The position numbers and the translations under genes are program-made. From the sequence record SRR22947727_788: DNA of 64,000 nt. The stretch is one strand, 5' to 3'. This document shows positions 1 through 64,000 of this stretch, piece by piece; within the stretch, counting starts at the first letter, position 1, and the number at the start of each line of letters is the position of its first letter. Below the pieces are notes generated by a model. That model saw only the letters and a program-made list of their open reading frames with translations. It had not been told where the DNA came from and made no database searches.

Positions 1-81
1 CGCGAGGGGGGACTTGAACCCCCACGCCCTTGCGGGCACTGGCACCTGAAGCCAGCGCGTCTGCCATTCCGCCACTCGCGC
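1..81 (-). tRNA. tRNA-Leu(CAG), 3' end cut by window edge
   Basis: Reverse complement GCGCGAGTGGCGGAATGGCAGACGCGCTGGC-TTCAGGT-GCCAG...GGTTCAAGTCC...CTCGCG; cloverleaf with long variable arm, anticodon CAG. Confidence 0.95.
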
Positions 82-215
82 AATGATGGTCGCCCATCAA
101 CCTGCCGAGATTACCACAGGACTAGAGCCCCCAAGCGGGCCAGTCCTCGAAGCTTCATCAGCCAACCGGGCTAGCATCACTAAGCACAACAACCCCATTG
201 CCTGGGAGGTGTCCC

Positions 216-935
216 GTGGGTTTTCTCGACAGTTTTGAGCGCTCAGTGGAGCGTCTCGTCGGGGGCGCTTTTGCCAAAGCTTTCTCCGCGGGAGTTCACC
301 CGGTCGAGATTGTCGCAGCACTCAAGAGAGAGATGGACTCTAGGGCAACCACAGCGTCCAGAACACGCACCGCGGCACCTCATCTGTACTCCTGCAACCT
401 CTCTACCGAGGACCATTCGCGACTTGCCCAGCTCGGAGAGCCCTTTGTGGGTGAAATCGCTCAGGCACTCGCCGACTACGCCGTGCTCCGTGGCTATGGC
501 CTCGCTGACCGTGTGAGTGTCACCCTCGCGATCTCCGGGTCGCTCTCGGAAGGGATGGTGGAGGTCTCGAGCACCCCTGTGGGACGGGTGGTCTGGATTC
601 CCACTCTCACCTGGGACTCCGTTCGCTATCCCGTGGTCAAAAAATCGACGGTCATCGGGCGGGGAACAGATACCGACGTTCACGTTGTCGCCAGAGGTGT
701 CTCCCGGCACCACTGTGAAATCCGCTGGGACGGCAAGCGCGCCGAAGCGGTCGATCTGGGCTCCACTAACGGAACAAAACTGGATGGTGAGCGCATCACC
801 AGAGCCGCCCTTCCGGACCGGTGCACCCTGGTGATGGGCCAGGCGCGTATCCTGTTTGAGGTGGTTCCGCAGGCTGAAGCCTCGTATCGTGCCTTCGCAC
901 ACCACACCCCCACCGGCACAGAGGAGACATCGTGA
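216..935 (+). CDS. fhaA: FHA domain protein FhaA (DUF3662 + FHA)
   Basis: N-term GFLDSFERSVERLV, C-term FHA motifs (IGRG..DV..SRHH, DLGSTNGT); GTG start after GGAGG; first gene of the pknB cluster. Confidence 0.9.
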   Translation: MGFLDSFERSVERLVGGAFAKAFSAGVHPVEIVAALKREMDSRATTASRTRTAAPHLYSCNLSTEDHSRLAQLGEPFVGEIAQALADYAVLRGYGLADRVSVTLAISGSLSEGMVEVSSTPVGRVVWIPTLTWDSVRYPVVKKSTVIGRGTDTDVHVVARGVSRHHCEIRWDGKRAEAVDLGSTNGTKLDGERITRAALPDRCTLVMGQARILFEVVPQAEASYRAFAHHTPTGTEETS

Positions 936-1426
936 GTGAACTAACGCTGTTCCTGCTGCAACTCGCCTTTTTGGGGCTCCTGTGGGCTTTTGTTTTCGCG
1001 ATTGTCTACGCGCTTCGCACCGACCTTTTTGGGCCTCCCCGCTATCGACAGGAGGAGGATGACAAACCCACTGCCAAGTCCTCCCCAGACCAGCCACCAA
1101 CGCTGTCTCCTGCTCCCACCACACCCAGTGGCATAGCCCAGGCCTTGGTCGTGACCTCAGGGCCCAAAGAAGGACTGGAGATTGAGTTGCTTCCCGAGGA
1201 GCAATTCACCATCGGCCGCTCGGGTGATTCCAGCCTGGTGATTAGGGACGATGTCACCTCCACGCACCACGCGCGCTTGATGCTCTGGAATGACCAGTGG
1301 ATGATTCAGGACTTGGACTCGACCAATGGAACGTTCGTGGATGGCAATCGAGTGAGCATCCCCACTCCGGTTCCTCTCAACACACCAGTCAGCGTGGGAA
1401 ACACAACGTTTGAGCTCCGAAAGTAA
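932..1426 (+). CDS. fhaB: Membrane-anchored FHA domain protein FhaB/FipA
   Basis: N-terminal TM helix, FHA motifs IGRS..STHHA..DLDSTNGT; synteny. Confidence 0.9.
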   Translation: MSELTLFLLQLAFLGLLWAFVFAIVYALRTDLFGPPRYRQEEDDKPTAKSSPDQPPTLSPAPTTPSGIAQALVVTSGPKEGLEIELLPEEQFTIGRSGDSSLVIRDDVTSTHHARLMLWNDQWMIQDLDSTNGTFVDGNRVSIPTPVPLNTPVSVGNTTFELRK

Positions 1427-1430
1427 TCGG

Positions 1431-2666
1431 ATGACCTCTGACCAAATCCTGAGTGCCGCGTCCTCCCACATTGGGAAGATTCGCGCCAGCAATCAGGATT
1501 CCGGCTCTGTCGGGCGCAACCTGTTTGTCGTGGCGGACGGGATGGGTGGCCACGCCGGTGGAGATGTGGCGAGCGCGCTCGCTGTGCAGCACCTGTTCAC
1601 ACTGGATCGAACCTACGACACCGTTGAGGACGCTCGCGAGGCTCTGTTCCGCGGGGTCCTCGACGCTGGGGCCGACCTGACGAATGCGGTGGTGGAGCAC
1701 CCGGAGCTGACCGGTATGGGAACGACAGTCAGCGCGATGATTCGGGTCAAATCCCAGATGGTCATCGCCCACATCGGTGACTCCCGGATTTATCGACTCC
1801 GCGAAGGCGTGCTGGAGCAGATCACTGCCGATCACACCTTTGTGCAGCGCCTCGTCGACAGTGGTCGCATTACCCCCGAGGAGGCAGCAGTTCACCCCCG
1901 CCGCAGTGTCTTGATGCGGGTGCTGGGTGATGTGGACGCGGAGCCCGAGGTAGACACCCACATCGTCGATACTCTTCCGGGCGACCGATGGCTTCTGTGT
2001 TCCGATGGCCTCAGTGGTTATGTCTCGGAGAGAGACATCGCAGAAACCCTCCTGACCGTCGATGATGTGGAGCTCGCCGCCCACAAACTGATCACCCAAA
2101 GCTTGAGCGAGGGCGCTCCCGACAATGTCACTGTCGTGATTGTTCGAGTTGCCGAGGGCATCGATACCTCGCCCCCCGCGGAGTCTCGCATGGTCGGTGC
2201 AGCTGCAGGTCCGCTCACCTACGAATCAGGCCCCGTCATGCGCAGGCCTGCCCTTCCCGCACTGTTGCTCCACCCGCTGCGCGCACTGCCCCCGGCGGAC
2301 GAGCACTTTGAGCCAGAAGAGGACTACCTCGAGGAGCTGATTCGCGAGGACAGACGTCGACTGATTCGACGTCGCGTGGTGTGGTCACTTTCGGTAGTCA
2401 TCATCATCAGTGCGCTGGTGGGCGCGGCCTTTAGCGCCTACGAATGGACCCAAACCCGATACTTCGTGGGGGAGAGCAACGGTTTCGTCGCCATCTATCA
2501 GGGTGTTCCCGAGGATGTTGGGCCGCTCTCGCTTTCCACCTTGTTTGAAGAGACCGATGTGTCACTTGACTCTCTCCAGGTGTTCGAGCAGGAAAGAATT
2601 GCGGACTCCTTGCCCGCTGAATCGCTCGAGGATGCCCAGGAAATCGTCGATCGGCTGAGGCGGTGA
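1431..2666 (+). CDS. pstP: PP2C-family Ser/Thr phosphatase
   Basis: NQDS, VADGMGGH, HIGDSR, LCSDGL, DNVT motifs; C-terminal TM. Confidence 0.93.
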   Translation: MTSDQILSAASSHIGKIRASNQDSGSVGRNLFVVADGMGGHAGGDVASALAVQHLFTLDRTYDTVEDAREALFRGVLDAGADLTNAVVEHPELTGMGTTVSAMIRVKSQMVIAHIGDSRIYRLREGVLEQITADHTFVQRLVDSGRITPEEAAVHPRRSVLMRVLGDVDAEPEVDTHIVDTLPGDRWLLCSDGLSGYVSERDIAETLLTVDDVELAAHKLITQSLSEGAPDNVTVVIVRVAEGIDTSPPAESRMVGAAAGPLTYESGPVMRRPALPALLLHPLRALPPADEHFEPEEDYLEELIREDRRRLIRRRVVWSLSVVIIISALVGAAFSAYEWTQTRYFVGESNGFVAIYQGVPEDVGPLSLSTLFEETDVSLDSLQVFEQERIADSLPAESLEDAQEIVDRLRR

Positions 2667-2670
2667 CACG

Positions 2671-4068
2671 GTGAGTGAATCCAGCGTTCCCCCTGTTGCA
2701 CCGGTCACGGGTCGCGTCGTGTTGCGGGTCAAAATGCCTCAGAAGCTTCGCAACCTGGAATTAGTGCTGCTGGTTGTTGCCCTGGGATTGAGTGCGCTGG
2801 CTTTGGCCTTGGTCCAGTGGGGAGCACTGGGCACACTGGATTGGAGCCTGCTCACCTACGCTGCGGGGCTTGCTGGCCTCACTCTTGGTTTGCACCTAGT
2901 TCTGCGCATCGTCGCACGGGATGCTGACCCCTTCATTGTCCCCATTGCCACCATGCTCAATGGGCTCGGCATCACCATGATCCACCGACTCGACATCGCT
3001 GCGGGTTCCAGTGGTTGGGAAGCTGCCGGCGTTCGACAAATGGCCTGGACCGCGGTCGCGTTGGTGATCGCCATCATCGTGCTGATTGTGGTGAAGAACT
3101 ACCGCGTGCTGTTGCGCTATCGCTACTTAGCAATGCTCGCTGGAGTGATCCTGTTGACCATGCCCCTCTGGCCTGGAATTGGACGGACTGTCAACGGTGC
3201 AACGCTGTGGGTCGACATTGGGGGGATGAATTTCCAGCCCGGTGAAATCGCCAAGATTGCCCTCGCTATTTTCTTCGCCGGCTACCTCATGACAGCGAGG
3301 GAAAGTCTCCAAAAAGTAGGAAACACCTTTGCGGGGATTCGCTGGCCACGGGTTCGAGACCTGGGACCGCTGCTCATCGTCTGGGTTGTCGCGATGGGTG
3401 TTCTCGTGTTCCAGCGAGACCTCGGCACCTCGTTGCTGTATTTCGGGTTGTTCCTCGCGATGCTCTACATCGCGACCAACAGAATTCTTTGGCTGGGATT
3501 GGGCGGTGGCCTGTTCGTTGTGGGTGCTGCTGGCGCAGCAAGCCAACTGGGATATGTCCAAGGTCGCCTGCAAGGCTGGCTGGACTCCTTCAACCCCGAG
3601 GTCTACAACGCCCAAGGAGGCTCCTACCAACTGGTTCAAGGCCTCTTTGGCTTTGCTGAGGGTGGCTTCATTGGCGAAGGCTTGGGACAGGGTCAACCTG
3701 ATTTCGTGCCACTGGCCAACTCGGACTATATCGTCGCCGCACTCGGTGAAGAACTGGGAATCTTTGGAGTATTCGCTCTCCTCGCGCTGTATTTGTTGCT
3801 CGTCAGTCGTGGCTTCCGGGTGGGCTTCACCGGCACCGACGATTTCGGGCGCCTGTTGTCCTCCGGGCTAGCGTTTGTTCTGGCCCTCCAGGTGTTTGTC
3901 GTCATTGGAGGAATTACTCGCGTGATTCCGGTCACAGGGTTAACCACTCCCTTCCTCGCTGCTGGAGGTTCTTCCTTGGTGGCCAACTGGATCATCGTGG
4001 CCCTGTTGCTGCGCCTCAGTGACGAGGCGCGTGCCTCGGTTCGCCTTGAAGCGGGTGTTCGAGCATGA
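2671..4068 (+). CDS. rodA: SEDS family peptidoglycan polymerase RodA/FtsW
   Basis: Multi-TM, QPGEIAK, QRDLGT, TGLTTPFLAAGGSS motifs; synteny. Confidence 0.93.
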   Translation: MSESSVPPVAPVTGRVVLRVKMPQKLRNLELVLLVVALGLSALALALVQWGALGTLDWSLLTYAAGLAGLTLGLHLVLRIVARDADPFIVPIATMLNGLGITMIHRLDIAAGSSGWEAAGVRQMAWTAVALVIAIIVLIVVKNYRVLLRYRYLAMLAGVILLTMPLWPGIGRTVNGATLWVDIGGMNFQPGEIAKIALAIFFAGYLMTARESLQKVGNTFAGIRWPRVRDLGPLLIVWVVAMGVLVFQRDLGTSLLYFGLFLAMLYIATNRILWLGLGGGLFVVGAAGAASQLGYVQGRLQGWLDSFNPEVYNAQGGSYQLVQGLFGFAEGGFIGEGLGQGQPDFVPLANSDYIVAALGEELGIFGVFALLALYLLLVSRGFRVGFTGTDDFGRLLSSGLAFVLALQVFVVIGGITRVIPVTGLTTPFLAAGGSSLVANWIIVALLLRLSDEARASVRLEAGVRA

Positions 4069-5510
4069 TCGCGCCTCTGCGTCGAGTGGGGATAGCCGTC
4101 ATGGCGCTCTTCGTCACGCTCTTTCTCTCCGCGAGCTACATCCAAGTTGTCGCCAGTGAGGAGATTGCTGACGACGATCGCAATGTCCGCAAGCTCTACG
4201 AAAGCTTCTCCGCGGAGCGAGGCCAGATTCTTGCCGGCGGTATCCCGATTGCGACTTCCATTCCCGTGGATAACCAATTCCGTTACTTGCGCACCTACCC
4301 ATATGCCGACCTCTATGCCCCGGTTGTCGGCTACTACACGCTGAATCAGGGCAATGCGGGAATAGAAAGCGCTCTCAACCCCGTGCTCACCGGGCGGGCT
4401 AGTTCTCAAATCCTCGACCAACTGACCGCTCTGGTCACTGGCTCCACGCCCGAAGGCGCCAGCGTCCAATTGACCCTCGACCCTGAGATTCAACAGATTG
4501 CCTATGACGCCATGGGGGACCGGCGGGGAGCCGTTGTGGTCTTGGACCCCGCCACTGGGCGCGTTCTCGCGATGGTCTCCACACCCTCCTATGACCCGAA
4601 CCTGCTGGCCGCACACTCCACGTCGTCTGTGCTGGGTGCCTACAACGAGCTCTCCGAGGACCCCGATAACCCTCTGGCGAATCGCGCGATCGCGGGAGAC
4701 CAATACTTCCCCGGCTCCGTGTTCAAAGTACTGATGACTGCTGCGGCACTGGAATCTGGCGACTACACCGCAGAGAGTGAATTTCTCAATCCCGCCGAGC
4801 TCCCACTTCCCCTGAGCACAAAGAGCATTAAGAACTCGGGAGGAAGGCTCTGCGGCGGGGAAGAGACAACGACCCTCGAGGAAGCTTTCCGGCTCAGCTG
4901 CAACATCCCCTACGCCGAGTTGGGTCTGGAACTCGGCGAAACAGCCATCGGATCGATGGCTGACGACTTTGGCTTCGGTGCCACGCTCGAGATTCCACTC
5001 CAAGTGACGCCCAGCAACTTCCCTCGAGGTCTCGATGACGCGCAGCTCATGCTGAGCTCTTTTGGTCAGTTCGATGTCAGGGTCACGCCCCTGCAGGTCG
5101 CCATGCTGAGCGCCGGAGTCGCCAACGGTGGGGTTCTGATGAAGCCCAACCTGGTGGACCAGGTCATTGCTCCCAACCTCCGTGTTCTGCAGTCCTATGA
5201 GCCCACGATCTACTCACGACCACTCAGTCCCCAGGTCGCCCAGGAGATGACCCGGATGATGGTCAACAACGTGAGTCAGGGTGTCGCCAGCGCTGCGAGA
5301 ATTCCAGGCATTAGCGTCGCAGGAAAGACAGGAACAGCGGAGACAGGAATCGGTGATGGTCGCTCATTCTGGTTCACCGGCTTTGCTCCTGCAGAAAACC
5401 CTGAGCTTGTCATCGCTGTGGTCATCGAAGGCTCGAGTACCGAGGGGACAGCGAACAGCGTCGCCTCTCCTGTGGCCAAGACGATCATGGAGGCGGTGAT
5501 CAGCCGATGA
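4065..5510 (+). CDS. pbpA: Class B penicillin-binding protein PbpA
   Basis: SxxK (GSVFK), SCN, KTG motifs; follows rodA. Confidence 0.93.
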   Translation: MIAPLRRVGIAVMALFVTLFLSASYIQVVASEEIADDDRNVRKLYESFSAERGQILAGGIPIATSIPVDNQFRYLRTYPYADLYAPVVGYYTLNQGNAGIESALNPVLTGRASSQILDQLTALVTGSTPEGASVQLTLDPEIQQIAYDAMGDRRGAVVVLDPATGRVLAMVSTPSYDPNLLAAHSTSSVLGAYNELSEDPDNPLANRAIAGDQYFPGSVFKVLMTAAALESGDYTAESEFLNPAELPLPLSTKSIKNSGGRLCGGEETTTLEEAFRLSCNIPYAELGLELGETAIGSMADDFGFGATLEIPLQVTPSNFPRGLDDAQLMLSSFGQFDVRVTPLQVAMLSAGVANGGVLMKPNLVDQVIAPNLRVLQSYEPTIYSRPLSPQVAQEMTRMMVNNVSQGVASAARIPGISVAGKTGTAETGIGDGRSFWFTGFAPAENPELVIAVVIEGSSTEGTANSVASPVAKTIMEAVISR

Positions 5511-7204
5511 GACCCACCACTGGCCAAGTATTCGGCTCCCGCTATGAACTGGTCTCCCGCATTGCCATCGGTGGCATGGGTGAGGTCTGGAAGGCCAATG
5601 ACTCCGTCATTGGCCGCACGGTCGCGATCAAGATCCTCAAAGACGAGTACATGGGGGACTCGGGATTCCGGGAGCGCTTCCGGGCTGAAGCCCGGCACGC
5701 AGCGCTGGTGAACCACGAGGGCATCGCCAACGTCTTCGACTACGGCGAAGAAGAGGGCAGCGCCTACCTGGTGATGGAGCTTGTTCCCGGGGAGGCGCTC
5801 AGTAGCATCCTCGAGCGCGAGAAGATCTTGCCCGCAACCCGGGTCCTGAGCATCGTCTCGCAAACGGCCTCGGCTCTCCACGCTGCCCACCAGGCTGGTC
5901 TGGTCCACCGGGATATCAAACCGGGAAACCTGCTCATTACCCCCGATGGAAGTGTGAAAATCACGGACTTTGGTATTGCCCGCCTCGCTGACCAGGTTCC
6001 CCTCACCGCCACAGGCCAGGTCATGGGAACTGTGCAGTACTTGGCGCCGGAACAAGCCGGTGGAAAGCCTGCATCGCCTGCCACCGATGTCTACTCTCTC
6101 GGAATTGTCGCGTACGAGGCTCTCGCGGGTAAACGACCCTTCCGCGGTGAATCGCAGGTCGCCATCGCGATGGCACAGATCAAGGAAACTCCACCGGAAC
6201 TTCCCTCGTCGATTCCCTCGGCAGTCCGCGCTCTCGTGATGTCCTGCATGGCGAAGAAGCCAGAGGGTCGCCCCGCCTCTGCTCATGATCTTGCCCAGGC
6301 CGCCTTGGCGATTGCGCGCGGCGATGATGCGGCTGGGTTGGCCTTGATTCCCGAGCAGGGTAGCTCTAAAGACTCAAGCGAGAAGAAGCAGACCGCCACG
6401 GTCTCCAGCGATACGTCCTCTGTTGATCAACCTCGCAAGCTGGGTCGGAACTTCTGGCTCTTTAGCGGTATTGGCGCTTTTGTGGCCATCGCCCTCATTG
6501 CCACCTCCCTCACTGTTCTCCTGCAGTCACCCCCCTCGGATGTTGTCGAAGATCCGGTAATTCCGGTGCTGCCAGAAATCCCCGACGTGGTCACTCCCTC
6601 AGTTCCCGAAGAGGAGCCTGTCGCCGAGGAAGAACCCGGTGCGGAGATCACCACAGTGGAGATCGCCGCCTCCGAAATTGTCGGAAAGACTCAATCCCAA
6701 GTCCAAGAAGTCCTGAGCCTCAAAGGCCTCCGGCTCGATGCCATTACCGGCAACATTGCTCCCACCCAGGACCTCGTTGCCACCGCGTATCGGGTTAACC
6801 CACAGGGCACGGTCGCTAGCAACACCCTCATTGCGGTGTACTTCTATGCCGCCATCCCCCAACCACCGAAACCCCGCACCATGGTGGTTACTCCCGCCGA
6901 CGGCCCTTGGGCTCCCGGCGATGAGGTCCTCCTCGAGTGGCCCGGCTACGCTCAATGCCCCGCGGGCTTTGACCTCGTCAGCTACACCATTCAAATTGTG
7001 GGCGGTGAGATTCTCGACAATGACGGCGCAACAGTCCTGGAGCCAGAGCAAACGGCTATCAATGTTCGCCTGGGTGAGGGAGAGAACATGACGGTCAGCT
7101 ACCTCGTCAAGTGTGGAACCCTGTCCTCCCCGCTTTCCACCGAGTTGTCCGTGGGAATCACAAGCCCGGAGCCAGAAACCCCCGAGGATCCGCCCGTAGA
7201 CTAA
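5507..7204 (+). CDS. pknA: Ser/Thr protein kinase (PknA position) with TM and extracytoplasmic domain
   Basis: GGMGEVW, HRDIKPGN, DFG, YLAPE; synteny. Confidence 0.88.
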   Translation: MRPTTGQVFGSRYELVSRIAIGGMGEVWKANDSVIGRTVAIKILKDEYMGDSGFRERFRAEARHAALVNHEGIANVFDYGEEEGSAYLVMELVPGEALSSILEREKILPATRVLSIVSQTASALHAAHQAGLVHRDIKPGNLLITPDGSVKITDFGIARLADQVPLTATGQVMGTVQYLAPEQAGGKPASPATDVYSLGIVAYEALAGKRPFRGESQVAIAMAQIKETPPELPSSIPSAVRALVMSCMAKKPEGRPASAHDLAQAALAIARGDDAAGLALIPEQGSSKDSSEKKQTATVSSDTSSVDQPRKLGRNFWLFSGIGAFVAIALIATSLTVLLQSPPSDVVEDPVIPVLPEIPDVVTPSVPEEEPVAEEEPGAEITTVEIAASEIVGKTQSQVQEVLSLKGLRLDAITGNIAPTQDLVATAYRVNPQGTVASNTLIAVYFYAAIPQPPKPRTMVVTPADGPWAPGDEVLLEWPGYAQCPAGFDLVSYTIQIVGGEILDNDGATVLEPEQTAINVRLGEGENMTVSYLVKCGTLSSPLSTELSVGITSPEPETPEDPPVD

Positions 7205-7236
7205 CGTCGGCCCACAACGGCCAGATTGAGGATTGA

Positions 7237-8994
7237 GTGAACACTAACGCTCCAGGACCCTGGACCGGTCGCCTCTTGGGTGGCCGCTACGAGGTGCGCG
7301 AGGTCATCGGTCGCGGTGGCATGGCAGATGTTTATTTGGGCGTCGATGCGCGCCTGGGTCGTCAGGTAGCGCTCAAAATCTTGAAGTCGACCCTGTCCTC
7401 TGACCCCACTTTCCGTAATCGTTTCCGTCTCGAAGCGATGTCGGCATCGAAGATGTCTCACCCCTCCATCGTCCGAGTATTTGACGCTGGCGATGAGGAA
7501 AATGGGCCGGCGGGAGAAACTCCCCCAGGAAGCACCACCCCCTACATCGTGATGGAGCACGTAGAGGGCCACCTGCTGAGCACACTGATGAGGCAGGGCA
7601 AGCTCGAGGAGCGCCACATCCTGAAGGTGGCCGATGGTGTCCTGACTGCGCTTGAGGTTTCCCACCGAGCCGGGATTGTTCACCGCGACATCAAACCCGC
7701 CAACATCATGATTTCCGAGGATGGCACGGTCAAGGTCATGGACTTTGGCATCGCCCGTGCGGTGAGCGACGCAACCGGCAATCTGGAGCAAACCACCTCA
7801 ATCCTCGGCACAGCCCTCTACATCTCTCCCGAGCAAGCCAAAGGTGAGGAACCCGACACCCGCACGGACCTTTACTCACTCGGCGTTGTCATGTATGAGT
7901 TGCTCTCGGGAGCTCCCCCATTCACCTCCGAATCACCAGTCTCCATTGCCTACAAGCACATCAGCGAGGAACCGAAGCCACTGCGGGAAGTGAACCCCAG
8001 CGTCTCAGAGGATGTCGCTCTCATCGTCGAAGCCGCGATGAAGAAAGAGCTGCAGGAGCGCTTCCCCACGGCTCAAGCCTTCCGAGCTGCCATTGAAGAT
8101 GTCGCTCAGGGTCGCCCTCCCAAGCTCCCGACACCAGGAGCAAGGGTTCGGGTAGAACCAGCGGTTACCGGGAGTGTCCCCCAGGCCACCGTCGAGCCTG
8201 AATACCGGACCCCTGTTGAGGGTTTTGAAATTTTTGAATCCCGAGGAATCAAACAACAAAGCGTCCCCACCCTGGCTATCGGCATGGGCTCAGTCCTTGC
8301 GGTGTTGTTCGTCATCGGTGTCGTGTTGTGGGTGTTTACTCTTAACCCGTCGACGACCGCCACCAGCGCTGCGCCCGCAGTCCCTGGCCTGGTCAATCAA
8401 ACTGAGGGTGTCGCCACTCAAACCATCTCAGCGCTCGGACTCACGCCCGACGTCGAGTACGAGGCAAACGGAGAGGTCCCCGAAGGGGTCGTCATCGAAA
8501 CCTTCCCTGAGGAGGGCACTCGGGTTGCTCCGGGAGAGCCGGTCAGGATTATCGTCTCGAGCGGTATCGCTCGCTTTGACCTCCCCGATGTTCGCAACAT
8601 CGACATCGAAGAAGCCAGGGCACTCCTCGAAGAGCGAGGGCTTGTCATCGAATCCGTTGTCGACACCTACTCGCCAAGCCTTGAAGAAGGGCTGGTGATG
8701 GCGACGACACCCCAGCAGGACACCCCTGTCAGGCCAGGAGATTCCGTCACGATCACGGTCTCCAACGGCAAGGTCCTCGTCCCGAACGTCGTCGGACTTA
8801 CGGTCGGTGAAGCAAACCCTTTCCTCACCGGTCCCTCGATGCAGCTCTCTGTTCGACTGGAGATTGCGACTGACTGCATCGGTCAGACCGTGCGAAGCCA
8901 GTCGCTACCGCCGGGTGAGCACCCCCAGCGCTCTGAAATCACCCTGACCTACTGCGGTGCTGTCGCTACCGAGGATCCTGGAGCGACCGGCTAA
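7237..8994 (+). CDS. pknB: PASTA-domain Ser/Thr kinase PknB
   Basis: GRGGMADVY, HRDIKPAN, DFG; TM; PASTA repeats (VPGLVN, LPDVRN, VPNVVG). Confidence 0.93.
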   Translation: MNTNAPGPWTGRLLGGRYEVREVIGRGGMADVYLGVDARLGRQVALKILKSTLSSDPTFRNRFRLEAMSASKMSHPSIVRVFDAGDEENGPAGETPPGSTTPYIVMEHVEGHLLSTLMRQGKLEERHILKVADGVLTALEVSHRAGIVHRDIKPANIMISEDGTVKVMDFGIARAVSDATGNLEQTTSILGTALYISPEQAKGEEPDTRTDLYSLGVVMYELLSGAPPFTSESPVSIAYKHISEEPKPLREVNPSVSEDVALIVEAAMKKELQERFPTAQAFRAAIEDVAQGRPPKLPTPGARVRVEPAVTGSVPQATVEPEYRTPVEGFEIFESRGIKQQSVPTLAIGMGSVLAVLFVIGVVLWVFTLNPSTTATSAAPAVPGLVNQTEGVATQTISALGLTPDVEYEANGEVPEGVVIETFPEEGTRVAPGEPVRIIVSSGIARFDLPDVRNIDIEEARALLEERGLVIESVVDTYSPSLEEGLVMATTPQQDTPVRPGDSVTITVSNGKVLVPNVVGLTVGEANPFLTGPSMQLSVRLEIATDCIGQTVRSQSLPPGEHPQRSEITLTYCGAVATEDPGATG

Positions 8995-9629
8995 ACACCA
9001 GCAACGCGGGGGCTCAAGGAGCGAGCCACCTCCGCCGCGCCGGTGAGACCGGTCACTTCGAGCCAATTACCGATCATCGTGTAACCGCCCTCGGTCATGA
9101 CCGATTCGGGGTGAAACTGCACTCCATACACCGGAGCACTCTGGTGATTCAGGCCCATAATGACGCCGCCGGTGGTGCGCGCGGTGACCACGAGATCTTC
9201 TGGAACCGTCCCGTCCACCACAGCAAGGCTGTGATACCTCGTGGCCTGGAATTGATCGGGAACACCCTCAAAAAGAGTGCTCTCATCGTGGGTCACGGTG
9301 GAGGTCTTTCCGTGCATCAGCTCTTCAGCATGGGCGACAGTCGCTCCAAATGCCTCAGCAATGGCCTGGTGCCCCAAGCAGACACCCAGCAGAGGGATGG
9401 ACTGCGCCACGGCCTCTTTCACGATGGCAATAGAGACACCAGCATCTGCGGGTGTCCCGGGGCCCGGTGAGACCAGAATCCCGTCGTAGCGGGCAATGAG
9501 GGCGGGAACCTCGTCGATAGTCACATCGTCGTTACGAATAACATCGGTCGTTGCGCCCAACTGGTGCACATAACCATTGAGGGTGTAGACGAAGCTGTCG
9601 TAGTTATCGACAACCAAGATGTGGGTCAT
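8991..9629 (-). CDS. trpG: Anthranilate/aminodeoxychorismate synthase glutamine amidotransferase (TrpG/PabA)
   Basis: DNYDSF, SPGPG, GVCLGHQ, RYHSL, QFHPES. Confidence 0.9.
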   Translation of the reverse strand: MTHILVVDNYDSFVYTLNGYVHQLGATTDVIRNDDVTIDEVPALIARYDGILVSPGPGTPADAGVSIAIVKEAVAQSIPLLGVCLGHQAIAEAFGATVAHAEELMHGKTSTVTHDESTLFEGVPDQFQATRYHSLAVVDGTVPEDLVVTARTTGGVIMGLNHQSAPVYGVQFHPESVMTEGGYTMIGNWLEVTGLTGAAEVARSLSPRVAGV

Positions 9630-9733
9630 GGGCTCCGGATTCCTCTAGGCAACGGGCACAGCCTACCAATCGGAACCCGAGGCTATCTGGCCACGAGGTT
9701 GTGCCCGTGGTGACCCCCAGTAGACTGTCCGGC

Positions 9734-9970
9734 ATGGCTAAGCAACCTCGTGATCCCCTTGAGTCCCGCTCTACCTATGAAGAGGGCGATGACAATCCCG
9801 TCTGGTTTAAGCCGATCATGTTTGGTCTCATGTTGTTGGGGCTTGCGTGGATTTTGACCTACTACATCTCCGGAATTGGCTGGCCTGTGCCGGCTATTGG
9901 AGCCTGGAATATCGCCGTCGGTTTTGGAATCATGTTCGTTGGTTTCTTAATGACCACCCGCTGGAAGTAA
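9734..9970 (+). CDS. crgA: Cell division protein CrgA
   Basis: NPVWF..GL.W, WNIAVGFG..GFLMTTRWK; ATG 7 nt after TAGACT (9721-9726). Confidence 0.9.
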   Translation: MAKQPRDPLESRSTYEEGDDNPVWFKPIMFGLMLLGLAWILTYYISGIGWPVPAIGAWNIAVGFGIMFVGFLMTTRWK

Positions 9971-10020
9971 TCAACGCGGCTTTAGTTACACGGGTGTAGT
10001 TCTCCCCACTGGGGAGAAGC

Positions 10021-10029
10021 TGTGGATAA
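10021..10029 (-). promoter_or_regulatory. DnaA box downstream of crgA
   Basis: TGTGGATAA (perfect box on - strand) next to the TTCTCCCCA/TGGGGAGAA inverted pair. Confidence 0.55.
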
Positions 10030-10032
10030 CTT

Positions 10033-10857
10033 TTAGACCACAACTCCCACAACGGTGAGGGCTACAAGCCCCACAGCAACCAGTGCAAGCCCCTGACGTT
10101 GCCGCCGTGGCTCTTCTCCACGCGTTTTCACCATGATGTTCGCCACAACGGCGCCCGTGATGAGGCCACCAATGTGGGCTTGCCACGAGATTCCCGGGAC
10201 GATAAAGCCCATGACCAAGTTGAGCCCCAGGACAATCAAGAGTTGAGCGTTTGCCCCGCCAAACGAGCGCTGGATAACAAACAACGCTCCGAAAAGACCA
10301 AATATTGCTCCGGATGCCCCCACCACCGCAGACGTCGGTGAGAGCAAGAGCACGAGAACAGATCCTCCAAAACCCGAGAACAAGAACAACGTGACGAATC
10401 GACTCGGGCCAATCAGCCTCTCCACCAGGGTTCCGAGAATGAACAGGGAGTACCCGTTGAAGAGAATATGAAATACCGAGGAGCCCGAGTGGACAAACAT
10501 GGTGGTCAGCATCCGCCAGGGCTCTAATGCCGTGAGAGGTGGCCAATACAAGAACAGCTGGGTGAGAAAACCACCGGTGAGCAATTGCCCGAGATACACC
10601 GCAACAATAATCCCCAATAGGACGAACGTCGCAGTAGGCCTTGTGCCGAGAGCTACCGAGCGAGTGCCGCCTCGGCGGAATACTCCGCCGAGGCCACTCG
10701 TCTTGCGGGTGCCCGAACAATCAGGGCAGTGGAAACCCACGGGGGCCTGGATTTGGCACTCCGGGCAAATAGTGTTCCCGCACCGCTGACAGAGAACAAA
10801 GCTCTCCGCTTTCGGGTGGCGATAACAAAAGTCGTCGCGATTGCGGGAGGGGCTCAT
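10033..10857 (-). CDS. Rhomboid family intramembrane serine protease with N-terminal Cys/His zinc finger
   Basis: CYRHP..CQRC..ICPEC; HILFN, GASG, AHIGG motifs. Confidence 0.92.
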   Translation of the reverse strand: MSPSRNRDDFCYRHPKAESFVLCQRCGNTICPECQIQAPVGFHCPDCSGTRKTSGLGGVFRRGGTRSVALGTRPTATFVLLGIIVAVYLGQLLTGGFLTQLFLYWPPLTALEPWRMLTTMFVHSGSSVFHILFNGYSLFILGTLVERLIGPSRFVTLFLFSGFGGSVLVLLLSPTSAVVGASGAIFGLFGALFVIQRSFGGANAQLLIVLGLNLVMGFIVPGISWQAHIGGLITGAVVANIMVKTRGEEPRRQRQGLALVAVGLVALTVVGVVV

Positions 10858-11399
10858 TAGGAGACAGCAACCACCGTCACGCTCGTCAAGACGACATCGT
10901 CATGAGGGCGATCATTGCCGTCGGTCGCGACACCCTCGATGGCGTCCACCACCTTTTTGGAGTCGTCATCGAGAACAGCTCCAAAAATGGTGTGGTTCCC
11001 CTGCAACCAGGTGGTTGCGGCTGTGGTGATGAAGAACTGGCTGCCATTGGTTCCCTGACCCCCGCGCTTGCCGGCGTTAGCCATCGCGAGCGCGTAAGGC
11101 TCAGTGAAGTTGAGCTCGGGGTGAATTTCATCATCGAACTGGTATCCCGGTCCACCCATGCCGGTTCCGGTGGGGTCTCCACCTTGAATCATGAAGCTCG
11201 GAATGATGCGGTGGAAGATCACATTTGTGTAGAGGGGACCTTCGCCAGCCGCTCCGGTAGTGGGATGAGTCCACTCTCGTTCGCCCGTGGCAAGTCCGAC
11301 GAAGTTATCGACGGTTTTGGGCGCGTGGTTGCCATAGAGGCCCACCACGATGTCGCCGTGGTTAGTGTGCAAAGTCGCTGTATGTGTATGTAGAGTCAT
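10857..11399 (-). CDS. ppiA: Cyclophilin-type peptidyl-prolyl isomerase
   Basis: [35 protein letters not shown]; start moved to the ATG 7 nt after CAGAAT. Confidence 0.93.
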
Positions 11400-11514
11400 G
11401 GTTTCCATTCTGTCAGGGACCACTGAGGGTTCCCTCCAGAGATAAGCCCAGGAACTTCCTAACAATTTCTGGGAGACTAGGGACTCCTCATTGGGAAGAA
11501 AGGACGTGAGACCT

Positions 11515-11871
11515 GTGGATCGCAAGACCCAACGTGAATTGGCTCGCCTGTCCCAGGAAGCCAGAAGGCTCTGGGAAGAACAGCGAGACGTCCTCTCCCA
11601 CGCGAAAAGTGTCGCTCGGCACGCGTCGCACAGCGCTAGCGAGATCGCAAAGCGCGATGTGCTCCCTAGGGCGCAGGAGACCTACCGTGACTCCATTGAG
11701 CCTGCGCTGGCCCGCATCCCCTGGCGCCAGGTTGCTCCCCCGAAGAAGTCCTCAAACCCCTTCGTCTACGTCCTGATGGCAATCGGGACACTTGCGCTTG
11801 CCCTCATCGGGTATGCCGCCTGGCAAACGCTTCGTGCTGATGATGACCTGTGGGTCGAGGACGAGGACTAA
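11515..11871 (+). CDS. Hypothetical membrane-anchored helical protein (start uncertain)
   Basis: ORF divergent from ppiA, SD-like GAAAGGA, C-terminal TM followed by [14 protein letters not shown]. Confidence 0.65.
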
Positions 11872-11875
11872 GTTC

Positions 11876-12637
11876 CTACATTCCCTTGGGCTTGAGATAG
11901 CGCTGGGCCACAGCGCTCAGGAAATCAAAAATCAGCGCAAGGATGGCTACCATAACGGCCCCAATCAGGATGGCTGGGTTCCGATCTAGCTTCAGACCCG
12001 AGTTAATCGTCTCGCCAAGCCCTCCGCCGCCAATGAGGAAGGCCAGTGCTGCCATACCAATATTGATGACAATCGCGGTACGAATGCCGGCGATAATCAC
12101 GGGAACAGCCAGAGGCAGCTCAATCTCAAAAAGTACCTGACGTTTGGTGTACCCCATGCCACGTCCGGCCTCGATGACGGCATTGTCTACCTGCTCCAGC
12201 CCCACAATCGTGTTGCGAAGGACGGGCAGTAGAGAGAACGTCGCCAATGCCACGATGACCGTGCCAATTCCTGCACCAAACCACGAGAAGAACAACACAA
12301 TGAGGCCATAGGCCGGGAGAGCCTGCGCGAGACCCAAGGTGTCGACGAGGAAGTTCTTCAGGCGGGGCAAACCTTTTCGTGTCACGGCGATGCCAATCGG
12401 AATCGCAATCAAAATGACCAGTGCCGAGGAGGCAAAACCCAACACCAGGGTTTGCACCAACTGATTCTGCAGCTTCTCCGGCGCGAGAATGGCCCGGGTG
12501 GTGTCGTCAATGTCGGAGTAGAGCCAGACAGCGCCACCAATCACGGCCAAGATAATGGCAAAGATTGGCGCGACTATGAGGTCCAGCCTCTCGGCGAGGC
12601 TGGAGCGCTCTACCCGCGGGGGGCTCACCACGGTCAT
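11876..12637 (-). CDS. Osmoprotectant (Opu/ProU-like) ABC transporter permease
   Basis: RNTIVGLEQVD..EAGRGMG..ELPLA..IIAGIR, GGGGLG. Confidence 0.9.
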   Translation of the reverse strand: MTVVSPPRVERSSLAERLDLIVAPIFAIILAVIGGAVWLYSDIDDTTRAILAPEKLQNQLVQTLVLGFASSALVILIAIPIGIAVTRKGLPRLKNFLVDTLGLAQALPAYGLIVLFFSWFGAGIGTVIVALATFSLLPVLRNTIVGLEQVDNAVIEAGRGMGYTKRQVLFEIELPLAVPVIIAGIRTAIVINIGMAALAFLIGGGGLGETINSGLKLDRNPAILIGAVMVAILALIFDFLSAVAQRYLKPKGM

Positions 12638-13770
12638 GACGAGGATGCCCCTCCGCTATCGCTAATGATCAGGGAGGCAAGGCTTTCGATGCTGCAACAA
12701 CCCAGGTATTTTCCACTGCGGTCCACCACCACGGCCATTCCCACCGAGGACTGAAGCATCACGCCCAGCGCGTCCTGCAAAGTGTCTTCGGGCTGCAAGT
12801 CGATGGTGATCGGCTTCCCGCTCTTCTCAATGGGCTGAGTGGTGCGGTTCAAGGACGCTTCACTAATCCATCTCAGCGGCCGGTGGTCCTTGTCCAGGAG
12901 CACAGCCGTCTTCTCGGGGGACTCCTCGAGGACCCGCAGGGCCTCATCCCGCATGACTGGCATCTCGAGAGCCGGGATGGGGTGAAGGTCGATGTCTCGA
13001 ACCTTCTTCAGCGTCAGCCCCTTCAAGATTGCTCCCGATCCGAGGAAGTTCTCCACAAACTCATCCGCTGGGTCCGAGAGAATCACTTCTGGGGTGTCGA
13101 TCTGTGCAATCTCGGAACCCTCGCGAAGAATCGCGATCCGATTGCCCATCTTGATTGCTTCATCAATATCGTGGGTCACAAAGACGATGGTCTTCTTTAG
13201 GTCCTGCTGGAGGCGAAGAAACTCGTTCTGCAGGCGGTCACGCGTAATGGGGTCAATCGCTCCGAAGGGCTCATCCATGAGGAGCACATCGGGATCAGCC
13301 GCTAGTGCTCTGGCGACACCCACTCGCTGCGCTTGGCCTCCGGAGAGCTCTTTGGGGTAACGGTCTCGATATACCGCAGGATCCATGGAGACCAAGTCCA
13401 ACATCTCGTCTACTCGAGAGGCGATGGCTGCTTTGTCCCAGCCCAGCAGTTTGGGGACAGTGGCGATGTTCTCCGCGATCGTACGGTGGGGAAAAAGACC
13501 CACCTGCTGGATGACGTAACCGATTTTTCGGCGCAGTTGGCTGGAGTCAATGTCGGTGACGTCTTCACCTTTGAGGAAAATCCGACCGCTGGTGGGCTCG
13601 ATTAGGCGGTTGATGAGTCGCAACGTTGTGCTCTTGCCACATCCGGAGGGACCCACGAGGACAAGGACTTCACCCTCGTAAACATCCAGGGTTAGGTTCC
13701 CGACAGCGGGAGCCTCGGTTCCTGGATAGGACTTCGTAACGTTCTCTAGACGAATAAGCGGCTCGCTCAT
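12634..13770 (-). CDS. Osmoprotectant ABC transporter ATPase with C-terminal CBS-like region
   Basis: GPSGCGKS, LSGGQ, MDEPFGAIDP, VTHD. Confidence 0.92.
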   Translation of the reverse strand: MSEPLIRLENVTKSYPGTEAPAVGNLTLDVYEGEVLVLVGPSGCGKSTTLRLINRLIEPTSGRIFLKGEDVTDIDSSQLRRKIGYVIQQVGLFPHRTIAENIATVPKLLGWDKAAIASRVDEMLDLVSMDPAVYRDRYPKELSGGQAQRVGVARALAADPDVLLMDEPFGAIDPITRDRLQNEFLRLQQDLKKTIVFVTHDIDEAIKMGNRIAILREGSEIAQIDTPEVILSDPADEFVENFLGSGAILKGLTLKKVRDIDLHPIPALEMPVMRDEALRVLEESPEKTAVLLDKDHRPLRWISEASLNRTTQPIEKSGKPITIDLQPEDTLQDALGVMLQSSVGMAVVVDRSGKYLGCCSIESLASLIISDSGGASSS

Positions 13771-14423
13771 CGGATTCCCTTCGATATGGTGGCGCGCTTG
13801 AGCGCCTGCAAAATGAGGTCAATAACAAGAGCCAGCAACAGGCACAGGATGGTTCCTGTCCAAATGGACTCCAGAGAGTTAGGGAGGGGCAACCGCGCAA
13901 GGCCGCTCTTAATAAAGTCGCCAAGCCCCCCACCGGCAACCAAGGTGGCAATGGCGGCAATGCCGACAATCAACATCGAGGACACCCGGATGCCAGCGAG
14001 AATGACAGGCCACGCGAGTGGCAGCTGAACTGTCACGAGAACTTGGCGGGGAGTCAGACCCATTCCTTTCGCTGACTCCAGAACGCTCTGGTCTATCCCA
14101 TCCAGTCCCGTGATGGTGTTGCGCAAAATGGGCAACAGCGAATAGAGAAACAGCGCGATAAAGGACGGGGCAAATCCCAGTCCCACGAGCGGGATAAATA
14201 TCGTGAAGAGCGCCAGAGACGGCAAGGTCAAAAAGACCGACGTCACCGCGAGCGAAAGCTCCCGCGCCAAAACGTTTCTCCGGGTCGCGATTCCCAGACT
14301 GATCGAGAACACGCTCGCGAGTCCGAGGACTGTCACGACATAGACGGTGTGCTCTCCGAGGGCGCTCTGTATCTGGTCACCTCGTGTGGACACAAAGGTC
14401 CACCAGCGTTCCAAGAAATCCAT
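13767..14423 (-). CDS. Osmoprotectant ABC transporter permease
   Basis: TLPSLALF, RNTITGL, ESAKGMG, QLPLAWP. Confidence 0.9.
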   Translation of the reverse strand: MDFLERWWTFVSTRGDQIQSALGEHTVYVVTVLGLASVFSISLGIATRRNVLARELSLAVTSVFLTLPSLALFTIFIPLVGLGFAPSFIALFLYSLLPILRNTITGLDGIDQSVLESAKGMGLTPRQVLVTVQLPLAWPVILAGIRVSSMLIVGIAAIATLVAGGGLGDFIKSGLARLPLPNSLESIWTGTILCLLLALVIDLILQALKRATISKGIR

Positions 14424-14444
14424 CGTGAGTCCTCCCGAACGACG

Positions 14445-14473
14445 AGTGACCGGGGGCCAAGCCCCCGGTCACT
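14445..14473. terminator. Intercistronic hairpin after the substrate-binding gene
   Basis: AGTGACCGGGGGC-CAA-GCCCCCGGTCACT, perfect 13-bp stem; may be an mRNA stabiliser rather than a terminator. Confidence 0.6.
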
Positions 14474-14483
14474 ACGCATCGAT

Positions 14484-15449
14484 CTAGCCGGAGATGAGAC
14501 CTTCCTCGACGAGGTAAGCCCTCGCGACGTCGGCCGGGTCTTGTCCCTCTGCAGAGACAAGAGCGTTGAGCCCTGCCATGCGCACCTCATCGAGGGGAGC
14601 AAGGATGTCGCTGATGATGCCATCAAACGCCTCTGGGGCTTCGTTGTACTTCTCTTCACGAATCGTTCCCGACACGTTGTACAGAATGTTCACGCCTGGA
14701 TCCTCCACGAGCGTCAGGTCCAACGCGGGAATACGTCCATCGGTGGTGAACACCTCACCGAAGTCGCAGTTGTTCGCTGCAGTCTCGGTATAGATAATTC
14801 CGGTGTCCAGAATGAGCTGCTGGTCTACAGGCAACTTAATTCCGGTGGCGTTTTCCGTCAGGATCAAACCATCAGGCCTGGAGGGGAACTCAGACTCCAT
14901 ACACACGGTGGCGTCAGGGTTGTCCTGGACGTACTCCATCATGGTTTGGAGAGAGAAAGCTCCTCCGTTTGCCTCGGTTACCTCAGGAGAGGACGCGAAA
15001 CCGTAGGTGTTGTTGAACGGTGAGCGGCTCACCCACACAATTCCGTTTTCTTCGAGATCCATCTCGCGAACTCCCGCAGTCAACTCATCTGAGTCAAAGC
15101 TGGGGTCTTCCTGTCCCAGGTGAACGGTCCATCCGGTTCCGTTGTATTCCATGTAAATGTCAATATCACCGGACTCAAGTGCTGCGCGGGCGATGTTAGT
15201 ACCACCCAGGTCAACCTTGTTGTCGACGGTTGCGCCTGCTTCCTCAAACGCGGCGACCATCATCTCACCGAGAATCAGTTGCTCGTCGAAGTCCTTAGAA
15301 CCGACGCTGACCTCGATTCCTGACAGGTCATATTCGCTCAAGGCTCCGGTGCCGGCGGATGATTCTCCGCCTTCTGCGGCACATCCTGCTACGGCGAATA
15401 GTGCTGAAGCGCCCACAAGGGCCATCACATTTCTTAGCGATTTCTTCAT
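14484..15449 (-). CDS. Glycine betaine/choline-type ABC substrate-binding lipoprotein
   Basis: Lipobox VAGC; GSKDFDEQ.ILG, EYNGT, NNTY, EF..RPDG, FTTDGRI. Confidence 0.9.
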   Translation of the reverse strand: MKKSLRNVMALVGASALFAVAGCAAEGGESSAGTGALSEYDLSGIEVSVGSKDFDEQLILGEMMVAAFEEAGATVDNKVDLGGTNIARAALESGDIDIYMEYNGTGWTVHLGQEDPSFDSDELTAGVREMDLEENGIVWVSRSPFNNTYGFASSPEVTEANGGAFSLQTMMEYVQDNPDATVCMESEFPSRPDGLILTENATGIKLPVDQQLILDTGIIYTETAANNCDFGEVFTTDGRIPALDLTLVEDPGVNILYNVSGTIREEKYNEAPEAFDGIISDILAPLDEVRMAGLNALVSAEGQDPADVARAYLVEEGLISG

Positions 15450-15518
15450 TAGTTCGGCATTCCTCCTCTAGTTTCGATATTTCCACCGTAGGGAAGCCCG
15501 CCATCGATGGCTAACCGA

Positions 15519-15538
15519 GTTGTCCATATATCAACAAC
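15519..15538. promoter_or_regulatory. Palindromic operator candidate between the ABC operon and the IclR gene
   Basis: GTTGTCCATATATCAACAAC (16/20 self-complementary) just upstream of -10-like TAGCGT (15543-15548). Confidence 0.55.
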
Positions 15539-15554
15539 CGCGTAGCGTGGGGTG

Positions 15555-16391
15555 ATGCCCGCTCACACGTCCGGACTGGCCAGAGACCTCGAGGTTCTCG
15601 AGCTTCTGGGCACGCGCGGGGCTTGGGAGGACGGCGGCTATGGGGTTCAACAGATTGCCCACCTATTGGGGCGAGACAAAGGCCAGATTTCCCGCGTCTG
15701 CCAAACCCTTCTGAAGTCTGGTCTGCTCAATCGAGACAGAGCCACCAAGAGGTACACGCTTGGCCACCACCTTTATGCGCTCGCCATGCGAACGCAAGAG
15801 GCCCACTTAGCCCTACTCGCGCGGCCTACCCTGCTTGACCTAATGGCGCGAGCGGAAGAATCTGCCCACCTCACAGTGTTGCGAGGAGGTGCAATCATGA
15901 CGGTCCACACAGAGCTCGCCCAGCATCCCGAAAGGGATGACAGCTTTGACGGGGTCTCCATTCCGGCCCTCAAAACAGCCTCTGGGAGAGCAATTCTCGC
16001 AACATTCACCGACGAAGAGCTCTCTGCATGGTGGGAAGAACATGGTGAGGCTCGTGACGTTCCCGAGGATCTCCAAGCAGAGCGACCCCTTGAGCCTCCC
16101 CGCCTTCGACGACTGCGGGAGAAACCAGGAAGCATCCGAAGCTTCGAGTCACTGAAGCGCACCATCAAGACAACCCGGCGTCGAGGTTACGCAATCTCTG
16201 ATGGTGAGCTCACGCCCACCATCGTCGATGCGGCCGCCCCTCTAAGAAACGCGTACGGTGTCGTTCTCGGGGCAATAGCGGTGGGCGCGAGAAAAAGTCG
16301 CTTGAAAGATCGATACCACGCTCTCGGGGCGTTGGTAGGGGAATCAGCGGAAGCATTGTCGTGGGAGCTGGGCTGGCGACCCCAGTCATAG
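15555..16391 (+). CDS. IclR family transcriptional regulator
   Basis: N-terminal HTH, TASGRAILA, RRRGYA..E, AAP.R..G..GAIAV. Confidence 0.88.
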   Translation: MPAHTSGLARDLEVLELLGTRGAWEDGGYGVQQIAHLLGRDKGQISRVCQTLLKSGLLNRDRATKRYTLGHHLYALAMRTQEAHLALLARPTLLDLMARAEESAHLTVLRGGAIMTVHTELAQHPERDDSFDGVSIPALKTASGRAILATFTDEELSAWWEEHGEARDVPEDLQAERPLEPPRLRRLREKPGSIRSFESLKRTIKTTRRRGYAISDGELTPTIVDAAAPLRNAYGVVLGAIAVGARKSRLKDRYHALGALVGESAEALSWELGWRPQS

Positions 16392-16400
16392 ACTCGGGGC

Positions 16401-17399
16401 ATGGGACTACCGCATCGCGCAGTACTTGCACCTCTGGTCGGTCTGGTCATCGGCTGGGCCTTCTTCATGTTTGCCGCCTGGTCAAACCTTTTCGTTCAGC
16501 CGGAGTATGACACGCAAGGCATGTGGCTCAACGACGGGCCCATCGTCAAACCCTCCACTTTCCTGTATTTGGCCGGAATCACCGCCTTTTCTCTCGCCTC
16601 CCTCCATGGCCTCAAGGTGTCCGCGGCGCACAAAGCCACCCAAGAAACTCCCGACGGGCTAAGCATTGCTGCCTACCGACTAGGTAACCTCAGTGTGATC
16701 ATTGCGCTGGCTGGAGGAGCGATTTTTGCGCTGGCAAACTTCTTCTCTGCGTTTGGCGGCTCTACTGCTGAGGGATCCCTCGCAGAGCGACTCCTCGGTG
16801 TGTATCTGCCGATTGTGTTAGCCACCGCACTCGTAGTGACCACCCTCCTCTTCGCCTTTGTTCTCCGGAAGGACAAGGCGGACGATTCGGGTTCAGAGGA
16901 CAAGGGACTGAATGCGCGTCAGAAAGCGCTGGGCCTGGGCTATGCCATCCCGATCATTGCGGCCGCGATTGCCGTCATCTTCGGGCTGGTCGTCTATGAC
17001 ATCACGGGCACTTCACTGGAGGCCTGGGTTTGGGTGATTATTCAGGTGATTATCGCTGCCGGCATCATTCTGGGAACCCGATACGCCCGACTGGCTAAGG
17101 CCGAGAAACCTGCGGCGCCTAAACCCCGAACTGCATGGGCCAGTGGGGCCTGGAACCTAAACTTCGTGCTTTCGATCGTGTTCGGGGCCGTTGTATCCGT
17201 CATGGCGTTCACCTTCGGGATTGGTTCTTTTGAAGAGCTCCGGGACTACAACTTCGACTATGTCGGATGGGAGATTGAGCCATTCACCGTTGCATGGTTT
17301 ATCGGCGACTTCGCCCCGGCGTTAATTCTTATTCTCCTGGCGACGATTGGTCTTTATTCGACCATCACGGAGAGGCACCGGACAGAGTCAGGAGCCTAG
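16401..17399 (+). CDS. Hypothetical multi-pass membrane protein
   Basis: 332-aa ORF with about 8 hydrophobic segments; no family recognised. Confidence 0.7.
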   Translation: MGLPHRAVLAPLVGLVIGWAFFMFAAWSNLFVQPEYDTQGMWLNDGPIVKPSTFLYLAGITAFSLASLHGLKVSAAHKATQETPDGLSIAAYRLGNLSVIIALAGGAIFALANFFSAFGGSTAEGSLAERLLGVYLPIVLATALVVTTLLFAFVLRKDKADDSGSEDKGLNARQKALGLGYAIPIIAAAIAVIFGLVVYDITGTSLEAWVWVIIQVIIAAGIILGTRYARLAKAEKPAAPKPRTAWASGAWNLNFVLSIVFGAVVSVMAFTFGIGSFEELRDYNFDYVGWEIEPFTVAWFIGDFAPALILILLATIGLYSTITERHRTESGA

Positions 17400-18361
17400 A
17401 GAGTTTCAGGAATCTCTTGGTCTTTCCGGAGCTTCCGTCGCACGAATTCTTGTCTCCGTCGGCTGGCCAAATAGCTGCCTGCCACCACGAGGGGCAGTCC
17501 GACAAAGACACCCGTGGTGAGCTGCTCTCCTAAAAAGACAACGCCCAAAACCACCGCAACAGCAAGGTTCACATAGGTAATAAGGCTTGCCCGGGCAGGA
17601 CCAATCTCTCGGATGACGGCAAAGAAAATGACGAACGCTAATGCTGAACACACGGCGCCCAAAATGATGACGGAGGCCCATGCCTCGAGGCTCGGAACTC
17701 CCGCAATATCTTCTGGCAGGCTCACAGCGGCAAAAGGCGCATAGATGACGCTCACCATCGTGAGGGACACCGCGATTACCCCCAGCGTCGGAACCTCGGT
17801 CGGCATTCGATTCGCGATGATCGGAGCAACGGCATAGCCCACTGCCGCAGCCAACATCATCAGAACTGGCGTGAGGACCAGATCCCCCGAGAGAACATCA
17901 ATACCGACGAGAGAGAGGACTCCCGCAAATCCCACGACGAGTCCCAAGATCGTCAGGGGATGCCAGGCAGATTTGTCTCCCAAGAGGCCCACGAGGAAAG
18001 CCGCAATGAAAGGCACCGTGGTAATCAGCAAGCCCGCCAAGCTTGAGGTGATGGTGCGCTCAGCCTCGGTAATGAGGAACCAAGGTCCGACCATCTCGAG
18101 GAGCGCGAAGGCAAGAACCGCAGGCCACGCCTTCAAGGTAGGGCGAATCATCCCGCGACTAATCGCAATGGGCATCAAAATGAGAGCGCCTAAGAGGACC
18201 CTGAGGAACACGATGCTCGGGGTTTGGAAGTGGTCAATCGCAATCGCGATGAAGAAATACGGCGTGCCCCAAATGGTTCCCACGGCGAGGAAAAGAAGTA
18301 AAGCTTTACGAGGCACCAGGTCAGCGTAGTAGAGAAATCCAACGCCGGCGGGACGCTCCAA
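17396..18361 (-). CDS. EamA/DMT family transporter (start uncertain)
   Basis: About 10 TM; IWG..FFI..A, IGPARASLITY. Confidence 0.85.
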   Translation of the reverse strand: MERPAGVGFLYYADLVPRKALLLFLAVGTIWGTPYFFIAIAIDHFQTPSIVFLRVLLGALILMPIAISRGMIRPTLKAWPAVLAFALLEMVGPWFLITEAERTITSSLAGLLITTVPFIAAFLVGLLGDKSAWHPLTILGLVVGFAGVLSLVGIDVLSGDLVLTPVLMMLAAAVGYAVAPIIANRMPTEVPTLGVIAVSLTMVSVIYAPFAAVSLPEDIAGVPSLEAWASVIILGAVCSALAFVIFFAVIREIGPARASLITYVNLAVAVVLGVVFLGEQLTTGVFVGLPLVVAGSYLASRRRQEFVRRKLRKDQEIPETL

Positions 18362-18427
18362 AAACGTTCCTCCGAGCCGCCGAGAACCCCTGATTCACCG
18401 GCCTAGACTGTGCCTGCTAGAGAAAGG

Positions 18428-19063
18428 ATGCCGGTGATCGATACCAGCGTTCTGCTGCCGTTCATCCTGGCTTCTCTCGTCATCATCTTGTCTCCAGGTG
18501 CTGACACTTTTCTGCTCCTGCGCTTTGCGATCCGAGGCGGGCCGACAGCAGGATTTGCCGCGATGGCTGGCATCCTTGCGGGACTGTCCCTGGTGTCTTT
18601 GCTCCTCATTTCAGGCATGGGGCTCCTCATTTCTCAGGTCCCCTTTGCGCTGGGAGTAGTCAACGTCCTGGGTATTGCGGTCCTCCTTGTGCTGGCGGCT
18701 ATCAGCACGAGAGCGGGAGTGATGCTAGTTCGCGTCCCCGTCGACAGCTCATCGACTGTGCCTCACGGCGCAGACAAACCCTTTCGGATGTCCTTGATCA
18801 CCAACGTGACGAACCCGAAGGTCCTCATCTTCTATGTGGCTTTCTTTCCGCAGTTCTTGGGACAGGCAGAAAGTGCGGTGCTCCAGCTCACACTGTTGAG
18901 CGTGGCATTCCTCGTTGTCACCATCATCTGGCTAGTTCCACTGGTCTATGCCGCCAGCGCCGCCCGCAACTTTTTCCTTCGCCCTCCAGTAGCCGTTGCA
19001 ATGGAGTTCACGGTCGCAACGGTGTTTCTTCTGTTGGCGATTCTTCTCGCGATCAACCTTTAG
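18428..19063 (+). CDS. LysE/RhtB family translocator (start uncertain)
   Basis: SPGAD, TNVTNPKVLIFY..FFPQF. Confidence 0.88.
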   Translation: MPVIDTSVLLPFILASLVIILSPGADTFLLLRFAIRGGPTAGFAAMAGILAGLSLVSLLLISGMGLLISQVPFALGVVNVLGIAVLLVLAAISTRAGVMLVRVPVDSSSTVPHGADKPFRMSLITNVTNPKVLIFYVAFFPQFLGQAESAVLQLTLLSVAFLVVTIIWLVPLVYAASAARNFFLRPPVAVAMEFTVATVFLLLAILLAINL

Positions 19064-19455
19064 GGAGCGGACTCGCCGACTTTTTCCCACATCTTCGCGA
19101 CAACCCACCACTGGCCATCAAGGTAGGAGAGGTTGAGGTAGTCCTGCATGACTCCGCCAAACATCTCTAACTGCATTTTCAGAAGCGCCAAGGTAGGAGA
19201 GATTTGGTCAAAAGCCAGCACAGCGTCGCGACGAGGATTACCCAATTCAGCGGGAGATTGGCGGGCCAGGACAGCATCTCGATATACCGCGCAAGGCCGA
19301 ATGTTCAGTTCACCCTCGGCGACTCCATAGAGGACTGAGTCCTTGTGGAAGACCCGATCAAATACCTCCATGTCTTGGTGATGCATGAGGTCGAAATAGT
19401 CGTCCACGAGTCGCTGAATATCGGCGGGAATTTCTGGATTCGTCTGCAGTGTCAT
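19060..19455 (-). CDS. NTF2-like/putative lumazine-binding family protein
   Basis: YFD..D..FDRVFH, DYLNL..DGQW.VVAK pattern; ATG 7 nt after TACTCT. Confidence 0.72.
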   Translation of the reverse strand: MTLQTNPEIPADIQRLVDDYFDLMHHQDMEVFDRVFHKDSVLYGVAEGELNIRPCAVYRDAVLARQSPAELGNPRRDAVLAFDQISPTLALLKMQLEMFGGVMQDYLNLSYLDGQWWVVAKMWEKVGESAP

Positions 19456-19513
19456 GTGTTCCAGAGTAGCTCTGTTGAGGCTTCCTCAGCCCAGAGGGTA
19501 ATAGGCGAACTAG

Positions 19514-19723
19514 CTAAAGACCCCTGTCAGCGCGATAAATGGCGACAACAGCGTTCGCGTGGCCGCGTCCAAGGCCGTATTCGTTCTTCAATACCCCAAC
19601 CATTCCCATATGGGGTTTGTCGTGGTGAGCGGAGAGTACGCCAAACCAGTGCGAAACCGGCTGGCCATATTTCTTCTCAATAGAGGGGAAATAGCTCTGT
19701 GGCCCGGTGGCCTTCTTTTCCAC
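19514..19723 (-). CDS. DUF4287-like small protein
   Basis: GPQSYFPSIEKKYG, HM..V..LK.EYGLGRGHANAVV; start set at GTG 19723. Confidence 0.78.
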   Translation of the reverse strand: MEKKATGPQSYFPSIEKKYGQPVSHWFGVLSAHHDKPHMGMVGVLKNEYGLGRGHANAVVAIYRADRGL

Positions 19724-19888
19724 TTCTATGAACCAATCTGTCGCAAGGGTAAAGCCTCTCGAATCAGAATCGGTCTCGTGAGGCCGCGAGCTGAGCGATT
19801 CTGGTGCTTGTTTGGCTACTAAGAATGACCGCCCCGACAACGCCCAGTATCCCGCTCAAAACCTCCGCAACACCGAGCAACCACATGT

Positions 19889-19945
19889 GTGGGGTTCGCC
19901 CTTAGATCGGCTTGTTTGAAGCCCTGTTTCTCGAAATTACAACTA
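19889..19945. repeat. Cassette-boundary repeat R1 (truncated copy)
   Basis: 19896-19945 aligns gaplessly to positions 22-71 of the 84-bp repeat; core reduced to GTGGGG; one TTACAACTA. Confidence 0.8.
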
Positions 19946-19969
19946 TTTTGGGAGTGCTAGCTTTTATGT

Positions 19970-20911
19970 GTGAAGAATAATCGGATTGCCTCGTTGTTCT
20001 CATCGCTAAGTCACAAACCTCTGAACGCCACTGCCGCGTTGAGCCTCCTTGGCATGCTGACGGTCGTGCTCCTCTATGCGGTTGACACGCGGGAAATTCT
20101 CGGGGTGTCCGTGTGGGAGAAGCCCCTCAAGTTCCTAATCTCTGCGACAGTCTATGCAACGACTTTTTCCTGGCTTTACGCCTTCGTCGACAAAGGCAAA
20201 AAGCTTGCATCCCTGATGGGGAGCCTCATCGCAATCATGCTGGTTGTCGAACTCATTGCGATCACAGGCATGGCATCTGTGGGCTCCACGAGCCACTTCA
20301 ACGTATCTACACCGTTCAACATCGCCGTATGGTCTGTCATGGCGACCGCAATCTCGATCGTCTGGGTAGCAACCTTCCTGCTCTCTGCCGGCCTGTGGAA
20401 TTCCGGAAGGATGTCCGCCGACCTTCGGCTTGCGGTCCGATGGGCTATCGGCCTCGGGCTTGCGGGGATGGGCATTGCCTTCACCATGACACCCCCTCAG
20501 CCACAACAAACTCTTCCTGAGAATTGGGCTGGAGTTGCAGGCGCACATACTGTCGGGGCTGCAGACGGTGGGCCGGGTCTACCCTTTTTTGGCTGGTCTA
20601 CTGATGCAGGAGACCTCCGTGTCTCTCATTTTTTTGGCCTTCACGCGCTGCAGGTACTGCCGCTGGTGGCGCTCCTTCTCTCCGTGCTTGTCGCGAGCGA
20701 CAGACTTCGGGTGGCGACGATTACTGGAGTTGCTACGAGCTACACTCTCGTGGTTGCGTTTACCTATGTCCAAGCGTTGCTCGGGCAAACGATCGCCCAA
20801 GCATCAACTCTCGTAGCTTTGGGCAGCATTCTGCTCCTGGGGCTCACCGTTGCAGGTTTTACCTATAGACGCTCTTCGAAAACCACTGCGGGCAATGTTC
20901 GTGGAGCCTAG
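19970..20911 (+). CDS. Cassette 1 cargo: hypothetical multi-pass membrane protein
   Basis: 313 aa; WEKPLKF, GAHTVGAADGGPGLP..GWST..GDLRV.HF.GLHALQ; TAG stop lies inside repeat R2. Confidence 0.8.
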   Translation: MKNNRIASLFSSLSHKPLNATAALSLLGMLTVVLLYAVDTREILGVSVWEKPLKFLISATVYATTFSWLYAFVDKGKKLASLMGSLIAIMLVVELIAITGMASVGSTSHFNVSTPFNIAVWSVMATAISIVWVATFLLSAGLWNSGRMSADLRLAVRWAIGLGLAGMGIAFTMTPPQPQQTLPENWAGVAGAHTVGAADGGPGLPFFGWSTDAGDLRVSHFFGLHALQVLPLVALLLSVLVASDRLRVATITGVATSYTLVVAFTYVQALLGQTIAQASTLVALGSILLLGLTVAGFTYRRSSKTTAGNVRGA

Positions 20912-20984
20912 CTAGATCCACCCGGCCTCACATTGGCTTGTTTGAGGGGCTGTTTTCCAGAATTACAACAATAAATTACAACTA
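20901..20984. repeat. Cassette-boundary repeat R2 (84 bp, att-like)
   Basis: GTGGAGCCTAGCTAGATCCAC...AATTACAACAATAAATTACAACTA; first 11 nt identical to 24097-24107 (tRNA-Ala 3' end). Confidence 0.92.
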
Positions 20985-21054
20985 CCCGACTCAAAGTGCA
21001 GGTCAAAAAAATCTTCGTGAGGCTCACCTTTCCCCGCTGCTTTAGATTTGTCTC

Positions 21055-21483
21055 ATGACCTCATTCAGCATCACTGAGCTTGGCCCACTCTCTTCCTGGA
21101 GAGACTTTGTCGGAGGTTTTCGGCCCGACACAACACGCCCGGGACGACGTGTCGTTGATCACGAGGTCATAGGAGAAGTCATCGGCTTCACCGCGAACTC
21201 TTACGAACCCGGAGAACAGGCTGGTTACTGGCATGTCCATTCTGTTCTCGAAGAGGTCTATATCTTTCTTGAAGGAGAAGGCCAGATGGGGCTTGATTCC
21301 GAGATAGTAGACGTCCACCCAGGGACAGTTGTTCTAGTCAAGCCTGGGGTTATGAGAACGTGGAGATGCAAGCCAGACAGCTCCACAAACTTGAAATGGA
21401 TATGTGTCAGAGCTGGCCAACGTCCGCTCCCGCCGGTGCCAGATGATGCCGAGCCTCTGTGGGGCTTGGAACTTCCGTGGTGA
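21055..21483 (+). CDS. Cassette 2 cargo: cupin domain protein
   Basis: PGE..YWHVH..EEVYIFLEGEG, PGTVV.V.PG..R; ATG 6 nt after TAGATT. Confidence 0.82.
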   Translation: MTSFSITELGPLSSWRDFVGGFRPDTTRPGRRVVDHEVIGEVIGFTANSYEPGEQAGYWHVHSVLEEVYIFLEGEGQMGLDSEIVDVHPGTVVLVKPGVMRTWRCKPDSSTNLKWICVRAGQRPLPPVPDDAEPLWGLELPW

Positions 21484-21488
21484 ATTTT

Positions 21489-21572
21489 GTGGAGCCTAGT
21501 TGGATCCACTCGCCCCTACATCGGCTTGTTTGAGGGTCTGTTTTTGGAAATTACAACTAAAAATTACAACTA
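21489..21572. repeat. Cassette-boundary repeat R3 (84 bp, att-like)
   Basis: GTGGAGCCTAGTTGGATCCAC...AATTACAACTAAAAATTACAACTA. Confidence 0.92.
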
Positions 21573-21648
21573 TGTTTCCGACAGTGCTTGATGGCAATCC
21601 TGTGCAGCTATACCTTCCACAAACGTCACCCGGTTTCACTATCGAGCA

Positions 21649-21885
21649 TTAGGTGACTTTGCGTTTCCGAATCTTGTGGACAACCACAAGCACAACGGAC
21701 AAAAAGATTCCGAATAACCCCAAAATCACTGCAAAGGATGCAAGCCCTAACGCCCAGAACTCCTCAATCAACCATCCGTTTTCGTCTACATACGACCCAA
21801 CACTGTTGTAGTAAACAGCAAGAAGAAAAGCAGAGAAAAATAGACAACAGGAGACAACCAAGAGAGCTTTCACAAAGCGAGTCAT
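21649..21885 (-). CDS. Cassette 3 cargo: small two-TM protein, DUF3955-like
   Basis: 78 aa, TM-GSYVDENGWLIEEF-TM-basic tail; ATG 7 nt after TAGGCT. Confidence 0.7.
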   Translation of the reverse strand: MTRFVKALLVVSCCLFFSAFLLAVYYNSVGSYVDENGWLIEEFWALGLASFAVILGLFGIFLSVVLVVVHKIRKRKVT

Positions 21886-21952
21886 AGCTGCGAGCCTACG
21901 GGAAGAAATTCCTCGAATACGGCCTGACGGGACGAGGCCTGATTGTGATTTG

Positions 21953-22036
21953 GTGGAGCCGAGTCAGATCCAATCGGCCTTAGATCGGCCTGTTTGAGCT
22001 TCTGTTTTTCGAGGTTACAACTAAAAATTACAACTA
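21953..22036. repeat. Cassette-boundary repeat R4 (84 bp, att-like)
   Basis: GTGGAGCCGAGTCAGATCCAA...GGTTACAACTAAAAATTACAACTA. Confidence 0.92.
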
Positions 22037-22179
22037 TTTTCTGGTTTTCCGAGAGTCAAACCGCACATATGCGTCCCCGAAAGTAAATCAATAGCCCTGC
22101 AACAAACCCAAATTCCCACCCAATTGTCCAATACCGAATTATCAGTTTGCTATTGCCGGGCTAGTTCTCGTCGCATGGG

Positions 22180-23544
22180 TTATTCCTGCGGCCCTGATTC
22201 AATTGACCAGAAATTGACGGTGTCCTTAAATGGTGTCTCTGGAGGATAAATCCAATCTGGTACCCCCTCGGAAAGGTCATAATTTTTCATAAAATCCTCA
22301 TACTCATCGTAAAAATCATCCATAGTCATCCCAACGTGCTTTTCGAACGACCCGTGCCATCCCAGCCGCCACGAATCCTCCAAGATGGAAACCATAGTGA
22401 TCTCTGGCGAAGTGATGTGCATAAGATAACGGGCCATAAGGTTCCAGTGATCTACGTCGCACTCTGCTGCATGTCCATTCGCCGTCCCATTGTCCCACTC
22501 CTGACGAGCATCGACCTCTGTACAGGGGCCGCCGGACTGCATCCTCTTTATGTAGGCCACGAATTCATCTTCAAACCAACCGCAGCACGAACCAGCAATG
22601 GCGTATTTCGTCTTAAATATTTGAGACGGCCAGTCCTCTTTGCTAGCGACAATCTCGTCGTACCCTAAGCCGCTTTTTTTAGTCACATCAAACTCGTCAA
22701 AATGATCACGAAGAATCCACCCTGGCGAAAGTTGCGCGGTCCCCTCCATCCACCACCTAGGAGCGAAACCGTCGGGGGGCATCGGAGCATCTGGGCCGTT
22801 CCCCTCAGAACCCTCCTTGCCGAGCTGGTGCGCTCTTTGAACATGGTGATGGTATTCGTGAATTAGCCCGTTGAGCATCCGGTACTGGATCGCTGGCAAA
22901 CCATAAAACTCCAGTTCGTCGGGATTGGATATCACTAACCGGTTATTGCAAAACGAATAGGCGTCGCGAACACGGTCTGGTCCACTGCTAAAGCCACTGA
23001 GGCACGAAGCCCGCTCATTTACAAGACTGAAATCGGGGGTAACGCCAGGTTCAAAGTTGTACTCAAAATACCCCAAGCCATCGAGGCCGTCGACTAGTTC
23101 TCGATTTTGGAAGCTTTCGTCTGGGTTGTAACTTGCTAAAACCCAGCGGTCGTAACCGCCGAAATTATCGATAAGAATATCCATCATCTTAAGGACATCG
23201 CCTCGCCATTCGGGGGTCACGTTGTCTCCAAAGAAAATGTGGAACTCGGGATCCCTCTTGGGTATGTTCATCCCCTCGTTCGCGAGCCACAGACCGTCTT
23301 CGAGAAATTCTTTAGGCAAATCCTCGCCACCAACAGGGCAGTAACGGTGTGTATAGTTTGCCGCTGAAATCTCAGATTCCCTCGTCGGTGGTTCACATGG
23401 TGGTGAAGCTTCGGACGTTGTTTCAGTTGGAGGAGCTGACACCTCGGTCAATTCCGCGGCACTTTCAGACGAAGAATCGTCGCCTGCGCAGCTAGCTAAC
23501 GTGAGACTTGCAACCATGGCCAAAACCGCAAACTTTTTATACAT
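22180..23544 (-). CDS. Cassette 4 cargo: lipoprotein with HExxH (zincin-like) motif
   Basis: MYKKFAVLAMVASLTLASC lipobox; IHEYHH then WWMEGTA; SD GGAG; promoter TTGAAC-N17-TACTTT (23611-23583). Confidence 0.75.
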   Translation of the reverse strand: MYKKFAVLAMVASLTLASCAGDDSSSESAAELTEVSAPPTETTSEASPPCEPPTRESEISAANYTHRYCPVGGEDLPKEFLEDGLWLANEGMNIPKRDPEFHIFFGDNVTPEWRGDVLKMMDILIDNFGGYDRWVLASYNPDESFQNRELVDGLDGLGYFEYNFEPGVTPDFSLVNERASCLSGFSSGPDRVRDAYSFCNNRLVISNPDELEFYGLPAIQYRMLNGLIHEYHHHVQRAHQLGKEGSEGNGPDAPMPPDGFAPRWWMEGTAQLSPGWILRDHFDEFDVTKKSGLGYDEIVASKEDWPSQIFKTKYAIAGSCCGWFEDEFVAYIKRMQSGGPCTEVDARQEWDNGTANGHAAECDVDHWNLMARYLMHITSPEITMVSILEDSWRLGWHGSFEKHVGMTMDDFYDEYEDFMKNYDLSEGVPDWIYPPETPFKDTVNFWSIESGPQE

Positions 23545-23729
23545 AACGCTCCGCCCCCGCACTAAGTCAAAAATTCGGTGAAAAAGTATCACGGCCGACC
23601 CACCAGTTCAACCCTTTGAACTGCGGGTTAGAGGACCGTTTTGGGCTAGCGGGTGTTGTTATTGGCGCTATTGAACATTTACCCGACCCCCGGAAAAGGC
23701 CGGTAGGTACACCCCCAAGGTAAATCCTC

Positions 23730-23813
23730 GTGGGGCCTATTTAGATCCACTCGGCCTTAGATCGCCGTTTTTGGGCCTCTGTTTTTCAAAATTACAACTA
23801 AAAATTACAGCTA
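23730..23813. repeat. Cassette-boundary repeat R5 (84 bp, att-like)
   Basis: GTGGGGCCTATTTAGATCCAC...AATTACAACTAAAAATTACAGCTA. Confidence 0.92.
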
Positions 23814-23894
23814 TTCGACATTCTTGAAATCCCGTTATTGTGACGCGCGGTCTTCGATCGAAGTTGATTCTTTATCCACCGGCAGAGTGGTTGC

Positions 23895-24089
23895 ATGCTT
23901 TGGTGGATCGCAATGATTGCAATCGGCGTGTGGATGGCCATGAGTGGCTTTACGAAATCGAACGCGACACCGTTCAAATACCTTTTGGCAAGGGCAGCGT
24001 TGGTCTGGAAATCCAAAGCACACAGCTTCTTAGGTTTCTCAGGTGTAGTAGCTGCTCTAGTTGGAGCGTTTCTCCTGATTAGTAAATAA
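23895..24089 (+). CDS. Cassette 5 cargo: small hydrophobic membrane protein
   Basis: 64 aa with two hydrophobic segments; fills the space between R5 and tRNA-Ala. Confidence 0.6.
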   Translation: MLWWIAMIAIGVWMAMSGFTKSNATPFKYLLARAALVWKSKAHSFLGFSGVVAALVGAFLLISK

Positions 24090-24097
24090 TTTCGTCG

Positions 24098-24170
24098 TGG
24101 AGCCTAGGGGAATCGAACCCCTGACCTCCTGCTTGCAAAGCAGGCGCTCTACCAATTGAGCTAAGGCCCC
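24098..24170 (-). tRNA. tRNA-Ala(TGC)
   Basis: GGGGCCTTAGCTCAATTGGTAGAGCGCCTGC-TTTGCAA-GCAGG...GGTTCGATTCCCCTAGGCTCCA; CCA not encoded. Confidence 0.97.
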
Positions 24171-24189
24171 TCATATATTTAGTTGTGCG

Positions 24190-24263
24190 TGGGGCTACCA
24201 GGACTTGAACCTGGGACCTCTTCGTTATCAGCGAAGCGCTCTAACCGCCTGAGCTATAGCCCC
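24190..24263 (-). tRNA. tRNA-Ile(GAT)
   Basis: GGGGCTATAGCTCAGGCGGTTAGAGCGCTTCG-CTGATAA-CGAAG...GGTTCAAGTCCTGGTAGCCCCA. Confidence 0.97.
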
Positions 24264-24312
24264 CTAGACCGCATACGACATTAGCGCAAAGGTGGGCACC
24301 AAGCCCAATCGA

Positions 24313-24729
24313 CTAGGTGTTGGTGAACCCCACAGTCAATCCACCCGTCAGTCTAGCAATCGCGTTATAGAGCACGGCACCCAGGGAACCGAGAACAGTC
24401 AGCGACACCAGGTTGATCAGTGCCCCCACGAAAGCCAAGAGAGTGACTTGTCCGAAGCTCAGGAGAGCGAGGATTGCTCCTCCTCCATCCCCCAAAATGT
24501 CTCCCACAATGCCCTCCAAAGCGCCGATGACACCCACGGTGTTCAAGAGGGACCAGGACAAAATCACCGACAAGAACACGGTGATGGAGACGGCGAGAGA
24601 AACCAATGATGAGAGCTTTACAGCAGACCACACGTCGACATAGACCAGGTTCAGTCGAACCTGCTTAACCTGTGGCGATGAGGTGGAAGCCTTACGGCCT
24701 TCAGGTTGAACGATAGGGATTTCACTCAT
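24313..24729 (-). CDS. DUF3566 membrane protein
   Basis: [14 protein letters not shown]...[12 protein letters not shown]; conserved position after gyrA. Confidence 0.85.
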
Positions 24730-27268
24730 CGGAGGTTTCTTTCTCGACGGGGGGCTCTTGTGCTTCCACGACACTACTACTCTCGTCGTTCTCGGGTTCT
24801 GCTAGGTCCCGCTCCTGGTTGCGAGCAATCCCCAGCACCTTGTCATCCTCTGACAAACGCGCGAAGACAACACCCATGGTGTCTCGTCCCTTAGCGGGAA
24901 CCTCCGAAACACCCGAGCGGACAACCTTTCCGCTCTCGAGCACGATCAATACTTCGTCGTCTTCGTCGACAATCATGGCGCCGGCAAGCGCGCCTCTGGT
25001 GTCAGAGAGCTTCGCAACCTTGATGCCTAGGCCTCCACGCTGCTGCGACCGGTACTGATCCACCGCTGTGCGCTTCGCGTAACCACCTTCGGTGACCACA
25101 AAGACAAAGCCTTCATCACTGACGACGGAGGCAGAGAGCAACTGGTCATCGCCTCGGAACTGCATACCCTTGACACCTGCGGTGGAGCGGCCCATCGGAC
25201 GAAGGCTCTGATCTGATGCCGTGAAGCGCAGAGACATACCCGCCCTGGAGACCAACAGCATGTCATCCCCCTCGTTGAGGAGTCTCGCGGCGACAACCTC
25301 GTCACCTTCCTTGAGGTTGATGGCGATAATTCCACCCTGACGGTTGGTGTCGTACTGAGTGAGGGCAGTCTTCTTGATCATGCCCTGCTTGGTCGCAAGA
25401 ACCAGATACTGAGCCGCTTCGTAGTTGGCGATATCGAGGATCTGGGCAATGCTCTCGTCAGGCTGCAGAGCGAGCAGGTTCGCCACGTGCTGCCCCTTCG
25501 CATCACGGCCAGCCTCTTGAACTTCATACGCCTTGGCGCGGTAGACGCGACCGAGGTTGGTGAAGAACAACAACCATCGATGTGTGGTCGTCACAAAGAA
25601 ATGCTCGACCACATCGTCAGCGCGGAGCTGCGCACCCCGGACACCTTTACCACCGCGGTGTTGGCTCCTGTAGTTGTCGCTCCGAGTTCGCTTGATATAG
25701 CCACCGCGGGTGACCGTGATGACCATCTCTTCCTCGGGAATCAGGTCTTCATCGGTCATTCCACCTTCGAAGCCCTGGAGAATCTCGGTTCGGCGATCAT
25801 CACCAAAACGGTCAACAATCTCCTGAAGCTCCTCGGACACGATCGCGCGCTGTCTCTCGTCACTGGCGAGGATGGACTTGTATTCGGCGATCATCTTTTC
25901 AAGCTCTGCTGCCTGGTCCATAATCTTCTGACGCTCGAGTGCTGCCAGGCGACGAAGCTGGAGGTTCAGGATGGCGAGAGCTTGGTCCTCATCGACGCCC
26001 AGGAGTTTCTGGAGGCCTTCTTTGGCCTCTTCGACTGTAGGTGACTTTCGAATGAGGGCAATGACCTCATCTAAAGCGTCGAGAGCTTTGAGATAACCGC
26101 GCAGGATGTGAGCGTCGGCTTCAGCTTTGTCCAAGCGGAACTGCGTCCGGCGAACAATCACTTCAATTTGGTGGCTTACCCAGAAGGAAATAAATCCATC
26201 AAGGGTCAGGGTTCTGGGAACCCCATCCACAATGGCCAACATGTTGGCGCCAAAGTTCTCTTGCAAAGACGTGTGCTTGTAAAGGTTGTTAAGGACTACC
26301 TTCGCGACCGCGTCACGTTTGAGGACAATGACCAGTCGCTGTCCGGTGCGACCCGATGTTTCGTCCCTAATGTCAGCAATTCCGCTGAGTTTTCCTTCTT
26401 TGACGAGGTCAGCGATCTTGATCGCTAGGTTGTCCGGGTTCACCTGATAAGGGAGCTCGGTGACCACGAGACAGGTGCGACCTTGAATCTCCTCTACCGT
26501 GACGACTGCGCGCATCGTGATCGACCCACGACCCGTGCGATAGGCGTCCTGGATTCCTTTGGACCCAAGGATTTGAGCGCCGGTGGGGAAATCTGGACCC
26601 TTAACCTCGCCCATGGCGGCCTCGAGAAGCTCTTCCCGGGAAGCCGTGGGATTCGCGAGGTGCCACAGCGCTGCGGCTGCGACCTCGCGCAAGTTGTGGG
26701 GTGGGATGTTGGTGGCCATACCCACGGCGATACCCACAGAACCGTTGACCAAGAGATTCGGGAAACGGCTCGGCAGAATGGTGGGCTCTTGGGTCCGACC
26801 GTCGTAGTTGTCTTGAAAATCGACGGTGTTCTCGTCGATATCGCGCACCATCTCCATGGCAAGATTCGCCATCTTGGTTTCGGTGTATCGAGGTGCGGCA
26901 GCTCCGTCATTTCCGGGGCTTCCGAAGTTTCCCTGACCTGCAGCGAGGGGATAGCGAAGGCTCCACGGTTGAACCAGGCGAACGAGAGCGTCATAAATGG
27001 CGCTGTCACCGTGGGGGTGAAACTTACCCATGACGTCACCGACAACACGGGAGCACTTGGAGAAGGCCTTATCGGGGCGATACCCGCCGTCATACATCGA
27101 GTACAGAACACGGCGGTGAACAGGCTTCAATCCATCGCGAACGTCAGGCAATGCGCGCCCCACGATGACGCTCATGGCGTAGTCGAGGTAGGACCTCTGC
27201 ATCTCCACCTGGAGATCAACTTGGTCAATCTTGTCGGCAGCTGGTTTCTGTGTCGTCTCGTCAGTCAT
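24722..27268 (-). CDS. gyrA: DNA gyrase subunit A
   Basis: [25 protein letters not shown], GyrA-box QHRGGKG. Confidence 0.97.
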
Positions 27269-27277
27269 GCGCGTGTC

Positions 27278-29248
<1,971 letters not shown>

Positions 29249-29396
29249 TTACTCCTGAAGCTGGGCTCGGATGGCGCAAAAACCCAGAAATATCGGGGAT
29301 TATTGCTAGCTCACAGTCTATCGAAGAGGGGTCCTAGAAAGGCCTATTTTGGCCCTCTGCGGACAGATTTCTTTTCTTTCCACCAATTAGGGGTTT

Positions 29397-29861
29397 CTAG
29401 CCATAAGTATCGCGCGGGCCACGCCCTGGAACAGAGCGTGAGCCATGTTTCCAGGAGGGGGCACCCGGTGCTTTTACGACAATGTCCGACACGCCGGCCT
29501 GAGGGAAGCGCTCTTGGAGAGCCTGGAGCAGGTTCTTTTTCATGAGTTTTAGCTGCGTGGCCCACGCACTGGAGTCGCACTGAATCTCTAGTGACCCTTC
29601 GTGAAAACCGATGGGAGAAGCGTGTGCGGCGACATCGTCGCCGACAATATCGGCCCAATGTTCATTGAGATCCGCGCGAGCCAGGCTCGGCGCCCAGCCC
29701 ATAGATTGCGTGAGCTCATCGAAAGCGTCCGCCATAGATCCCGGATCACGAAGGTCACCAAACGGTTCCGATCCACTGATTGCCCCTTTTTCACGTGCTC
29801 GATAACCCCCAAACTTTGTGCGCAGTCGCTGATACACATTGCGGGCTTCAGGAGTGGTCAT
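29397..29861 (-). CDS. dciA: DUF721/DciA family protein
   Basis: W..IVG..VA.HA.P, CDSSAWATQL, GRGPRDTYG; between recF and gyrB. Confidence 0.85.
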   Translation of the reverse strand: MTTPEARNVYQRLRTKFGGYRAREKGAISGSEPFGDLRDPGSMADAFDELTQSMGWAPSLARADLNEHWADIVGDDVAAHASPIGFHEGSLEIQCDSSAWATQLKLMKKNLLQALQERFPQAGVSDIVVKAPGAPSWKHGSRSVPGRGPRDTYG

Positions 29862-30970
29862 CGAGGACTCACAGCACCATTTTTGACATCGAGTCGACTG
29901 CCCTCCAGCCCCCGGGGCAGGTCGTCCTCCACCGCACTCGTAATAATGAGTTGCTCATAGTCAGTAATTGCACTCACCAGCTTCTCTCGGCGACGAGCAT
30001 CGAGCTCGGCAAAAACATCGTCAAGCATGATGATGGGATCCCCACTTGCTCGATTCTCGCGCAACCACGCCGCCATCCCCAGTCTGAGGGCAAGCGCAAG
30101 CGACCAGGTCTCCCCTTGGCTGGCGTGGGTTCGAGCAGGTTTGTTGTCAATAGTCAGTTCCACATCGTCACGATGGGGGCCAATGAGCGTCATCCCACGC
30201 TCTAATTCTTCGGCCCTCACTGCTACCAAAGCGTCTGCTATTGCACGCGCGATACTCTCAGGGCTCTCGTCCTCGAAGATGTAACCCCTGGGTTGATATG
30301 TCGCTGCTATCTCGTCACCGCCAGCCAAATTGTCATACTCCTTCGCAACACGGGGAGTAATCTCGCGGAGGTAGCGCACGCGATCAGCCACGATTGCCGC
30401 AGCCGCTTGCGCAAAGCTTTCGGTCCAGGCATCCAGCGTTGAGAGGTCCGCGCCTCGGGAGGAGGAGCGCAACGATTTCAAGAGGGAGTTGCGTTGTTTG
30501 AGGACGCGCTCAAAATCACTGAAGACTGCTGCCATTGATGGAGACCCACCCAGTACTAATTCATCCATGAAGTGGCGCCGGAAACTGGGTTCCCCTCGAA
30601 CAATTGCTGCGTCTTCAGGGGCAAACATGACTGCTGACACCCAACGAGGAATTTCAGACAGTTTGGTTTTGTTGCCATTCAGCGTTGCTTCGTTAGTGCC
30701 ATGACGCTTCAGAGTTACGCCCGCCGAGATGTTGCGCTCGCCATGATGAAGCTGGGCAAAGACAGTGGCGCTTTCCTGATCATCTCGAATCAACGGGGCG
30801 GCGGATGCCACTCGGTGGGAACCCAATGTTGCAAGATACCGAATGGCCTCAACAACGTTTGTTTTTCCCTGCCCATTAGGGCCAACAAGCAGGGTGACTC
30901 CGGGCGAGCACGCCAAACGGGTTGATTCGTGATTACGCCATTGGGTGAGATCGAGCTGACTGATCCACAC
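29858..30970 (-). CDS. recF: DNA replication/repair protein RecF
   Basis: GPNGQGKTN, GPHRDD, ASQGE, LDDVFAELD. Confidence 0.95.
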   Translation of the reverse strand: MWISQLDLTQWRNHESTRLACSPGVTLLVGPNGQGKTNVVEAIRYLATLGSHRVASAAPLIRDDQESATVFAQLHHGERNISAGVTLKRHGTNEATLNGNKTKLSEIPRWVSAVMFAPEDAAIVRGEPSFRRHFMDELVLGGSPSMAAVFSDFERVLKQRNSLLKSLRSSSRGADLSTLDAWTESFAQAAAAIVADRVRYLREITPRVAKEYDNLAGGDEIAATYQPRGYIFEDESPESIARAIADALVAVRAEELERGMTLIGPHRDDVELTIDNKPARTHASQGETWSLALALRLGMAAWLRENRASGDPIIMLDDVFAELDARRREKLVSAITDYEQLIITSAVEDDLPRGLEGSRLDVKNGAVSPR

Positions 30971-30980
30971 AGAAAAACTT

Positions 30981-32126
30981 CTAGCGCATCAACAAATTGG
31001 GCTGCAGCAGGTAGCGATACACCTCAGAGTCGCCACCATCCTGAGACTTCTGAGCAGTGATTAACACAGGCCCGGGCTTATTGGGGTTGTCAGTCTGCGT
31101 GAATGCAACGCGAACGAATTCGCTGTGAGTAGCACCCAGACCGTCAATCAAGAACTGAGGTTTGAGTGATACAACGCACTCTTTCCCTACTAAATGTCCA
31201 TCAATAGTTTCTGACGCTTGGGCTTGTTCGCTGCCCAAGGCTTCAAGCGCAACACCATCAGCCGTGAATGAATAACGCAAGGGAGCTTCCCGTTCCAAAA
31301 CCAAGGCAACTCGTCTGGTCGCTTCAATCAGATCAGAAGTGCTTACGACTGCGTAGTCAGGTGTTTCCGAGGGGAACAACTTAGTGACAGGGGGGAAAGA
31401 TCCCTTGATGAGCAAAGTGGTTACTGTTCTATCTGCGGAACCAAAAGCAACAAGTTCCCGCTCTCCACCGGTGTTGATGGTGATCGTAATTTCGCCAGCG
31501 GACGAAAACGTCTTCCCAATTTCAGCCAAAGTGCGAGATGGGACGAGCGCGTGAAGTCCTTCATCACTCACCCCGCTCGCTTTCCACGCAACCTCACGAG
31601 ACGCGACGCGATAACGATCTGTCGCCATCATCACAACAGCGGAAGAAGAAATATCAAGGAGAACCCCGGTGATAACGGGGGTGACGTCATCACGTGACGC
31701 AGCCGGAGCAACCTGGCTAACGGCAGAGGCGAAATCCTCTGCGGACACCGTTCCTGTAATGCCTTCAACCTCGGGAAGATTCGGATATTCCTCCACGGGC
31801 ATCGTGGCTAGTGAGAACTTGGCAGAGCCTGAGGTAATGCTGACCGAATTGCCTGATAACTCACACACCACAGATTCGTGGGGAAGTCGTGATGCAATCT
31901 CTGCAAGCAGGCGACCTGAAACAAGCACTGTGCCAGCTGCGTCAACATTCGCGTCGATGCGGGTCTTAGCCGACACCTCATAGTCGAAAGAAGAAATGGT
32001 GACGCTAGAGCCCTCTGCTGCAATCAAGACACCACTCAGGATCGGAAGTGTTGTCCTCTGGGGTAGCAGTTTGACCGCAAAAGAGACAGCCTCACTGAAG
32101 ACGTCTTTGTTGACTTCAAATTTCAC
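30981..32126 (-). CDS. dnaN: DNA polymerase III beta clamp
   Basis: SFDYEVSA, ATDRYR; synteny with dnaA and recF. Confidence 0.95.
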   Translation of the reverse strand: MKFEVNKDVFSEAVSFAVKLLPQRTTLPILSGVLIAAEGSSVTISSFDYEVSAKTRIDANVDAAGTVLVSGRLLAEIASRLPHESVVCELSGNSVSITSGSAKFSLATMPVEEYPNLPEVEGITGTVSAEDFASAVSQVAPAASRDDVTPVITGVLLDISSSAVVMMATDRYRVASREVAWKASGVSDEGLHALVPSRTLAEIGKTFSSAGEITITINTGGERELVAFGSADRTVTTLLIKGSFPPVTKLFPSETPDYAVVSTSDLIEATRRVALVLEREAPLRYSFTADGVALEALGSEQAQASETIDGHLVGKECVVSLKPQFLIDGLGATHSEFVRVAFTQTDNPNKPGPVLITAQKSQDGGDSEVYRYLLQPNLLMR

Positions 32127-32480
32127 GTGACACCTGACCTCTGGAATGGATTACCGCAGTACTCGATTCTGGCATAAAGCAACTGTCCTGTTGGATCGGC
32201 CTCGTTATTGGTTCAACAGAGAGATTAAGAAAGGAAATACTCATAACCTTTGTGGACTTGTGGATAACTTCTCAAAATCCTCTTGTTCGCTGTAAAACTA
32301 CAATCGTGTGAGTTGTGTAGTTATGCGGGGAGAAAATGTGCACTTCTGCTCCAGCTCCCAAAAACACAATTTAACTTTTGTAGCGTTGTGGAAACACATC
32401 GCGTGTCTTCCCCAGAGCGTCAGTAGTTCTTCACAAGTTATCCACAGTGTGGGAAACCCTCAACTAGAACTTGATTGACC
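32127..32480. other. Replication origin oriC (dnaA-dnaN intergenic)
   Basis: AT-rich; perfect DnaA boxes at 32259-32267 and 32438-32446 plus several degenerate boxes. Confidence 0.85.
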
Positions 32481-33881
32481 TTAATAACTGCTGGTTTGTT
32501 TGACCCTGCTGGTGATCTCTGTGACCTGGTTATAGATAGAACGCCGTTCCTTCATCAACTCACTGATTTTTTTGTTGGCGTACATCACCGTGGTGTGATC
32601 ACGGTTACCGAAGAGTTGGCCAATCTTGGGCAGAGAAAGACTGGTCATTTCTCGACAGAGGTACATCGCCACCTGTCGTGCGAGAGCAATGGTCTGGGAT
32701 CGTGAAGACCCATAGAGATCTTCGACACTGAGCTGATAGAAGGTCGCAGCAATACTGATGATGTCTGCTGGAGACACCACGTTGGTGTCTTCGGTGAGAA
32801 CCAGGTCTTTCAGCACGGTCTGTACCAGTGGCATATCGACCGTCGCCTTATTCAAGTTGGCGAAGGCAGTAACGCGAATCAGCGCACCCTCTAGTTCGCG
32901 AATATTAGATGACACTTTGGACGCCATGTATTCCACAACATCGTCGTTGATATCGATTCGCTCACTGGCGGCTTTTTTGCGCAAGATTGCAATACGAGTT
33001 TCGAGATCCGGTGCTTGAACATCGGTAATCAGACCCCACTCGAATCGACTGCGCATACGGTCCTCGAAGCCGGTGAGTTGTTTGGGGGGTAGGTCGCTGG
33101 TGACGACAACCTGCTTGTTGTGGTCATGCAAAGTGTTGAACGTGTGGAAGAAAGCTTCTTGAGTGGAGTCTTTTCCTTGAAGGAACTGAATGTCGTCGAT
33201 CAAGAGGATGTCGATTTCTCGATACCGAGCTTGGAATTCAGGCGCTCTGTTGTTGGCAATCGCGTTAATGAAGTCATTGGTGAACTCTTCCGAGGACACA
33301 TAGCGAACACGAATGCCCTTGTAGAGGCTTTGGGCATAATGACCAATGGCGTGGAGGAGGTGGGTCTTACCCAGTCCCGAGCCCCCATAAATAAAGAGCG
33401 GGTTGTAGGCCTTGGCGGGAGCTTCGGCGACCGCTACTGCTGCGGCGTGAGAGAAGCGGTTGGAAGACCCGATCACGAAATTATCGAAGCTGTATTTGTT
33501 GTTGAGCCGGGTTTGGTCTTGACCGGTAAGCACAGGCTCTGAATGTGTCACTTCTGGTGTGTAATCCGGGACGATGGAATCATCAGCAGGAATCTGTAGG
33601 ACGTCGCTCTCGATTTCAGGGTTCACGACAATGGCAAAGCTGCTGATCTCTGAATCTTCGATGCTTTCCAGAGCTGCCAGGAGAGGAAGGCGAACTCGTT
33701 GTTCGAGCATTCCCCGGGTCAGTTCGTTCGGGACCTCGAGATACAGAACTCCCGCCATAACACCGCGGGGTTCAACGAGATCAAGAAAACCCCACAGCTG
33801 AGGAGTGATCCGTGCGTCAGTCGTGAGGTGGCTTTTGACGTTATGCCAGAAATCGAGCACGTCGCTTTCTGGATCCGTCAC
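32481..33881 (-). CDS. dnaA: Chromosomal replication initiator DnaA
   Basis: [37 protein letters not shown]. Confidence 0.97.
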
Positions 33882-33965
33882 AAGAAAGCCTTTCTCTCTC
33901 GAACTACGAAGTAGACACCTATTCTGAAGGGCATGAAGGGTGCTGTGCCCAGACTAGAGATTAGC

Positions 33966-33974
33966 TGTGGATAA
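33966..33974 (-). promoter_or_regulatory. DnaA box upstream of dnaA
   Basis: TGTGGATAA in the dnaA-rpmH intergenic region. Confidence 0.7.
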
Positions 33975-34091
33975 CTCCATTTGGGAAATTTAGTTTGACC
34001 CGGTGAGATTTGAGGCTTATCCTGTAGTGTCCCGCAATCGGGAGTAGATGTACCGGTACATTGGCCGGATCAGCAACAAGGAGTTCTTGTC

Positions 34092-34229
34092 ATGAGTAAG
34101 CGCACGTTTCAGCCCAACAACCGTCGGCGTGCCAAGGTTCATGGATTCCGCTTGCGTATGCGCACCCGTGCCGGCCGCGCCATTCTTGCTGCTCGTCGCC
34201 GTAAAGGCCGCGAGCGCCTCTCCGCCTAG
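34092..34229 (+). CDS. rpmH: 50S ribosomal protein L34
   Basis: Hand translation [45 protein letters not shown] (below the ORF-track cutoff). Confidence 0.96.
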
Positions 34230-34244
34230 TTATAGGAACACCGC

Positions 34245-34586
34245 GTGCTAGCGCGGCGTAACCGCATCGTCGAGGGCGAAGAGCTTCGTCACGTCTCGAG
34301 GCGGGGCCAGAAGTTTCGATCACCACTGTTCACGGCGGCGTGGGTGGTTTCTGCTGAGGACAATCCCGCACGGTTTGGCTTTATTACGTCTAAACAGGTG
34401 GGCGGTGCGGTAACCAGAAATCTGGTGAAACGTCGTTTGAGGGCTCTTGCGGCGCGAACCGCGGCAGATCACCCTCATGGATATGACCTTGTCGTGCGAG
34501 CGCAGCCTGATAGCTCTGGCGCATCCTTTGACCAGCTCTCGGAGCATTGGGAGCGCATGGTGTCGCAGATGGCGGGCTCAGCGTGA
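34245..34586 (+). CDS. rnpA: RNase P protein component
   Basis: RFGFITSKQVGGAVTRNLVKRRLR. Confidence 0.93.
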   Translation: MLARRNRIVEGEELRHVSRRGQKFRSPLFTAAWVVSAEDNPARFGFITSKQVGGAVTRNLVKRRLRALAARTAADHPHGYDLVVRAQPDSSGASFDQLSEHWERMVSQMAGSA

Positions 34587-34882
34587 CTTTGTTGTTGTGG
34601 TTGGCCTTGGTCCCTCGAAACATTGCCATCGCAATCTTGCTGGCCTATCGGAAAGTCATCTCTCCTCTTTATGGTCAGGTGTGCCGCTACTACCCGAGCT
34701 GTTCGGCATACACCCTCCAGGCGATTCAGTACCATGGGGTGGCAAAAGGAGTCGTTCTAGGCTCGTGGCGCATTCTGAGATGTAACCCTTGGTCACAGGG
34801 TGGGATCGATGATCCTCCCGCAGGACCCCGGCCTCGCTATGTGGTGGGACCGGTAGGGTTTGTCGGAGTAAAGGGAAGGTAG
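34583..34882 (+). CDS. yidD: Membrane protein insertion efficiency factor
   Basis: YRKVISP..CRYYPSCSAY..RILRCNPW. Confidence 0.92.
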   Translation: MTLLLWLALVPRNIAIAILLAYRKVISPLYGQVCRYYPSCSAYTLQAIQYHGVAKGVVLGSWRILRCNPWSQGGIDDPPAGPRPRYVVGPVGFVGVKGR

Positions 34883-34886
34883 GCAC

Positions 34887-35867
34887 GTGGAGTTTTTTGA
34901 CACAATTCTGTGGCCCATTCGGTGGGTCATTGAGGCGGTGCTAGCGGGCTCCCACGCCATCCTGGAATCTTTCGGAATGGACCCCGCCTCCGGTGCGGCA
35001 TGGTTCTTCTCCATCATGGTCCTCGTGTTGTTGGTGCGCGCAGCGCTTATTCCGGTTTTCGTTCGTCAAATCAAGAGCCAACGCCGCATGATGGAAATCG
35101 CCCCTGAACTGAAAAAGATTCAGGATAAGTACAAGGGAAAGAAAGACCAGTTCTCGCGCGAGGCTATGTCCCGCGAAACGATGGCCCTGTATTCCAAAGC
35201 CGGGACCAACCCTTTCTCCTCGTGTCTTCCACTTCTTCTTCAAATGCCGATCTTCTTTGGCCTTTTCCGGGTTCTCAGCACTGCTGCGGAGGGACGCGCT
35301 GGTGTGTCCTTTATGACGGAAGAGCTCGCGGAGCAGTTTGGTCAGGCAACTCTCTTTGGCTTCGCGCCGCTGAAGGCCACCATGATTGCTGCCTTTGCAG
35401 AGGGTTCTGGGTACACCTCCGCAGAAACCATCGGCATCGTGATTACGGCCGGCATCATGGTCGTTCTGATGTCAGCCTCGCAGTTCGTGACTCAGCTTCA
35501 GATCATGTCGAAGAACCAGTCGCCCGCGATGAAAGAAAGCCCGATGTATCGTCAGCAGCGGATTCTGCTGTACATGCTGCCTCTGGTGTTCCTCTTCTCC
35601 GGTGTGTATTTCCCGCTCGGTGTCATGACCTATTGGTTGGTGTCAAACTTCTGGACCATGGGTCAGCAGTTCATCGTGATCCGTAATATGCCCACGCCCG
35701 GCAGTGAGGCAGACAAAGCTCGCGAAGCTCGACTTGCCAAGAAGCGTGAGCGAAAAGGAATTGTCCTGGTGGAAGAGGATGACGAGACCGAGGAAGAACA
35801 AGAAAAGGGTCAACGTCCTCAACCCAAGGGGAAGAGTCGTTCTAAGAAAAAGAAGAAGAGGAAATAA
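34887..35867 (+). CDS. yidC: Membrane insertase YidC
   Basis: NPFSSCLPLLLQMPIF, YWLVSN.WT..QQ. Confidence 0.93.
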   Translation: MEFFDTILWPIRWVIEAVLAGSHAILESFGMDPASGAAWFFSIMVLVLLVRAALIPVFVRQIKSQRRMMEIAPELKKIQDKYKGKKDQFSREAMSRETMALYSKAGTNPFSSCLPLLLQMPIFFGLFRVLSTAAEGRAGVSFMTEELAEQFGQATLFGFAPLKATMIAAFAEGSGYTSAETIGIVITAGIMVVLMSASQFVTQLQIMSKNQSPAMKESPMYRQQRILLYMLPLVFLFSGVYFPLGVMTYWLVSNFWTMGQQFIVIRNMPTPGSEADKAREARLAKKRERKGIVLVEEDDETEEEQEKGQRPQPKGKSRSKKKKKRK

Positions 35868-36346
35868 TGGCCACGAAGGACCAAGAGATTGTTGTCCCCG
35901 ATGAGGGCGAACTTGCGGCTGACTATCTGGAAAACTTGCTCGACATCGCTGATCTCGATGGCGACATCGAGATTGAGGTGAAGCAGGAGAGAACCTATGT
36001 CACTGTCGGCTCGGCAGAGACCAACGATCTTGACGCCTTGTCCTCTCCCGATGTTGTCAGTGCCCTCCAGGATCTGACCAGGTTGGCTGTTCAGCAGAAG
36101 ACCGGAGAATTTGCTCGGTTGGTGTTGGACATCGGAGGATCTCGTGAGGCACGTGAGCGGGAGCTGGAGAAGCTCGTCAGCGTCGCGATCGTGAAGATCG
36201 AGAACGGTGCTAAGTCGGCGGCGCTCCCTCCGATGAGCAGTTATGAGCGCAAGCTTGTGCACGACATGGTGGGCGAGCGTGGTTTCCAGTCAGGCTCCGA
36301 AGGCGAAGGCAAAGACCGCCACACGGTCATCACTGCCGCTGCATAG
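35867..36346 (+). CDS. jag: Jag/KhpB R3H-domain RNA-binding protein
   Basis: AADYLE.LLDIADLDGDI, PMSSYERKLVHD, SEGEG. Confidence 0.88.
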   Translation: MATKDQEIVVPDEGELAADYLENLLDIADLDGDIEIEVKQERTYVTVGSAETNDLDALSSPDVVSALQDLTRLAVQQKTGEFARLVLDIGGSREARERELEKLVSVAIVKIENGAKSAALPPMSSYERKLVHDMVGERGFQSGSEGEGKDRHTVITAAA

Positions 36347-36348
36347 GA

Positions 36349-36990
36349 ATGTTTCACGTGAAACATTTCGATATTGAGCCAGAGCCAGCAGCAGCGGAAA
36401 AGCTCTGCGGAGAAGCTTTGCCCACTCTCCGGCTGTTTGCTGAGCACCTTGCACAGTGGGGTGACGAGCTAGGCCTTGTGGGTCCTCGGGAACGTGATCG
36501 GTTATGGACCCGTCACATTCTGAATTCAGCTTTGGTCGCCCACAAGCTGGGGCCAGGGACCCTGATCGATATTGGCTCCGGCGCCGGCTTCCCCGGTCTG
36601 GTCATCGCGGCCATGAGACCAGACATCCAGTGTGTTCTGATTGAGCCATTGGGTAGGCGTGCGCACTGGTTGCGTGAGGAGGCTGACCGCCTAGGTCTGA
36701 AGAATGTGGTTGTTCGCAACGAACGCGCTGAGGAGGCCGCTGGGCACGTCATCGCCGACTACGTGACGGCCCGCGCGGTGAGCGCCCTGAAGACACTGGT
36801 TCCTCTAGCAGCTCCTCTACTCAGAGCTGGTGGTGAGCTAGTTCTCATGAAGGGCCAGAAGATTGAGGACGAGGTTCGCGACGCCGCGTCGGTATTGGTT
36901 AAGTGGGGCGTGACCAACCCGAGCATTGAGATTACGGGACCCGAATTCAACACCGAAGAAACCCGAATCTTTCGGGCTACAGTGGGATAA
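36349..36990 (+). CDS. rsmG: 16S rRNA m7G527 methyltransferase
   Basis: LWTRHILNS, DIGSGAGFPG, TARAV; synteny. Confidence 0.93.
   Translation: MFHVKHFDIEPEPAAAEKLCGEALPTLRLFAEHLAQWGDELGLVGPRERDRLWTRHILNSALVAHKLGPGTLIDIGSGAGFPGLVIAAMRPDIQCVLIEPLGRRAHWLREEADRLGLKNVVVRNERAEEAAGHVIADYVTARAVSALKTLVPLAAPLLRAGGELVLMKGQKIEDEVRDAASVLVKWGVTNPSIEITGPEFNTEETRIFRATVG
36350..36365. promoter_or_regulatory. parS site 1
   Basis: TGTTTCACGTGAAACA, perfect consensus. Confidence 0.93.
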
Positions 36991-37001
36991 AACAGAGCGA
37001 A

Positions 37002-37017
37002 TGTTTCACGTGAAACA
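37002..37017. promoter_or_regulatory. parS site 2
   Basis: TGTTTCACGTGAAACA, perfect consensus upstream of parA. Confidence 0.93.
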
Positions 37018-37034
37018 TTGGAGGGAATGTCTCG

Positions 37035-37928
37035 GTGACCCAGCCACAGTTTGACCAGTCCACGCCATTGGCAGCTGAGCTGGCTGACTTGAGCAATCGA
37101 CGAGCAGCATTGGCAAAGGCAGTAGCTCCCAAGCCCTCTCGCACCAGGGTTTTCACGGTCGCTAACCAAAAGGGTGGTGTCGGGAAAACCACCACCGCGG
37201 TCAATATTGCGGGAGCGTTGGCTCGCTTTGGAAGCACGGTCCTCGTCATTGATCTCGACCCCCAAGGCAACGCGTCAACAGCATTAGGTATCGACCATCA
37301 CGGGGATATTTCCAGCATCTACGACGTGGTGGTGGGTGTTACCCCTCTGTCGGACGTGGTTCAGGTGAGCCCGGAGAACCCTCGTTTGCTCTGTGCGCCG
37401 TCAAACTTGGATCTCGCGGGAGCTGAAATCGAGCTGGTGTCGATGGCTGCTCGGGAATACCGCCTCCAAAGGGCGCTGCAGGCCTTCCTCGATTCTTCGG
37501 CGGGCTCCAACATTGACTATGTCTTCATCGATTGCCCCCCGTCGCTGGGCCTTCTGACCATCAATGCCTTTGTTGCAGCGAATGAGGTCTTGATCCCGAT
37601 TCAGTGTGAGTATTACGCCCTGGAGGGGGTGAGCCAGCTGGTGAGCAACATCGAGCTCATGAGGGGCCACCTGAATCCGGCACTCACTCTGTCCACCATC
37701 CTTCTCACCATGTTCGACACCAGAACTAATCTCGCGCATCAGGTTGTGTCAGATGTCAGGTCCCACTTTCCCCACCAGACCTTGGCGACGCTTATTCCCC
37801 GATCTGTCCGCGTGTCAGAAGCACCCAGTTATGGCCAGACAGTGATTGAGTATGACCAGAGCTCTCCCGGAGCCGTTTCCTACCAGGAAGCCGCCCTCGA
37901 GATCGCACATAGAGGAGCACCGCAGTAA
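37035..37928 (+). CDS. parA: Chromosome partitioning ATPase ParA
   Basis: NQKGGVGKTTT, DLDPQGNAS, IDCPPSLG, EAPSYG. Confidence 0.95.
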   Translation: MTQPQFDQSTPLAAELADLSNRRAALAKAVAPKPSRTRVFTVANQKGGVGKTTTAVNIAGALARFGSTVLVIDLDPQGNASTALGIDHHGDISSIYDVVVGVTPLSDVVQVSPENPRLLCAPSNLDLAGAEIELVSMAAREYRLQRALQAFLDSSAGSNIDYVFIDCPPSLGLLTINAFVAANEVLIPIQCEYYALEGVSQLVSNIELMRGHLNPALTLSTILLTMFDTRTNLAHQVVSDVRSHFPHQTLATLIPRSVRVSEAPSYGQTVIEYDQSSPGAVSYQEAALEIAHRGAPQ

Positions 37929-38872
37929 TGGCACAGAAGAGAACTGGACTGGGTAGAGGTATTGGTGCGTTGATTCCCGGCGCCCCCACCACAGGAGAGC
38001 GCCCGGTCGACGTGTTTTTCCCCTCCAGCGCTGAAGCTGGCGACTTAGTCAGCATTCCCGGAGCGACGCTTGTCGCTGTTCCGCCGACCAGTATTCGCCC
38101 CAACCCGAAACAGCCAAGAAAAGAATTCCACCAGGAAGAGCTTGACGAGCTCATTCACTCGGTGCGCGAGTTTGGCGTTCTCCAGCCCATCGTGGTGCGA
38201 CCTCTCGCTCAGCCGGAAGGAACCGTGGCCTATGAGCTAATCATGGGAGAGCGACGTCTCCGCGCTGCGACCGCTGCAGGTTTGGACACTATCCCCGCGG
38301 TGGTGCGAGAAACCGACGATGACGCCATGTTGCGCGACGCCCTCTTGGAAAACCTTCACCGGGCAAACCTCAACGCCTTGGAGGAAGCCTCGGCCTATCA
38401 GCAGCTGCTCTCTGACTTTGGAATTACTCAGGACGAGCTTGCGACCAGGCTCGGAAGATCTCGCCCTCAAGTGACCAACACGTTGCGTTTGCTGCGCCTC
38501 CCCGCTGATGTTCAGAAGAAGGTTGCGGCAGGGGTCTTGAGCGCGGGGCACGCGAGAGCACTCCTGGCCATGCCTGATGCGGAGGGGATGTCAAAGCTTG
38601 CGAACAAGATTGTTCAGCAGTCACTGACCGTCCGCCAAGCAGAGGAAGAAGCGGGACTCGCGAAGGCGACAAAAACTGGCGGCAAGAAGGTTCGTGGCGG
38701 CAGTCGAAGTGAGGGCCTCGACGAGATCGCGGAGCGTATGGGCGACCGTCTCAACACCCGCGTCCACATCACGTTGTCGAAAACCAAGGGAACAGTGGCC
38801 ATTGACTTTGCGACGGTGGCAGACCTGAACCGAATTCTCGGTGAGTTGGGGGAGCCGGGCTTCAAGGCCTAG
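37928..38872 (+). CDS. parB: Chromosome partitioning protein ParB
   Basis: GLGRG, NPKQPR, GERRLRA, LENLHR, HARAL. Confidence 0.95.
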   Translation: MAQKRTGLGRGIGALIPGAPTTGERPVDVFFPSSAEAGDLVSIPGATLVAVPPTSIRPNPKQPRKEFHQEELDELIHSVREFGVLQPIVVRPLAQPEGTVAYELIMGERRLRAATAAGLDTIPAVVRETDDDAMLRDALLENLHRANLNALEEASAYQQLLSDFGITQDELATRLGRSRPQVTNTLRLLRLPADVQKKVAAGVLSAGHARALLAMPDAEGMSKLANKIVQQSLTVRQAEEEAGLAKATKTGGKKVRGGSRSEGLDEIAERMGDRLNTRVHITLSKTKGTVAIDFATVADLNRILGELGEPGFKA

Positions 38873-39812
38873 CGAGCGCCGCCTCTACCAAGGCGCCATA
38901 GACGCCGCCAACGTCATAGCCGGCGGCATCGAGAGCGAGAGCGGTACTGGATGTTTCGGTGAGCCCTGGCATGGTGCTCGCCTCGAGGAACCAGGGCTTG
39001 CCCTCGTTGTCAACGATAAAGTCCACTCTCGCAAGATCGCGTAGCCCCAAGGCAGTGAAGGCATCAAGCGCTAGCGCACTCAAGGAGTCGAGGGTGGCCT
39101 GCTCCAGCCGGGGCGGGGTGTAGAACCTGGTTGCGCCAGCGGTGTAGCGCGCCTCAAAGTCATAGTGGCCTGACAGCGGCTCGATTTCGACCGCAGGGAT
39201 TGCTCGTGGGCCATCTCCGGTGTCAATGATGGGGACGCACACCTCGACGCCGACGATGCGCTTCTCAATTAACGCAATGTCGGAGTAGGTAAAGGCGTGG
39301 ACCATGGCTTTGCGAAGGTCCTCGCTCGAGTCAACCCAAGACACCCCCTGGGCGGAGCCTCCTTGGGCGGGCTTGACGATCAGTGGAATACCGAGGCTCG
39401 TGGTGACGGTCTCCAGGACGCTCTCAGCACCTAACTCCCTAAAAGCGTCTCTCGACAAGGTGATTGATGGTGGGGTGGCGACACCAGCCCGCTTTGCGAG
39501 GCTTTTGGCCACCGGTTTGTTCCACGCAATGCGGGAAGCGTCGGCGGTGGAGCCCACGTAGGGAATATTGAGCATCTCCAGGAGGGCGCGGAGCGCACCA
39601 TCCTCACCAGAGGCTCCGTGGAGGACTGGCCAGATAACTTCAGGGGAGGTTTCCCCGAGATACTCAATCAGCGACCCATCAGGATCCCTCAGCTCGACGC
39701 TCACGCCATGAGAGAGCAGACCGTCTGCCACTTTCCGTCCAGATTTGAGTGAGATATCCCGCTCGTGGGAAATCCCGCCGGAGAGTATGAGAACGCGTGG
39801 CATCTCCGCCAC
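38862..39812 (-). CDS. D-Ala-D-Ala ligase-like ATP-grasp protein
   Basis: GGISHERDISLKSG, LHGASGEDG, VKP..GGS, YDFEARY, RVDF; some motifs diverged. Confidence 0.8.
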   Translation of the reverse strand: MAEMPRVLILSGGISHERDISLKSGRKVADGLLSHGVSVELRDPDGSLIEYLGETSPEVIWPVLHGASGEDGALRALLEMLNIPYVGSTADASRIAWNKPVAKSLAKRAGVATPPSITLSRDAFRELGAESVLETVTTSLGIPLIVKPAQGGSAQGVSWVDSSEDLRKAMVHAFTYSDIALIEKRIVGVEVCVPIIDTGDGPRAIPAVEIEPLSGHYDFEARYTAGATRFYTPPRLEQATLDSLSALALDAFTALGLRDLARVDFIVDNEGKPWFLEASTMPGLTETSSTALALDAAGYDVGGVYGALVEAALARP

Positions 39813-39814
39813 GG

Positions 39815-41119
39815 CTAGGTAACCTCGGGCGGTGGGGACTCGAGGTTCGCCGCCAAGGGCACCTCAGAGGTGGCAGGTCCAAAAGTCTCCACGAGTTCCC
39901 GCTCCTCGGTAATCACGCGAGCAAGTCGCCGAATACCTTCGGTGATGAAGTCAGGCTCGGGGTAGCAGAAGGCGAGCCGAAGGTGGCGTTGCCCTTCGCC
40001 ATTCGCAAAGAATGCTGTGCCGGGAGTGTAGGCAACCAGTTCGGTGATAGCCCGCGGCAACATCTCTTTGGAGTCGAGCCCTTCGGGAAGGGTCAGCCAC
40101 AGGTAAAAGCCACCTGCGGGGTTCGTGTGGGCGATGTCGGGAAGATAGGTCGCCAAGGCGTCGGACATGGCGTCTCGGCGCTCCCGATACACCCCGCGGA
40201 AAGTATCAATTTGACCTTTCCAGTCATAGGACTCGAAATATTCGGCCAACACCATTTGTGCAAAGGAACTTGGCGACAGAATCGCGGCTTCTGATGCTAA
40301 GACGAGTTTTTCTCGTATTCCATGGGGGGCAACAACCCATCCCACGCGGAGGCCGGGAGCAAAGGTCTTCGAAAAAGATCCCAAGTAGATGACACCCGCG
40401 TCATCCACGCTGCGCAACGCCTGAGGGGGAGGTGAATCGAACCACAACAACCCATAGGGGTTGTCCTCCACGATCAAAATCCCGTTGTCTTTGGCGATAT
40501 CGAGAATCTCCACTCGGCGTGAGGCTGACAGTGTCACCCCAGCCGGGTTTTGGAAGTTAGGAATCAGATAGAGGAACTTGATGGGAACGTGGGCTGCCCG
40601 AAGCTCCTCAATGCGTTGGGTGAGAGCGGCCGGAATCATGCCGTGCTCGTCCATCTCAATGTGCTCGACGCGTGCCTGGTAGGAGCGGAACACTCCCATG
40701 GCGCCGACGTAGCTCGGAGATTCCGCGAGAATCGCGTCGCCCGGGTTCACAAAAAGCTTGGCAACGAGGTCGAGACCCTGCTGTGATCCGGTCGTGACGA
40801 CAATGTCATCGACACCCGCCCGAATACCCTCTTCTGCCATGATGGCGCGGATTTTTTCGCGAAGACTCGGCAATCCCTGACCCGAGCCGTATTGCAGGGC
40901 AGTGGGGCCCTGGCTAGCGAGGACGGAATCGACGGAGCTTCGGACTTTGTCAAAAGGTAACGCCGCGACAAACGGCATCCCCCCGGCTAATGACACCACC
41001 TCGGGACGAGACGCCACCGCGAAAAGCGCCCTCACTTCGCTAGCGCTGAGACCCGCAGCACGGTCTGCATAGTTGTCAAACCACGGGTCAAGGGAAATTC
41101 CCGAACCGGAGGACATCAT
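39815..41119 (-). CDS. PLP-dependent class I/II aminotransferase
   Basis: SLAGGMP, GSQQGLD, NFQNPAG, EDNPY, SFSKT..PGLRVG. Confidence 0.88.
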   Translation of the reverse strand: MMSSGSGISLDPWFDNYADRAAGLSASEVRALFAVASRPEVVSLAGGMPFVAALPFDKVRSSVDSVLASQGPTALQYGSGQGLPSLREKIRAIMAEEGIRAGVDDIVVTTGSQQGLDLVAKLFVNPGDAILAESPSYVGAMGVFRSYQARVEHIEMDEHGMIPAALTQRIEELRAAHVPIKFLYLIPNFQNPAGVTLSASRRVEILDIAKDNGILIVEDNPYGLLWFDSPPPQALRSVDDAGVIYLGSFSKTFAPGLRVGWVVAPHGIREKLVLASEAAILSPSSFAQMVLAEYFESYDWKGQIDTFRGVYRERRDAMSDALATYLPDIAHTNPAGGFYLWLTLPEGLDSKEMLPRAITELVAYTPGTAFFANGEGQRHLRLAFCYPEPDFITEGIRRLARVITEERELVETFGPATSEVPLAANLESPPPEVT

Positions 41120-41186
41120 GAGAACACCTTGGACGCTGGGGACATTGAAGTGCCCAGAATACGGGGATTTTCTGGAGAATGGGGCC

Positions 41187-41513
41187 TTAAGCCAGGAATT
41201 CCTGCAGATCGGCCTCGAGTGCTGGCTTGGGTTTTGCCCCAATAACGGTCTTGACGACCTCGCCAGCGCGGAAGACCTTCATCGTGGGGATGGAGGTGAT
41301 CTGGTACTTCATCGCCGTTTCTGGGTTGTCATCCACATTGAGTTTGACGACATCGATCTTGTCGGAGTGCTCGGTGGCAATCTGGTCCAAAATCGGCGAG
41401 ACCGCGCGACAGGGTCCACACCATTCGGCCCAGAAGTCCACCATGATGGGCTTCTCACTGGCGAGTACCTCAGTGGCAAAGTTCTGGTCGGTTACATCTC
41501 GTGCGCTACTCAT
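41187..41513 (-). CDS. trxA: Thioredoxin
   Basis: WCGPC. Confidence 0.96.
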   Translation of the reverse strand: MSSARDVTDQNFATEVLASEKPIMVDFWAEWCGPCRAVSPILDQIATEHSDKIDVVKLNVDDNPETAMKYQITSIPTMKVFRAGEVVKTVIGAKPKPALEADLQEFLA

Positions 41514-41540
41514 GTTCTTCTCCTTGGGTGATTTGGCGCT

Positions 41541-42494
41541 CTAGGCGCTGTGGCTTGCGGCGGCCTGCTTCTGAGGCAGCGACTCGAGGTAGTGCTGAGC
41601 GTCCAGCGCTGCGACGCACCCTGAACCCGCAGCGGTGACGGCCTGACGGTAGGCAGGGTCAATGACGTCTCCCGCCGCGAAAACGCCCTCGAGGTTGGTC
41701 CGTGAGGTGCGACCATCCACAGCAATCGTGCCCTCTGAGGTGAGATCCAGTTGACCATGAACAACGTGGGTGCGGGGGTCAGACCCAATCGCGATGAAGA
41801 GCCCGGAAACATCGAGAGTTTTTTCCTCGCCGGTCACCGTGTCGACAATGCCGATTCCGGAGACCAGGTCATCGCCGTAGATGTGCTCCACGGTGGCGTT
41901 CAAAATGAACTCGATTTTGGGGTCATTCTGAGCGCGCTCCTGCATAACCGCGGAGGCGCGGAGTGTTTCGGAGCGGTGGATGATGTAAACCTTGTCTGCA
42001 AAACGGGTGAGGAAGGTTGCTTCCTCCATGGCTGAGTCTCCGCCTCCCACGACAGCGACGACTTTCTCGCGATAGAAAGCACCATCGCAGGTTGCGCACC
42101 AGGAGACGCCGTATCCACTCAGGCGATCCTCGTCAGGAATGCCGAGCTTTCGGTATGCGGAGCCAGTGGCGACAATCACAGCGGCGGCTTCAACTGTGTC
42201 GCCATTGCCGAGCGAAATCTTCTTGACCGGACCAGAAAGCTCAACCGAGGTGACGTCGTCGTACATAATCTCGGCGCCAAAGCGCTCAGCCTGCTTCTGC
42301 ATGTGGGTCATCAGCTCAGGACCCATGATGCCCTCGGGGAAACCGGGGAAGTTATCCACATCGGTGGTGTTCATCAGATCGCCACCAAACTCCACAGAGG
42401 AGGCAACAACCAGAGGGTTGAGGTTGGCGCGCGCTGCATAGATGGCTGCGGTGTAGCCAGCAGGCCCTGATCCGATAATGACGACGTCTCTCAT
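41541..42494 (-). CDS. trxB: Thioredoxin reductase
   Basis: GSGPAG, CATCDG, GGGDSAMEEA. Confidence 0.96.
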   Translation of the reverse strand: MRDVVIIGSGPAGYTAAIYAARANLNPLVVASSVEFGGDLMNTTDVDNFPGFPEGIMGPELMTHMQKQAERFGAEIMYDDVTSVELSGPVKKISLGNGDTVEAAAVIVATGSAYRKLGIPDEDRLSGYGVSWCATCDGAFYREKVVAVVGGGDSAMEEATFLTRFADKVYIIHRSETLRASAVMQERAQNDPKIEFILNATVEHIYGDDLVSGIGIVDTVTGEEKTLDVSGLFIAIGSDPRTHVVHGQLDLTSEGTIAVDGRTSRTNLEGVFAAGDVIDPAYRQAVTAAGSGCVAALDAQHYLESLPQKQAAASHSA

Positions 42495-42532
42495 GGTTCT
42501 CCTACTTTCCTTACACCGCTAGCAACGCAAGT

Positions 42533-44209
42533 CTAGGAGGAACTATTCCCTGACCGGGTAAACGGCAGGCGTCGAACAAGGGGCCCCGCTACCGCACGGG
42601 CGTCGCTGTTGCCCAGCAACAGCAGGGTCCCCCCGTAGACCACCACCATGGTGAGGGTGATGACCGCCATTACGAGAGCGGACCACAGGGCTGATTCTGT
42701 GAGATAGCCGGCTCCGTCCGCTCCGCCGAAGGCGGTGAGCAGAGCAAAACCTGCACCACTCGAGGGCAGAGCAGCCAGAAGAAACTGCGACAGAGAAAAG
42801 ACCAGTGGCCGGAGGCTCAGGCCTCCCAGTTTCCGTCGGAGAACGACAATCGCCACAAGTGTTTGAACGCTTCCCGCGATGCTGGCAGAGAGCGCCAGTC
42901 CCACTGCAATCTGGGTAACCGGAAGTGTTGAGACCCCCAGCGCGAGGGAAATAAATAGCGTCGCCTGCAGAACCTGGAGGAAGAACGGGGTTCTTGTGTC
43001 TTCTAGGGCGTAGAACACCCGTTGGACAACGAAGAGAACGCTAAAAGCCAGCAGACCCAACGCATAGGACGCAATAACTATCCCCATTGCCCGAATGGAC
43101 TCGGGTTCACCCCCAAACTGACGAGCGAAAGGCAGTGACACCACGATGAGACCAACGCTCGCAAGAACCATGAAGAATCCGATGCGCGACACAGATTCCA
43201 GGAAGTCGCCGCGGACGGCGGCACGGTTCCCATCACGTGCATGGGTCGACATTCGTGTGAAGTAGGCAGTCGCAAGAGACACCGCAACAACTGAGTGCGG
43301 GAGCATGAAAATCAACCAGGAGAAACGCAAAATGGCAAGGCTCGGAGCATCTCCACCGGCAGCTAACGACGCCACATTCGCTTGAACCACTCCGGCGATC
43401 TGGGCGACCAAGATCATGCCGAACATCCAGGACACCGCTCTACCGGTGTTCCCCAGTCCCACTCCCCGCCAGCGGAAGTCGGCGCGGAAGCTTAAACCGG
43501 CTCTGCGCCAAAACAGAAAAAGGATGAAGGCTTGAGCGGCGACCCCCGCGGTGGCGGAGCCAGCCAGGACGGCGACCATGGACGAGGTCCAGACCATCGC
43601 GTTCGCTGTGTCTGCGCCCGGGAATAGGAGGCCAAAGGCCACCAGCCCAGTCATCGCCACAACGTTGTTGAGCGCGGGTGCCCAGGTGAAGGGCCCAAAG
43701 ACTTTCCGGGCGTTCAGAACCTCGCTCAGCAAGCTATAGAGCGCGTAAAACAGGATTTGGGGCAAACACCAATAGGCAAATGCCACAGCCAACGCAATTT
43801 CTTCGGGACTGAAACCTCGACCTCCGTCTCCTCCGCTTTGGGCGTAAAGAGCGACAAGGGCGGGCGCAAGGAGGGTTGCCAGCACTGCGACAGCGAGAAA
43901 AATCAAAAATCCGAGAGTGACAATCTTGTTGATGAAGCTTTGTCCCCCATCTTTATCGAGCCCGGCCTTCACTATGTGGGGGACCAGAACGGCGCTCAGG
44001 ACACCGCCCGCGACGATGGCGTAAATGTTGTTGGGGAGCTGATTAGCCAAGGCAAAGGTGTCCGCACCAGCCCCCACTGTTCCCAGGGTCCGCGCGAGGA
44101 TGATTGCGCTGATGAATCCCAGAACGCGCGACACCACAGTGCCCGACGCAAGCAGCATGCTGGCGCGACCTAATCCACGATTGTCCTCACGCGGTGTCGT
44201 CATCGCCAC
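42533..44209 (-). CDS. murJ: Lipid II flippase MurJ/MviN
   Basis: SRVLGF, ANQLPN, PQILFY, APALNN, RVFYA..DTRTP. Confidence 0.92.
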   Translation of the reverse strand: MAMTTPREDNRGLGRASMLLASGTVVSRVLGFISAIILARTLGTVGAGADTFALANQLPNNIYAIVAGGVLSAVLVPHIVKAGLDKDGGQSFINKIVTLGFLIFLAVAVLATLLAPALVALYAQSGGDGGRGFSPEEIALAVAFAYWCLPQILFYALYSLLSEVLNARKVFGPFTWAPALNNVVAMTGLVAFGLLFPGADTANAMVWTSSMVAVLAGSATAGVAAQAFILFLFWRRAGLSFRADFRWRGVGLGNTGRAVSWMFGMILVAQIAGVVQANVASLAAGGDAPSLAILRFSWLIFMLPHSVVAVSLATAYFTRMSTHARDGNRAAVRGDFLESVSRIGFFMVLASVGLIVVSLPFARQFGGEPESIRAMGIVIASYALGLLAFSVLFVVQRVFYALEDTRTPFFLQVLQATLFISLALGVSTLPVTQIAVGLALSASIAGSVQTLVAIVVLRRKLGGLSLRPLVFSLSQFLLAALPSSGAGFALLTAFGGADGAGYLTESALWSALVMAVITLTMVVVYGGTLLLLGNSDARAVAGPLVRRLPFTRSGNSSS

Positions 44210-46160
44210 CTCCCACCAGGGACCGTCGCCGCTGGATGGCCCGGATCAGGCCGAACGTGAACACTCCACCGACTAGACCTGCGAGCGCAAAACTGATGAC
44301 ACCCTCCCATCCGGCCCTGATAGTGACCGGGATGGTGACAATCTCGCCGACGAGCTGCCCACCTGCGGACAGGAGACTGAACTCGACCGGAACAGATCCA
44401 TTAGCCAGAGACTGAACCGGAACAAAGACACGTATCGAGGACTCTGGAGCAATCTCCACCTGGGTGATGGGCTGCTCGACCGCAAGAATTCCTGTGGTGG
44501 GTCGCACCCGGAGCGACACGACAACAGACGACGCCAGGTCATTGTTGATGGTCACCGGGAGCTGCGTTTGATCACTCAGTACCGTGATCGAGCTGCCCTG
44601 CTCCACTCGCACGGAGTTTTGGAAATCTCGGGATTCTTGTTGCGCTCTTTCCCATTCGCTCTCCAACCCGTTGGGATTGTCGCTCCAGGTCGAGGAGAGC
44701 AGCGCTTGATATCTGTTCCATCGGCCGAAGACGGCCCCACCAGGGTCGGAGGCGATAGTGGCGAACGCGACATCGCTCTCCCACAGGCCTTTGAGCGCTC
44801 CCACAAAGTTCTGCCACTCCCTGCTCTGGGGGATGGTGGTGATGCCCGGCAGAGTTTCCGTTGCGGGTGCTCCCAGCGGAACTGCCACAGTTGTCGCCAG
44901 CCGCATGGCGCTGAACCCTTCGAGAACAGACTCGAGCCTCGGGGCGATGGCGGTGGCGGGCAGACGTCCAGTGCTAAACACCAGCACCTCGTCATTGCCC
45001 GTGAGAGCTCGATATCCGATGATGCCTTGGGCGCGTTGGAGATCTGCTTCGGCCTCAAGGACTGTGGGCGCTTGCAGAGCATCAGTGGCAAGACGGGAGA
45101 GCTGGGCGTCTACGCGGATAATCCTGGCGTCTCCGATTGATACGACGGATCGATCCGAGGGCAAGCTGTTGCTGGAGAGAAGTACGGCAGACGCGGATCG
45201 CGTGGCGAGCGTGGCGAGCTGGTCGTTGCTGATGGCGTCACCGTGAACCCAGGGATATTCGCCAAGCTTGGCAAAGACCAGAGTGTCAATGGCGAGCGTT
45301 GCTAGGGGGTCGGCATCTGCCCAGGGAAGCGCGAATTGGGTGAGTCCAATAGAGCCCAAAGTGCTCGCCCAGGCGAGAGACTCAGGTGGTGCTTGATCAC
45401 CGAGAACCGTGATGGAGCTGGTGATTCTGCTGTCGATAGCGAGCGAGGCCGGGTAGATCTCGAGCGCACGGGTGACCTGATTGAGCGGCCCACCCTCAAT
45501 TGTTTGTGCCTCGAGCTCGCCAGGGCTCAGCGCTTGACCACCGGTGGCCGAGGTGGTGAGGGTGACGATGGGAGCTATGGACGCTCGCTGCAGTTCGGTG
45601 CCTGCCGGCACAAGTATCAAGATTTGCCGCCCGACGAGTTGTCGCAATCCCGGGACCAGGTTTCCCGGATTGGAGTACGAGACCTCAAGTCCGAAGATGC
45701 CGGGTTGGGGTTCGTCATCAACCCTCTCCGGCGCAACCCGCTCGCTCAGAACCTCGGGGTTGAAGCCAAAAATCATTTCCCGGGACTCAAGTTGCGGAAC
45801 TTCCGGGCTCACGGCTTGAGCAATCTCCGTGACAACGGGTTCGCTGTCCCCCGAGATAAAGCGGCGAATCTGTTCCTCACTCGTGAACGGATCCTCGGTG
45901 AGACTTACGACAACGTCGCCCGTGGAGAGGGTGCCGGTTTCGTCGGCTCGCAAAAGGACACTGTAGGCGCCACCAAGCGCAGGATCGATGATTCCGCCGG
46001 CATCCACGATGAGATCAACACGTGCCTCAGAGCGCTCATCACTCGCGTGAGCGGGAGCGGGAGGGGCGAGGAGCGACACACTCAGCGCAAGGAGCACCCC
46101 GAGGGCCACGAGGGACCGTCGGGGCTTGGTGAAAACTGCACTGGCGCCTGAGTTATCCAC
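44187..46160 (-). CDS. Secreted/membrane-anchored protein, DUF6049-like (start uncertain)
   Basis: Signal peptide (PAHA), LPWADAD, LPVTI.N.L, C-terminal TM; position between cca and murJ. Confidence 0.72.
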   Translation of the reverse strand: MDNSGASAVFTKPRRSLVALGVLLALSVSLLAPPAPAHASDERSEARVDLIVDAGGIIDPALGGAYSVLLRADETGTLSTGDVVVSLTEDPFTSEEQIRRFISGDSEPVVTEIAQAVSPEVPQLESREMIFGFNPEVLSERVAPERVDDEPQPGIFGLEVSYSNPGNLVPGLRQLVGRQILILVPAGTELQRASIAPIVTLTTSATGGQALSPGELEAQTIEGGPLNQVTRALEIYPASLAIDSRITSSITVLGDQAPPESLAWASTLGSIGLTQFALPWADADPLATLAIDTLVFAKLGEYPWVHGDAISNDQLATLATRSASAVLLSSNSLPSDRSVVSIGDARIIRVDAQLSRLATDALQAPTVLEAEADLQRAQGIIGYRALTGNDEVLVFSTGRLPATAIAPRLESVLEGFSAMRLATTVAVPLGAPATETLPGITTIPQSREWQNFVGALKGLWESDVAFATIASDPGGAVFGRWNRYQALLSSTWSDNPNGLESEWERAQQESRDFQNSVRVEQGSSITVLSDQTQLPVTINNDLASSVVVSLRVRPTTGILAVEQPITQVEIAPESSIRVFVPVQSLANGSVPVEFSLLSAGGQLVGEIVTIPVTIRAGWEGVISFALAGLVGGVFTFGLIRAIQRRRSLVGGGDDDTA

Positions 46161-46217
46161 GCCTGCGTGTCACTGTCCCCCGAGCTGGCATGGTTCAGAG
46201 TCTAGACTCTGAACACT

Positions 46218-47642
46218 ATGTCGAGCGTTGCGAAAGCCGTGGAAACACTGCGTCTCGTCACCTCCGAGGAGCCCATCAAGGGCCTTGCAGAGGCTTTCGC
46301 TGCGGCTGGTTTTGAGCTCGCTCTTGTGGGTGGTCCGGTTCGAGATGCTTTCTTGGGCCGCACGGTTCACGATCTTGATTTCACAACGTCGGCAACACCC
46401 GATGAGATTGAGAAACTCGTTAAGCCACTGGCCGATGCCATATGGGACGTGGGTAGAGCGTTTGGCACCATTGCCGCCCAATTGGGCGAGCACACGGTGG
46501 AAATCACGACTTATCGGGCTGATTCCTATGACGGGAGCAGCCGTAAACCTGATGTTGTTTTTGGCTCGAGCCTGGAGGAGGACCTGTTCCGGCGGGACTT
46601 CACGATGAACGCTATGGCTCTGACTCTTCCCGAGGTCAAGCTGGTCGATCCGTGTAACGGTTTGGAGGATCTGCTGGCTGGCGTCCTTCGGACCCCGATT
46701 GAGCCCGAGATTTCTTTCCAAGATGACCCTCTGCGCATGATGCGAGGGGCTCGTTTCACGAGCCAACTGGGGGCTGTGATTCATCCCGACACGATGGCCG
46801 CCATGATTTCCCTGGCACCCCGAATTGCCGATATTTCCGCTGAGAGAGTGCGCGAGGAATTCACTCGCCTTCTCGCCACCGAGTCACCGCGCCAGGGACT
46901 TGAGGTCCTGGTGGAGACGGGGATTGCCGACATTGTGTTGCCAGAGCTCCCCGCGCTCCGCTTGGAATCTGACGAGCACGCCCATCACAAGGACGTCTAT
47001 CAGCACACGCTGACGGTGGTGGAGCAGGCCATAGAGGAGGAAAAGCGACGTTTTCCCGACCAAGCTCCTGATGTTGTCTTGCGCGTAGCGGCGCTACTGC
47101 ATGACATCGGTAAACCCGCCACGAGACGGTTTGAGGGTGGCGGCGTGGTCACCTTCTATCACCATGATGTGGTGGGAGCCAAGCTGGCCAAGAAGCGACT
47201 CAAGGCGCTGCGCTTTGACAACAACACCATCGATTCCGTTGCGAGGCTCATTGAGCTTCATCTTCGGTTCTTCGGTTATTCCGAGCAAGCCTGGACCGAT
47301 TCTGCTGTCCGGCGTTACGTGCGAGACGCTGGCGAAGAGTTAGAGCGCCTCCACATTCTCGTGCGTGCCGATGTGACCACACGGAACAAGCGCAAAGCGG
47401 ATCGTTTGTCCTTTGCCTATGACGACCTAGAAGCACGTATCGCAGTGTTGGCGGAGCAAGAGGAGCTACAAGCAATCCGACCTGAGTTGGATGGCGAAGC
47501 CATCATGGCAACCCTAGATCTTCCCCCTGGTCGAGAGGTGGGTGAGGCCTACAAATTCCTCCTCGAACTGCGCCTCGATGAAGGCGAAATCGGAGTGGAC
47601 GAGGTCACGAAGCGCCTTCGGGCATGGTGGGAATCCCGGTAG
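46218..47642 (+). CDS. CCA tRNA nucleotidyltransferase (PcnA-like, HD domain)
   Basis: VGGPVRD, DLDF, RRDFTMNA, DDPLRMMR, LLHDIGK. Confidence 0.93.
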   Translation: MSSVAKAVETLRLVTSEEPIKGLAEAFAAAGFELALVGGPVRDAFLGRTVHDLDFTTSATPDEIEKLVKPLADAIWDVGRAFGTIAAQLGEHTVEITTYRADSYDGSSRKPDVVFGSSLEEDLFRRDFTMNAMALTLPEVKLVDPCNGLEDLLAGVLRTPIEPEISFQDDPLRMMRGARFTSQLGAVIHPDTMAAMISLAPRIADISAERVREEFTRLLATESPRQGLEVLVETGIADIVLPELPALRLESDEHAHHKDVYQHTLTVVEQAIEEEKRRFPDQAPDVVLRVAALLHDIGKPATRRFEGGGVVTFYHHDVVGAKLAKKRLKALRFDNNTIDSVARLIELHLRFFGYSEQAWTDSAVRRYVRDAGEELERLHILVRADVTTRNKRKADRLSFAYDDLEARIAVLAEQEELQAIRPELDGEAIMATLDLPPGREVGEAYKFLLELRLDEGEIGVDEVTKRLRAWWESR

Positions 47643-47704
47643 CTGTTGCTCCACGGCGCCGTGGCGCCTAGACTGTGGCAGTTGTCTTGTTCGCAAGACA
47701 CAGC

Positions 47705-47763
47705 ACTAATCCCTCCTGTTGCAGAAATCCTGTAACCGTTGAGTCCGAAGGAGGTGGGGTAGT
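47705..47763 (+). promoter_or_regulatory. Structured rpsF leader (S6:S18-type candidate)
   Basis: ACTAATCCCTCCT pairs with AGGAGGTGGGGTAGT (covers the SD); inner hairpin GTTGCAG/CTGTAAC. Confidence 0.55.
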
Positions 47764-47764
47764 C

Positions 47765-48139
47765 GTGCACGATTATGAACTGATGGTCATCCTTGACCCA
47801 GAGACAGATGAGCGCACCGTTGCTCCCAGTCTCGAAGCGTTCCTTGAGGTCATCCGTAAAGACGGTGGCTCCATTGAGAACCTCGACATTTGGGGTAAGC
47901 GTCGGTTGGCGTACGAGATCAAGAAGAAGTCCGAGGGCATCTACGCCGTCGTTAACTTCACGGCATCACCAGAGGCGACAGCTGAGCTTGACCGCCAGCT
48001 CCGCCTGAGCGAAGCCGTCATGCGAACCAAGGTGTTGCGCCAGGACGAAGCTACCGTTCGCCTGGGTGCTCCCGAAGAATCGCCCGTAGCTCAGAAGGTG
48101 TCGCTCTCGGGCGGCAACAAACGACGCAAGTCGGAGTAG
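47765..48139 (+). CDS. rpsF: 30S ribosomal protein S6
   Basis: [25 protein letters not shown]. Confidence 0.95.
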
Positions 48140-48142
48140 ATC

Positions 48143-48631
48143 ATGGCTGGCGAAACAATCATCACGGTGGTGGGGAACCTCACGGCCGACCCAGAGTTGC
48201 GCTACACCCAGAACGGTGTGGCTGTCGCCAACTTCACCATCGCCTCGACCCCTCGTAATTTCGATCGGGCCTCCGGTGAATGGAAAGACGGCGAAGCTCT
48301 CTTCATGCGCGCAAGCGTATGGCGCGAGTTCGCGGAGCACGTAGCTTCCTCTCTCACCAAGGGTGCGCGAGTAGTGGCCACGGGTCGCCTTCGTCAGCGT
48401 TCTTACGAGACCAAAGAGGGCGAGAAGCGCACCTCTATTGAGCTTGAGGTTGACGAGATTGGCCCAAGCCTTCGCTATGCAACGGCCCAGGTTCAGCGTC
48501 AATCCAGCGGTGCCTCCAAAGGTGCTGTGGAAGACGCATGGAGCGCTCCTGCCGCAGGCGGAGTGACCCAAGATCCGTGGGCTAGTGCAGCTCCCGCAGA
48601 CCAAGCTCCTATTGAGGACGCACCCTTCTAA
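48143..48631 (+). CDS. ssb: Single-stranded DNA-binding protein
   Basis: [12 protein letters not shown]-terminal EDAPF. Confidence 0.96.
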
Positions 48632-48687
48632 CTAACGTGTGAGCGCCCGGGTTAGTCCCAGGGCGCCTGAGCAGAAAGAACATCACC

Positions 48688-48948
48688 ATGGCAGGAAAAT
48701 CCAGCGGCGATCGCCGCAAACCACGCATGGGCAAAGGCGGCAAGCCCGCAGCTCCTGTGAAGTCCATCACCGTGGGCGTCATTGACTACAAGGACGTCGC
48801 CACGCTTCGCCGCTTCATTTCGGAGCGCGGGAAGATCCGTAGCCGTCGCATCACCGGCGTCTCTGTCCAGGAGCAGCGTCTGCTCGCCAAAGCCATCAAG
48901 AACGCACGCGAAATGGCCTTGTTGCCCTACGCCGGTGCGGGCCGCTAA
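48688..48948 (+). CDS. rpsR: 30S ribosomal protein S18 (no Cys)
   Basis: [24 protein letters not shown]. Confidence 0.96.
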
Positions 48949-48959
48949 GGAGCGAACTC

Positions 48960-49412
48960 ATGACAAAGCTCATTTTGACTAACGAGGTCGCAGGCCTCGG
49001 TTCCGCAGGAGACGTCGTCGACGTCAAGAACGGATACGCTCGCAATTTTCTGATTCCTCAGGGATTTGCTGTCGCGTGGAGCAATGGTGGCCAGAAGCAG
49101 GTCGACCAGATTCGCTCAGCGCGTGAGGCGAAGGTTATGGCCTCTCAAGAAGAGGCGCAGTCACTCAAGGACAGGCTGGAAAAGGCGCCCATTGCTCTGA
49201 GCGCTAAAGCTGGCTCTGAGGGTCGCCTCTTCGGCTCCGTGACCCGCAACCACATCGCTGCGGCGATTGAGGCTGCCGGCATCGCGGGTGTTGACAAGCG
49301 ATCCATTGAGATTCTCAAGCCGATCAAGTCGACCGGCCCAGCAGAGGTCGTCATCAAGATTCACGATGGCGTCATCGCCACCGTTACTCTGTCGGTAAAG
49401 GCGGAAAAGTAG
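48960..49412 (+). CDS. rplI: 50S ribosomal protein L9
   Basis: VKNGYARNFLIP, GRLFGSV. Confidence 0.96.
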   Translation: MTKLILTNEVAGLGSAGDVVDVKNGYARNFLIPQGFAVAWSNGGQKQVDQIRSAREAKVMASQEEAQSLKDRLEKAPIALSAKAGSEGRLFGSVTRNHIAAAIEAAGIAGVDKRSIEILKPIKSTGPAEVVIKIHDGVIATVTLSVKAEK

Positions 49413-49432
49413 AACTTTTCCTGCTTGAGTGG

Positions 49433-49453
49433 GGCCCCTCTTCATGAGGGGCC
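49433..49453 (+). terminator. Hairpin after rplI
   Basis: GGCCCCTC-TTCAT-GAGGGGCC. Confidence 0.55.
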
Positions 49454-49473
49454 TTCACCATTTAAGGTGGCCT

Positions 49474-49671
49474 TTCTCCACACAAACACCCATACCACAC
49501 TGAAGTCTAAACCGGTGCTTTATACAGATTCACACAGCCCGAAATGTTAGTTTTCGTACTCGATAAATGGCAATTTTGTGGCAAAATTTGCTTCGTTAGG
49601 CTCCCAACAATCCCCATTTTATCCACAGGGCTTCCGGCGTTTCTCGACAATAGTGCACAGAGTTATCCACA
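49474..49671 (+). promoter_or_regulatory. DnaA-box cluster upstream of dnaB
   Basis: TTATCCACA at 49619-49627 and 49663-49671, TTCTCCACA at 49474-49482, AT-rich context. Confidence 0.7.
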
Positions 49672-49840
49672 GGGCTGATTGTGCGCGACGACCGGCAACT
49701 CTAGGGTGAAAACGAGCTTAGAAAGTAGATCCCCACCGGGGCTCTGAGAGCCTCCCCGCTGTGTCAGTCGATGGTGATAGACCTGGGGAGGAACACCCAC
49801 AACGTGCAGTCCCCGTGCGAAAAACAGTAAGGAGTCGCCT

Positions 49841-51214
49841 GTGTCCATAGCCCAGCTCGGCATTGTCCCCGACTCTCCGTCGGACCGCGGATATGGCGGA
49901 GATCGGACGCCGCCCCACGACGTGCTGGCGGAGCAGAGCACGCTCGGCGGAATGCTTCTGAGCAAGGACGCGGTTGCTGACGTTATCGAGGTGGTGCGCG
50001 GTCGCGACTTCTACCTGCCCAAGCATGAAATCATCTTCGATGCACTGCTCAACCTGTATTCGCATGGCGAACCAACCGATGTCATCACGGTTTCCGAAGA
50101 GCTCACCAAGACAGGCATGCTCTCGCGAGCTGGGGGTGTGGACTATCTTCACACCATCGTTTCCGTGGTTCCCACGGCTGCTAGCGCCGGCCACTATGCC
50201 GCCATCGTCGCCGACAAGGCGGTGTTGCGCCGTTTGGTGGACGCGGGCACGCGGATTGCCAACATGGGCTACGCAAGTGAGGGAGAAGTCACCGATCTGG
50301 TGAACTCCGCCCAGACCGAGATTTACCAGGTTGCGGGCGGTGTTGAGGCAGAAGATTATGTTCCGCTCACCGAGGCCGTCTCCGCTGCCGTGGACGAAAT
50401 TGAAGCTGCTCGCGGTCGTGATGGACAAATGGTGGGTGTTCCCACCGGGTTCGCGGACCTCGATGGCTTGATGAACGGGTTGCACCCAGGTCAGCTTGTC
50501 CTGATTGCCGCCCGTCCTGCTCTGGGTAAGTCGACCCTTGCGCTAGACCTCGCTCGCAACGCAGCTATCCGCTACAAGCAACCCACCATCTTTTTCTCCC
50601 TGGAAATGGGTAAGTCCGAAATCGCTATGCGTTTGCTTTCTGCGGAAACCTCCATCCCTCTGCAGAAGATGCGCAAGGGAATGGTGGAAGCCAGGGACTG
50701 GACCACCATTGCCTCGACGAGAGGTCGCATTGAGTCGGCACCTCTCTACATCGACGACAGCCCGAACATGACTCTGGTCGAGATTCGCGCTAAAGCTCGG
50801 CGATTGAAGCAGCGAGTTGGCCTCAAGATGATTGTGATCGACTACTTGCAGTTGATGACGGCTGGAAAACGGGTGGAGTCCCGCCAGCAAGAGGTGAGCG
50901 AGTTCTCTCGGGCGCTGAAATTGTTGGCCAAGGAGCTCCAGGTTCCCGTCGTGGCGCTGTCTCAGTTGAATCGTGGACCCGAGCAGCGCTCCGACCGTAA
51001 GCCCCAATTGAGCGATCTTCGTGAATCGGGATCTTTGGAGCAGGATGCGGATGTGGTCATCCTGCTGCACCGCGACAGCGCCTATGAGAAGGACAGCCCT
51101 CGCGCTGGAGAAGCAGACCTGATTGTGGCGAAGCACCGTAACGGTCCCACCGACACCATCGTCGTCGGCTTCCAGGGTCATTACTCGCGCTTCGCCGATA
51201 TGCCAAAGGTCTAA
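49841..51214 (+). CDS. dnaB: Replicative DNA helicase
   Basis: AARPALGKS, FSLEM, IDYLQL, SQLNR, DLRESGSLEQDAD, KHRNG; no intein. Confidence 0.96.
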   Translation: MSIAQLGIVPDSPSDRGYGGDRTPPHDVLAEQSTLGGMLLSKDAVADVIEVVRGRDFYLPKHEIIFDALLNLYSHGEPTDVITVSEELTKTGMLSRAGGVDYLHTIVSVVPTAASAGHYAAIVADKAVLRRLVDAGTRIANMGYASEGEVTDLVNSAQTEIYQVAGGVEAEDYVPLTEAVSAAVDEIEAARGRDGQMVGVPTGFADLDGLMNGLHPGQLVLIAARPALGKSTLALDLARNAAIRYKQPTIFFSLEMGKSEIAMRLLSAETSIPLQKMRKGMVEARDWTTIASTRGRIESAPLYIDDSPNMTLVEIRAKARRLKQRVGLKMIVIDYLQLMTAGKRVESRQQEVSEFSRALKLLAKELQVPVVALSQLNRGPEQRSDRKPQLSDLRESGSLEQDADVVILLHRDSAYEKDSPRAGEADLIVAKHRNGPTDTIVVGFQGHYSRFADMPKV

Positions 51215-51823
51215 GTGGTTCTGGGGGTCTCCAACCCTGATTACGCTGGAGAGGTGGTAGCCCAGCCTCGACAGTCGTCAGCCCTTCCCTACTATGTGGT
51301 CTCGGCGATGCGATCCATCATTGTGCTCGCCACAGGCATTGTGATTACCTTCACCCCGGGTCATTCTGCGCGTTTTGGCCTGGTGGCCCTGGGAATTCTG
51401 GGCGTTGTGAATGCCGTGGGCCTGGGACTTGTTGCCCTCGGTCTCTCGGCCACGGAAACCGGTAGGGGACTTCACCTGTGGCAGGCACTGGTTTCACTGG
51501 TAGTGGGAGCTCTTGTGCTTGCACTCCAGGAAGCGGGAATGATTCTGCTCCTGTGGGCGCTCGTGTTTTGGGCGCTCCTTGTGGGTGTGGCTGAGATTTT
51601 TTATGGCGCCCGATTGGCGCGTGGTGATGCCCTTCGCCGCGACTGGATCACCCAGGGAGCTATGACGGTCATCTTGGGTGTTGTCGTCCTGTTTCAGCCG
51701 GCGGACAGTGTGGCTGTGGTCGGTTTCCTAGGTGCGTGGGCTATCGTCCAGGGTGTCTACTTGGCCATTGCCAGCGTTGCACTTCGGTTCCCCACCACAC
51801 CAAAGGATTACTCCCATGACTGA
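51215..51823 (+). CDS. HdeD/DUF308-like membrane protein (start uncertain)
   Basis: About six short TM helices, G.WA...GV.L pattern. Confidence 0.65.
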   Translation: MVLGVSNPDYAGEVVAQPRQSSALPYYVVSAMRSIIVLATGIVITFTPGHSARFGLVALGILGVVNAVGLGLVALGLSATETGRGLHLWQALVSLVVGALVLALQEAGMILLLWALVFWALLVGVAEIFYGARLARGDALRRDWITQGAMTVILGVVVLFQPADSVAVVGFLGAWAIVQGVYLAIASVALRFPTTPKDYSHD

Positions 51824-52058
51824 GCCCACCCGGCGTCAGAAGCTTCGCCCGATTGAATACGTCATGCTCTCGGGAGTGATGGCGTTGTTTGCCGGACTGG
51901 TTGTCCTCATGGTCACGCGCGACGCCTTGCTGGCGATTATCGGCAGTGGACTGGTCTTCATCGTGGTGATTATTGGGATTGCCATGTTGCTCTTGGCAGT
52001 GTCACCGAACTCAACTCCGGATGGCCAGAAAAGCTCACCCGGAACAGGAAACGACTAA
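51816..52058 (+). CDS. Small two-TM hypothetical protein
   Basis: MTEPTRRQKLRPIEY..., SD AAGGA, overlaps the upstream stop. Confidence 0.65.
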   Translation: MTEPTRRQKLRPIEYVMLSGVMALFAGLVVLMVTRDALLAIIGSGLVFIVVIIGIAMLLLAVSPNSTPDGQKSSPGTGND

Positions 52059-52061
52059 GCC

Positions 52062-53450
52062 TTAGTCGAGATAGTCAACAAGGGCCGAGGCGAGCCCCAC
52101 GTAGCCTTCGGGTGTCAGCTTCGACAGGCGCTTCTTCGCGTCCTCGGAGATATCAAGCCCTTGAACGAAAGCCGCGAGAGTAGCGGCGTCGACTTTGTTT
52201 CCTCGCGTCAACTCTTTGACGATGGCATAGGGGTCTGTCTCTGCGGAATTCCCGCGGACAATCTCTGCGCGCATGACGGTTTGGATGGCCTCAGCGAGAA
52301 CTTCCCAGTTCGCTTGGAGGTCGGCTGAGAGGGCACCCTCATCGAGGGAAATCTCGTGGAGACCCTTCTGCAGATTGGTGAGCGCCAACAATGAGTGCCC
52401 GAATCCCACACCAATGTTGCGTTGAGTGGTCGAGTCGGTCAGGTCGCGTTGCAATCGTGAGGTCACCAGGGTTGCGGCAAGTCCTTCCAACAGCGAGCTG
52501 GAGATTTCCAGATTGGCTTCGGCGTTCTCGAAGCGAATGGGGTTGATCTTGTGGGGCATTGTCGACGATCCGGTCGCACCGGGTTCGGGAATCTGGGTGA
52601 GGTAGCCGACGGAAATGTAGGTCCAGACGTCAGTCGCCAGGTTGTGCAGGATGCGGTTGGCGTGAGAAATCGTGGTAAAGAGTTCCGCGGCGGCATCGTG
52701 GGACTCAATTTGAGTAGTCAGAGGATTCCAGGTGAGGCCAAGTCCTTCGACAAAGTTCTTGCTCACAATCGGCCAGTTGACACCGGGTTCTGCCACCACG
52801 TGGGCTGAGAACGTTCCTGTTGCTCCGGAGAATTTGGCGAGGTAGGGAACGCGAGCGATGCGCTCACGCACCCGAACGAGCCTGCCCACAAAGACGGCAA
52901 GTTCTTTTCCAAACGTTGTGGGGGTGGCGGGTTGGCCGTGTGTTTTGGCCAGCATCGGAGCGTCACGCCAGTTGCGAGACAGTTCTGTCAGTCGGGTGAC
53001 CACGTCATCGAAAGCGGGAAGCCACACGTGGGCGAGAGCGTCCCGGGTGACCATGGCGTAAGAGACATTATTGATGTCCTCACTCGTGCACCCAAAGTGA
53101 ACGAGCTCGCTCAAGCTCTCGAGCTGGTGGGCCTTCAGCACGTCGCGAACGTAGTACTCGATCGCTTTGACATCGTGCTTGGTGACCGCTTCGAACGCCG
53201 CGATTTGTGCAATATCTTCGGGCCCAAAGTTCTCGACAACAGATCGCAGGGCCTCTACTGTCGCGGCGGGGAGTGGGGTGGACCCGGCGACTCCCTCAGC
53301 GCACAACGTAATCAGCCACTCGATTTCGACGGTAACGCGCGCTCGATTCAGTGCTGCCTCTGAGAAGTACTCGCCGAGAGCTTCTGTTGCGGGACGGTAG
53401 CGTCCATCCAGCGGACTGAGGGGTTGGTGGCCCAAGGGCGACATGGTCAC
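52062..53450 (-). CDS. purB: Adenylosuccinate lyase
   Basis: SPLDGRY, HDVKAIEY, TSEDINN, THGQPA, GSSTMPHKINP. Confidence 0.95.
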   Translation of the reverse strand: MTMSPLGHQPLSPLDGRYRPATEALGEYFSEAALNRARVTVEIEWLITLCAEGVAGSTPLPAATVEALRSVVENFGPEDIAQIAAFEAVTKHDVKAIEYYVRDVLKAHQLESLSELVHFGCTSEDINNVSYAMVTRDALAHVWLPAFDDVVTRLTELSRNWRDAPMLAKTHGQPATPTTFGKELAVFVGRLVRVRERIARVPYLAKFSGATGTFSAHVVAEPGVNWPIVSKNFVEGLGLTWNPLTTQIESHDAAAELFTTISHANRILHNLATDVWTYISVGYLTQIPEPGATGSSTMPHKINPIRFENAEANLEISSSLLEGLAATLVTSRLQRDLTDSTTQRNIGVGFGHSLLALTNLQKGLHEISLDEGALSADLQANWEVLAEAIQTVMRAEIVRGNSAETDPYAIVKELTRGNKVDAATLAAFVQGLDISEDAKKRLSKLTPEGYVGLASALVDYLD

Positions 53451-53593
53451 CTTCCTGTCTGGGAGATTTCCCTCTCCTATTCTTCCCTATTTTGCTGTCC
53501 ACTGGGGAGTGGCGCCCAGGTTTTGTGTGGTCTGTGCTGATGTGAACTGGCTCTGGCGGGAACGCAAGCCACACTCCCCTCGGGAGAACAGTG

Positions 53594-53788
53594 ATGGATG
53601 ATGCATATCGGGCTGGCATGCACGCAGGTCATCTGCGCCGTATTGCACTCGAGCTCGAGCGCTCCCTGCCCTCCGGTGAGTGGAGAGGCCCCTCCGAACT
53701 CGAATGCCGTCTACGCGTGATGGACATCCATGCTGACCTCCTTCGAGTGGCGCGACTCCTCGAGATTGTCGCGCGGGAGAGTGATTGA
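53594..53788 (+). CDS. Small helical protein with central WxG motif
   Basis: About 64 aa, helix-WRG-helix; SD GGAG; stop overlaps the next start (TGATG). Confidence 0.5.
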   Translation: MDDAYRAGMHAGHLRRIALELERSLPSGEWRGPSELECRLRVMDIHADLLRVARLLEIVARESD

Positions 53789-54915
53789 TGGGCGGACACC
53801 CCTTCTGGATACATGACCCCACCACCGTCACGGTCTGTGACGAGTTTGTGTATGCGCTGTTGGTGACGCTCGATCGCCATGCGGCTGTCTTGACCCGCGT
53901 CTGGTCTGATCTCTCTCCCAGGGACAATCCCGGAGCTCCTCCTTTCGAGATACCCAGTACGCCTCCCGTGGAGTGGAGTTCCGCCCGCCATGGACTCAGC
54001 GAGGCACTGGATGACCTCACCTGGCTCCGAGGGTCTCTCCTTGCCTATGCCCGGGCAACAGCGGATCAAGAGCGCGCTCGTGCCCTGGCCTGGGGTGAGC
54101 CCGCAGAGCGTGCACTCGCTCTCGGGGTGTCCCTGATGAGTGGAGCAAATCTCGAGGGAGCGCTCAGTTCCAACCCGATAGGTCACGCGGCCAAGACCAT
54201 CGGAGGCGGGATTCCTCGAGTGCATGAGGTGGTGGTGAGTGAATCCAGCGGGAAACCGGTGATGGCGCAAGCCCCTCAGTCGGTGGGTGATCGCGTGGCG
54301 CGGATTCCCGAGACAGATAATCCCATACGCGTCGAGAGATATGTCGACAGTGCGGGGAGGGCTCATTCGGAGGTCTATATCGCGGGAACCCATGACTGGG
54401 GGAGGGGCACGACAGAGGAACCTTTTGATGTGAATAGCAACATCGCTCTCGTGGCCGGGATCCCGGCAGCATCCCTAGTGGGTGTGCAGAGCGCGATGAC
54501 GCGAGCGGGCATCAAGCATGGTGAAAGAGTGACCTTTACGGGCCACTCTCAAGGCGGCATGATTGCCGCTCGCCTTGCGGAATCCGGAAGGTATCGAACG
54601 ACCGGGCTTGTTGTGGTGGGATCGCCTACCGGAACTCTCAGCGCCACTGGTGGATACCCGGCACTCGCGCTCCGCCACACCGATGATGTGGTGCCGCGCC
54701 TTGGTGGTAGCGATCAGGGGTCAGGGTTCACCACCATCGAAAGAGCTAGCACCAGCCCAATCGGGGATGTGGTCGGTGCCCACAAGAAATCTGGTTACGT
54801 TCAGATGGCCCGAGACCTTGATTCCTCGCCGGCTGTAGCGCACTTTCCCGAGATACCCAACGCGTCAGGGAGCGCCGAGGCTCGGGTCTTCAGCGCACAG
54901 CGGGTGAGTGGCTAG
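53788..54915 (+). CDS. Alpha/beta-hydrolase (lipase-like) with N-terminal helical extension
   Basis: VYIAGT, GHSQGG nucleophile elbow, GSP, HTDDVVP, AH..Y. Confidence 0.75.
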   Translation: MGGHPFWIHDPTTVTVCDEFVYALLVTLDRHAAVLTRVWSDLSPRDNPGAPPFEIPSTPPVEWSSARHGLSEALDDLTWLRGSLLAYARATADQERARALAWGEPAERALALGVSLMSGANLEGALSSNPIGHAAKTIGGGIPRVHEVVVSESSGKPVMAQAPQSVGDRVARIPETDNPIRVERYVDSAGRAHSEVYIAGTHDWGRGTTEEPFDVNSNIALVAGIPAASLVGVQSAMTRAGIKHGERVTFTGHSQGGMIAARLAESGRYRTTGLVVVGSPTGTLSATGGYPALALRHTDDVVPRLGGSDQGSGFTTIERASTSPIGDVVGAHKKSGYVQMARDLDSSPAVAHFPEIPNASGSAEARVFSAQRVSG

Positions 54916-55331
54916 CGGCGTTTGCCCACGAACGGGCGCAACACCATGCCAATAATCCAGCTGGAAAGGCTCAGCACGAGCGCGCCGATGATTCCCCAGT
55001 AAAAGTCTTGGACAAAAAGACCAAAGCCCAACCACTGTGACACCAGCGTCACCAACAACAGCAACAGGGCATTGACGACGAGAGCGATCAACCCCAGGGT
55101 GAGGACATACAGGGGGAAGGCGACAATCCGAATCGCGTTGCCGACAATGCCGTTGATAAGACCAAACACGAACGCGATGAACACGTAGCTCACGATGAGT
55201 TCGAGGCTTGGCCCACCGGCAATGACGGGCTCACCCTCGGCGTAGGCGACCATCGTGAGACCGGGAACAATCCACACTGCGATAGCAAGCGCCACAGAAT
55301 TCACCAACAGTCGAACAAGAAAACGAAGCAT
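54912..55331 (-). CDS. Four-TM 'phage holin family' (DUF360-like) membrane protein
   Basis: FGLIN..V, PLYVLTLGL..LVVNALLL. Confidence 0.8.
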   Translation of the reverse strand: MLRFLVRLLVNSVALAIAVWIVPGLTMVAYAEGEPVIAGGPSLELIVSYVFIAFVFGLINGIVGNAIRIVAFPLYVLTLGLIALVVNALLLLLVTLVSQWLGFGLFVQDFYWGIIGALVLSLSSWIIGMVLRPFVGKRR

Positions 55332-55454
55332 GGACTAACTATGCCTGCTCATTCTTTTTCGCGCCAATGGTGTGTGCTGCGAACAGCATTTTCCGGATGT
55401 CGTTGTAACTAGGCAATGGCTCGCCGGAAAGAAGTGCCCCGCTAGATTAGAGCC

Positions 55455-56573
55455 ATGCCGTACACCGATGCCACCCTGCGCCTCGTGGCACCAGACGGTC
55501 AACTTGTTCATACGGACCGCAACGAGATCTATCATCAGGCGATTGCTCACCTCACTGAGGCGGAGCTTCTGGAGTTCTATCGCGTCATGGCGGTGGTGCG
55601 CCGCTTCGATGTGGAAGCGGGAAACCTCCAGAGGCAGGGCCAAATGGCACTCTGGGTTCCCAGCATCGGTCAGGAAGCTGCGCAAGTGGGGTCCGGCTTC
55701 GCGACTCGCCCTCAGGACAATATTTTCCCTGCCTATCGTGAGCACTCTGTCGCCTATCTCAAAGGGCTAGACCTTCTGGACATCATTCGGATGTTGCGCG
55801 GAATCACCAACGGCGGGTGGGACCCGAAGACCTCACAGAACTTTCATCTCTACACCCTCGTGATTGGGTCTCACACACTTCACGCCACCGGCTATGCGAT
55901 GGGTATTGGGTTTGATGGAAAGTGTGGTTCAGGCGATCTGGATGCTGACGAAGCCGTCTTGGTGTATTTCGGGGATGGCGCCACGAGTCAGGGTGACACC
56001 AATGAGGCCATGATTTTTGCCCAGAGTTACCAAACGCCACAGGTCTTTTTCCTGCAGAACAATCACTGGGCGATTTCTGTCCCTGTGCGGGTTCAATCCC
56101 GGACACCACTGTTTGAGCGCGCAGCAGGCTTCGGTCTTCCCAGTATTCAAATCGATGGCAACGATGTGTTGATGAGTTATGCCGCCACTCGCTTGTCCAT
56201 GGACGCCGCCCGGTCAGGTCAAGGTCCCCACTTCATCGAGGCCCTGACCTACCGCATCGGCGCTCACACCACTAGCGATGACCCCACGAAGTATCGGGAT
56301 GAGGACGAGCTAGCGTTTTGGCAAGCCCACGACCCGATCGATCGCTACCGCTCCTATCTCGAGGGATTGGGTGTCCAGGAAAGCTTCTTCGCGCAGGTCG
56401 CCACTGAGGCTGAGGACTACGCCGCTGATATTCGTCAGCGAACTCTTGCTCTTGAGTCGCCACCGATGGCGGAGATTTTCCAGCACGTTTTCACTGACCC
56501 CCACCCCGTTATTGAGGCGGAGCACGAAGCGCTCGAGGCCTATATGGCGTCCTTCGAGGAGGCCGGCGAATGA
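55455..56573 (+). CDS. pdhA: Pyruvate/2-oxoacid dehydrogenase E1 alpha
   Basis: GQEAAQ, FGDGATSQGD..NN, HTTSDDP. Confidence 0.88.
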   Translation: MPYTDATLRLVAPDGQLVHTDRNEIYHQAIAHLTEAELLEFYRVMAVVRRFDVEAGNLQRQGQMALWVPSIGQEAAQVGSGFATRPQDNIFPAYREHSVAYLKGLDLLDIIRMLRGITNGGWDPKTSQNFHLYTLVIGSHTLHATGYAMGIGFDGKCGSGDLDADEAVLVYFGDGATSQGDTNEAMIFAQSYQTPQVFFLQNNHWAISVPVRVQSRTPLFERAAGFGLPSIQIDGNDVLMSYAATRLSMDAARSGQGPHFIEALTYRIGAHTTSDDPTKYRDEDELAFWQAHDPIDRYRSYLEGLGVQESFFAQVATEAEDYAADIRQRTLALESPPMAEIFQHVFTDPHPVIEAEHEALEAYMASFEEAGE

Positions 56574-57544
56574 CCGACTTCCCGCTCGCTAAAGCCATCA
56601 CGGAAGGGCTGAAAGCCGCGATGTCCCAGGACCCGTCGGTGATGTTGATGGGTGAGGACATTGCTCAACTCGGTGGAGTGTTCCGCGTCACGGAGGGACT
56701 CCAAGAAGAATTTGGCCCCAACCGAGTCATTGATACTCCCTTGGCGGAGTCGGGGATTGTGGGAACGGCGATTGGTCTGGCCATGCGTGGATACCGGCCG
56801 GTCTGTGAAATCCAGTTCGATGGTTTTCTCTACCCGGCCTTTGACCAAATCGTCACTCAGCTGGCGAAGCTCACTGCTCGCCATGAGGGAACGCAGTCTT
56901 TCCCCGTGGTGATCCGGATTCCCTATGGCGGACACATCGGTGCAGTGGAGCACCACCAGGAGAGCCCCGAAGCCTATTTCGCTCACACTGCAGGTCTTCG
57001 TGTGGTGTCTCCTGCGACCCCACACGACGCGTATTGGTTGATTCAGGATGCGATTGCCTCGAATGACCCGGTCATTTATCTGGAGCCAAAAAGTCGCTAC
57101 TGGCACAAAGGGCCGATCGACACGACTGCTTCCGGTGCTCAGATGGGTCAGGCTCGAGTGGTCCGCCAGGGTAGCGATCTGACGCTGATCGGCCACGGCG
57201 CCATGGTCAGCGTGATGCACCAGGCTGCAGAGATTGCGCAGAGCGAGGGTGTGAGCCTTGAGTTGATCGACCTGCGCTCGCTGTCCCCCATTGATTACGA
57301 CACGATTCTCGACTCTGTGCGCCGCACCGGTCGCGCCATAGTGGCGCAGGAAGCACCGGGCAATGCCAGTGTGGGCAGCGAGATCGCCGCAACCCTTACG
57401 GAGAAAGCGTTCTATGTGATGGAGGCTCCTGTTCTTCGGGTGAGTGGGTTCAATACCCCCTTCCCGCCAGCGAGACTCGAGTCTCTGTATCTCCCCGATG
57501 CGGACCGCATACTTGACGCGGTGGATAGAAGCCTGGCTTACTGA
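56570..57544 (+). CDS. pdhB: Pyruvate/2-oxoacid dehydrogenase E1 beta
   Basis: GEDI..GGVFR, DTPLAE, EIQF, DLRSL.P.D. Confidence 0.88.
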   Translation: MTDFPLAKAITEGLKAAMSQDPSVMLMGEDIAQLGGVFRVTEGLQEEFGPNRVIDTPLAESGIVGTAIGLAMRGYRPVCEIQFDGFLYPAFDQIVTQLAKLTARHEGTQSFPVVIRIPYGGHIGAVEHHQESPEAYFAHTAGLRVVSPATPHDAYWLIQDAIASNDPVIYLEPKSRYWHKGPIDTTASGAQMGQARVVRQGSDLTLIGHGAMVSVMHQAAEIAQSEGVSLELIDLRSLSPIDYDTILDSVRRTGRAIVAQEAPGNASVGSEIAATLTEKAFYVMEAPVLRVSGFNTPFPPARLESLYLPDADRILDAVDRSLAY

Positions 57545-57567
57545 TGGCTAGCGCGTAAGGAGCAACC

Positions 57568-58884
57568 GTGTCGCACTTTACTTTTCCTCTGCCCGATGTT
57601 GGCGAGGGTTTGACCGAGGCCGAGATCGTGAGCTGGCGGGTCAAGCCGGGTGACGAGGTCGCGGTTAACCAGGTTGTCTGCGAAATTGAGACCGCAAAGT
57701 CACTCGTCGAGCTGCCTTCTCCTTTCCACGGAGTCGTCAACGAGCTCCTGGTGAGCGAGGGCGACACGGTTCAGGTCGGTACGCCGATCATGAGCGTCGC
57801 AGGCGATGGCGCTGAGTCACCACCGGACACGGGCGTAACGGATGCTGTCGGTGACGCCGAGAGCAGTGTCACTCATGAGGCCGCTGAACCTAAGAACCTC
57901 GTGGGGTACGGCACGGGACCCTCCACTCCGACATCTCGGCGCAAGCGCGCCCAGGCTCCTGCGGACGCTCCGGTGGTCACACCTGCTCCCGCTCAGAGGG
58001 CGGACCTTCCGCTCGCAGATTCGAGTCCTGTCATCGCGAAGCCTCCAATTCGTAAGTTGGCGAAAGACCTGGGCGTGAGCCTAGAGGCCGTCACCGGAAG
58101 CGGTATCGGTGGAGAGATTCTTCGCGATGATGTGATTCGTCACGCTGGCCAGGCAACGGTGTTTCGCAATCTGGAAACCCCCGAGTGGCCAGAGAACAGG
58201 GAAGACCGCATTCCGGTCAAGGGTGTTCGCAAAGCGATTGCCCAGGCGATGGTCAAGAGCATGTTCACCGCCCCGCACGTCTCAGTATTCGTGGATGTCG
58301 ATGCCACCAGGACGATGGATTTCGTGAAGCGACTCAAGGCGTCGCCCGATTTTGCCGGTATCAAGGTGTCGCCTCTGTTGGTGATGGTCAAAGCCATGAT
58401 TTGGGCGGTTCAGAGAAACCCCACGGTGAACTCAACCTGGACGGAAGAGGAAATCATCGTCCACCACTTCGTCAACATGGGTGTTGCGGCCGCAACACCT
58501 CGGGGCCTCATTGTTCCCAACGTCAAGGAGGCTCAGTCTTTGAGCCTTCGGGATTTGGCGATGGCGTTGGAAAAACTCACGCTCACCGCCCGTGAAGGAA
58601 AAACCACTCCGGAGGAGATGTCGGGGGGAACGATCACAATCACCAACTTGGGGTCGTTCGGCGTGGACACCGGAACTCCGATTTTGAACCCGGGTGAGGT
58701 GACGATTGTTGCCTTGGGCACGATCAAACCGAAGCCGTGGGTGGTGAATGGTGAAATTCGAGCCCGGATGGTGACCACCGTGGCGGCAAGTTTTGACCAT
58801 CGAGTCGTGGATGGTGATGTCGCGAGCAAATTCGTGGCCGATGTTGCCGCGGTCATGGAGGAACCCGCCCTGCTCCTTGATTGA
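57568..58884 (+). CDS. pdhC: Dihydrolipoamide acyltransferase E2
   Basis: LPDVGEG, ETAKS lipoyl site, DHRVVDG. Confidence 0.88.
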
Positions 58885-58886
58885 GT

Positions 58887-58916
58887 TTGACAATCATTCT
58901 CATTAAGGTTTAGTCT
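58887..58916 (+). promoter_or_regulatory. Zur-type box overlapping the znuA promoter
   Basis: TGACAATCATTCTCA (58888-58902) 7-1-7 palindrome over -35 TTGACA; -10 TAGTCT 58911-58916. Confidence 0.8.
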
Positions 58917-58923
58917 CGACCTC

Positions 58924-59991
58924 ATGAGACCTTCACTTCTTATCGCCGGCGCAGCCGCTACCGTCCTCGTTCTCGCATCGTGCTCTCCCACTACCCCGGA
59001 TGAGCCAGCAGACGCGACCGCAGAGAATTCTCCCACCACCGCACAAGCGCAGGACGCTCCTTCAGTGGTGGTCACGACAACTGTGCTGGGCAGTGTGGTG
59101 GGAGAGATTCTTACCTGTGCGCTCGGTGATGATTCGTCGATGTCGGTCCTTATGCCTATTGGCGCGGATCCCCACGACTTCCAAGCGTCGTCAGCTCAGG
59201 TGGCGCTCATGGCGAGCGCAGACCTTGTCGTGGCTAACGGCTTGGGGTTGGAAGAGGGAGTTGTGGATGCCATCGAAAACGTTGAAGCAGATGGCGTCTC
59301 TGTGCTCGAAATTGCAGCCCTAGTCGACCCGCTGCCCTTCGGAGAAGAGCACGAGGAAGAGCACTCTGAGGAAGAGTCCCACGATGACCACGGGCACGAG
59401 GATGAGCACTCCGACGAGGAAGACCATTCTGAGGAAGAGTCCCACGACGATCACGGTCACGGGGAATTTGACCCCCACTTCTGGTTCGATATGGAACGTA
59501 TGGCACTGGCCGCAGAACTGATTGGTGCCGAGCTCGCGGTGAACGGTGACGAGAGCTTTGCTTCCTGTGGTGAGAGCGTTGCCGGAGAGATTCGGGCTAC
59601 TGACGTCCTGGTGGCCGACACTCTGTCGAGCGTCCAGGAAGCCAACCGGGTTCTGGTAACCGATCACGATGCACTGGGTTACCTCGCGGAGCGCTATGAC
59701 TTCGAGGTCGTCGGCGTAGTCATCCCCGGCGGTTCAACCCTGGGTGATGCCAACTCGAGTGACCTCGCTGATTTGGTCGCGACCATTCAGAACGAGGGAG
59801 TGCGAGCCATTTTCGGGAACACTGCTGGCTCACCTGCCCTGCTTGAGACTCTCGCTGCCGAGGTGGGAGGCGATGTTCAGGTCGTTGAGCTCTTCGTGGG
59901 GAGCCTGGGTGGCCCGGGGTCCGGCGCGGAGAGTTACGCCGGCATGATGACAACTAACGCAACACGGATCGCTTCAGCGCTGGCAGACTGA
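58924..59991 (+). CDS. znuA: Zn/Mn ABC transporter substrate-binding lipoprotein
   Basis: Lipobox LASC, DPHDF, NGLGLE, His/Glu-rich loop, DPHFW, HDA..Y. Confidence 0.88.
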   Translation: MRPSLLIAGAAATVLVLASCSPTTPDEPADATAENSPTTAQAQDAPSVVVTTTVLGSVVGEILTCALGDDSSMSVLMPIGADPHDFQASSAQVALMASADLVVANGLGLEEGVVDAIENVEADGVSVLEIAALVDPLPFGEEHEEEHSEEESHDDHGHEDEHSDEEDHSEEESHDDHGHGEFDPHFWFDMERMALAAELIGAELAVNGDESFASCGESVAGEIRATDVLVADTLSSVQEANRVLVTDHDALGYLAERYDFEVVGVVIPGGSTLGDANSSDLADLVATIQNEGVRAIFGNTAGSPALLETLAAEVGGDVQVVELFVGSLGGPGSGAESYAGMMTTNATRIASALAD

Positions 59992-59996
59992 GCACT

Positions 59997-60833
59997 GTGG
60001 AGTGGTGGTTAGCGCCTTTTGAGCTGGGATTTCAGCAGCGTGCGCTGATAGGCGGCATGCTTGCCGCCCTCATGGCCTCCACTGTGGGGACCTGGTTAGT
60101 GCTCCGAGGAATGAGTTTCTTCGGCGACGCTTTCGTCCACGGTGTCATCCCGGGAGTGGCTGCCGCGGTCGTCCTTGACATTAACCCGCTTCTGGGGGCT
60201 GCCGTGGCAGCAGCGATCATGGTGTTCGCGATTGAGTTGGTGCAACGCAAGACCGTGCTCGGCGAGGACACTTCCATTGGACTGTTGTTTGTCGGAATGC
60301 TGGCACTGGGTGTGGTCATTATTTCCCGATTGGATTCCTACTCGGGCAGCCTCACCAGCATCCTGTTTGGGGATGCGCTCGGCGTTACCTGGAGCGACAT
60401 TGCGGGGCAGTTAGTGGTCCTCGGGATTGTGGTGATCGTGTCCACTGTCCTCTATCGCCCTCTCATTGCGTTGAGTCTCTCCAAGGACAAGGCGGAGTTG
60501 CTCGGGATGCGCCCAGGGCTTGCACACGCGGCGCTGTTGGTGTTGATAGCGCTGGCGGTCATTGGTAGCTACCAATCGGTGGGAACGCTTCTGGTTTTTG
60601 GTCTTCTCGTTGGTCCGCCCGCTGCGGCAAGCCTGCTGTCTCGAACCATCTCCCGCATGATGCTGATTGCTGCGGTGATTGGTGTGCTCTCTGTCTGGAT
60701 AGGGCTCACCATCAGTTACTACTGGGGTACGGCCGCCTCGGCAACGATGGCGCTGGTGCCGATTGTTCTGTTCTTCACTGTCTTGACAGTGAAGAACATT
60801 GTCGAATCCGCGAGAGCGCGGGTGAGCGAATGA
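59997..60833 (+). CDS. znuB: Metal ABC transporter permease
   Basis: LRGMSFFGDA..H..IPG, ILFGD, VG.LLV. Confidence 0.88.
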   Translation: MEWWLAPFELGFQQRALIGGMLAALMASTVGTWLVLRGMSFFGDAFVHGVIPGVAAAVVLDINPLLGAAVAAAIMVFAIELVQRKTVLGEDTSIGLLFVGMLALGVVIISRLDSYSGSLTSILFGDALGVTWSDIAGQLVVLGIVVIVSTVLYRPLIALSLSKDKAELLGMRPGLAHAALLVLIALAVIGSYQSVGTLLVFGLLVGPPAAASLLSRTISRMMLIAAVIGVLSVWIGLTISYYWGTAASATMALVPIVLFFTVLTVKNIVESARARVSE

Positions 60834-61621
60834 ACGATGTGATCAGAGGACAGGATGTCGTGATCGTCCGTGATGGGCATGTTGCTCTTGCCTCCTCCAC
60901 CTTCAGAGTTCCTGAAGCGGCCATCACCGCCGTGATTGGACCCAACGGAAGCGGGAAGTCCACACTGCTGCACGCAGCGACCGGTCTGTTGCCCCTGGAA
61001 TCCGGAACTATCGAGGTTCTGGGAAAACCCCCCGTGGAGGCGCGAGGGGAAGTCGCCTACGTGGTTCAGCACATGAACGTCAATCCGGGAATTCCGATGA
61101 CCGTGCGAGAGGTAGTGTCCATGGGCCGCTATCCCTCTACAGGGCTCCTGAAGCGTTTGAGCACAGCAGATAAAGCCCAGGTGAATGACGCGATGGCGCT
61201 GCTGCGTATTGACGATCTCGCTGATCGTCAGGTGGCCAGGCTGTCGGGGGGTCAGCGGCAAAGGGTTTTCGTGGCTCAAGCTCTCGCCCAAGACCACAGA
61301 GTCTTGTTCATGGATGAACCACTGACGGGTCTGGACATTCAGTCTGCACAGACAATTGACGACATCATGCACGAAGAACCCGCGCGCGGATGTTCGGTCG
61401 TGTTCACCACCCACGATCTCGAAGAAGCTCGCGCTGCTGATCACGTGATCCTCGTGAGTGGCTACGTTGTCGCCGATGGTGCACCGGAGGACGTGCTGAC
61501 ACCCGAGAACCTGGCCACGGCGTATGGCCTGGGGTTGCTCCACCCCGAGAACACGGCAGGACTGGGGATAATTGATGACGCCCACGATCCGCACCACAGC
61601 CATGAGCAGGACAATGTGTGA
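60830..61621 (+). CDS. znuC: Metal ABC transporter ATPase
   Basis: GPNGSGKS, LSGGQRQR, MDEP, THDL; His-rich tail. Confidence 0.88.
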   Translation: MNDVIRGQDVVIVRDGHVALASSTFRVPEAAITAVIGPNGSGKSTLLHAATGLLPLESGTIEVLGKPPVEARGEVAYVVQHMNVNPGIPMTVREVVSMGRYPSTGLLKRLSTADKAQVNDAMALLRIDDLADRQVARLSGGQRQRVFVAQALAQDHRVLFMDEPLTGLDIQSAQTIDDIMHEEPARGCSVVFTTHDLEEARAADHVILVSGYVVADGAPEDVLTPENLATAYGLGLLHPENTAGLGIIDDAHDPHHSHEQDNV

Positions 61622-62016
61622 TGAAACGCAACACGAAGCAGCGTGAGGAAGTCTGGCAAGCGCTGGAGGCGACACCAGAGTTCGTGAGCGCCCAGGAGTT
61701 GCACCAGAAATTGCGCAGTACCGGTTCCACGATTGGCTTGGCGACCGTCTATCGGACTCTGAATGCGCTTGCCGAAGAAGGAAGTGCTGATGCGCTCAGC
61801 ATCGAAGGGGAAAACCTTTACCGCGCATGTTCTCCTGGCCACCATCACCACTTGATTTGCCGGGAATGTGGAACGACTACAGAGATAGAAGCGGGTGAAG
61901 TGGAAGCCTGGGCAAAGTCCATTGCCCAGAAACATGGGTACGCAGATCCCCAGCACATCGTCGACATCTTTGGGACCTGCCCCAGCTGCCATTCAGGGGT
62001 TGCTCCCAGCCCGTAG
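61621..62016 (+). CDS. zur: Fur-family regulator Zur
   Basis: TKQR, GLATVYRTL, HHHHLICREC, GTCPSC; in the znu operon. Confidence 0.85.
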   Translation: MKRNTKQREEVWQALEATPEFVSAQELHQKLRSTGSTIGLATVYRTLNALAEEGSADALSIEGENLYRACSPGHHHHLICRECGTTTEIEAGEVEAWAKSIAQKHGYADPQHIVDIFGTCPSCHSGVAPSP

Positions 62017-62167
62017 AGCGCGTACAGTGGGGGTTTGGTTCAGCCACCTAGCGCTGTATCTTGTGCGCACAGAGGCCTCATCTCTTCGGAAATAAGTCTC
62101 TGATTGCGTGCCGACAAGTGACCTTGGGTAGGACAGTAGTCCTACGGTAGCGATAACAGGAGGAAAC

Positions 62168-62404
62168 ATGGCAGCAGTCTGCCAAGTGACCGGAGCCACC
62201 CCTGGTTTTGGACACAACATCTCACACTCGCACCGCCGCACGAAGCGTCGGTTCGATCCGAACATCCAGAAGAAGACGTACTTTGTGCCGTCTCTGAAGC
62301 GCAACGTGACGTTGACGCTGTCAGTGAAGGGAATCAAGACCATTGATGCCCGCGGTATTGAGTCCGTCGTTGCAGAGCTACTCGCTCGTGGGGAGAAGAT
62401 CTAA
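62168..62404 (+). CDS. rpmB: 50S ribosomal protein L28
   Basis: [28 protein letters not shown]. Confidence 0.95.
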
Positions 62405-62571
62405 TGGCTAAAGCACAAGACGTTCGCCCCATCATCAAGCTTCGTTCCACCGCTGGTACGGGCTACACCTATGTCACCCGTAAGAACCGTCGTAACGATC
62501 CCGACCGTCTGGTCTTGAAGAAGTACGACCCCGTAGTGCGTCAGCACGTCGAATTCCGCGAGGAGCGTTAA
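62404..62571 (+). CDS. rpmG: 50S ribosomal protein L33 (no Cys)
   Basis: Hand translation [55 protein letters not shown]. Confidence 0.95.
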
Positions 62572-62573
62572 GC

Positions 62574-62879
62574 ATGGCTAAGAAAAGCAAGATTGCGCGC
62601 AACGAACAGCGCAAGGTAATCGTTGAGCGGTACGCCGAGAAGCGTCTCGAGCTCAAGAAGGCACTCGTTGACCCGAACGGAACCGATGAGTCGCGTGAAG
62701 CAGCTCGTCTCGGTCTGCAGAAGCTTCCTCGCAACGCGTCTCCCGTTCGCGTCCGTGGACGTGACGCCATTGATGGTCGCCCTCGTGGTTTCCTGAGCAA
62801 ATATGGCGTTTCCCGTGTCAGATTCCGCGAAATGGCACACCGGGGCGAATTGCCGGGCATTACGAAGTCCAGCTGGTAA
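62574..62879 (+). CDS. rpsN: 30S ribosomal protein S14 (long, no Cys)
   Basis: [31 protein letters not shown]. Confidence 0.96.
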
Positions 62880-62949
62880 CTTTTTTGGTGGCTCGGGAGT
62901 GATTCTGGGCCGAGCCGAAATACCTACCAAGTCCGAGGAGGACAACGTT

Positions 62950-63222
62950 ATGAATCGCTCAGAACTTGTTGCAGCAGTTGCTGCGCACACTGGCCACAGC
63001 CAGGCAGCAGTGAACGGCGTCGTTGACGCTATCTTCGCCGTGGTGTCCAAGGAAGTTGCCCAGGGCAACAAGGTCACCATCCCCGGTTGGGTTTCCTTCG
63101 ACCGCACTCACCGTGCAGCTCGTCAGGGACGCAACCCCCAGACCGGTGCGACAATTCAGATCGCCGCATCCAAGAGCGTCAAGGTTTCTGCTGGTAGCAA
63201 GCTGAAGGCTGCTGTCAAGTAG
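62950..63222 (+). CDS. hup: HU family DNA-binding protein
   Basis: MNRSELV, ARQGRNPQTG. Confidence 0.92.
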   Translation: MNRSELVAAVAAHTGHSQAAVNGVVDAIFAVVSKEVAQGNKVTIPGWVSFDRTHRAARQGRNPQTGATIQIAASKSVKVSAGSKLKAAVK

Positions 63223-63238
63223 TTTCTGACTCACTCAC

Positions 63239-63274
63239 ACATCAGGGACGACCACTGTTGGTCGTCCCTGATGT
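63239..63274 (+). terminator. Hairpin after hup
   Basis: ACATCAGGGACGACCA-CTGT-TGGTCGTCCCTGATGT, perfect 16-bp stem. Confidence 0.7.
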
Positions 63275-63323
63275 CGTTAACAGCTGAGTCATCGCCCTCA
63301 GGCCCCTCGCCTACACTTTTGAT

Positions 63324-64000
63324 GTGACGACACGGTGGCCCCTTTCCTTTGTGGCCGTGCTCTCTCTCCTCATCGGAGGGATGCTGGCAGCCCTCCTCGT
63401 GGGTTTGGCCGCTGGGGGTGGCGCTGAGCCTTTGCTCCTGGTCGACCCTGGTGACGTTGTCCGTTACGGGATTCCCAGCGCCAAGGCGCTCGTCCACCTC
63501 GGAGCAGCTCTGGCCATTGGCTCCCTGATGCTGGCGGCTTTCGCCCTTGCCCCGAAGGACCCAGGCTTTGACGCGTCGTTGGTGGTTGCTGCCCTTGGCG
63601 CAGCGCTGATGACGCTGGCTTCGGCCATCAGCGCCTTTTTGACGTTCTTGGCGATCTATCTGGAGCCAGTGACCCTCACCCAGCAATTTGGTGACGTGTT
63701 GTGGCTTTTCGTGGTGGAGACAGAGATTGGTCGGGCGTGGCTGATTTCGACGATGCTGTCGGCAATCGTGACGGTCCTCGCGCTCCTTGTCCGCTCACAT
63801 ACCGGTGTTTTCTTCACCGGGGTTGTGGCAGTGGCGTCGCTGTGGCCGCTAGCGGAACTCGGCCATGCGGCTGGCACAGCGAACCACGAGGCAGCGGTCA
63901 GTGCGTCCTTCACTCACAGCGTCTTTGCGGCGATGTGGGTGGGTGGTCTTGCGATGGTGGCCATCCTTGGCTGGAGAGTTGATCGCACAGCGGTGCCCTT
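63324..64000 (+). CDS. CopD-like/cytochrome c oxidase assembly membrane protein, runs off the window
   Basis: Hand translation MTTRWPLSF...DPGDVVRYGIP...GHAAG..NH....H....MWVGGL; GTG 6 nt after TACACT. Confidence 0.75.
   Translation, partial: MTTRWPLSFVAVLSLLIGGMLAALLVGLAAGGGAEPLLLVDPGDVVRYGIPSAKALVHLGAALAIGSLMLAAFALAPKDPGFDASLVVAALGAALMTLASAISAFLTFLAIYLEPVTLTQQFGDVLWLFVVETEIGRAWLISTMLSAIVTVLALLVRSHTGVFFTGVVAVASLWPLAELGHAAGTANHEAAVSASFTHSVFAAMWVGGLAMVAILGWRVDRTAVP

What the first reader, a model, noticed from the sequence alone, without database searches (positions are those of the whole stretch)
19889..24170. tRNA-Ala-anchored array of single-gene cassettes bounded by an 84-bp att-like repeat (candidate integron-like gene-capture system)
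Seen: five related repeats, all in the same orientation (R1 19889-19945 truncated; R2 20901-20984; R3 21489-21572; R4 21953-22036; R5 23730-23813). They alternate strictly with one unrelated gene each: membrane protein, cupin, DUF3955-like protein, HExxH lipoprotein, 64-aa membrane protein. The series ends exactly at the tRNA-Ala 3' end. Each full repeat begins with GTGGAGCCTAG or a close variant, the sequence at 24097-24107. Core-to-core unit lengths are about 1.0 kb, 588, 464, 1777 and 367 bp. Established: tyrosine-integrase elements inserting at tRNA 3' ends restore the tRNA and leave a duplicated 3' fragment at the far end. Inference: minimal circles (one gene plus one att site) were integrated one after another at the same tRNA. 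The result is an integron-like stack that uses a tRNA as the primary site and has no attC hairpins. I do not recognise a described system with this exact architecture, but I cannot run a literature or database search.
Basis: partly seen in the sequence, partly recalled or inferred. Interest (0 to 1): 0.92.

Follow-up and report, generated by a model that had tools for sequence, protein, structure and literature searches.

The report
Swappable gene cassettes beside tRNA-Ala
Next to a tRNA-Ala gene in the small marine actinobacterium Pontimonas lies a row of mostly single-gene cassettes, each starting with the tRNA's last 11 bases plus a conserved 75-base arm. Related genomes and metagenomes carry different cassettes in different orders at the same spot, like an integron but with no integrase gene in sight.

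Summary
Five same-strand repeats (E 2e-28 to 3e-14) alternate with one gene each and end at the tRNA-Ala(tgc) 3' end.

- **Repeat structure:** the 11-nt tRNA core GTGGAGCCTAG, then a ~74-nt arm ending in two ATTACAACTA sites 13 nt apart.
- **Distribution:** found in 14 of 38 Pontimonas genomes, 0 of 63 other genomes searched, and 46 metagenome contigs. It is always clustered, and sits beside tRNA-Ala in 33 of 34 loci with a downstream tRNA.
- **Cassette diversity:** 74 complete cassettes fall into 30 types with combinatorial orders. Types end exactly at the core in the four types I inspected.
- **Horizontal transfer:** cassettes are 91-98% identical where the flanking core genes are 68-82% identical.
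- **Site states:** an empty site, a one-cassette state and a two-cassette state exist in three genomes. One metagenome holds a precise 588-bp, core-to-core loss or gain of the cupin cassette.

No recombinase is linked to the arrays. The complete genome with an array has only two Xer-like tyrosine recombinases. An integrase-bearing element at the same core has an arm of the same geometry.

Best reading (0.6): integrase-less minimal cassettes moved in trans by a lambda-type integrase that has not been found. This scan noted similar tRNA-anchored arrays on other DNA. I rate it a new variant of a known kind.

The parts
19514..19840 (-). Left flank gene (DUF4287), outside the recognisable array. 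It is truncated at window position 19700 in the nearest genome, G001.
   Evidence: Pfam DUF4287 E 3.8e-20. G001:C48 matches the window only up to 19700.
19894..19945 (+). R1: truncated arm lacking the core, of the short form with one ATTACAACTA. It belongs to cassette type K02.
   Evidence: cmsearch E 2.9e-14, model positions 22-73. The same cassette has a full arm in metagenome locus L105.
19970..20911 (+). K02 cargo: 313-aa multi-pass membrane protein. Its TAG stop codon lies inside the next core.
   Evidence: ORF list. No Pfam family. Cassette type found in 6 arrays.
20900..20985 (+). R2: core plus arm.
   Evidence: cmsearch E 2.2e-26.
21055..21483 (+). K18 cargo: cupin. The whole 588-bp unit 20901-21488 is absent from a contig in run X1.
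   Evidence: Cupin_2 E 9.5e-10. Joint 20900->21489 skips 588 nt, with 11 nt fitting both sides.
21488..21573 (+). R3: core plus arm.
   Evidence: cmsearch E 1.9e-28. Identical arm before K08 in L112, where the upstream cassette is different.
21649..21885 (-). K08 cargo: 78-aa DUF3955 membrane protein.
   Evidence: DUF3955 E 1.8e-5.
21952..22037 (+). R4: core variant GTGGAGCCGAG plus arm.
   Evidence: cmsearch E 8.3e-28.
22180..23592 (-). K19 cargo: lipoprotein with an HExxH motif (putative zinc peptidase).
   Evidence: ORF. Lipobox and HExxH at residue 245. No Pfam family.
23729..23814 (+). R5: core variant GTGGGGCCTAT plus arm.
   Evidence: cmsearch E 3.6e-27.
23895..24089 (+). K01 cargo: 64-aa membrane protein. 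This type is tRNA-proximal here but distal-most in L112, L126 and L129.
   Evidence: ORF. Cluster K01 has 8 members.
24097..24170 (-). tRNA-Ala(tgc). Its last 11 nt (24097-24107, GTGGAGCCTAG on the + strand) are the shared core and the inferred attB.
   Evidence: ARAGORN. Alignment A1. An empty site with the same end occurs in G018.
24189..24263 (-). tRNA-Ile(gat): conserved right flank, followed by a DUF3566 gene and gyrA.
   Evidence: ARAGORN. DUF3566 E 1.2e-24. gyrA, gyrB and recF are my own reading of the ORF translations and were not tested against a family library.

Best explanation
The locus is a stack of integrase-less, mostly single-gene integrative cassettes at the 3' end of tRNA-Ala(tgc) in the genus Pontimonas. 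Each cassette has three parts. First comes an 11-nt core identical to the tRNA end. Next comes a ~74-nt arm that looks like the P' arm of a lambda-type attP: conserved blocks ATCGGCTTGTTTGAG and CTGTTTT, then two direct ATTACAACTA sites 13 nt apart. Last comes the cargo, which runs up to the next core. A heterobivalent tyrosine integrase supplied in trans, by an element not resident in most cells, is inferred to recombine a circular cassette with the core in the tRNA or in an existing arm. This adds, removes and reorders cassettes and lets them pass between species. Shown: the modular structure, the link to tRNA-Ala, the boundaries at the core, combinatorial arrays, horizontal transfer, and presence/absence polymorphism. 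Inferred: the circular intermediate, the class of enzyme, and its supply in trans.
For: 1. The arm is genus-specific and clustered. It occurs in 14 of 38 genus genomes and 0 of 63 others, in 1-3 copies each. The complete genome G015 has 2 copies, both in its array.
2. In 33 of 34 de-duplicated loci with a tRNA downstream of the array, that tRNA is tRNA-Ala on the opposite strand, with its 3' end abutting the last cassette. Of these, 32 are tgc and 1 is ggc.
3. 74 complete cassettes of 341-2917 bp form 30 types, and their order is permuted. The window reads K02-K18-K08-K19-K01, L126 reads K01-K03-K02-K09, L112 reads K01-K08-K02 and L105 reads K22-K13-K02.
4. In the four types I inspected by eye (K01, K02, K06, K08), copies in different contexts stay alike right up to GTGGAGCC and diverge after it.
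5. Three genomes show a series of site states. In G018 the flank gene runs into the tRNA, an empty site. G002 has the GNAT cassette. G015 has GNAT plus an MFS cassette added on the tRNA side. G035 versus G007 shows the same pattern.
6. Cassettes are far more alike than the chromosomal flank: K02 94% vs 71%, K07 98% vs 81%, K09 92% vs 68%, K11 94% vs 69%.
7. In run X1 a contig skips exactly 588 nt, the K18 unit, with 11 nt shared at the joint.
8. The contig G012:C65 starts with the same core and carries a 418-aa tyrosine integrase (Pfam E 1e-18). It has two GTAGCCTAT direct repeats 13 nt apart at positions 66 and 79 from the core. The cassette arm has its repeats at 62 and 75. A loose end in X1 shows such an element directly after K01 plus core.
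9. A third arm type in G033 has two TCAGACTAT sites at positions 65 and 77.
Against: No cognate integrase was found.
- tblastn with 4 tyrosine and 3 serine recombinase queries found nothing in the window or in any array locus.
- G015, G002, G007, G035 and G001 have only two Xer-like PF00589 hits each.
- The extra integrases in the genus lie on contigs without arms.
- No arm was found in IMG/VR, or in the phage or plasmid collections.

Other points against:
- No P-side arm sites. ATTACAAC-like words in cassette bodies number 25, against about 21 in shuffles.
- Arms do not track their cassettes. Left-half identity is 0.80 for same-downstream pairs (9 pairs) and 0.78 for same-upstream pairs (16 pairs), against 0.71 background. 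After K08 the left 37 nt follow the upstream cassette. This fits homologous exchange within arms at least as well.
- No circular junction was seen. The only raw-read run laid no reads.
Confidence: 0.6

Rival explanations
1. Homologous recombination does the shuffling. The 85-nt arms and the tRNA act as portable homology. Cassettes are exchanged, deleted and reordered by RecA-type recombination or gene conversion after DNA uptake, and no site-specific enzyme acts today.
For: Arms are mosaic and do not co-vary with either neighbouring cassette. K02 occurs with both the one-site and the two-site form of the arm. No recombinase is linked to any array. Published work on streamlined marine bacteria favours homologous replacement at conserved slots (passages of 10.64898/2026.10.07.757358).
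Against: It does not explain how 30 unrelated cargos each came to carry the same arm. It also does not explain why bodies end exactly at the core in the four types inspected. The K18 indel joint lies in the 11-nt core, although R2 and R3 share a longer 14-nt identical block further along. At the tRNA only 11 nt of identity are available, too short for efficient homologous recombination. The arm geometry matches that of an integrase-bearing element at the same core.
Confidence: 0.2
2. The array is ordinary accretion and decay. Each unit is the remnant of a larger integrase-bearing island that integrated at tRNA-Ala and then lost everything but one gene. The units are fossils and not mobile as such.
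For: Classical integrase-bearing elements do use this core (G012:C65; X1 loose end). Tandem integration with partial-tRNA repeats and degenerate remnants is described for tycheposons (passages) and for CIMEs (passages of PMC5704250). R1 is truncated and some cores are mutated.
Against: There are no integrase fragments or other backbone remnants in the 30 cassette types. Units are small, and their bodies start right after the arm and end at the core. The same units recur in permuted order and in species whose flanks are about 70% identical. One unit is polymorphic within a sample.
Confidence: 0.12
3. The host XerC/XerD pair moves the cassettes. These are the only tyrosine recombinases in array-bearing genomes. 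The mechanism would resemble elements that exploit Xer at dif, or the pdif modules of plasmids (both recalled from memory, not from a call).
For: G015, G002, G007 and G035 carry arrays and only two Xer-like PF00589 hits. The core region holds a short inverted repeat, GTGGA(G)...(C)TCCAC.
Against: The site is a tRNA end near the replication origin, not a dif site. I saw no dif-like 11-6-11 motif in the arm, but I did not identify the Pontimonas dif for a comparison. Paired direct arm sites 50 nt from the core are typical of heterobivalent integrases, not of Xer.
Confidence: 0.05
4. The repeat is a REP- or MITE-like intergenic element, or a structured RNA or terminator, that merely happens to lie between genes.
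For: A weak terminator-like hairpin plus T-run is called in R1 (19909-19923), and a T-run is conserved in all arms.
Against: The copies are not dispersed: there are 2 in a complete 1.76-Mb genome, both at tRNA-Ala. All copies have one orientation. There is no consensus structure in 92 aligned copies. Single-sequence folding z-scores range from -1.07 to +1.27. Terminator-like and promoter-like sites in the region are not above shuffles (8 vs 5.1 and 3 vs 3.5).
Confidence: 0.02

Closest known systems
Integrons and integrase-less cassette arrays (CALINs)
   Same: Arrays of mostly single-gene cassettes. Each cassette carries one conserved recombination-site module. Cargo is diverse, order is shuffled, and cassettes are shared between species.
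   Different: No IntI gene next to the array. No attC hairpin. The primary site is a tRNA 3' end, not attI. Cassettes lie in both orientations with no common promoter. The site has a core plus paired direct arm sites, as in a lambda-type attP.
Tycheposons of Prochlorococcus (bioRxiv 10.1101/2020.12.28.424599; passages read)
   Same: A streamlined marine bacterium in which islands grow at tRNA genes. Elements stand in tandem, separated by partial tRNA copies. Newcomers push older ones away from the tRNA. Cargo is niche-adaptive.
   Different: Tycheposons carry their own tyrosine or large serine recombinase, usually with a replication module, and kilobases of cargo. Here the units are 0.34-2.9 kb with no recombinase. 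They share a ~74-nt arm beyond the 11-nt tRNA part.
CIMEs and tandem accretion at ICE/IME attachment sites (review PMC5704250; passages read)
   Same: att-bounded units without integration genes sit in tandem at the 3' end of a target gene. They are presumed to be mobilised by a related integrase.
   Different: CIMEs are defined as decayed ICEs or IMEs. These units show no backbone remnants. They are far smaller and form a family of at least 30 cargos with one shared arm.
Additive flexible genomic islands at tRNA genes (Alteromonas, PMC4898812; passages read)
   Same: A hotspot at a tRNA gene where different strains carry different cassette combinations. Nearly identical cassettes occur in different species. 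Some additions are marked by a repeat of part of the tRNA.
   Different: In the passages read, no conserved non-tRNA arm common to all cassettes is mentioned, and single genes are not given as the standard unit.
Lambda-type integrative elements at tRNA genes, here the G012:C65 element of the same genus
   Same: Same 11-nt core. Same layout of two direct 9-10-mers 13 nt apart, about 50 nt from the core.
   Different: That element encodes its own integrase and has arm sites on both sides. Its arm word is GTAGCCTAT, whereas the cassettes have ATTACAACTA on one side only.

Membership tests
Integron | IntI-type tyrosine recombinase gene adjacent to the array | tested here: not met
   No recombinase homolog in the window or in any array locus. 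Array-bearing genomes have only two Xer-like PF00589 hits, far from the array.
Integron | attC sites: imperfect palindromes that fold as single-stranded hairpins | tested here: not met
   RNAalifold on 92 copies gave 0 predicted pairs. Folding z-scores range from -1.07 to +1.27 on both strands.
Integron | Co-oriented, mostly promoterless cassettes read from a common Pc promoter | tested here: not met
   Window cassettes are oriented +,+,-,-,+. Both orientations occur among the 74 cassettes. No promoter-like site above chance.
Integron | Cassette = one gene plus one recombination site, with shuffling between arrays | tested here: met
   74 cassettes, 30 types, permuted orders.
Tycheposon | Integration at a tRNA gene, leaving partial tRNA repeats; tandem stacking | tested here: met
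   The 11-nt tRNA-Ala end is repeated at each unit. Arrays of up to 5 units occur.
Tycheposon | Each element encodes its own recombinase, often with a replication module | tested here: not met
   Pfam scan of 30 cassette representatives found none. tblastn was negative.
CIME (cis-mobilisable element) | att-flanked, and lacking integration and transfer genes | tested here: met
CIME (cis-mobilisable element) | Derived by decay of an ICE or IME | tested here: inconclusive
   No backbone remnants seen. Ancestry cannot be excluded.
Lambda-type (heterobivalent integrase) attP | Core shared with attB | tested here: met
   GTGGAGCCTAG is shared with the tRNA-Ala end.
Lambda-type (heterobivalent integrase) attP | Repeated arm-type sites away from the core, on both arms | tested here: inconclusive
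   The P' side has two ATTACAACTA sites at positions 62 and 75. The P side shows no enrichment (25 vs about 21 in shuffles).
Lambda-type (heterobivalent integrase) attP | Cognate integrase | tested here: not met
   Not found in the genus genomes, array loci, or the viral, phage and plasmid collections.
REP/MITE-like dispersed repeat | Many copies scattered through the genome | tested here: not met
   1-3 clustered copies per genome. G015 has 2, both at tRNA-Ala.
Xer-exploiting elements (IMEX, pdif modules) | dif-like 28-bp XerC/XerD site at the junctions | not tested
   The Pontimonas dif was not identified. No obvious 11-6-11 palindrome was seen by eye in the arm.
Large-serine-recombinase cassette stacks (as in earlier notes of this scan; SCC-like) | Serine recombinase at or near the locus in some relatives | tested here: not met
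   PF00239 occurs in 3 of 38 genus genomes and not in G015. None is on an arm-bearing contig, and there are no arm or core words nearby.

The most novel reading that the evidence does not exclude
Pontimonas carries a genus-wide, integron-like gene-capture platform of a different build. A tRNA-Ala 3' end serves as the primary site. About 85-nt linear attP-like modules with no hairpin play the part of attC. The recombinase is not kept in the cell: it arrives transiently, or the housekeeping Xer pair is used. Together with the similar tRNA-anchored arrays that this scan noted in unrelated small-genome lineages, this would point to a widespread, undescribed class of cassette systems in streamlined bacteria.
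Probability: 0.3. Interest if true: 0.85.

Novelty: new variant of a known kind. Interest (0 to 1): 0.68.

Why it matters
Streamlined planktonic bacteria have large pangenomes but few visible mobile elements. How single genes get in and out is an open question (see the tycheposon preprint and the SAR11 preprint read here).

This locus gives a concrete, testable unit: one gene plus an 85-nt site, with defined boundaries. It has an empty site, natural one- and two-cassette states, and a cultivable genus.

If a trans-acting integrase is found, the system would be a second, independent solution to integron-type gene capture. It would also be a simple tool for site-specific insertion in Actinobacteria.

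The cargo deserves study in its own right. It includes a diversified family of HExxH lipoproteins, transporters, and GmrSD-type defence genes.

Tried and rejected
- **Own genome:** not held. All genome-wide statements therefore rest on relatives.
- **Viral contigs:** three DNA patterns gave 4 loci, and the model matched only the pattern part of each. The G012 integrase found one 26%-identical relative.
- **Phage and plasmid collections:** no match to the arm.
- **Extra integrases of the genus:** I fetched 18 regions. Only G012:C65 had the core, and none had arms.
- **Serine recombinases:** present in 3 of 38 genomes and unlinked to arms.
- **G012 integrase in 401 family genomes:** 9 relatives at 28-45% identity in other genera, which were not informative.
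- **Paired ATTACAAC word in the genus:** 13 of the 16 hits lie at arm positions. The other 3 are one-mismatch hits at about control level.
- **Raw reads of run X20:** 0 reads laid, so there was no test for circles. A second joint in X1 (21573->24095, depth 6.55, side 27) is too weak to read.
- **Which neighbour each half of the arm follows:** inconclusive.
- **P-side arm sites:** none found.
- **RNA structure, promoter and terminator readings:** no support.
- **Earlier findings by place:** none.
- **Literature:** searches found no description of this arm or of Pontimonas cassettes. Those of the tycheposon preprint and the Alteromonas papers could hold comparable cases.

Full report
**1. The observation**

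The region 19.9-24.2 kb holds five direct repeats on the + strand.

I built a sequence-only covariance model from them. Over the whole 64-kb window it finds exactly these five:

| Repeat | Coordinates | Note |
|---|---|---|
| R1 | 19894-19945 | truncated |
| R2 | 20900-20985 | |
| R3 | 21488-21573 | |
| R4 | 21952-22037 | |
| R5 | 23729-23814 | |

E-values run from 2.9e-14 to 1.9e-28. All other hits have E >= 2.8.

ARAGORN places tRNA-Ala(tgc) at 24097-24170 and tRNA-Ile(gat) at 24189-24263, both on the - strand. The 3' end of tRNA-Ala therefore faces the array.

Each full repeat starts with GTGGAGCCTAG or a one- or two-base variant. That is the sequence of 24097-24107.

Only these 11 nt are tRNA-like. 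The next ~74 nt are not: GTGGAGCCTAG-(variable)-ATCGGCTTGTTTGAG-NNN-CTGTTTT-N5-ATTACAACTA-AAA-ATTACAACTA-T.

One gene lies between each pair of repeats:
- a 313-aa membrane protein;
- a cupin;
- a DUF3955 protein;
- a 470-aa HExxH lipoprotein;
- a 64-aa membrane protein.

GC content drops from about 57% to about 50% here. From the ORF translations I read the genes beyond the two tRNAs as gyrA, gyrB and recF, so the locus appears to lie near the replication origin. I did not test those gene names against a family library.

**2. Distribution**

The window's own assembly is not held. In the nearest genome, G001, contigs break at this locus, and contig C48 ends exactly with GTGGAGCCTAG.

The model hits 14 of 101 related genomes. 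All 14 are in the window's genus (14 of 38). None of the 63 genomes outside it has a hit. Record titles name the genus Pontimonas.

Copies number 1-3 per genome and are clustered. A complete 1.76-Mb genome (G015) has two copies, 613 bp apart, right beside tRNA-Ile/tRNA-Ala. The paired ATTACAAC word occurs nowhere else in G015.

One exact-pattern scan of metagenome contigs returned 46 contigs. After removing duplicate loci, 63 loci were mapped. In 33 of the 34 loci that have a tRNA downstream of the last arm, it is tRNA-Ala on the opposite strand. Of these, 32 are tgc and one (L137) is ggc, whose end is GTGGACCTGAG. The exception is L010, which has a tRNA-Met.

This rules out a dispersed REP- or MITE-type repeat.

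**3. Cassettes**

Cutting the arrays from core to core gives 74 complete units of 341-2917 bp. Most have one ORF. They cluster into 30 types.

The arrays are combinatorial:

| Source | Array |
|---|---|
| window | K02-K18-K08-K19-K01->tRNA |
| L126 | K01-K03-K02-K09->tRNA |
| L112 | K01-K08-K02 |
| L111 | K08-K02-K20 |
| L105 | K22-K13-K02 |
| L128 | K02-K23-K24->tRNA |
| G002 | K06->tRNA |
| G015 | K06-K11->tRNA |
| L122 | K06-K13->tRNA |
| L118 | K06-K03-K25 |

I inspected the boundaries of four types (K01, K02, K06, K08). In each, copies keep their similarity up to the base before GTGGAGCC and lose it afterwards, whether an arm or the tRNA follows.

G018 shows an empty site. The conserved membrane-protein gene of the left flank runs into the tRNA end, and its stop codon is the TAG of the core. 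G002 has one cassette there. G015 has the same one plus an MFS cassette on the tRNA side. G035 and G007 repeat the pattern with other cargo.

Cassettes are much more alike than the chromosomal flank beyond tRNA-Ile:

| Type | Cassette identity | Flank identity |
|---|---|---|
| K02 | 94% | 71% |
| K01 | 91% | 71% |
| K07 | 96-98% | 81-82% |
| K09 | 92% | 68% |
| K11 | 94% | 69% |

These figures come from the pairs whose flanks have diverged. Pairs from closely related genomes, such as the window and L128 (K02 99% vs flank 97%), say nothing about transfer. The cassettes therefore move between species.

The window and L128 share a 97% identical flank and the same distal K02 cassette, but they differ in everything nearer the tRNA.

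**4. Polymorphism in nature**

I laid Logan contigs of three runs on the region. Run X1 holds a contig that joins 20900 to 21489. It skips exactly the 588-bp cupin unit, with 11 nt fitting either side of the joint. Its depth is 301.7, beside a contig that contains the unit at depth 231.6.

Only 11 nt are shared at the joint. That is too few for a chance join in a 31-mer assembly graph. This is my inference.

Run X7 has a loose end with the same K02-to-K08 junction.

This indel is internal to the array. Units therefore do not enter or leave only at the tRNA.

The only raw-read run laid no reads, so circles could not be sought.

**5. Cargo**

Pfam names the following families:
- cupin;
- DUF3955 (two types);
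- EamA;
- GNAT;
- TipAS;
- MFS;
- multicopper oxidase;
- acyltransferase_3;
- isochorismatase;
- Asp/Glu racemase;
- DUF4352;
- DUF1349.

Incomplete units at contig ends add GmrSD-type nucleases.

Seven types (K04, K05, K09, K10, K15, K26, K29) form one family of lipoproteins at 26-77% identity, and six of them carry an HExxH motif. K19 and K21 are further HExxH lipoproteins.

No type encodes a recombinase.

**6. The missing enzyme**

PF00589 finds only two Xer-like genes each in G015, G002, G007, G035 and G001. Resolvase-type genes occur in 3 of 38 genomes, not in G015, and are unlinked to arms.

tblastn with seven recombinase queries finds nothing in the window or in any array locus. This test is insensitive to very distant integrases.

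The arm was not found in viral, phage or plasmid collections.

**7. A telling neighbour**

Among 18 regions around the genus's extra integrases, one contig (G012:C65, 4350 bp) begins exactly with GTGGAGCCTAG. It carries:
- a GNAT-like gene;
- a DUF4379 zinc-finger repeat protein;
- a 418-aa tyrosine integrase.

Counted from the core, it has two direct GTAGCCTAT words at positions 66 and 79. Two more lie just upstream of the integrase gene, again 13 nt apart.

The cassette arm has its two ATTACAACTA words at positions 62 and 75. A divergent arm in G033 has two TCAGACTAT words at 65 and 77.

So there are three arm words with one geometry and one core. This is what attP arms of related heterobivalent integrases with different arm specificities would look like. 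That reading rests on established knowledge of lambda-type integrases, recalled from memory and not tested here.

A loose end in run X1 shows a G012-like element directly after K01 plus core, that is, between the array and the tRNA.

**8. Mechanism**

The best-supported reading is that each unit is a minimal integrative element: a core, a P'-type arm and cargo. It would be inserted and excised by site-specific recombination at the 11-nt core by an integrase acting in trans.

Evidence against this reading:
- the integrase is unknown;
- there are no P-side arm sites;
- the arms are mosaic.

On the mosaic arms: the whole arm travels with K08 and K06 in some comparisons, yet the left 37 nt after K08 stay with K08 when the downstream cassette differs. 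Overall, arms track neither neighbour well.

Homologous exchange or gene conversion inside arms therefore also occurs. It could in principle do all the shuffling. It cannot explain how unrelated genes acquired the arm, or how units enter at a tRNA end with only 11 nt of identity.

There is no conserved secondary structure. An attC-type single-strand pathway is therefore unlikely.

**9. Comparison with what is known**

- **Function:** the system works like an integron array.
- **Position and growth:** it resembles tycheposon islands and the additive flexible islands at tRNA genes described in Alteromonas (passages read).
- **Composition:** its units fit the operational definition of CIMEs (passages read).

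It fails the defining features of each. It has no IntI or attC, no element-borne recombinase, and no sign of ICE decay.

Six searches of the held papers found no description of this arm or of Pontimonas cassettes. The published genome paper for the type species has no occurrence of 'integrase' or 'tRNA-Ala' in its main text (term search of PMC6106888). Supplements could not be read.

Earlier notes of this scan report similar tRNA-anchored cassette arrays in other, unrelated lineages, usually with a large serine recombinase suspected. That lead was tested here and not borne out for Pontimonas.

**10. Verdict**

I rate it a new variant of a known kind, with interest 0.68.

Noticed in passing
L146 (G012:C65) 1-4350: A classical integrative element uses the same tRNA-Ala core. 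It has the core at position 1, a GNAT-like gene, a 619-aa protein with seven DUF4379 treble-clef zinc-finger repeats, and a 418-aa tyrosine integrase. Paired GTAGCCTAT arm words lie at both ends.
   Followed up: partly
L194 (G033:C4) 113-1137: Two further cassettes sit at tRNA-Ala with divergent arms that the model barely detects. The first arm shares 17 nt with the tRNA and has two TCAGACTAT words. Arrays may therefore be longer and more common than the model shows.
   Followed up: partly
Right ends of cassette types K04, K10, K24, K25, K28 (e.g. L137, L123, L128, L118, L116): Several unrelated cassettes end in the same ~40-nt module. It is a perfect hairpin, AAAACCCCTGTATTTACAGGGGTTTT (terminator-like in both directions), followed by CTACTACTC or GTCTATCTC just before the core.
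   Followed up: no
L001 (G001:C48) 2275-2344; right end of cassette K27 in L030 (just before the tRNA-Ala core at 11290); X7 loose end at window 24097: The racemase cassette ends in a fragment that looks like the 3' end of another tRNA (GGAGAATGGGGGATTCGACCCC). This hints that its content once sat at a different tRNA site.
   Followed up: no
Cassette types K04, K05, K09, K10, K15, K26, K29 (plus K19 at window 22180-23592 and K21): Seven of the 30 cassette types belong to one diverged family of lipoproteins, most with an HExxH motif and weak Peptidase_MA hits. K19 and K21 are further HExxH lipoproteins. The array stores many versions of one kind of surface enzyme.
   Followed up: partly
L137 3498-3571: One two-cassette array abuts tRNA-Ala(ggc), whose end is GTGGACCTGAG. 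This suggests a secondary target with an imperfect core.
   Followed up: no
L010 (G027:C101) 929-1003, in the repeat-forward orientation (169-243 in the stored locus): A tRNA-Met gene follows a K23-like cassette on a 1.2-kb contig from a genome with 10% contamination. It may be cargo, a rearrangement or a misassembly.
   Followed up: no
window 20909-20911; L192 (G018) about 617-619: The stop codon of the upstream gene is the TAG of the core. This holds for the K02 cargo gene in the window and for the flank gene at the empty site in G018.
   Followed up: no
L103 1475-3280; L127 1783-3009; L109 1073-2458: Larger units at contig ends carry defence-type genes: GmrSD N- and C-terminal domains, GmrSD_N with HNH, and a weak AIPR hit.
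   Followed up: partly

Follow-up and report, generated by a model that had tools for sequence, protein, structure and literature searches.

The window analysed here (the whole stretch of 64,000 nucleotides) carries, behind a tRNA-Ala (TGC) gene, an array of repeats separated by short cassettes (Table 1). The tRNA gene lies to the right of the array, 283 bp beyond the last repeat. Four copies of the repeat (R2-R5) are full length, exactly 84 bp each, and align without gaps as the sequence-only reading had reported; its hand counts (70 of 84 positions identical for R2/R3 and for R4/R5) were exact, and fall within a pairwise range of 65-71 of 84 among the four. The imperfect 7-7-7 inverted repeat it described, GTGGAGC-N7-GATCCAC, occupies positions 1-21 of R2 and R3 and recurs with one mismatch in R4 and with 1-2 mismatches (in the left half) in R5. 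Direct-repeat TTACAACTA boxes follow with a 13-bp period at positions 63-71 and 76-84, also as described, with one mismatch in two of the eight (the first box of R2 and the second of R5). The T-tracts noted between core and boxes are present at positions 38-43 and 51-57. This two-box pattern has four matches in the window against 0.00 expected (100 shuffles), and all seven exact matches to the single TTACAACTA 9-mer in the 64 kb fall within repeats, against 0.04 expected. The outermost copy, R1, has no core and a single box, since its match covers positions 23-71 of the repeat model.

Table 1. Repeats, cassettes and tRNA genes of the array in the window.
Feature	Position	Strand	Description
R1	19897-19945	+	partial, outermost; model positions 23-71 (nhmmer); single TTACAACTA box 19937-19945
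Cassette F1	19946-20900	+	one ORF, 19970-20911, 313 aa; no Pfam match
R2	20901-20984	+	core 20901-20921; boxes 20963-20971 (one mismatch) and 20976-20984
Cassette F14	20985-21488	+	cupin ORF, 21055-21483, 142 aa; Pfam Cupin_2, E 9.5e-10
R3	21489-21572	+	core 21489-21509; boxes 21551-21559 and 21564-21572
Cassette F3	21573-21952	-	ORF 21649-21885, 78 aa; Pfam DUF3955, E 1.8e-5
R4	21953-22036	+	core 21953-21973; boxes 22015-22023 and 22028-22036
Cassette F15	22037-23729	-	ORF 22180-23592, 470 aa; no Pfam match
R5	23730-23813	+	core 23730-23750; boxes 23792-23800 and 23805-23813 (one mismatch)
Cassette F0	23814-24096	+	283 bp; 80-aa ORF 23840-24082; tRNA-proximal in the window
Putative attB core, tRNA-Ala 3' end	24097-24107	-	identical to repeat positions 1-11
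tRNA-Ala (TGC)	24097-24170	-	array anchor; ARAGORN; Rfam tRNA, 76.5 bits
tRNA-Ile (GAT)	24189-24263	-	conserved neighbour; then DUF3566, gyrA, gyrB

Read on the opposite strand, the first 11 bases of the repeat (GTGGAGCCTAG) match the tRNA-Ala(TGC) gene exactly at its 3' end, where they cover two bases of the T stem, the acceptor stem's 3' strand, the discriminator base and a single base of the trailer. The identity is 11 nt long, or 13 nt counting a conserved T at position -2 (24 of 29 families). Most tyrosine recombinases require identity in the spacer between the half-sites; here the 7-bp spacer matches the tRNA in its first 4-5 bases only. The 3' end of a tRNA gene is a classic target of lambda-type tyrosine integrases, and the repeats lie 3' of tRNA-Ala(TGC), on the opposite strand, in all 26 loci that contain both.

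Among relatives, homologous repeats are confined to one genus, where they occur in 16 of 38 genomes; none was found in 100 other genera of the family, and the two of 151 family genomes that carry repeats both belong to that same genus. The consensus core of 57 distinct copies is a perfect GTGGAGC-N7-GCTCCAC, with T17 and C18 invariant, and repeats have exact runs of 20-30 nt in common. The length claimed to be invariant is so in R2-R5 and only nearly so in the relatives, with exactly 84 nt in 71 of 75 full-model copies. The larger alignment therefore contains few of the free indels between core and boxes that would have counted against a fixed geometry (4 of 75 copies). The search itself used seed patterns, which make positions 41-69 and the boxes look more conserved than they are; 84 nt is also the length of 16 of the 19 copies that do not match the metagenome seed pattern and of 8 of the 11 that match neither of the two seed patterns. 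The statement that arm sites stand on one side only holds within the window, where no box lies left of any core, and gives way in the relatives, where two of the 31 cassette families have a second TTACAACTA pair on the opposite arm, 63-76 nt ahead of tRNA-Ala. In other arrays, too, outermost copies are single-box or truncated. As for an RNA structure, the other circumstance that had been named as damaging to a recombination site, RNAalifold predicted 0 pairs on either strand for the 57 copies; a 10-copy set gave three weak pairs without covariation, and no Rfam match was found in the array region.

Arrays at tRNA-Ala comprise 1-5 units, with cassettes of 0.26-2.8 kb that are mostly single-gene and contain neither integrase nor excisionase. 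The 78 bounded cassettes form 31 families, whose genes are oriented both ways relative to the repeat (14 families +, 15 families -). Cassettes are exchanged between arrays: their order differs and the same family occurs at different array positions, with the qualification that these orders come mostly from metagenome contigs, in which mis-joining at repeats is possible. The F1 family, whose 313-aa product reads by eye as a membrane protein and whose ORF ends with a TAG within the core of R2, is found at other array positions in eight other loci. The F3 family, encoded on the strand opposite to the repeats, also occurs in three loci (L162, L182 and L184) in another order relative to F1; F1 precedes F3 in the window, and F3 precedes F1 in L182 and L184. 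Of ten copies of F0, two adjoin the tRNA and eight adjoin a repeat, in other arrays where F0 is internal or outermost.

Where these exchanges are joined can be read from the flanks of the copies. Similarity between copies stops exactly at the repeat ends (positions 1 and 84), and cassettes stop exactly at the next core, followed by unrelated sequence. Among pairs of copies, 40 have only the left flank in common and 49 only the right. Positions 1-11 track the left flank (identity 1.00, vs 0.91 for right-flank-only pairs) and positions 22-62 track the right flank more (0.86-0.87 vs 0.79-0.80, over a baseline of 0.72-0.74), which places the crossover at about positions 11-21. One shared flank adjoins the tRNA in the window and a repeat in L141 and L143. 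The cupin cassette is joined straight to tRNA-Ala within the 11-base core in contigs of runs X11 and X13, from two other studies; in X11 the joint runs from 21488 to 24097 with 11 letters fitting both sides, and the X13 contig passes from 21499 into the tRNA body. A further joint, at which the 313-aa cassette 'goes back' on itself, may reflect a tandem copy rather than a circle. No read of the single raw-read run aligned here, and neither a circle nor a rare excision came to light.

No tyrosine integrase is encoded among the 32 ORFs of the window, among the ORFs of the loci of relatives or in the 93 ORF clusters scanned of 104, and none associated with TTACAACTA was found in 67 repeat-bearing loci. 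Neither the full set of PF00589 hits from the genus's 38 genomes nor IMG/VR scans yielded an integrase with TTACAACTA boxes, and tblastn with the integrase of L243 (E 1e-3) found no remnant in 64 array loci and the window. The tyrosine recombinases of one complete genome of the genus (G034) are XerC- and XerD-like only, with no resolvase, and XerC/XerD are likewise the sole tyrosine recombinases of G001-G003. Models of the integron integrase (IntI) scored far under the cut-off (e.g. 123 vs 265 bits).

Elements that do bear an integrase occur at tRNA-Ala in the same genus (L243) and in other genera (G343 and G254), and their anatomy is that of the window repeats. L243 begins with a core, encodes a 418-aa integrase and has box pairs of 13-bp period at 65-87 and 4307-4329. 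In G343, whose integrase is 42% identical to that of L243, the distal site has the core and boxes at about +62/+75, and a second box pair lies between the integrase gene and tRNA-Ala. The distal site of G254 has boxes of 13-bp period at about +74/+87. Relative to the window repeats the box offset matches in G343, differs by 3 nt in L243 (boxes starting at about +65/+78) and differs by 12 nt in G254. The box sequences of all three differ from TTACAACTA, with the core and the 13-bp period kept.

Judged from sequence, the 84-bp repeat is probably a one-armed attP/attR-type site of a tyrosine integrase family that targets the tRNA-Ala(TGC) 3' end. The proposal of a lambda-type site with phased, one-sided arms is thus supported by the core at the tRNA end, the junctions within that core and the layout of the integrase-bearing relatives, together with the lack of RNA structure and the bounding of cassettes; because they bound mobile cassettes, the repeats are not chance repeats. 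The repeat has inverted half-sites with a spacer in the 6-8 bp range, identity with attB and distinct arm sites at a constrained distance; the window copies have no arm sites on the second arm, and no cognate integrase gene was found alongside the site. Its units, bounded by att sites and devoid of integration genes, stand in tandem at a site-specific target, as in an accretion array. The locus as a whole is most likely a stack of cassettes behind tRNA-Ala in a small-genome marine actinobacterium, with no integrase encoded nearby.

The anatomy suggests how such a site might work. Positions 1-21 form the core, in which two inverted 7-mers surround a 7-bp spacer and the leftmost 11 bases copy the tRNA end. 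A fixed-length spacer with T-tracts then leads to two arm-type boxes of 9-10 bp at about +62 and +75. These are presumably bound by the arm-binding domain of an integrase that rare complete elements would supply in trans. An integrase-less cassette would comprise the repeat body (from about position 12) and the one or more genes next to it towards the tRNA, moving together and possibly through a circular intermediate. Crossover in the core would insert the cassette either beside the tRNA or into another repeat. Older cassettes would thereby be pushed outward, and the outermost repeat would decay.

The most serious alternative, which we nevertheless consider unlikely, is that the repeats are inert scars: integrase-bearing elements that entered serially at tRNA-Ala would have lost their integrase modules, leaving attR sites that no longer recombine and whose conserved positions reflect selection on the donor attP rather than within the array. 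The absence of an integrase in cis and in the genomes agrees with this, as do the truncated or single-box outermost repeats, which decay with age would be expected to produce. The route itself is documented: decay after serial integration leads to cis-mobilizable elements according to a review (PMC5704250), and to partial-tRNA arrays in Prochlorococcus islands according to a preprint (10.1101/2020.12.28.424599). Against it stand the missing integrase remnants in the tblastn search, the exact ending of cassettes at the following core, beyond which the sequence is unrelated, and the permuted order of F1 and F3, which could not arise merely from insertions at the tRNA and deletions. In addition, the second box pair of L211 begins at about the end of a cargo ORF, leaving no room for a lost integrase.

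Reshuffling might instead be due solely to homologous recombination after DNA uptake, with repeat and tRNA as homology anchors and no site-specific enzyme at work today. We regard this as improbable: the exact runs of 20-30 nt and the failure to find a dedicated recombinase speak for it, yet junctions fall in the only 11-13 nt common to tRNA and repeat, which is too short for RecA-type exchange, and the gain of repeats by unrelated genes, the length constraint and the anatomy of the integrase elements would be left unexplained. Less likely still in our estimation is recombination of the repeats by the host XerC/XerD, in the manner of pdif modules or of mobile elements that exploit Xer. These are the sole tyrosine recombinases of G034 and G001-G003, and the core, like a Xer site, has inverted halves around a short spacer. 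It has no obvious likeness to the usual dif layout of 11-6-11, however, its arms and spacer being 7 bp each (one crude inner-arm pattern yielded no dif candidate in five genomes); arm-type boxes are not known as a feature of Xer sites, and sites of the same anatomy do have an integrase family of their own. We give almost no credence to a regulatory role of the repeat towards its neighbours, whether as terminator, promoter/operator or structured small RNA. T-tracts, contigs covering part of R5 in a run kept as RNA and one terminator-like match in R1 could be so read, but no pairs are predicted for the alignment and there is no Rfam match, promoter-like (3 vs 3.4 expected) and terminator-like (7 vs 5.1 expected) matches are not enriched, genes face both ways, and the identity with the tRNA end and the junctions would go unexplained.

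The att-site reading invites comparison with several known systems. Like lambda-type attP/attR, the repeat has an inverted core sharing identity with a tRNA 3' end and, at a fixed distance, arm boxes in direct repeat. The tRNA stays intact on integration and its end is duplicated as a direct repeat, and complete integrase-bearing elements of the same anatomy (L243, G343, G254) sit at tRNA-Ala. Unlike lambda-type sites, the window boxes are one-armed, the cassettes of 0.26-2.8 kb are integrase-less and the tRNA identity is only 11-13 nt. Integron arrays offer another parallel, consisting mostly of single-gene cassettes with imperfectly conserved sites, variable order and a fixed primary insertion point, and some attC clusters have no integrase nearby. 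The tRNA-Ala arrays likewise have mostly one-gene cassettes, each with its own site, in variable order at a fixed primary insertion point without a nearby integrase. They differ in that a tRNA end takes the place of attI as primary site, that genes face both ways, and that the recombinases of related elements belong to the lambda type, which uses arm sites, and not to IntI. We considered the repeat as an attC site and rejected this: it lacks an overall palindrome, a predicted hairpin (RNAalifold, 0 pairs) and RYYYAAC/GTTRRRY ends, its ends being a tRNA-like core and direct repeats, and no IntI was found beside the XerC- and XerD-like proteins. We also know of no integrons reported in this phylum.

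Cis-mobilizable elements (Streptococcus, ICESt1-type) resemble the array in being att-flanked, integrase-less tandem units behind a target gene's 3' end that could move only with the integrase of a related element (review PMC5704250). The cis-mobilizable elements of that review are decayed large elements, usually one or two in tandem, whereas here up to five mostly one-gene units occur, in 31 families within one genus, and the remnants expected from an origin by decay are not visible. Prochlorococcus tycheposon islands, as the preprint presents them (10.1101/2020.12.28.424599), also lie beside a tRNA gene as variable islands of a streamlined marine genome, with partial-tRNA repeats between units and newcomers pushing older units outward. 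A tycheposon brings a recombinase of its own together with a module for replication or packaging, and the repeats are tRNA fragments of ~40 nt (same preprint); here, in contrast, the tRNA contributes 11-13 nt to a repeat made up mainly of element arm, and the units have no recombinase.

We therefore suggest, tentatively and as a possibility we hold at somewhat less than even, that these arrays may be a functional analogue of integrons in streamlined marine Microbacteriaceae, with tRNA-Ala as platform, at least 31 integrase-less families, one-armed att sites and an integrase acting in trans. If this is true, strains with genomes of 1.2-1.8 Mb would come to differ in the genes they carry, restriction and other defence genes among them, through the capture, stacking and reshuffling of cassettes.

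The repeats lie in the replication-origin neighbourhood of an actinobacterium, where the gene order runs dnaA, dnaN, recF, DciA, gyrB, gyrA, DUF3566, tRNA-Ile(GAT), tRNA-Ala(TGC). They start 283 bp past the 3' end of the tRNA-Ala gene and are separated by mostly single-gene cassettes, a cassette being the DNA between successive repeats or between a repeat and tRNA-Ala(TGC). The G+C content of the array is 0.50-0.53 vs 0.55-0.61 to both sides. Positions 1-81 of the window (minus strand) hold a tRNA gene cut by the window start (Rfam, 45.9 bits). The translation of the longest cassette ORF (470 aa) has an N-terminal hydrophobic stretch ending in cysteine, as in lipoproteins, and an HExxH-like motif, and by these motifs the protein may be a secreted metalloprotease; the corresponding cassette of another locus, L141, holds a 483-aa ORF.

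Repeats (R1-R5) and cassettes of the array in the window
Feature	Coordinates	Strand	Content	Remarks
R1 (partial)	19897-19945	+	model positions 23-71 only	without core, one box
Cassette after R1		+	313-aa ORF	no Pfam match; membrane protein by reading of the translation
R2	20901-20984	+	84 bp
Cassette after R2		+	cupin
R3	21489-21572	+	84 bp
Cassette after R3		-	DUF3955
R4	21953-22036	+	84 bp
Cassette after R4	22180-23592 (ORF)	-	470-aa ORF	no Pfam match
R5	23730-23813	+	84 bp
Segment after R5		+	283 bp, 80-aa ORF

Aligning the four full copies confirmed the sequence-only reading that R2-R5 match without gaps at identical length; its hand counts of 70/84 for two pairs were exact, and all pairwise identities fall between 65 and 71 of 84. 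The pattern of two boxes (positions 63-71 and 76-84) occurs 4 times in the window vs 0.00 expected, and the 9-mer box itself, TTACAACTA, 7 times in 64 kb vs 0.04 expected, every one within the repeats. In every repeat, positions 1-11 (GTGGAGCCTAG) equal, in reverse complement, the 3' end of the tRNA-Ala gene (24097-24107), i.e. the 3' strand of the acceptor stem with its neighbouring bases. Each repeat thus starts with the tRNA-Ala 3' end and occupies the place of a tRNA body, and as sequence it looks like a displaced tRNA end fused to foreign DNA. Such a fusion is what site-specific integration into tRNA genes characteristically leaves behind.

To follow the repeat beyond the window, we combined a covariance model, built from the sequences of 10 copies, with search patterns, one of them chosen by eye. 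The model detected the repeat in 2 of the 151 genomes sampled across the family, both in the window's genus, in none of 100 other genera of the family, and in 16 of the 38 genus genomes, a set with many fragmented assemblies. On genome contigs the two-box pattern marked at least 120 stretches, with true repeats in four loci (five copies) among the matches listed, while a repeat-body pattern found 55 distinct metagenome loci, 48 of them with repeats by nhmmer. The total came to 118 matches in 67 loci; the genome and metagenome sets are not fully independent, at least one metagenome locus duplicating a genome locus (L161 and L129, each from a contig of 8040 nt, look like the same contig). Wherever a locus had both (26 of 26), the repeat was on the 3' side of tRNA-Ala(TGC) and on the opposite strand. 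Other tRNAs occurred near repeats in three loci (L137, L145, L219); among them, tRNA-Ala(GGC) and tRNA-Ala(CGC) near the repeats of L219 and L145 are not supported as secondary targets, as their 3' ends differ from the core. The left flank of the window is 98% identical in the nearest genome (G001), whose contig ends exactly in the core, a repeat being a typical place for an assembly to break. In the last 150 nt of that contig, the core is preceded by an apparent 3' end of another tRNA, in reverse complement, and an apparent end of a different tRNA likewise stands just left of tRNA-Ala in L128; these may be traces that another integration system left within the end of a cassette.

The fixed length proposed from the window holds nearly throughout this larger set: 71 of 75 full-model copies are exactly 84 nt, and four have indels of 1-2 nt in scattered places. 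Copies not selected by the seed patterns gave 16 of 19, or 8 of 11, at 84 nt. Since copies diverge by about 20% and length remains near-constant, length is strongly, not absolutely, constrained. The imperfect inverted repeat noticed in the window becomes a perfect GTGGAGC-N7-GCTCCAC in the consensus of 57 distinct copies. In these copies information is high at positions 32-46, 50-56, 63-71 and 74-84, the conservation at 41-69 and in the boxes being partly due to the search patterns, and positions 12-16, 24-31, 47-49 and 57-60 are variable. Seventeen copies have one box, ending at position 71 or 72, and the outermost repeat is one-box or truncated in many arrays. The same cassette is found after a one-box or a two-box repeat, so the difference between them is a gain or loss of 13 bp between boxes. 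Only 18 nt separate two repeats at L211 565-742, which amounts in effect to an empty cassette or to a junction of repeat with repeat.

Comparison of copies from different loci shows where arrays exchange. Forty copy pairs share the left flank only and 49 the right flank only, and similarity is lost, down to the random level, precisely at the two borders of the repeat, before position 1 and after position 84. Within the repeat, linkage is split: positions 1-11 track the left flank (identity 1.00 vs 0.91 in right-flank-only pairs), and positions 22-62 track the right flank more (0.86-0.87 vs 0.79-0.80; baseline 0.72-0.74). The exchange point is thereby placed near positions 11-21, which assigns the repeat body to the cassette on its tRNA-proximal side. 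The 78 cassettes bounded on both sides form 31 families, mostly of one gene, and range from 257 to 2833 nt (median 965). Families recur at differing array positions: family F0 adjoins the tRNA in the window and in L144, and takes inner or outermost places in other loci; F1 stands at the outer end of the window's array and adjoins the tRNA in L170; and the order F1 then F3 of the window is F3 then F1 in L182 and L184, most such orders coming from metagenome contigs in which mis-joins at repeats are possible. Gene orientation is mixed (14 families plus, 15 minus), and the cargo includes transporters, acetyltransferases, a racemase, isochorismatases, restriction and other defence genes, and small enzymes. 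The defence genes, GmrSD-like, DpnI-like, MrcB/NucS-like and methylases, occur in many cassettes (metagenome loci L174, L181, L203, L211, L217) and in an integrase-bearing element of another genus, G343 (L264 4558-6529), and the tRNA-Ala locus may be a small defence island.

Junctions were also compared across loci and populations. The flank adjoining the tRNA in the window stands next to a repeat in L141 and L143. Among Logan contigs from two other studies compared with the window, one from run X11 joins position 21488 directly to 24097, with 11 letters fitting both sides, and one from run X13 spans 21055-21499 and then continues into the tRNA body. In those populations, therefore, the cupin cassette adjoins the tRNA; the window has three further cassettes between the two, and the break lies inside the 11-base core. 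In contigs from X13 and from X14, a run filed as RNA, the end of the 313-aa cassette leads into a repeat and this into the cassette's own start (window 19921-20946), which represents either a tandem copy or a circle; the depth in X13, about 305 for the joint contig and 853 for the cassette, does not distinguish the two.

What kind of element the repeat is was weighed against several known classes. A structured RNA or terminator, the alternative that the sequence-only reading had itself named, is rejected: RNAalifold gave -0.35 kcal/mol and three weak pairs on 10 copies and no consensus pairs on either strand on 57, Rfam at gathering thresholds returned tRNAs only, and promoter- or terminator-like sites were not enriched. 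An integron attC site is rejected by the missing palindrome and the missing IntI. Phage origin found no support in IMG/VR, where scans by body, core and two-box patterns gave 1, 0 and 18 loci, none with the repeat; the repeat model on these loci matched only boxes or a short body part, in AT-rich DNA.

The class that the earlier reading proposed is the attachment site of a tyrosine recombinase. By Pfam, no recombinase was found among the 32 window ORFs of 8991-38872, no tyrosine integrase among 29 and 51 ORFs from relatives, and no integrase in the 93 longest of 104 metagenome ORF clusters. These cis scans did detect one truncated resolvase (L220) and one IS-type rve transposase (L145), and tblastn found no integrase remnant in 64 array loci and the window. 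The complete genus genome G034 and genomes G001-G003 have exactly two PF00589 genes each; the G034 pair scores as XerD and XerC-like, no resolvase was found in G034, and a crude dif pattern (CATAA-N6-TTATG) was absent from five genomes. Some genus genomes have extra integrases. Of 16 regions around non-Xer PF00589 matches in the genus, only one, L243, has the core; the tRNA-bearing regions lie beside tRNA-Pro, Lys, Arg, Ser or Leu, and the rest are without a tRNA. Another tRNA-linked integrase of the genus likewise has, near its tRNA-Pro, direct repeats spaced at 13 bp (L239 1239-1267), and box pairs of this period may be a general trait of these integrases.

L243, a 4350-nt contig of a genome of the same genus (G159), starts with the core at its first base. 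Two GTAGCCTAT boxes with a 13-bp period come next (about +65/+78), then genes for an acetyltransferase, a DUF4379 protein and an integrase of 418 aa, with a second GTAGCCTAT pair just upstream of the integrase gene. Its large protein of repeated DUF4379 treble-clef zinc-finger units (L243 1172-3031) is common to this integrase-bearing element and to repeat-bounded cassettes (L220 67-1518, L179 2044-2511). Five of the 401 genomes sampled in the family encode relatives of the L243 integrase (E 1e-30 or better), the two best of which adjoin tRNA-Ile and tRNA-Ala(TGC). The G343 integrase is 42% identical to that of L243, and the whole 5.6-kb element could be delimited. On the tRNA side, the stretch from the integrase gene to tRNA-Ala carries two TTTTACGCCG copies with a 13-bp period; at the distal site a core, GTGGA...TCCAC, is joined by a TTTTACGCCG pair at +62/+75, the geometry of the window repeats. 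In G254 the distal site has 20 nt in common with the tRNA, and its two boxes, again with a 13-bp period, lie at about +74/+87. By this shared geometry the repeat is most likely the half of this integrase family's attP that holds the core and one arm. Box sequence varies between elements while spacing is kept, as should be expected of arm-type sites read by the integrase's own DNA-binding domain.

That arm sites lie on one side of the core only is true of the window and fails in two relatives: in L205 and L211 the tRNA-proximal cassette ends with a second TTACAACTA pair, 63-76 nt before the tRNA core. In L211 these boxes start at about the end of the cargo ORF, which leaves no space for an integrase gene. 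None of 139 box pairs among earlier pattern matches had a core within 160 nt. After the box pair in L205 and L211 come a hairpin and T-run resembling a tRNA-operon terminator. The hairpin is present in 8 of 78 cassettes (five families), six of the eight adjoining the tRNA; conserved, and with its T-run, it stands directly 3' of tRNA-Ala at L205 5000-5052, L211 2216-2254 and six more cassette ends, and is probably a tRNA-operon terminator carried by incoming cassettes.

We propose that a TTACAACTA-specific tyrosine integrase of the L243/G343 family would place its arm-binding domain on the two boxes and its catalytic domains on the core, the fixed spacer with its T-tracts allowing it to bridge the two. 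A circular cassette would recombine with the tRNA end or another repeat, so that arrays would grow outward from the tRNA while the outermost sites decay; rare complete elements would supply the integrase in trans. The chief alternative is that the arrays are inert scars. It is favoured by the failure to find a TTACAACTA-type integrase in the window, the repeat-bearing loci, the genus genomes or IMG/VR, and it also counts against the proposed mechanism that no more than 4-5 bases of the 7-bp spacer agree with the tRNA. Under integrase-mediated capture, the arrangement would work like an integron array, yet it is not one.

Integration at tRNA 3' ends, arm-type sites, tandem accretion and cis-mobilizable elements are already known (PMC5704250), as are partial-tRNA arrays in islands of streamlined marine bacteria (preprint 10.1101/2020.12.28.424599). 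In the text searched, the genome paper of the type strain mentions neither the locus nor integrases, and reports no gene that could be called phage-derived (PMC6106888). We found no description of the locus in the literature, where one may still exist. From our analysis the combination looks new, namely one-armed sites on mostly single-gene, integrase-less cassettes, as does its scale, with up to five stacked and 31 families in one genus of streamlined marine Microbacteriaceae. The elements also form a natural series for relating arm-site geometry to integrase specificity, with the same core, a 13-bp box period, a similar distance and four box sequences.

Streamlined planktonic bacteria vary in gene content from strain to strain, often without obvious mobile elements. 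The locus offers a concrete, testable mechanism for such variation, in which one tRNA gene serves as landing pad for cassettes carrying a minimal att site with a single arm. Should the cassettes indeed move in trans, this would be an integron-like system made from lambda-type parts.
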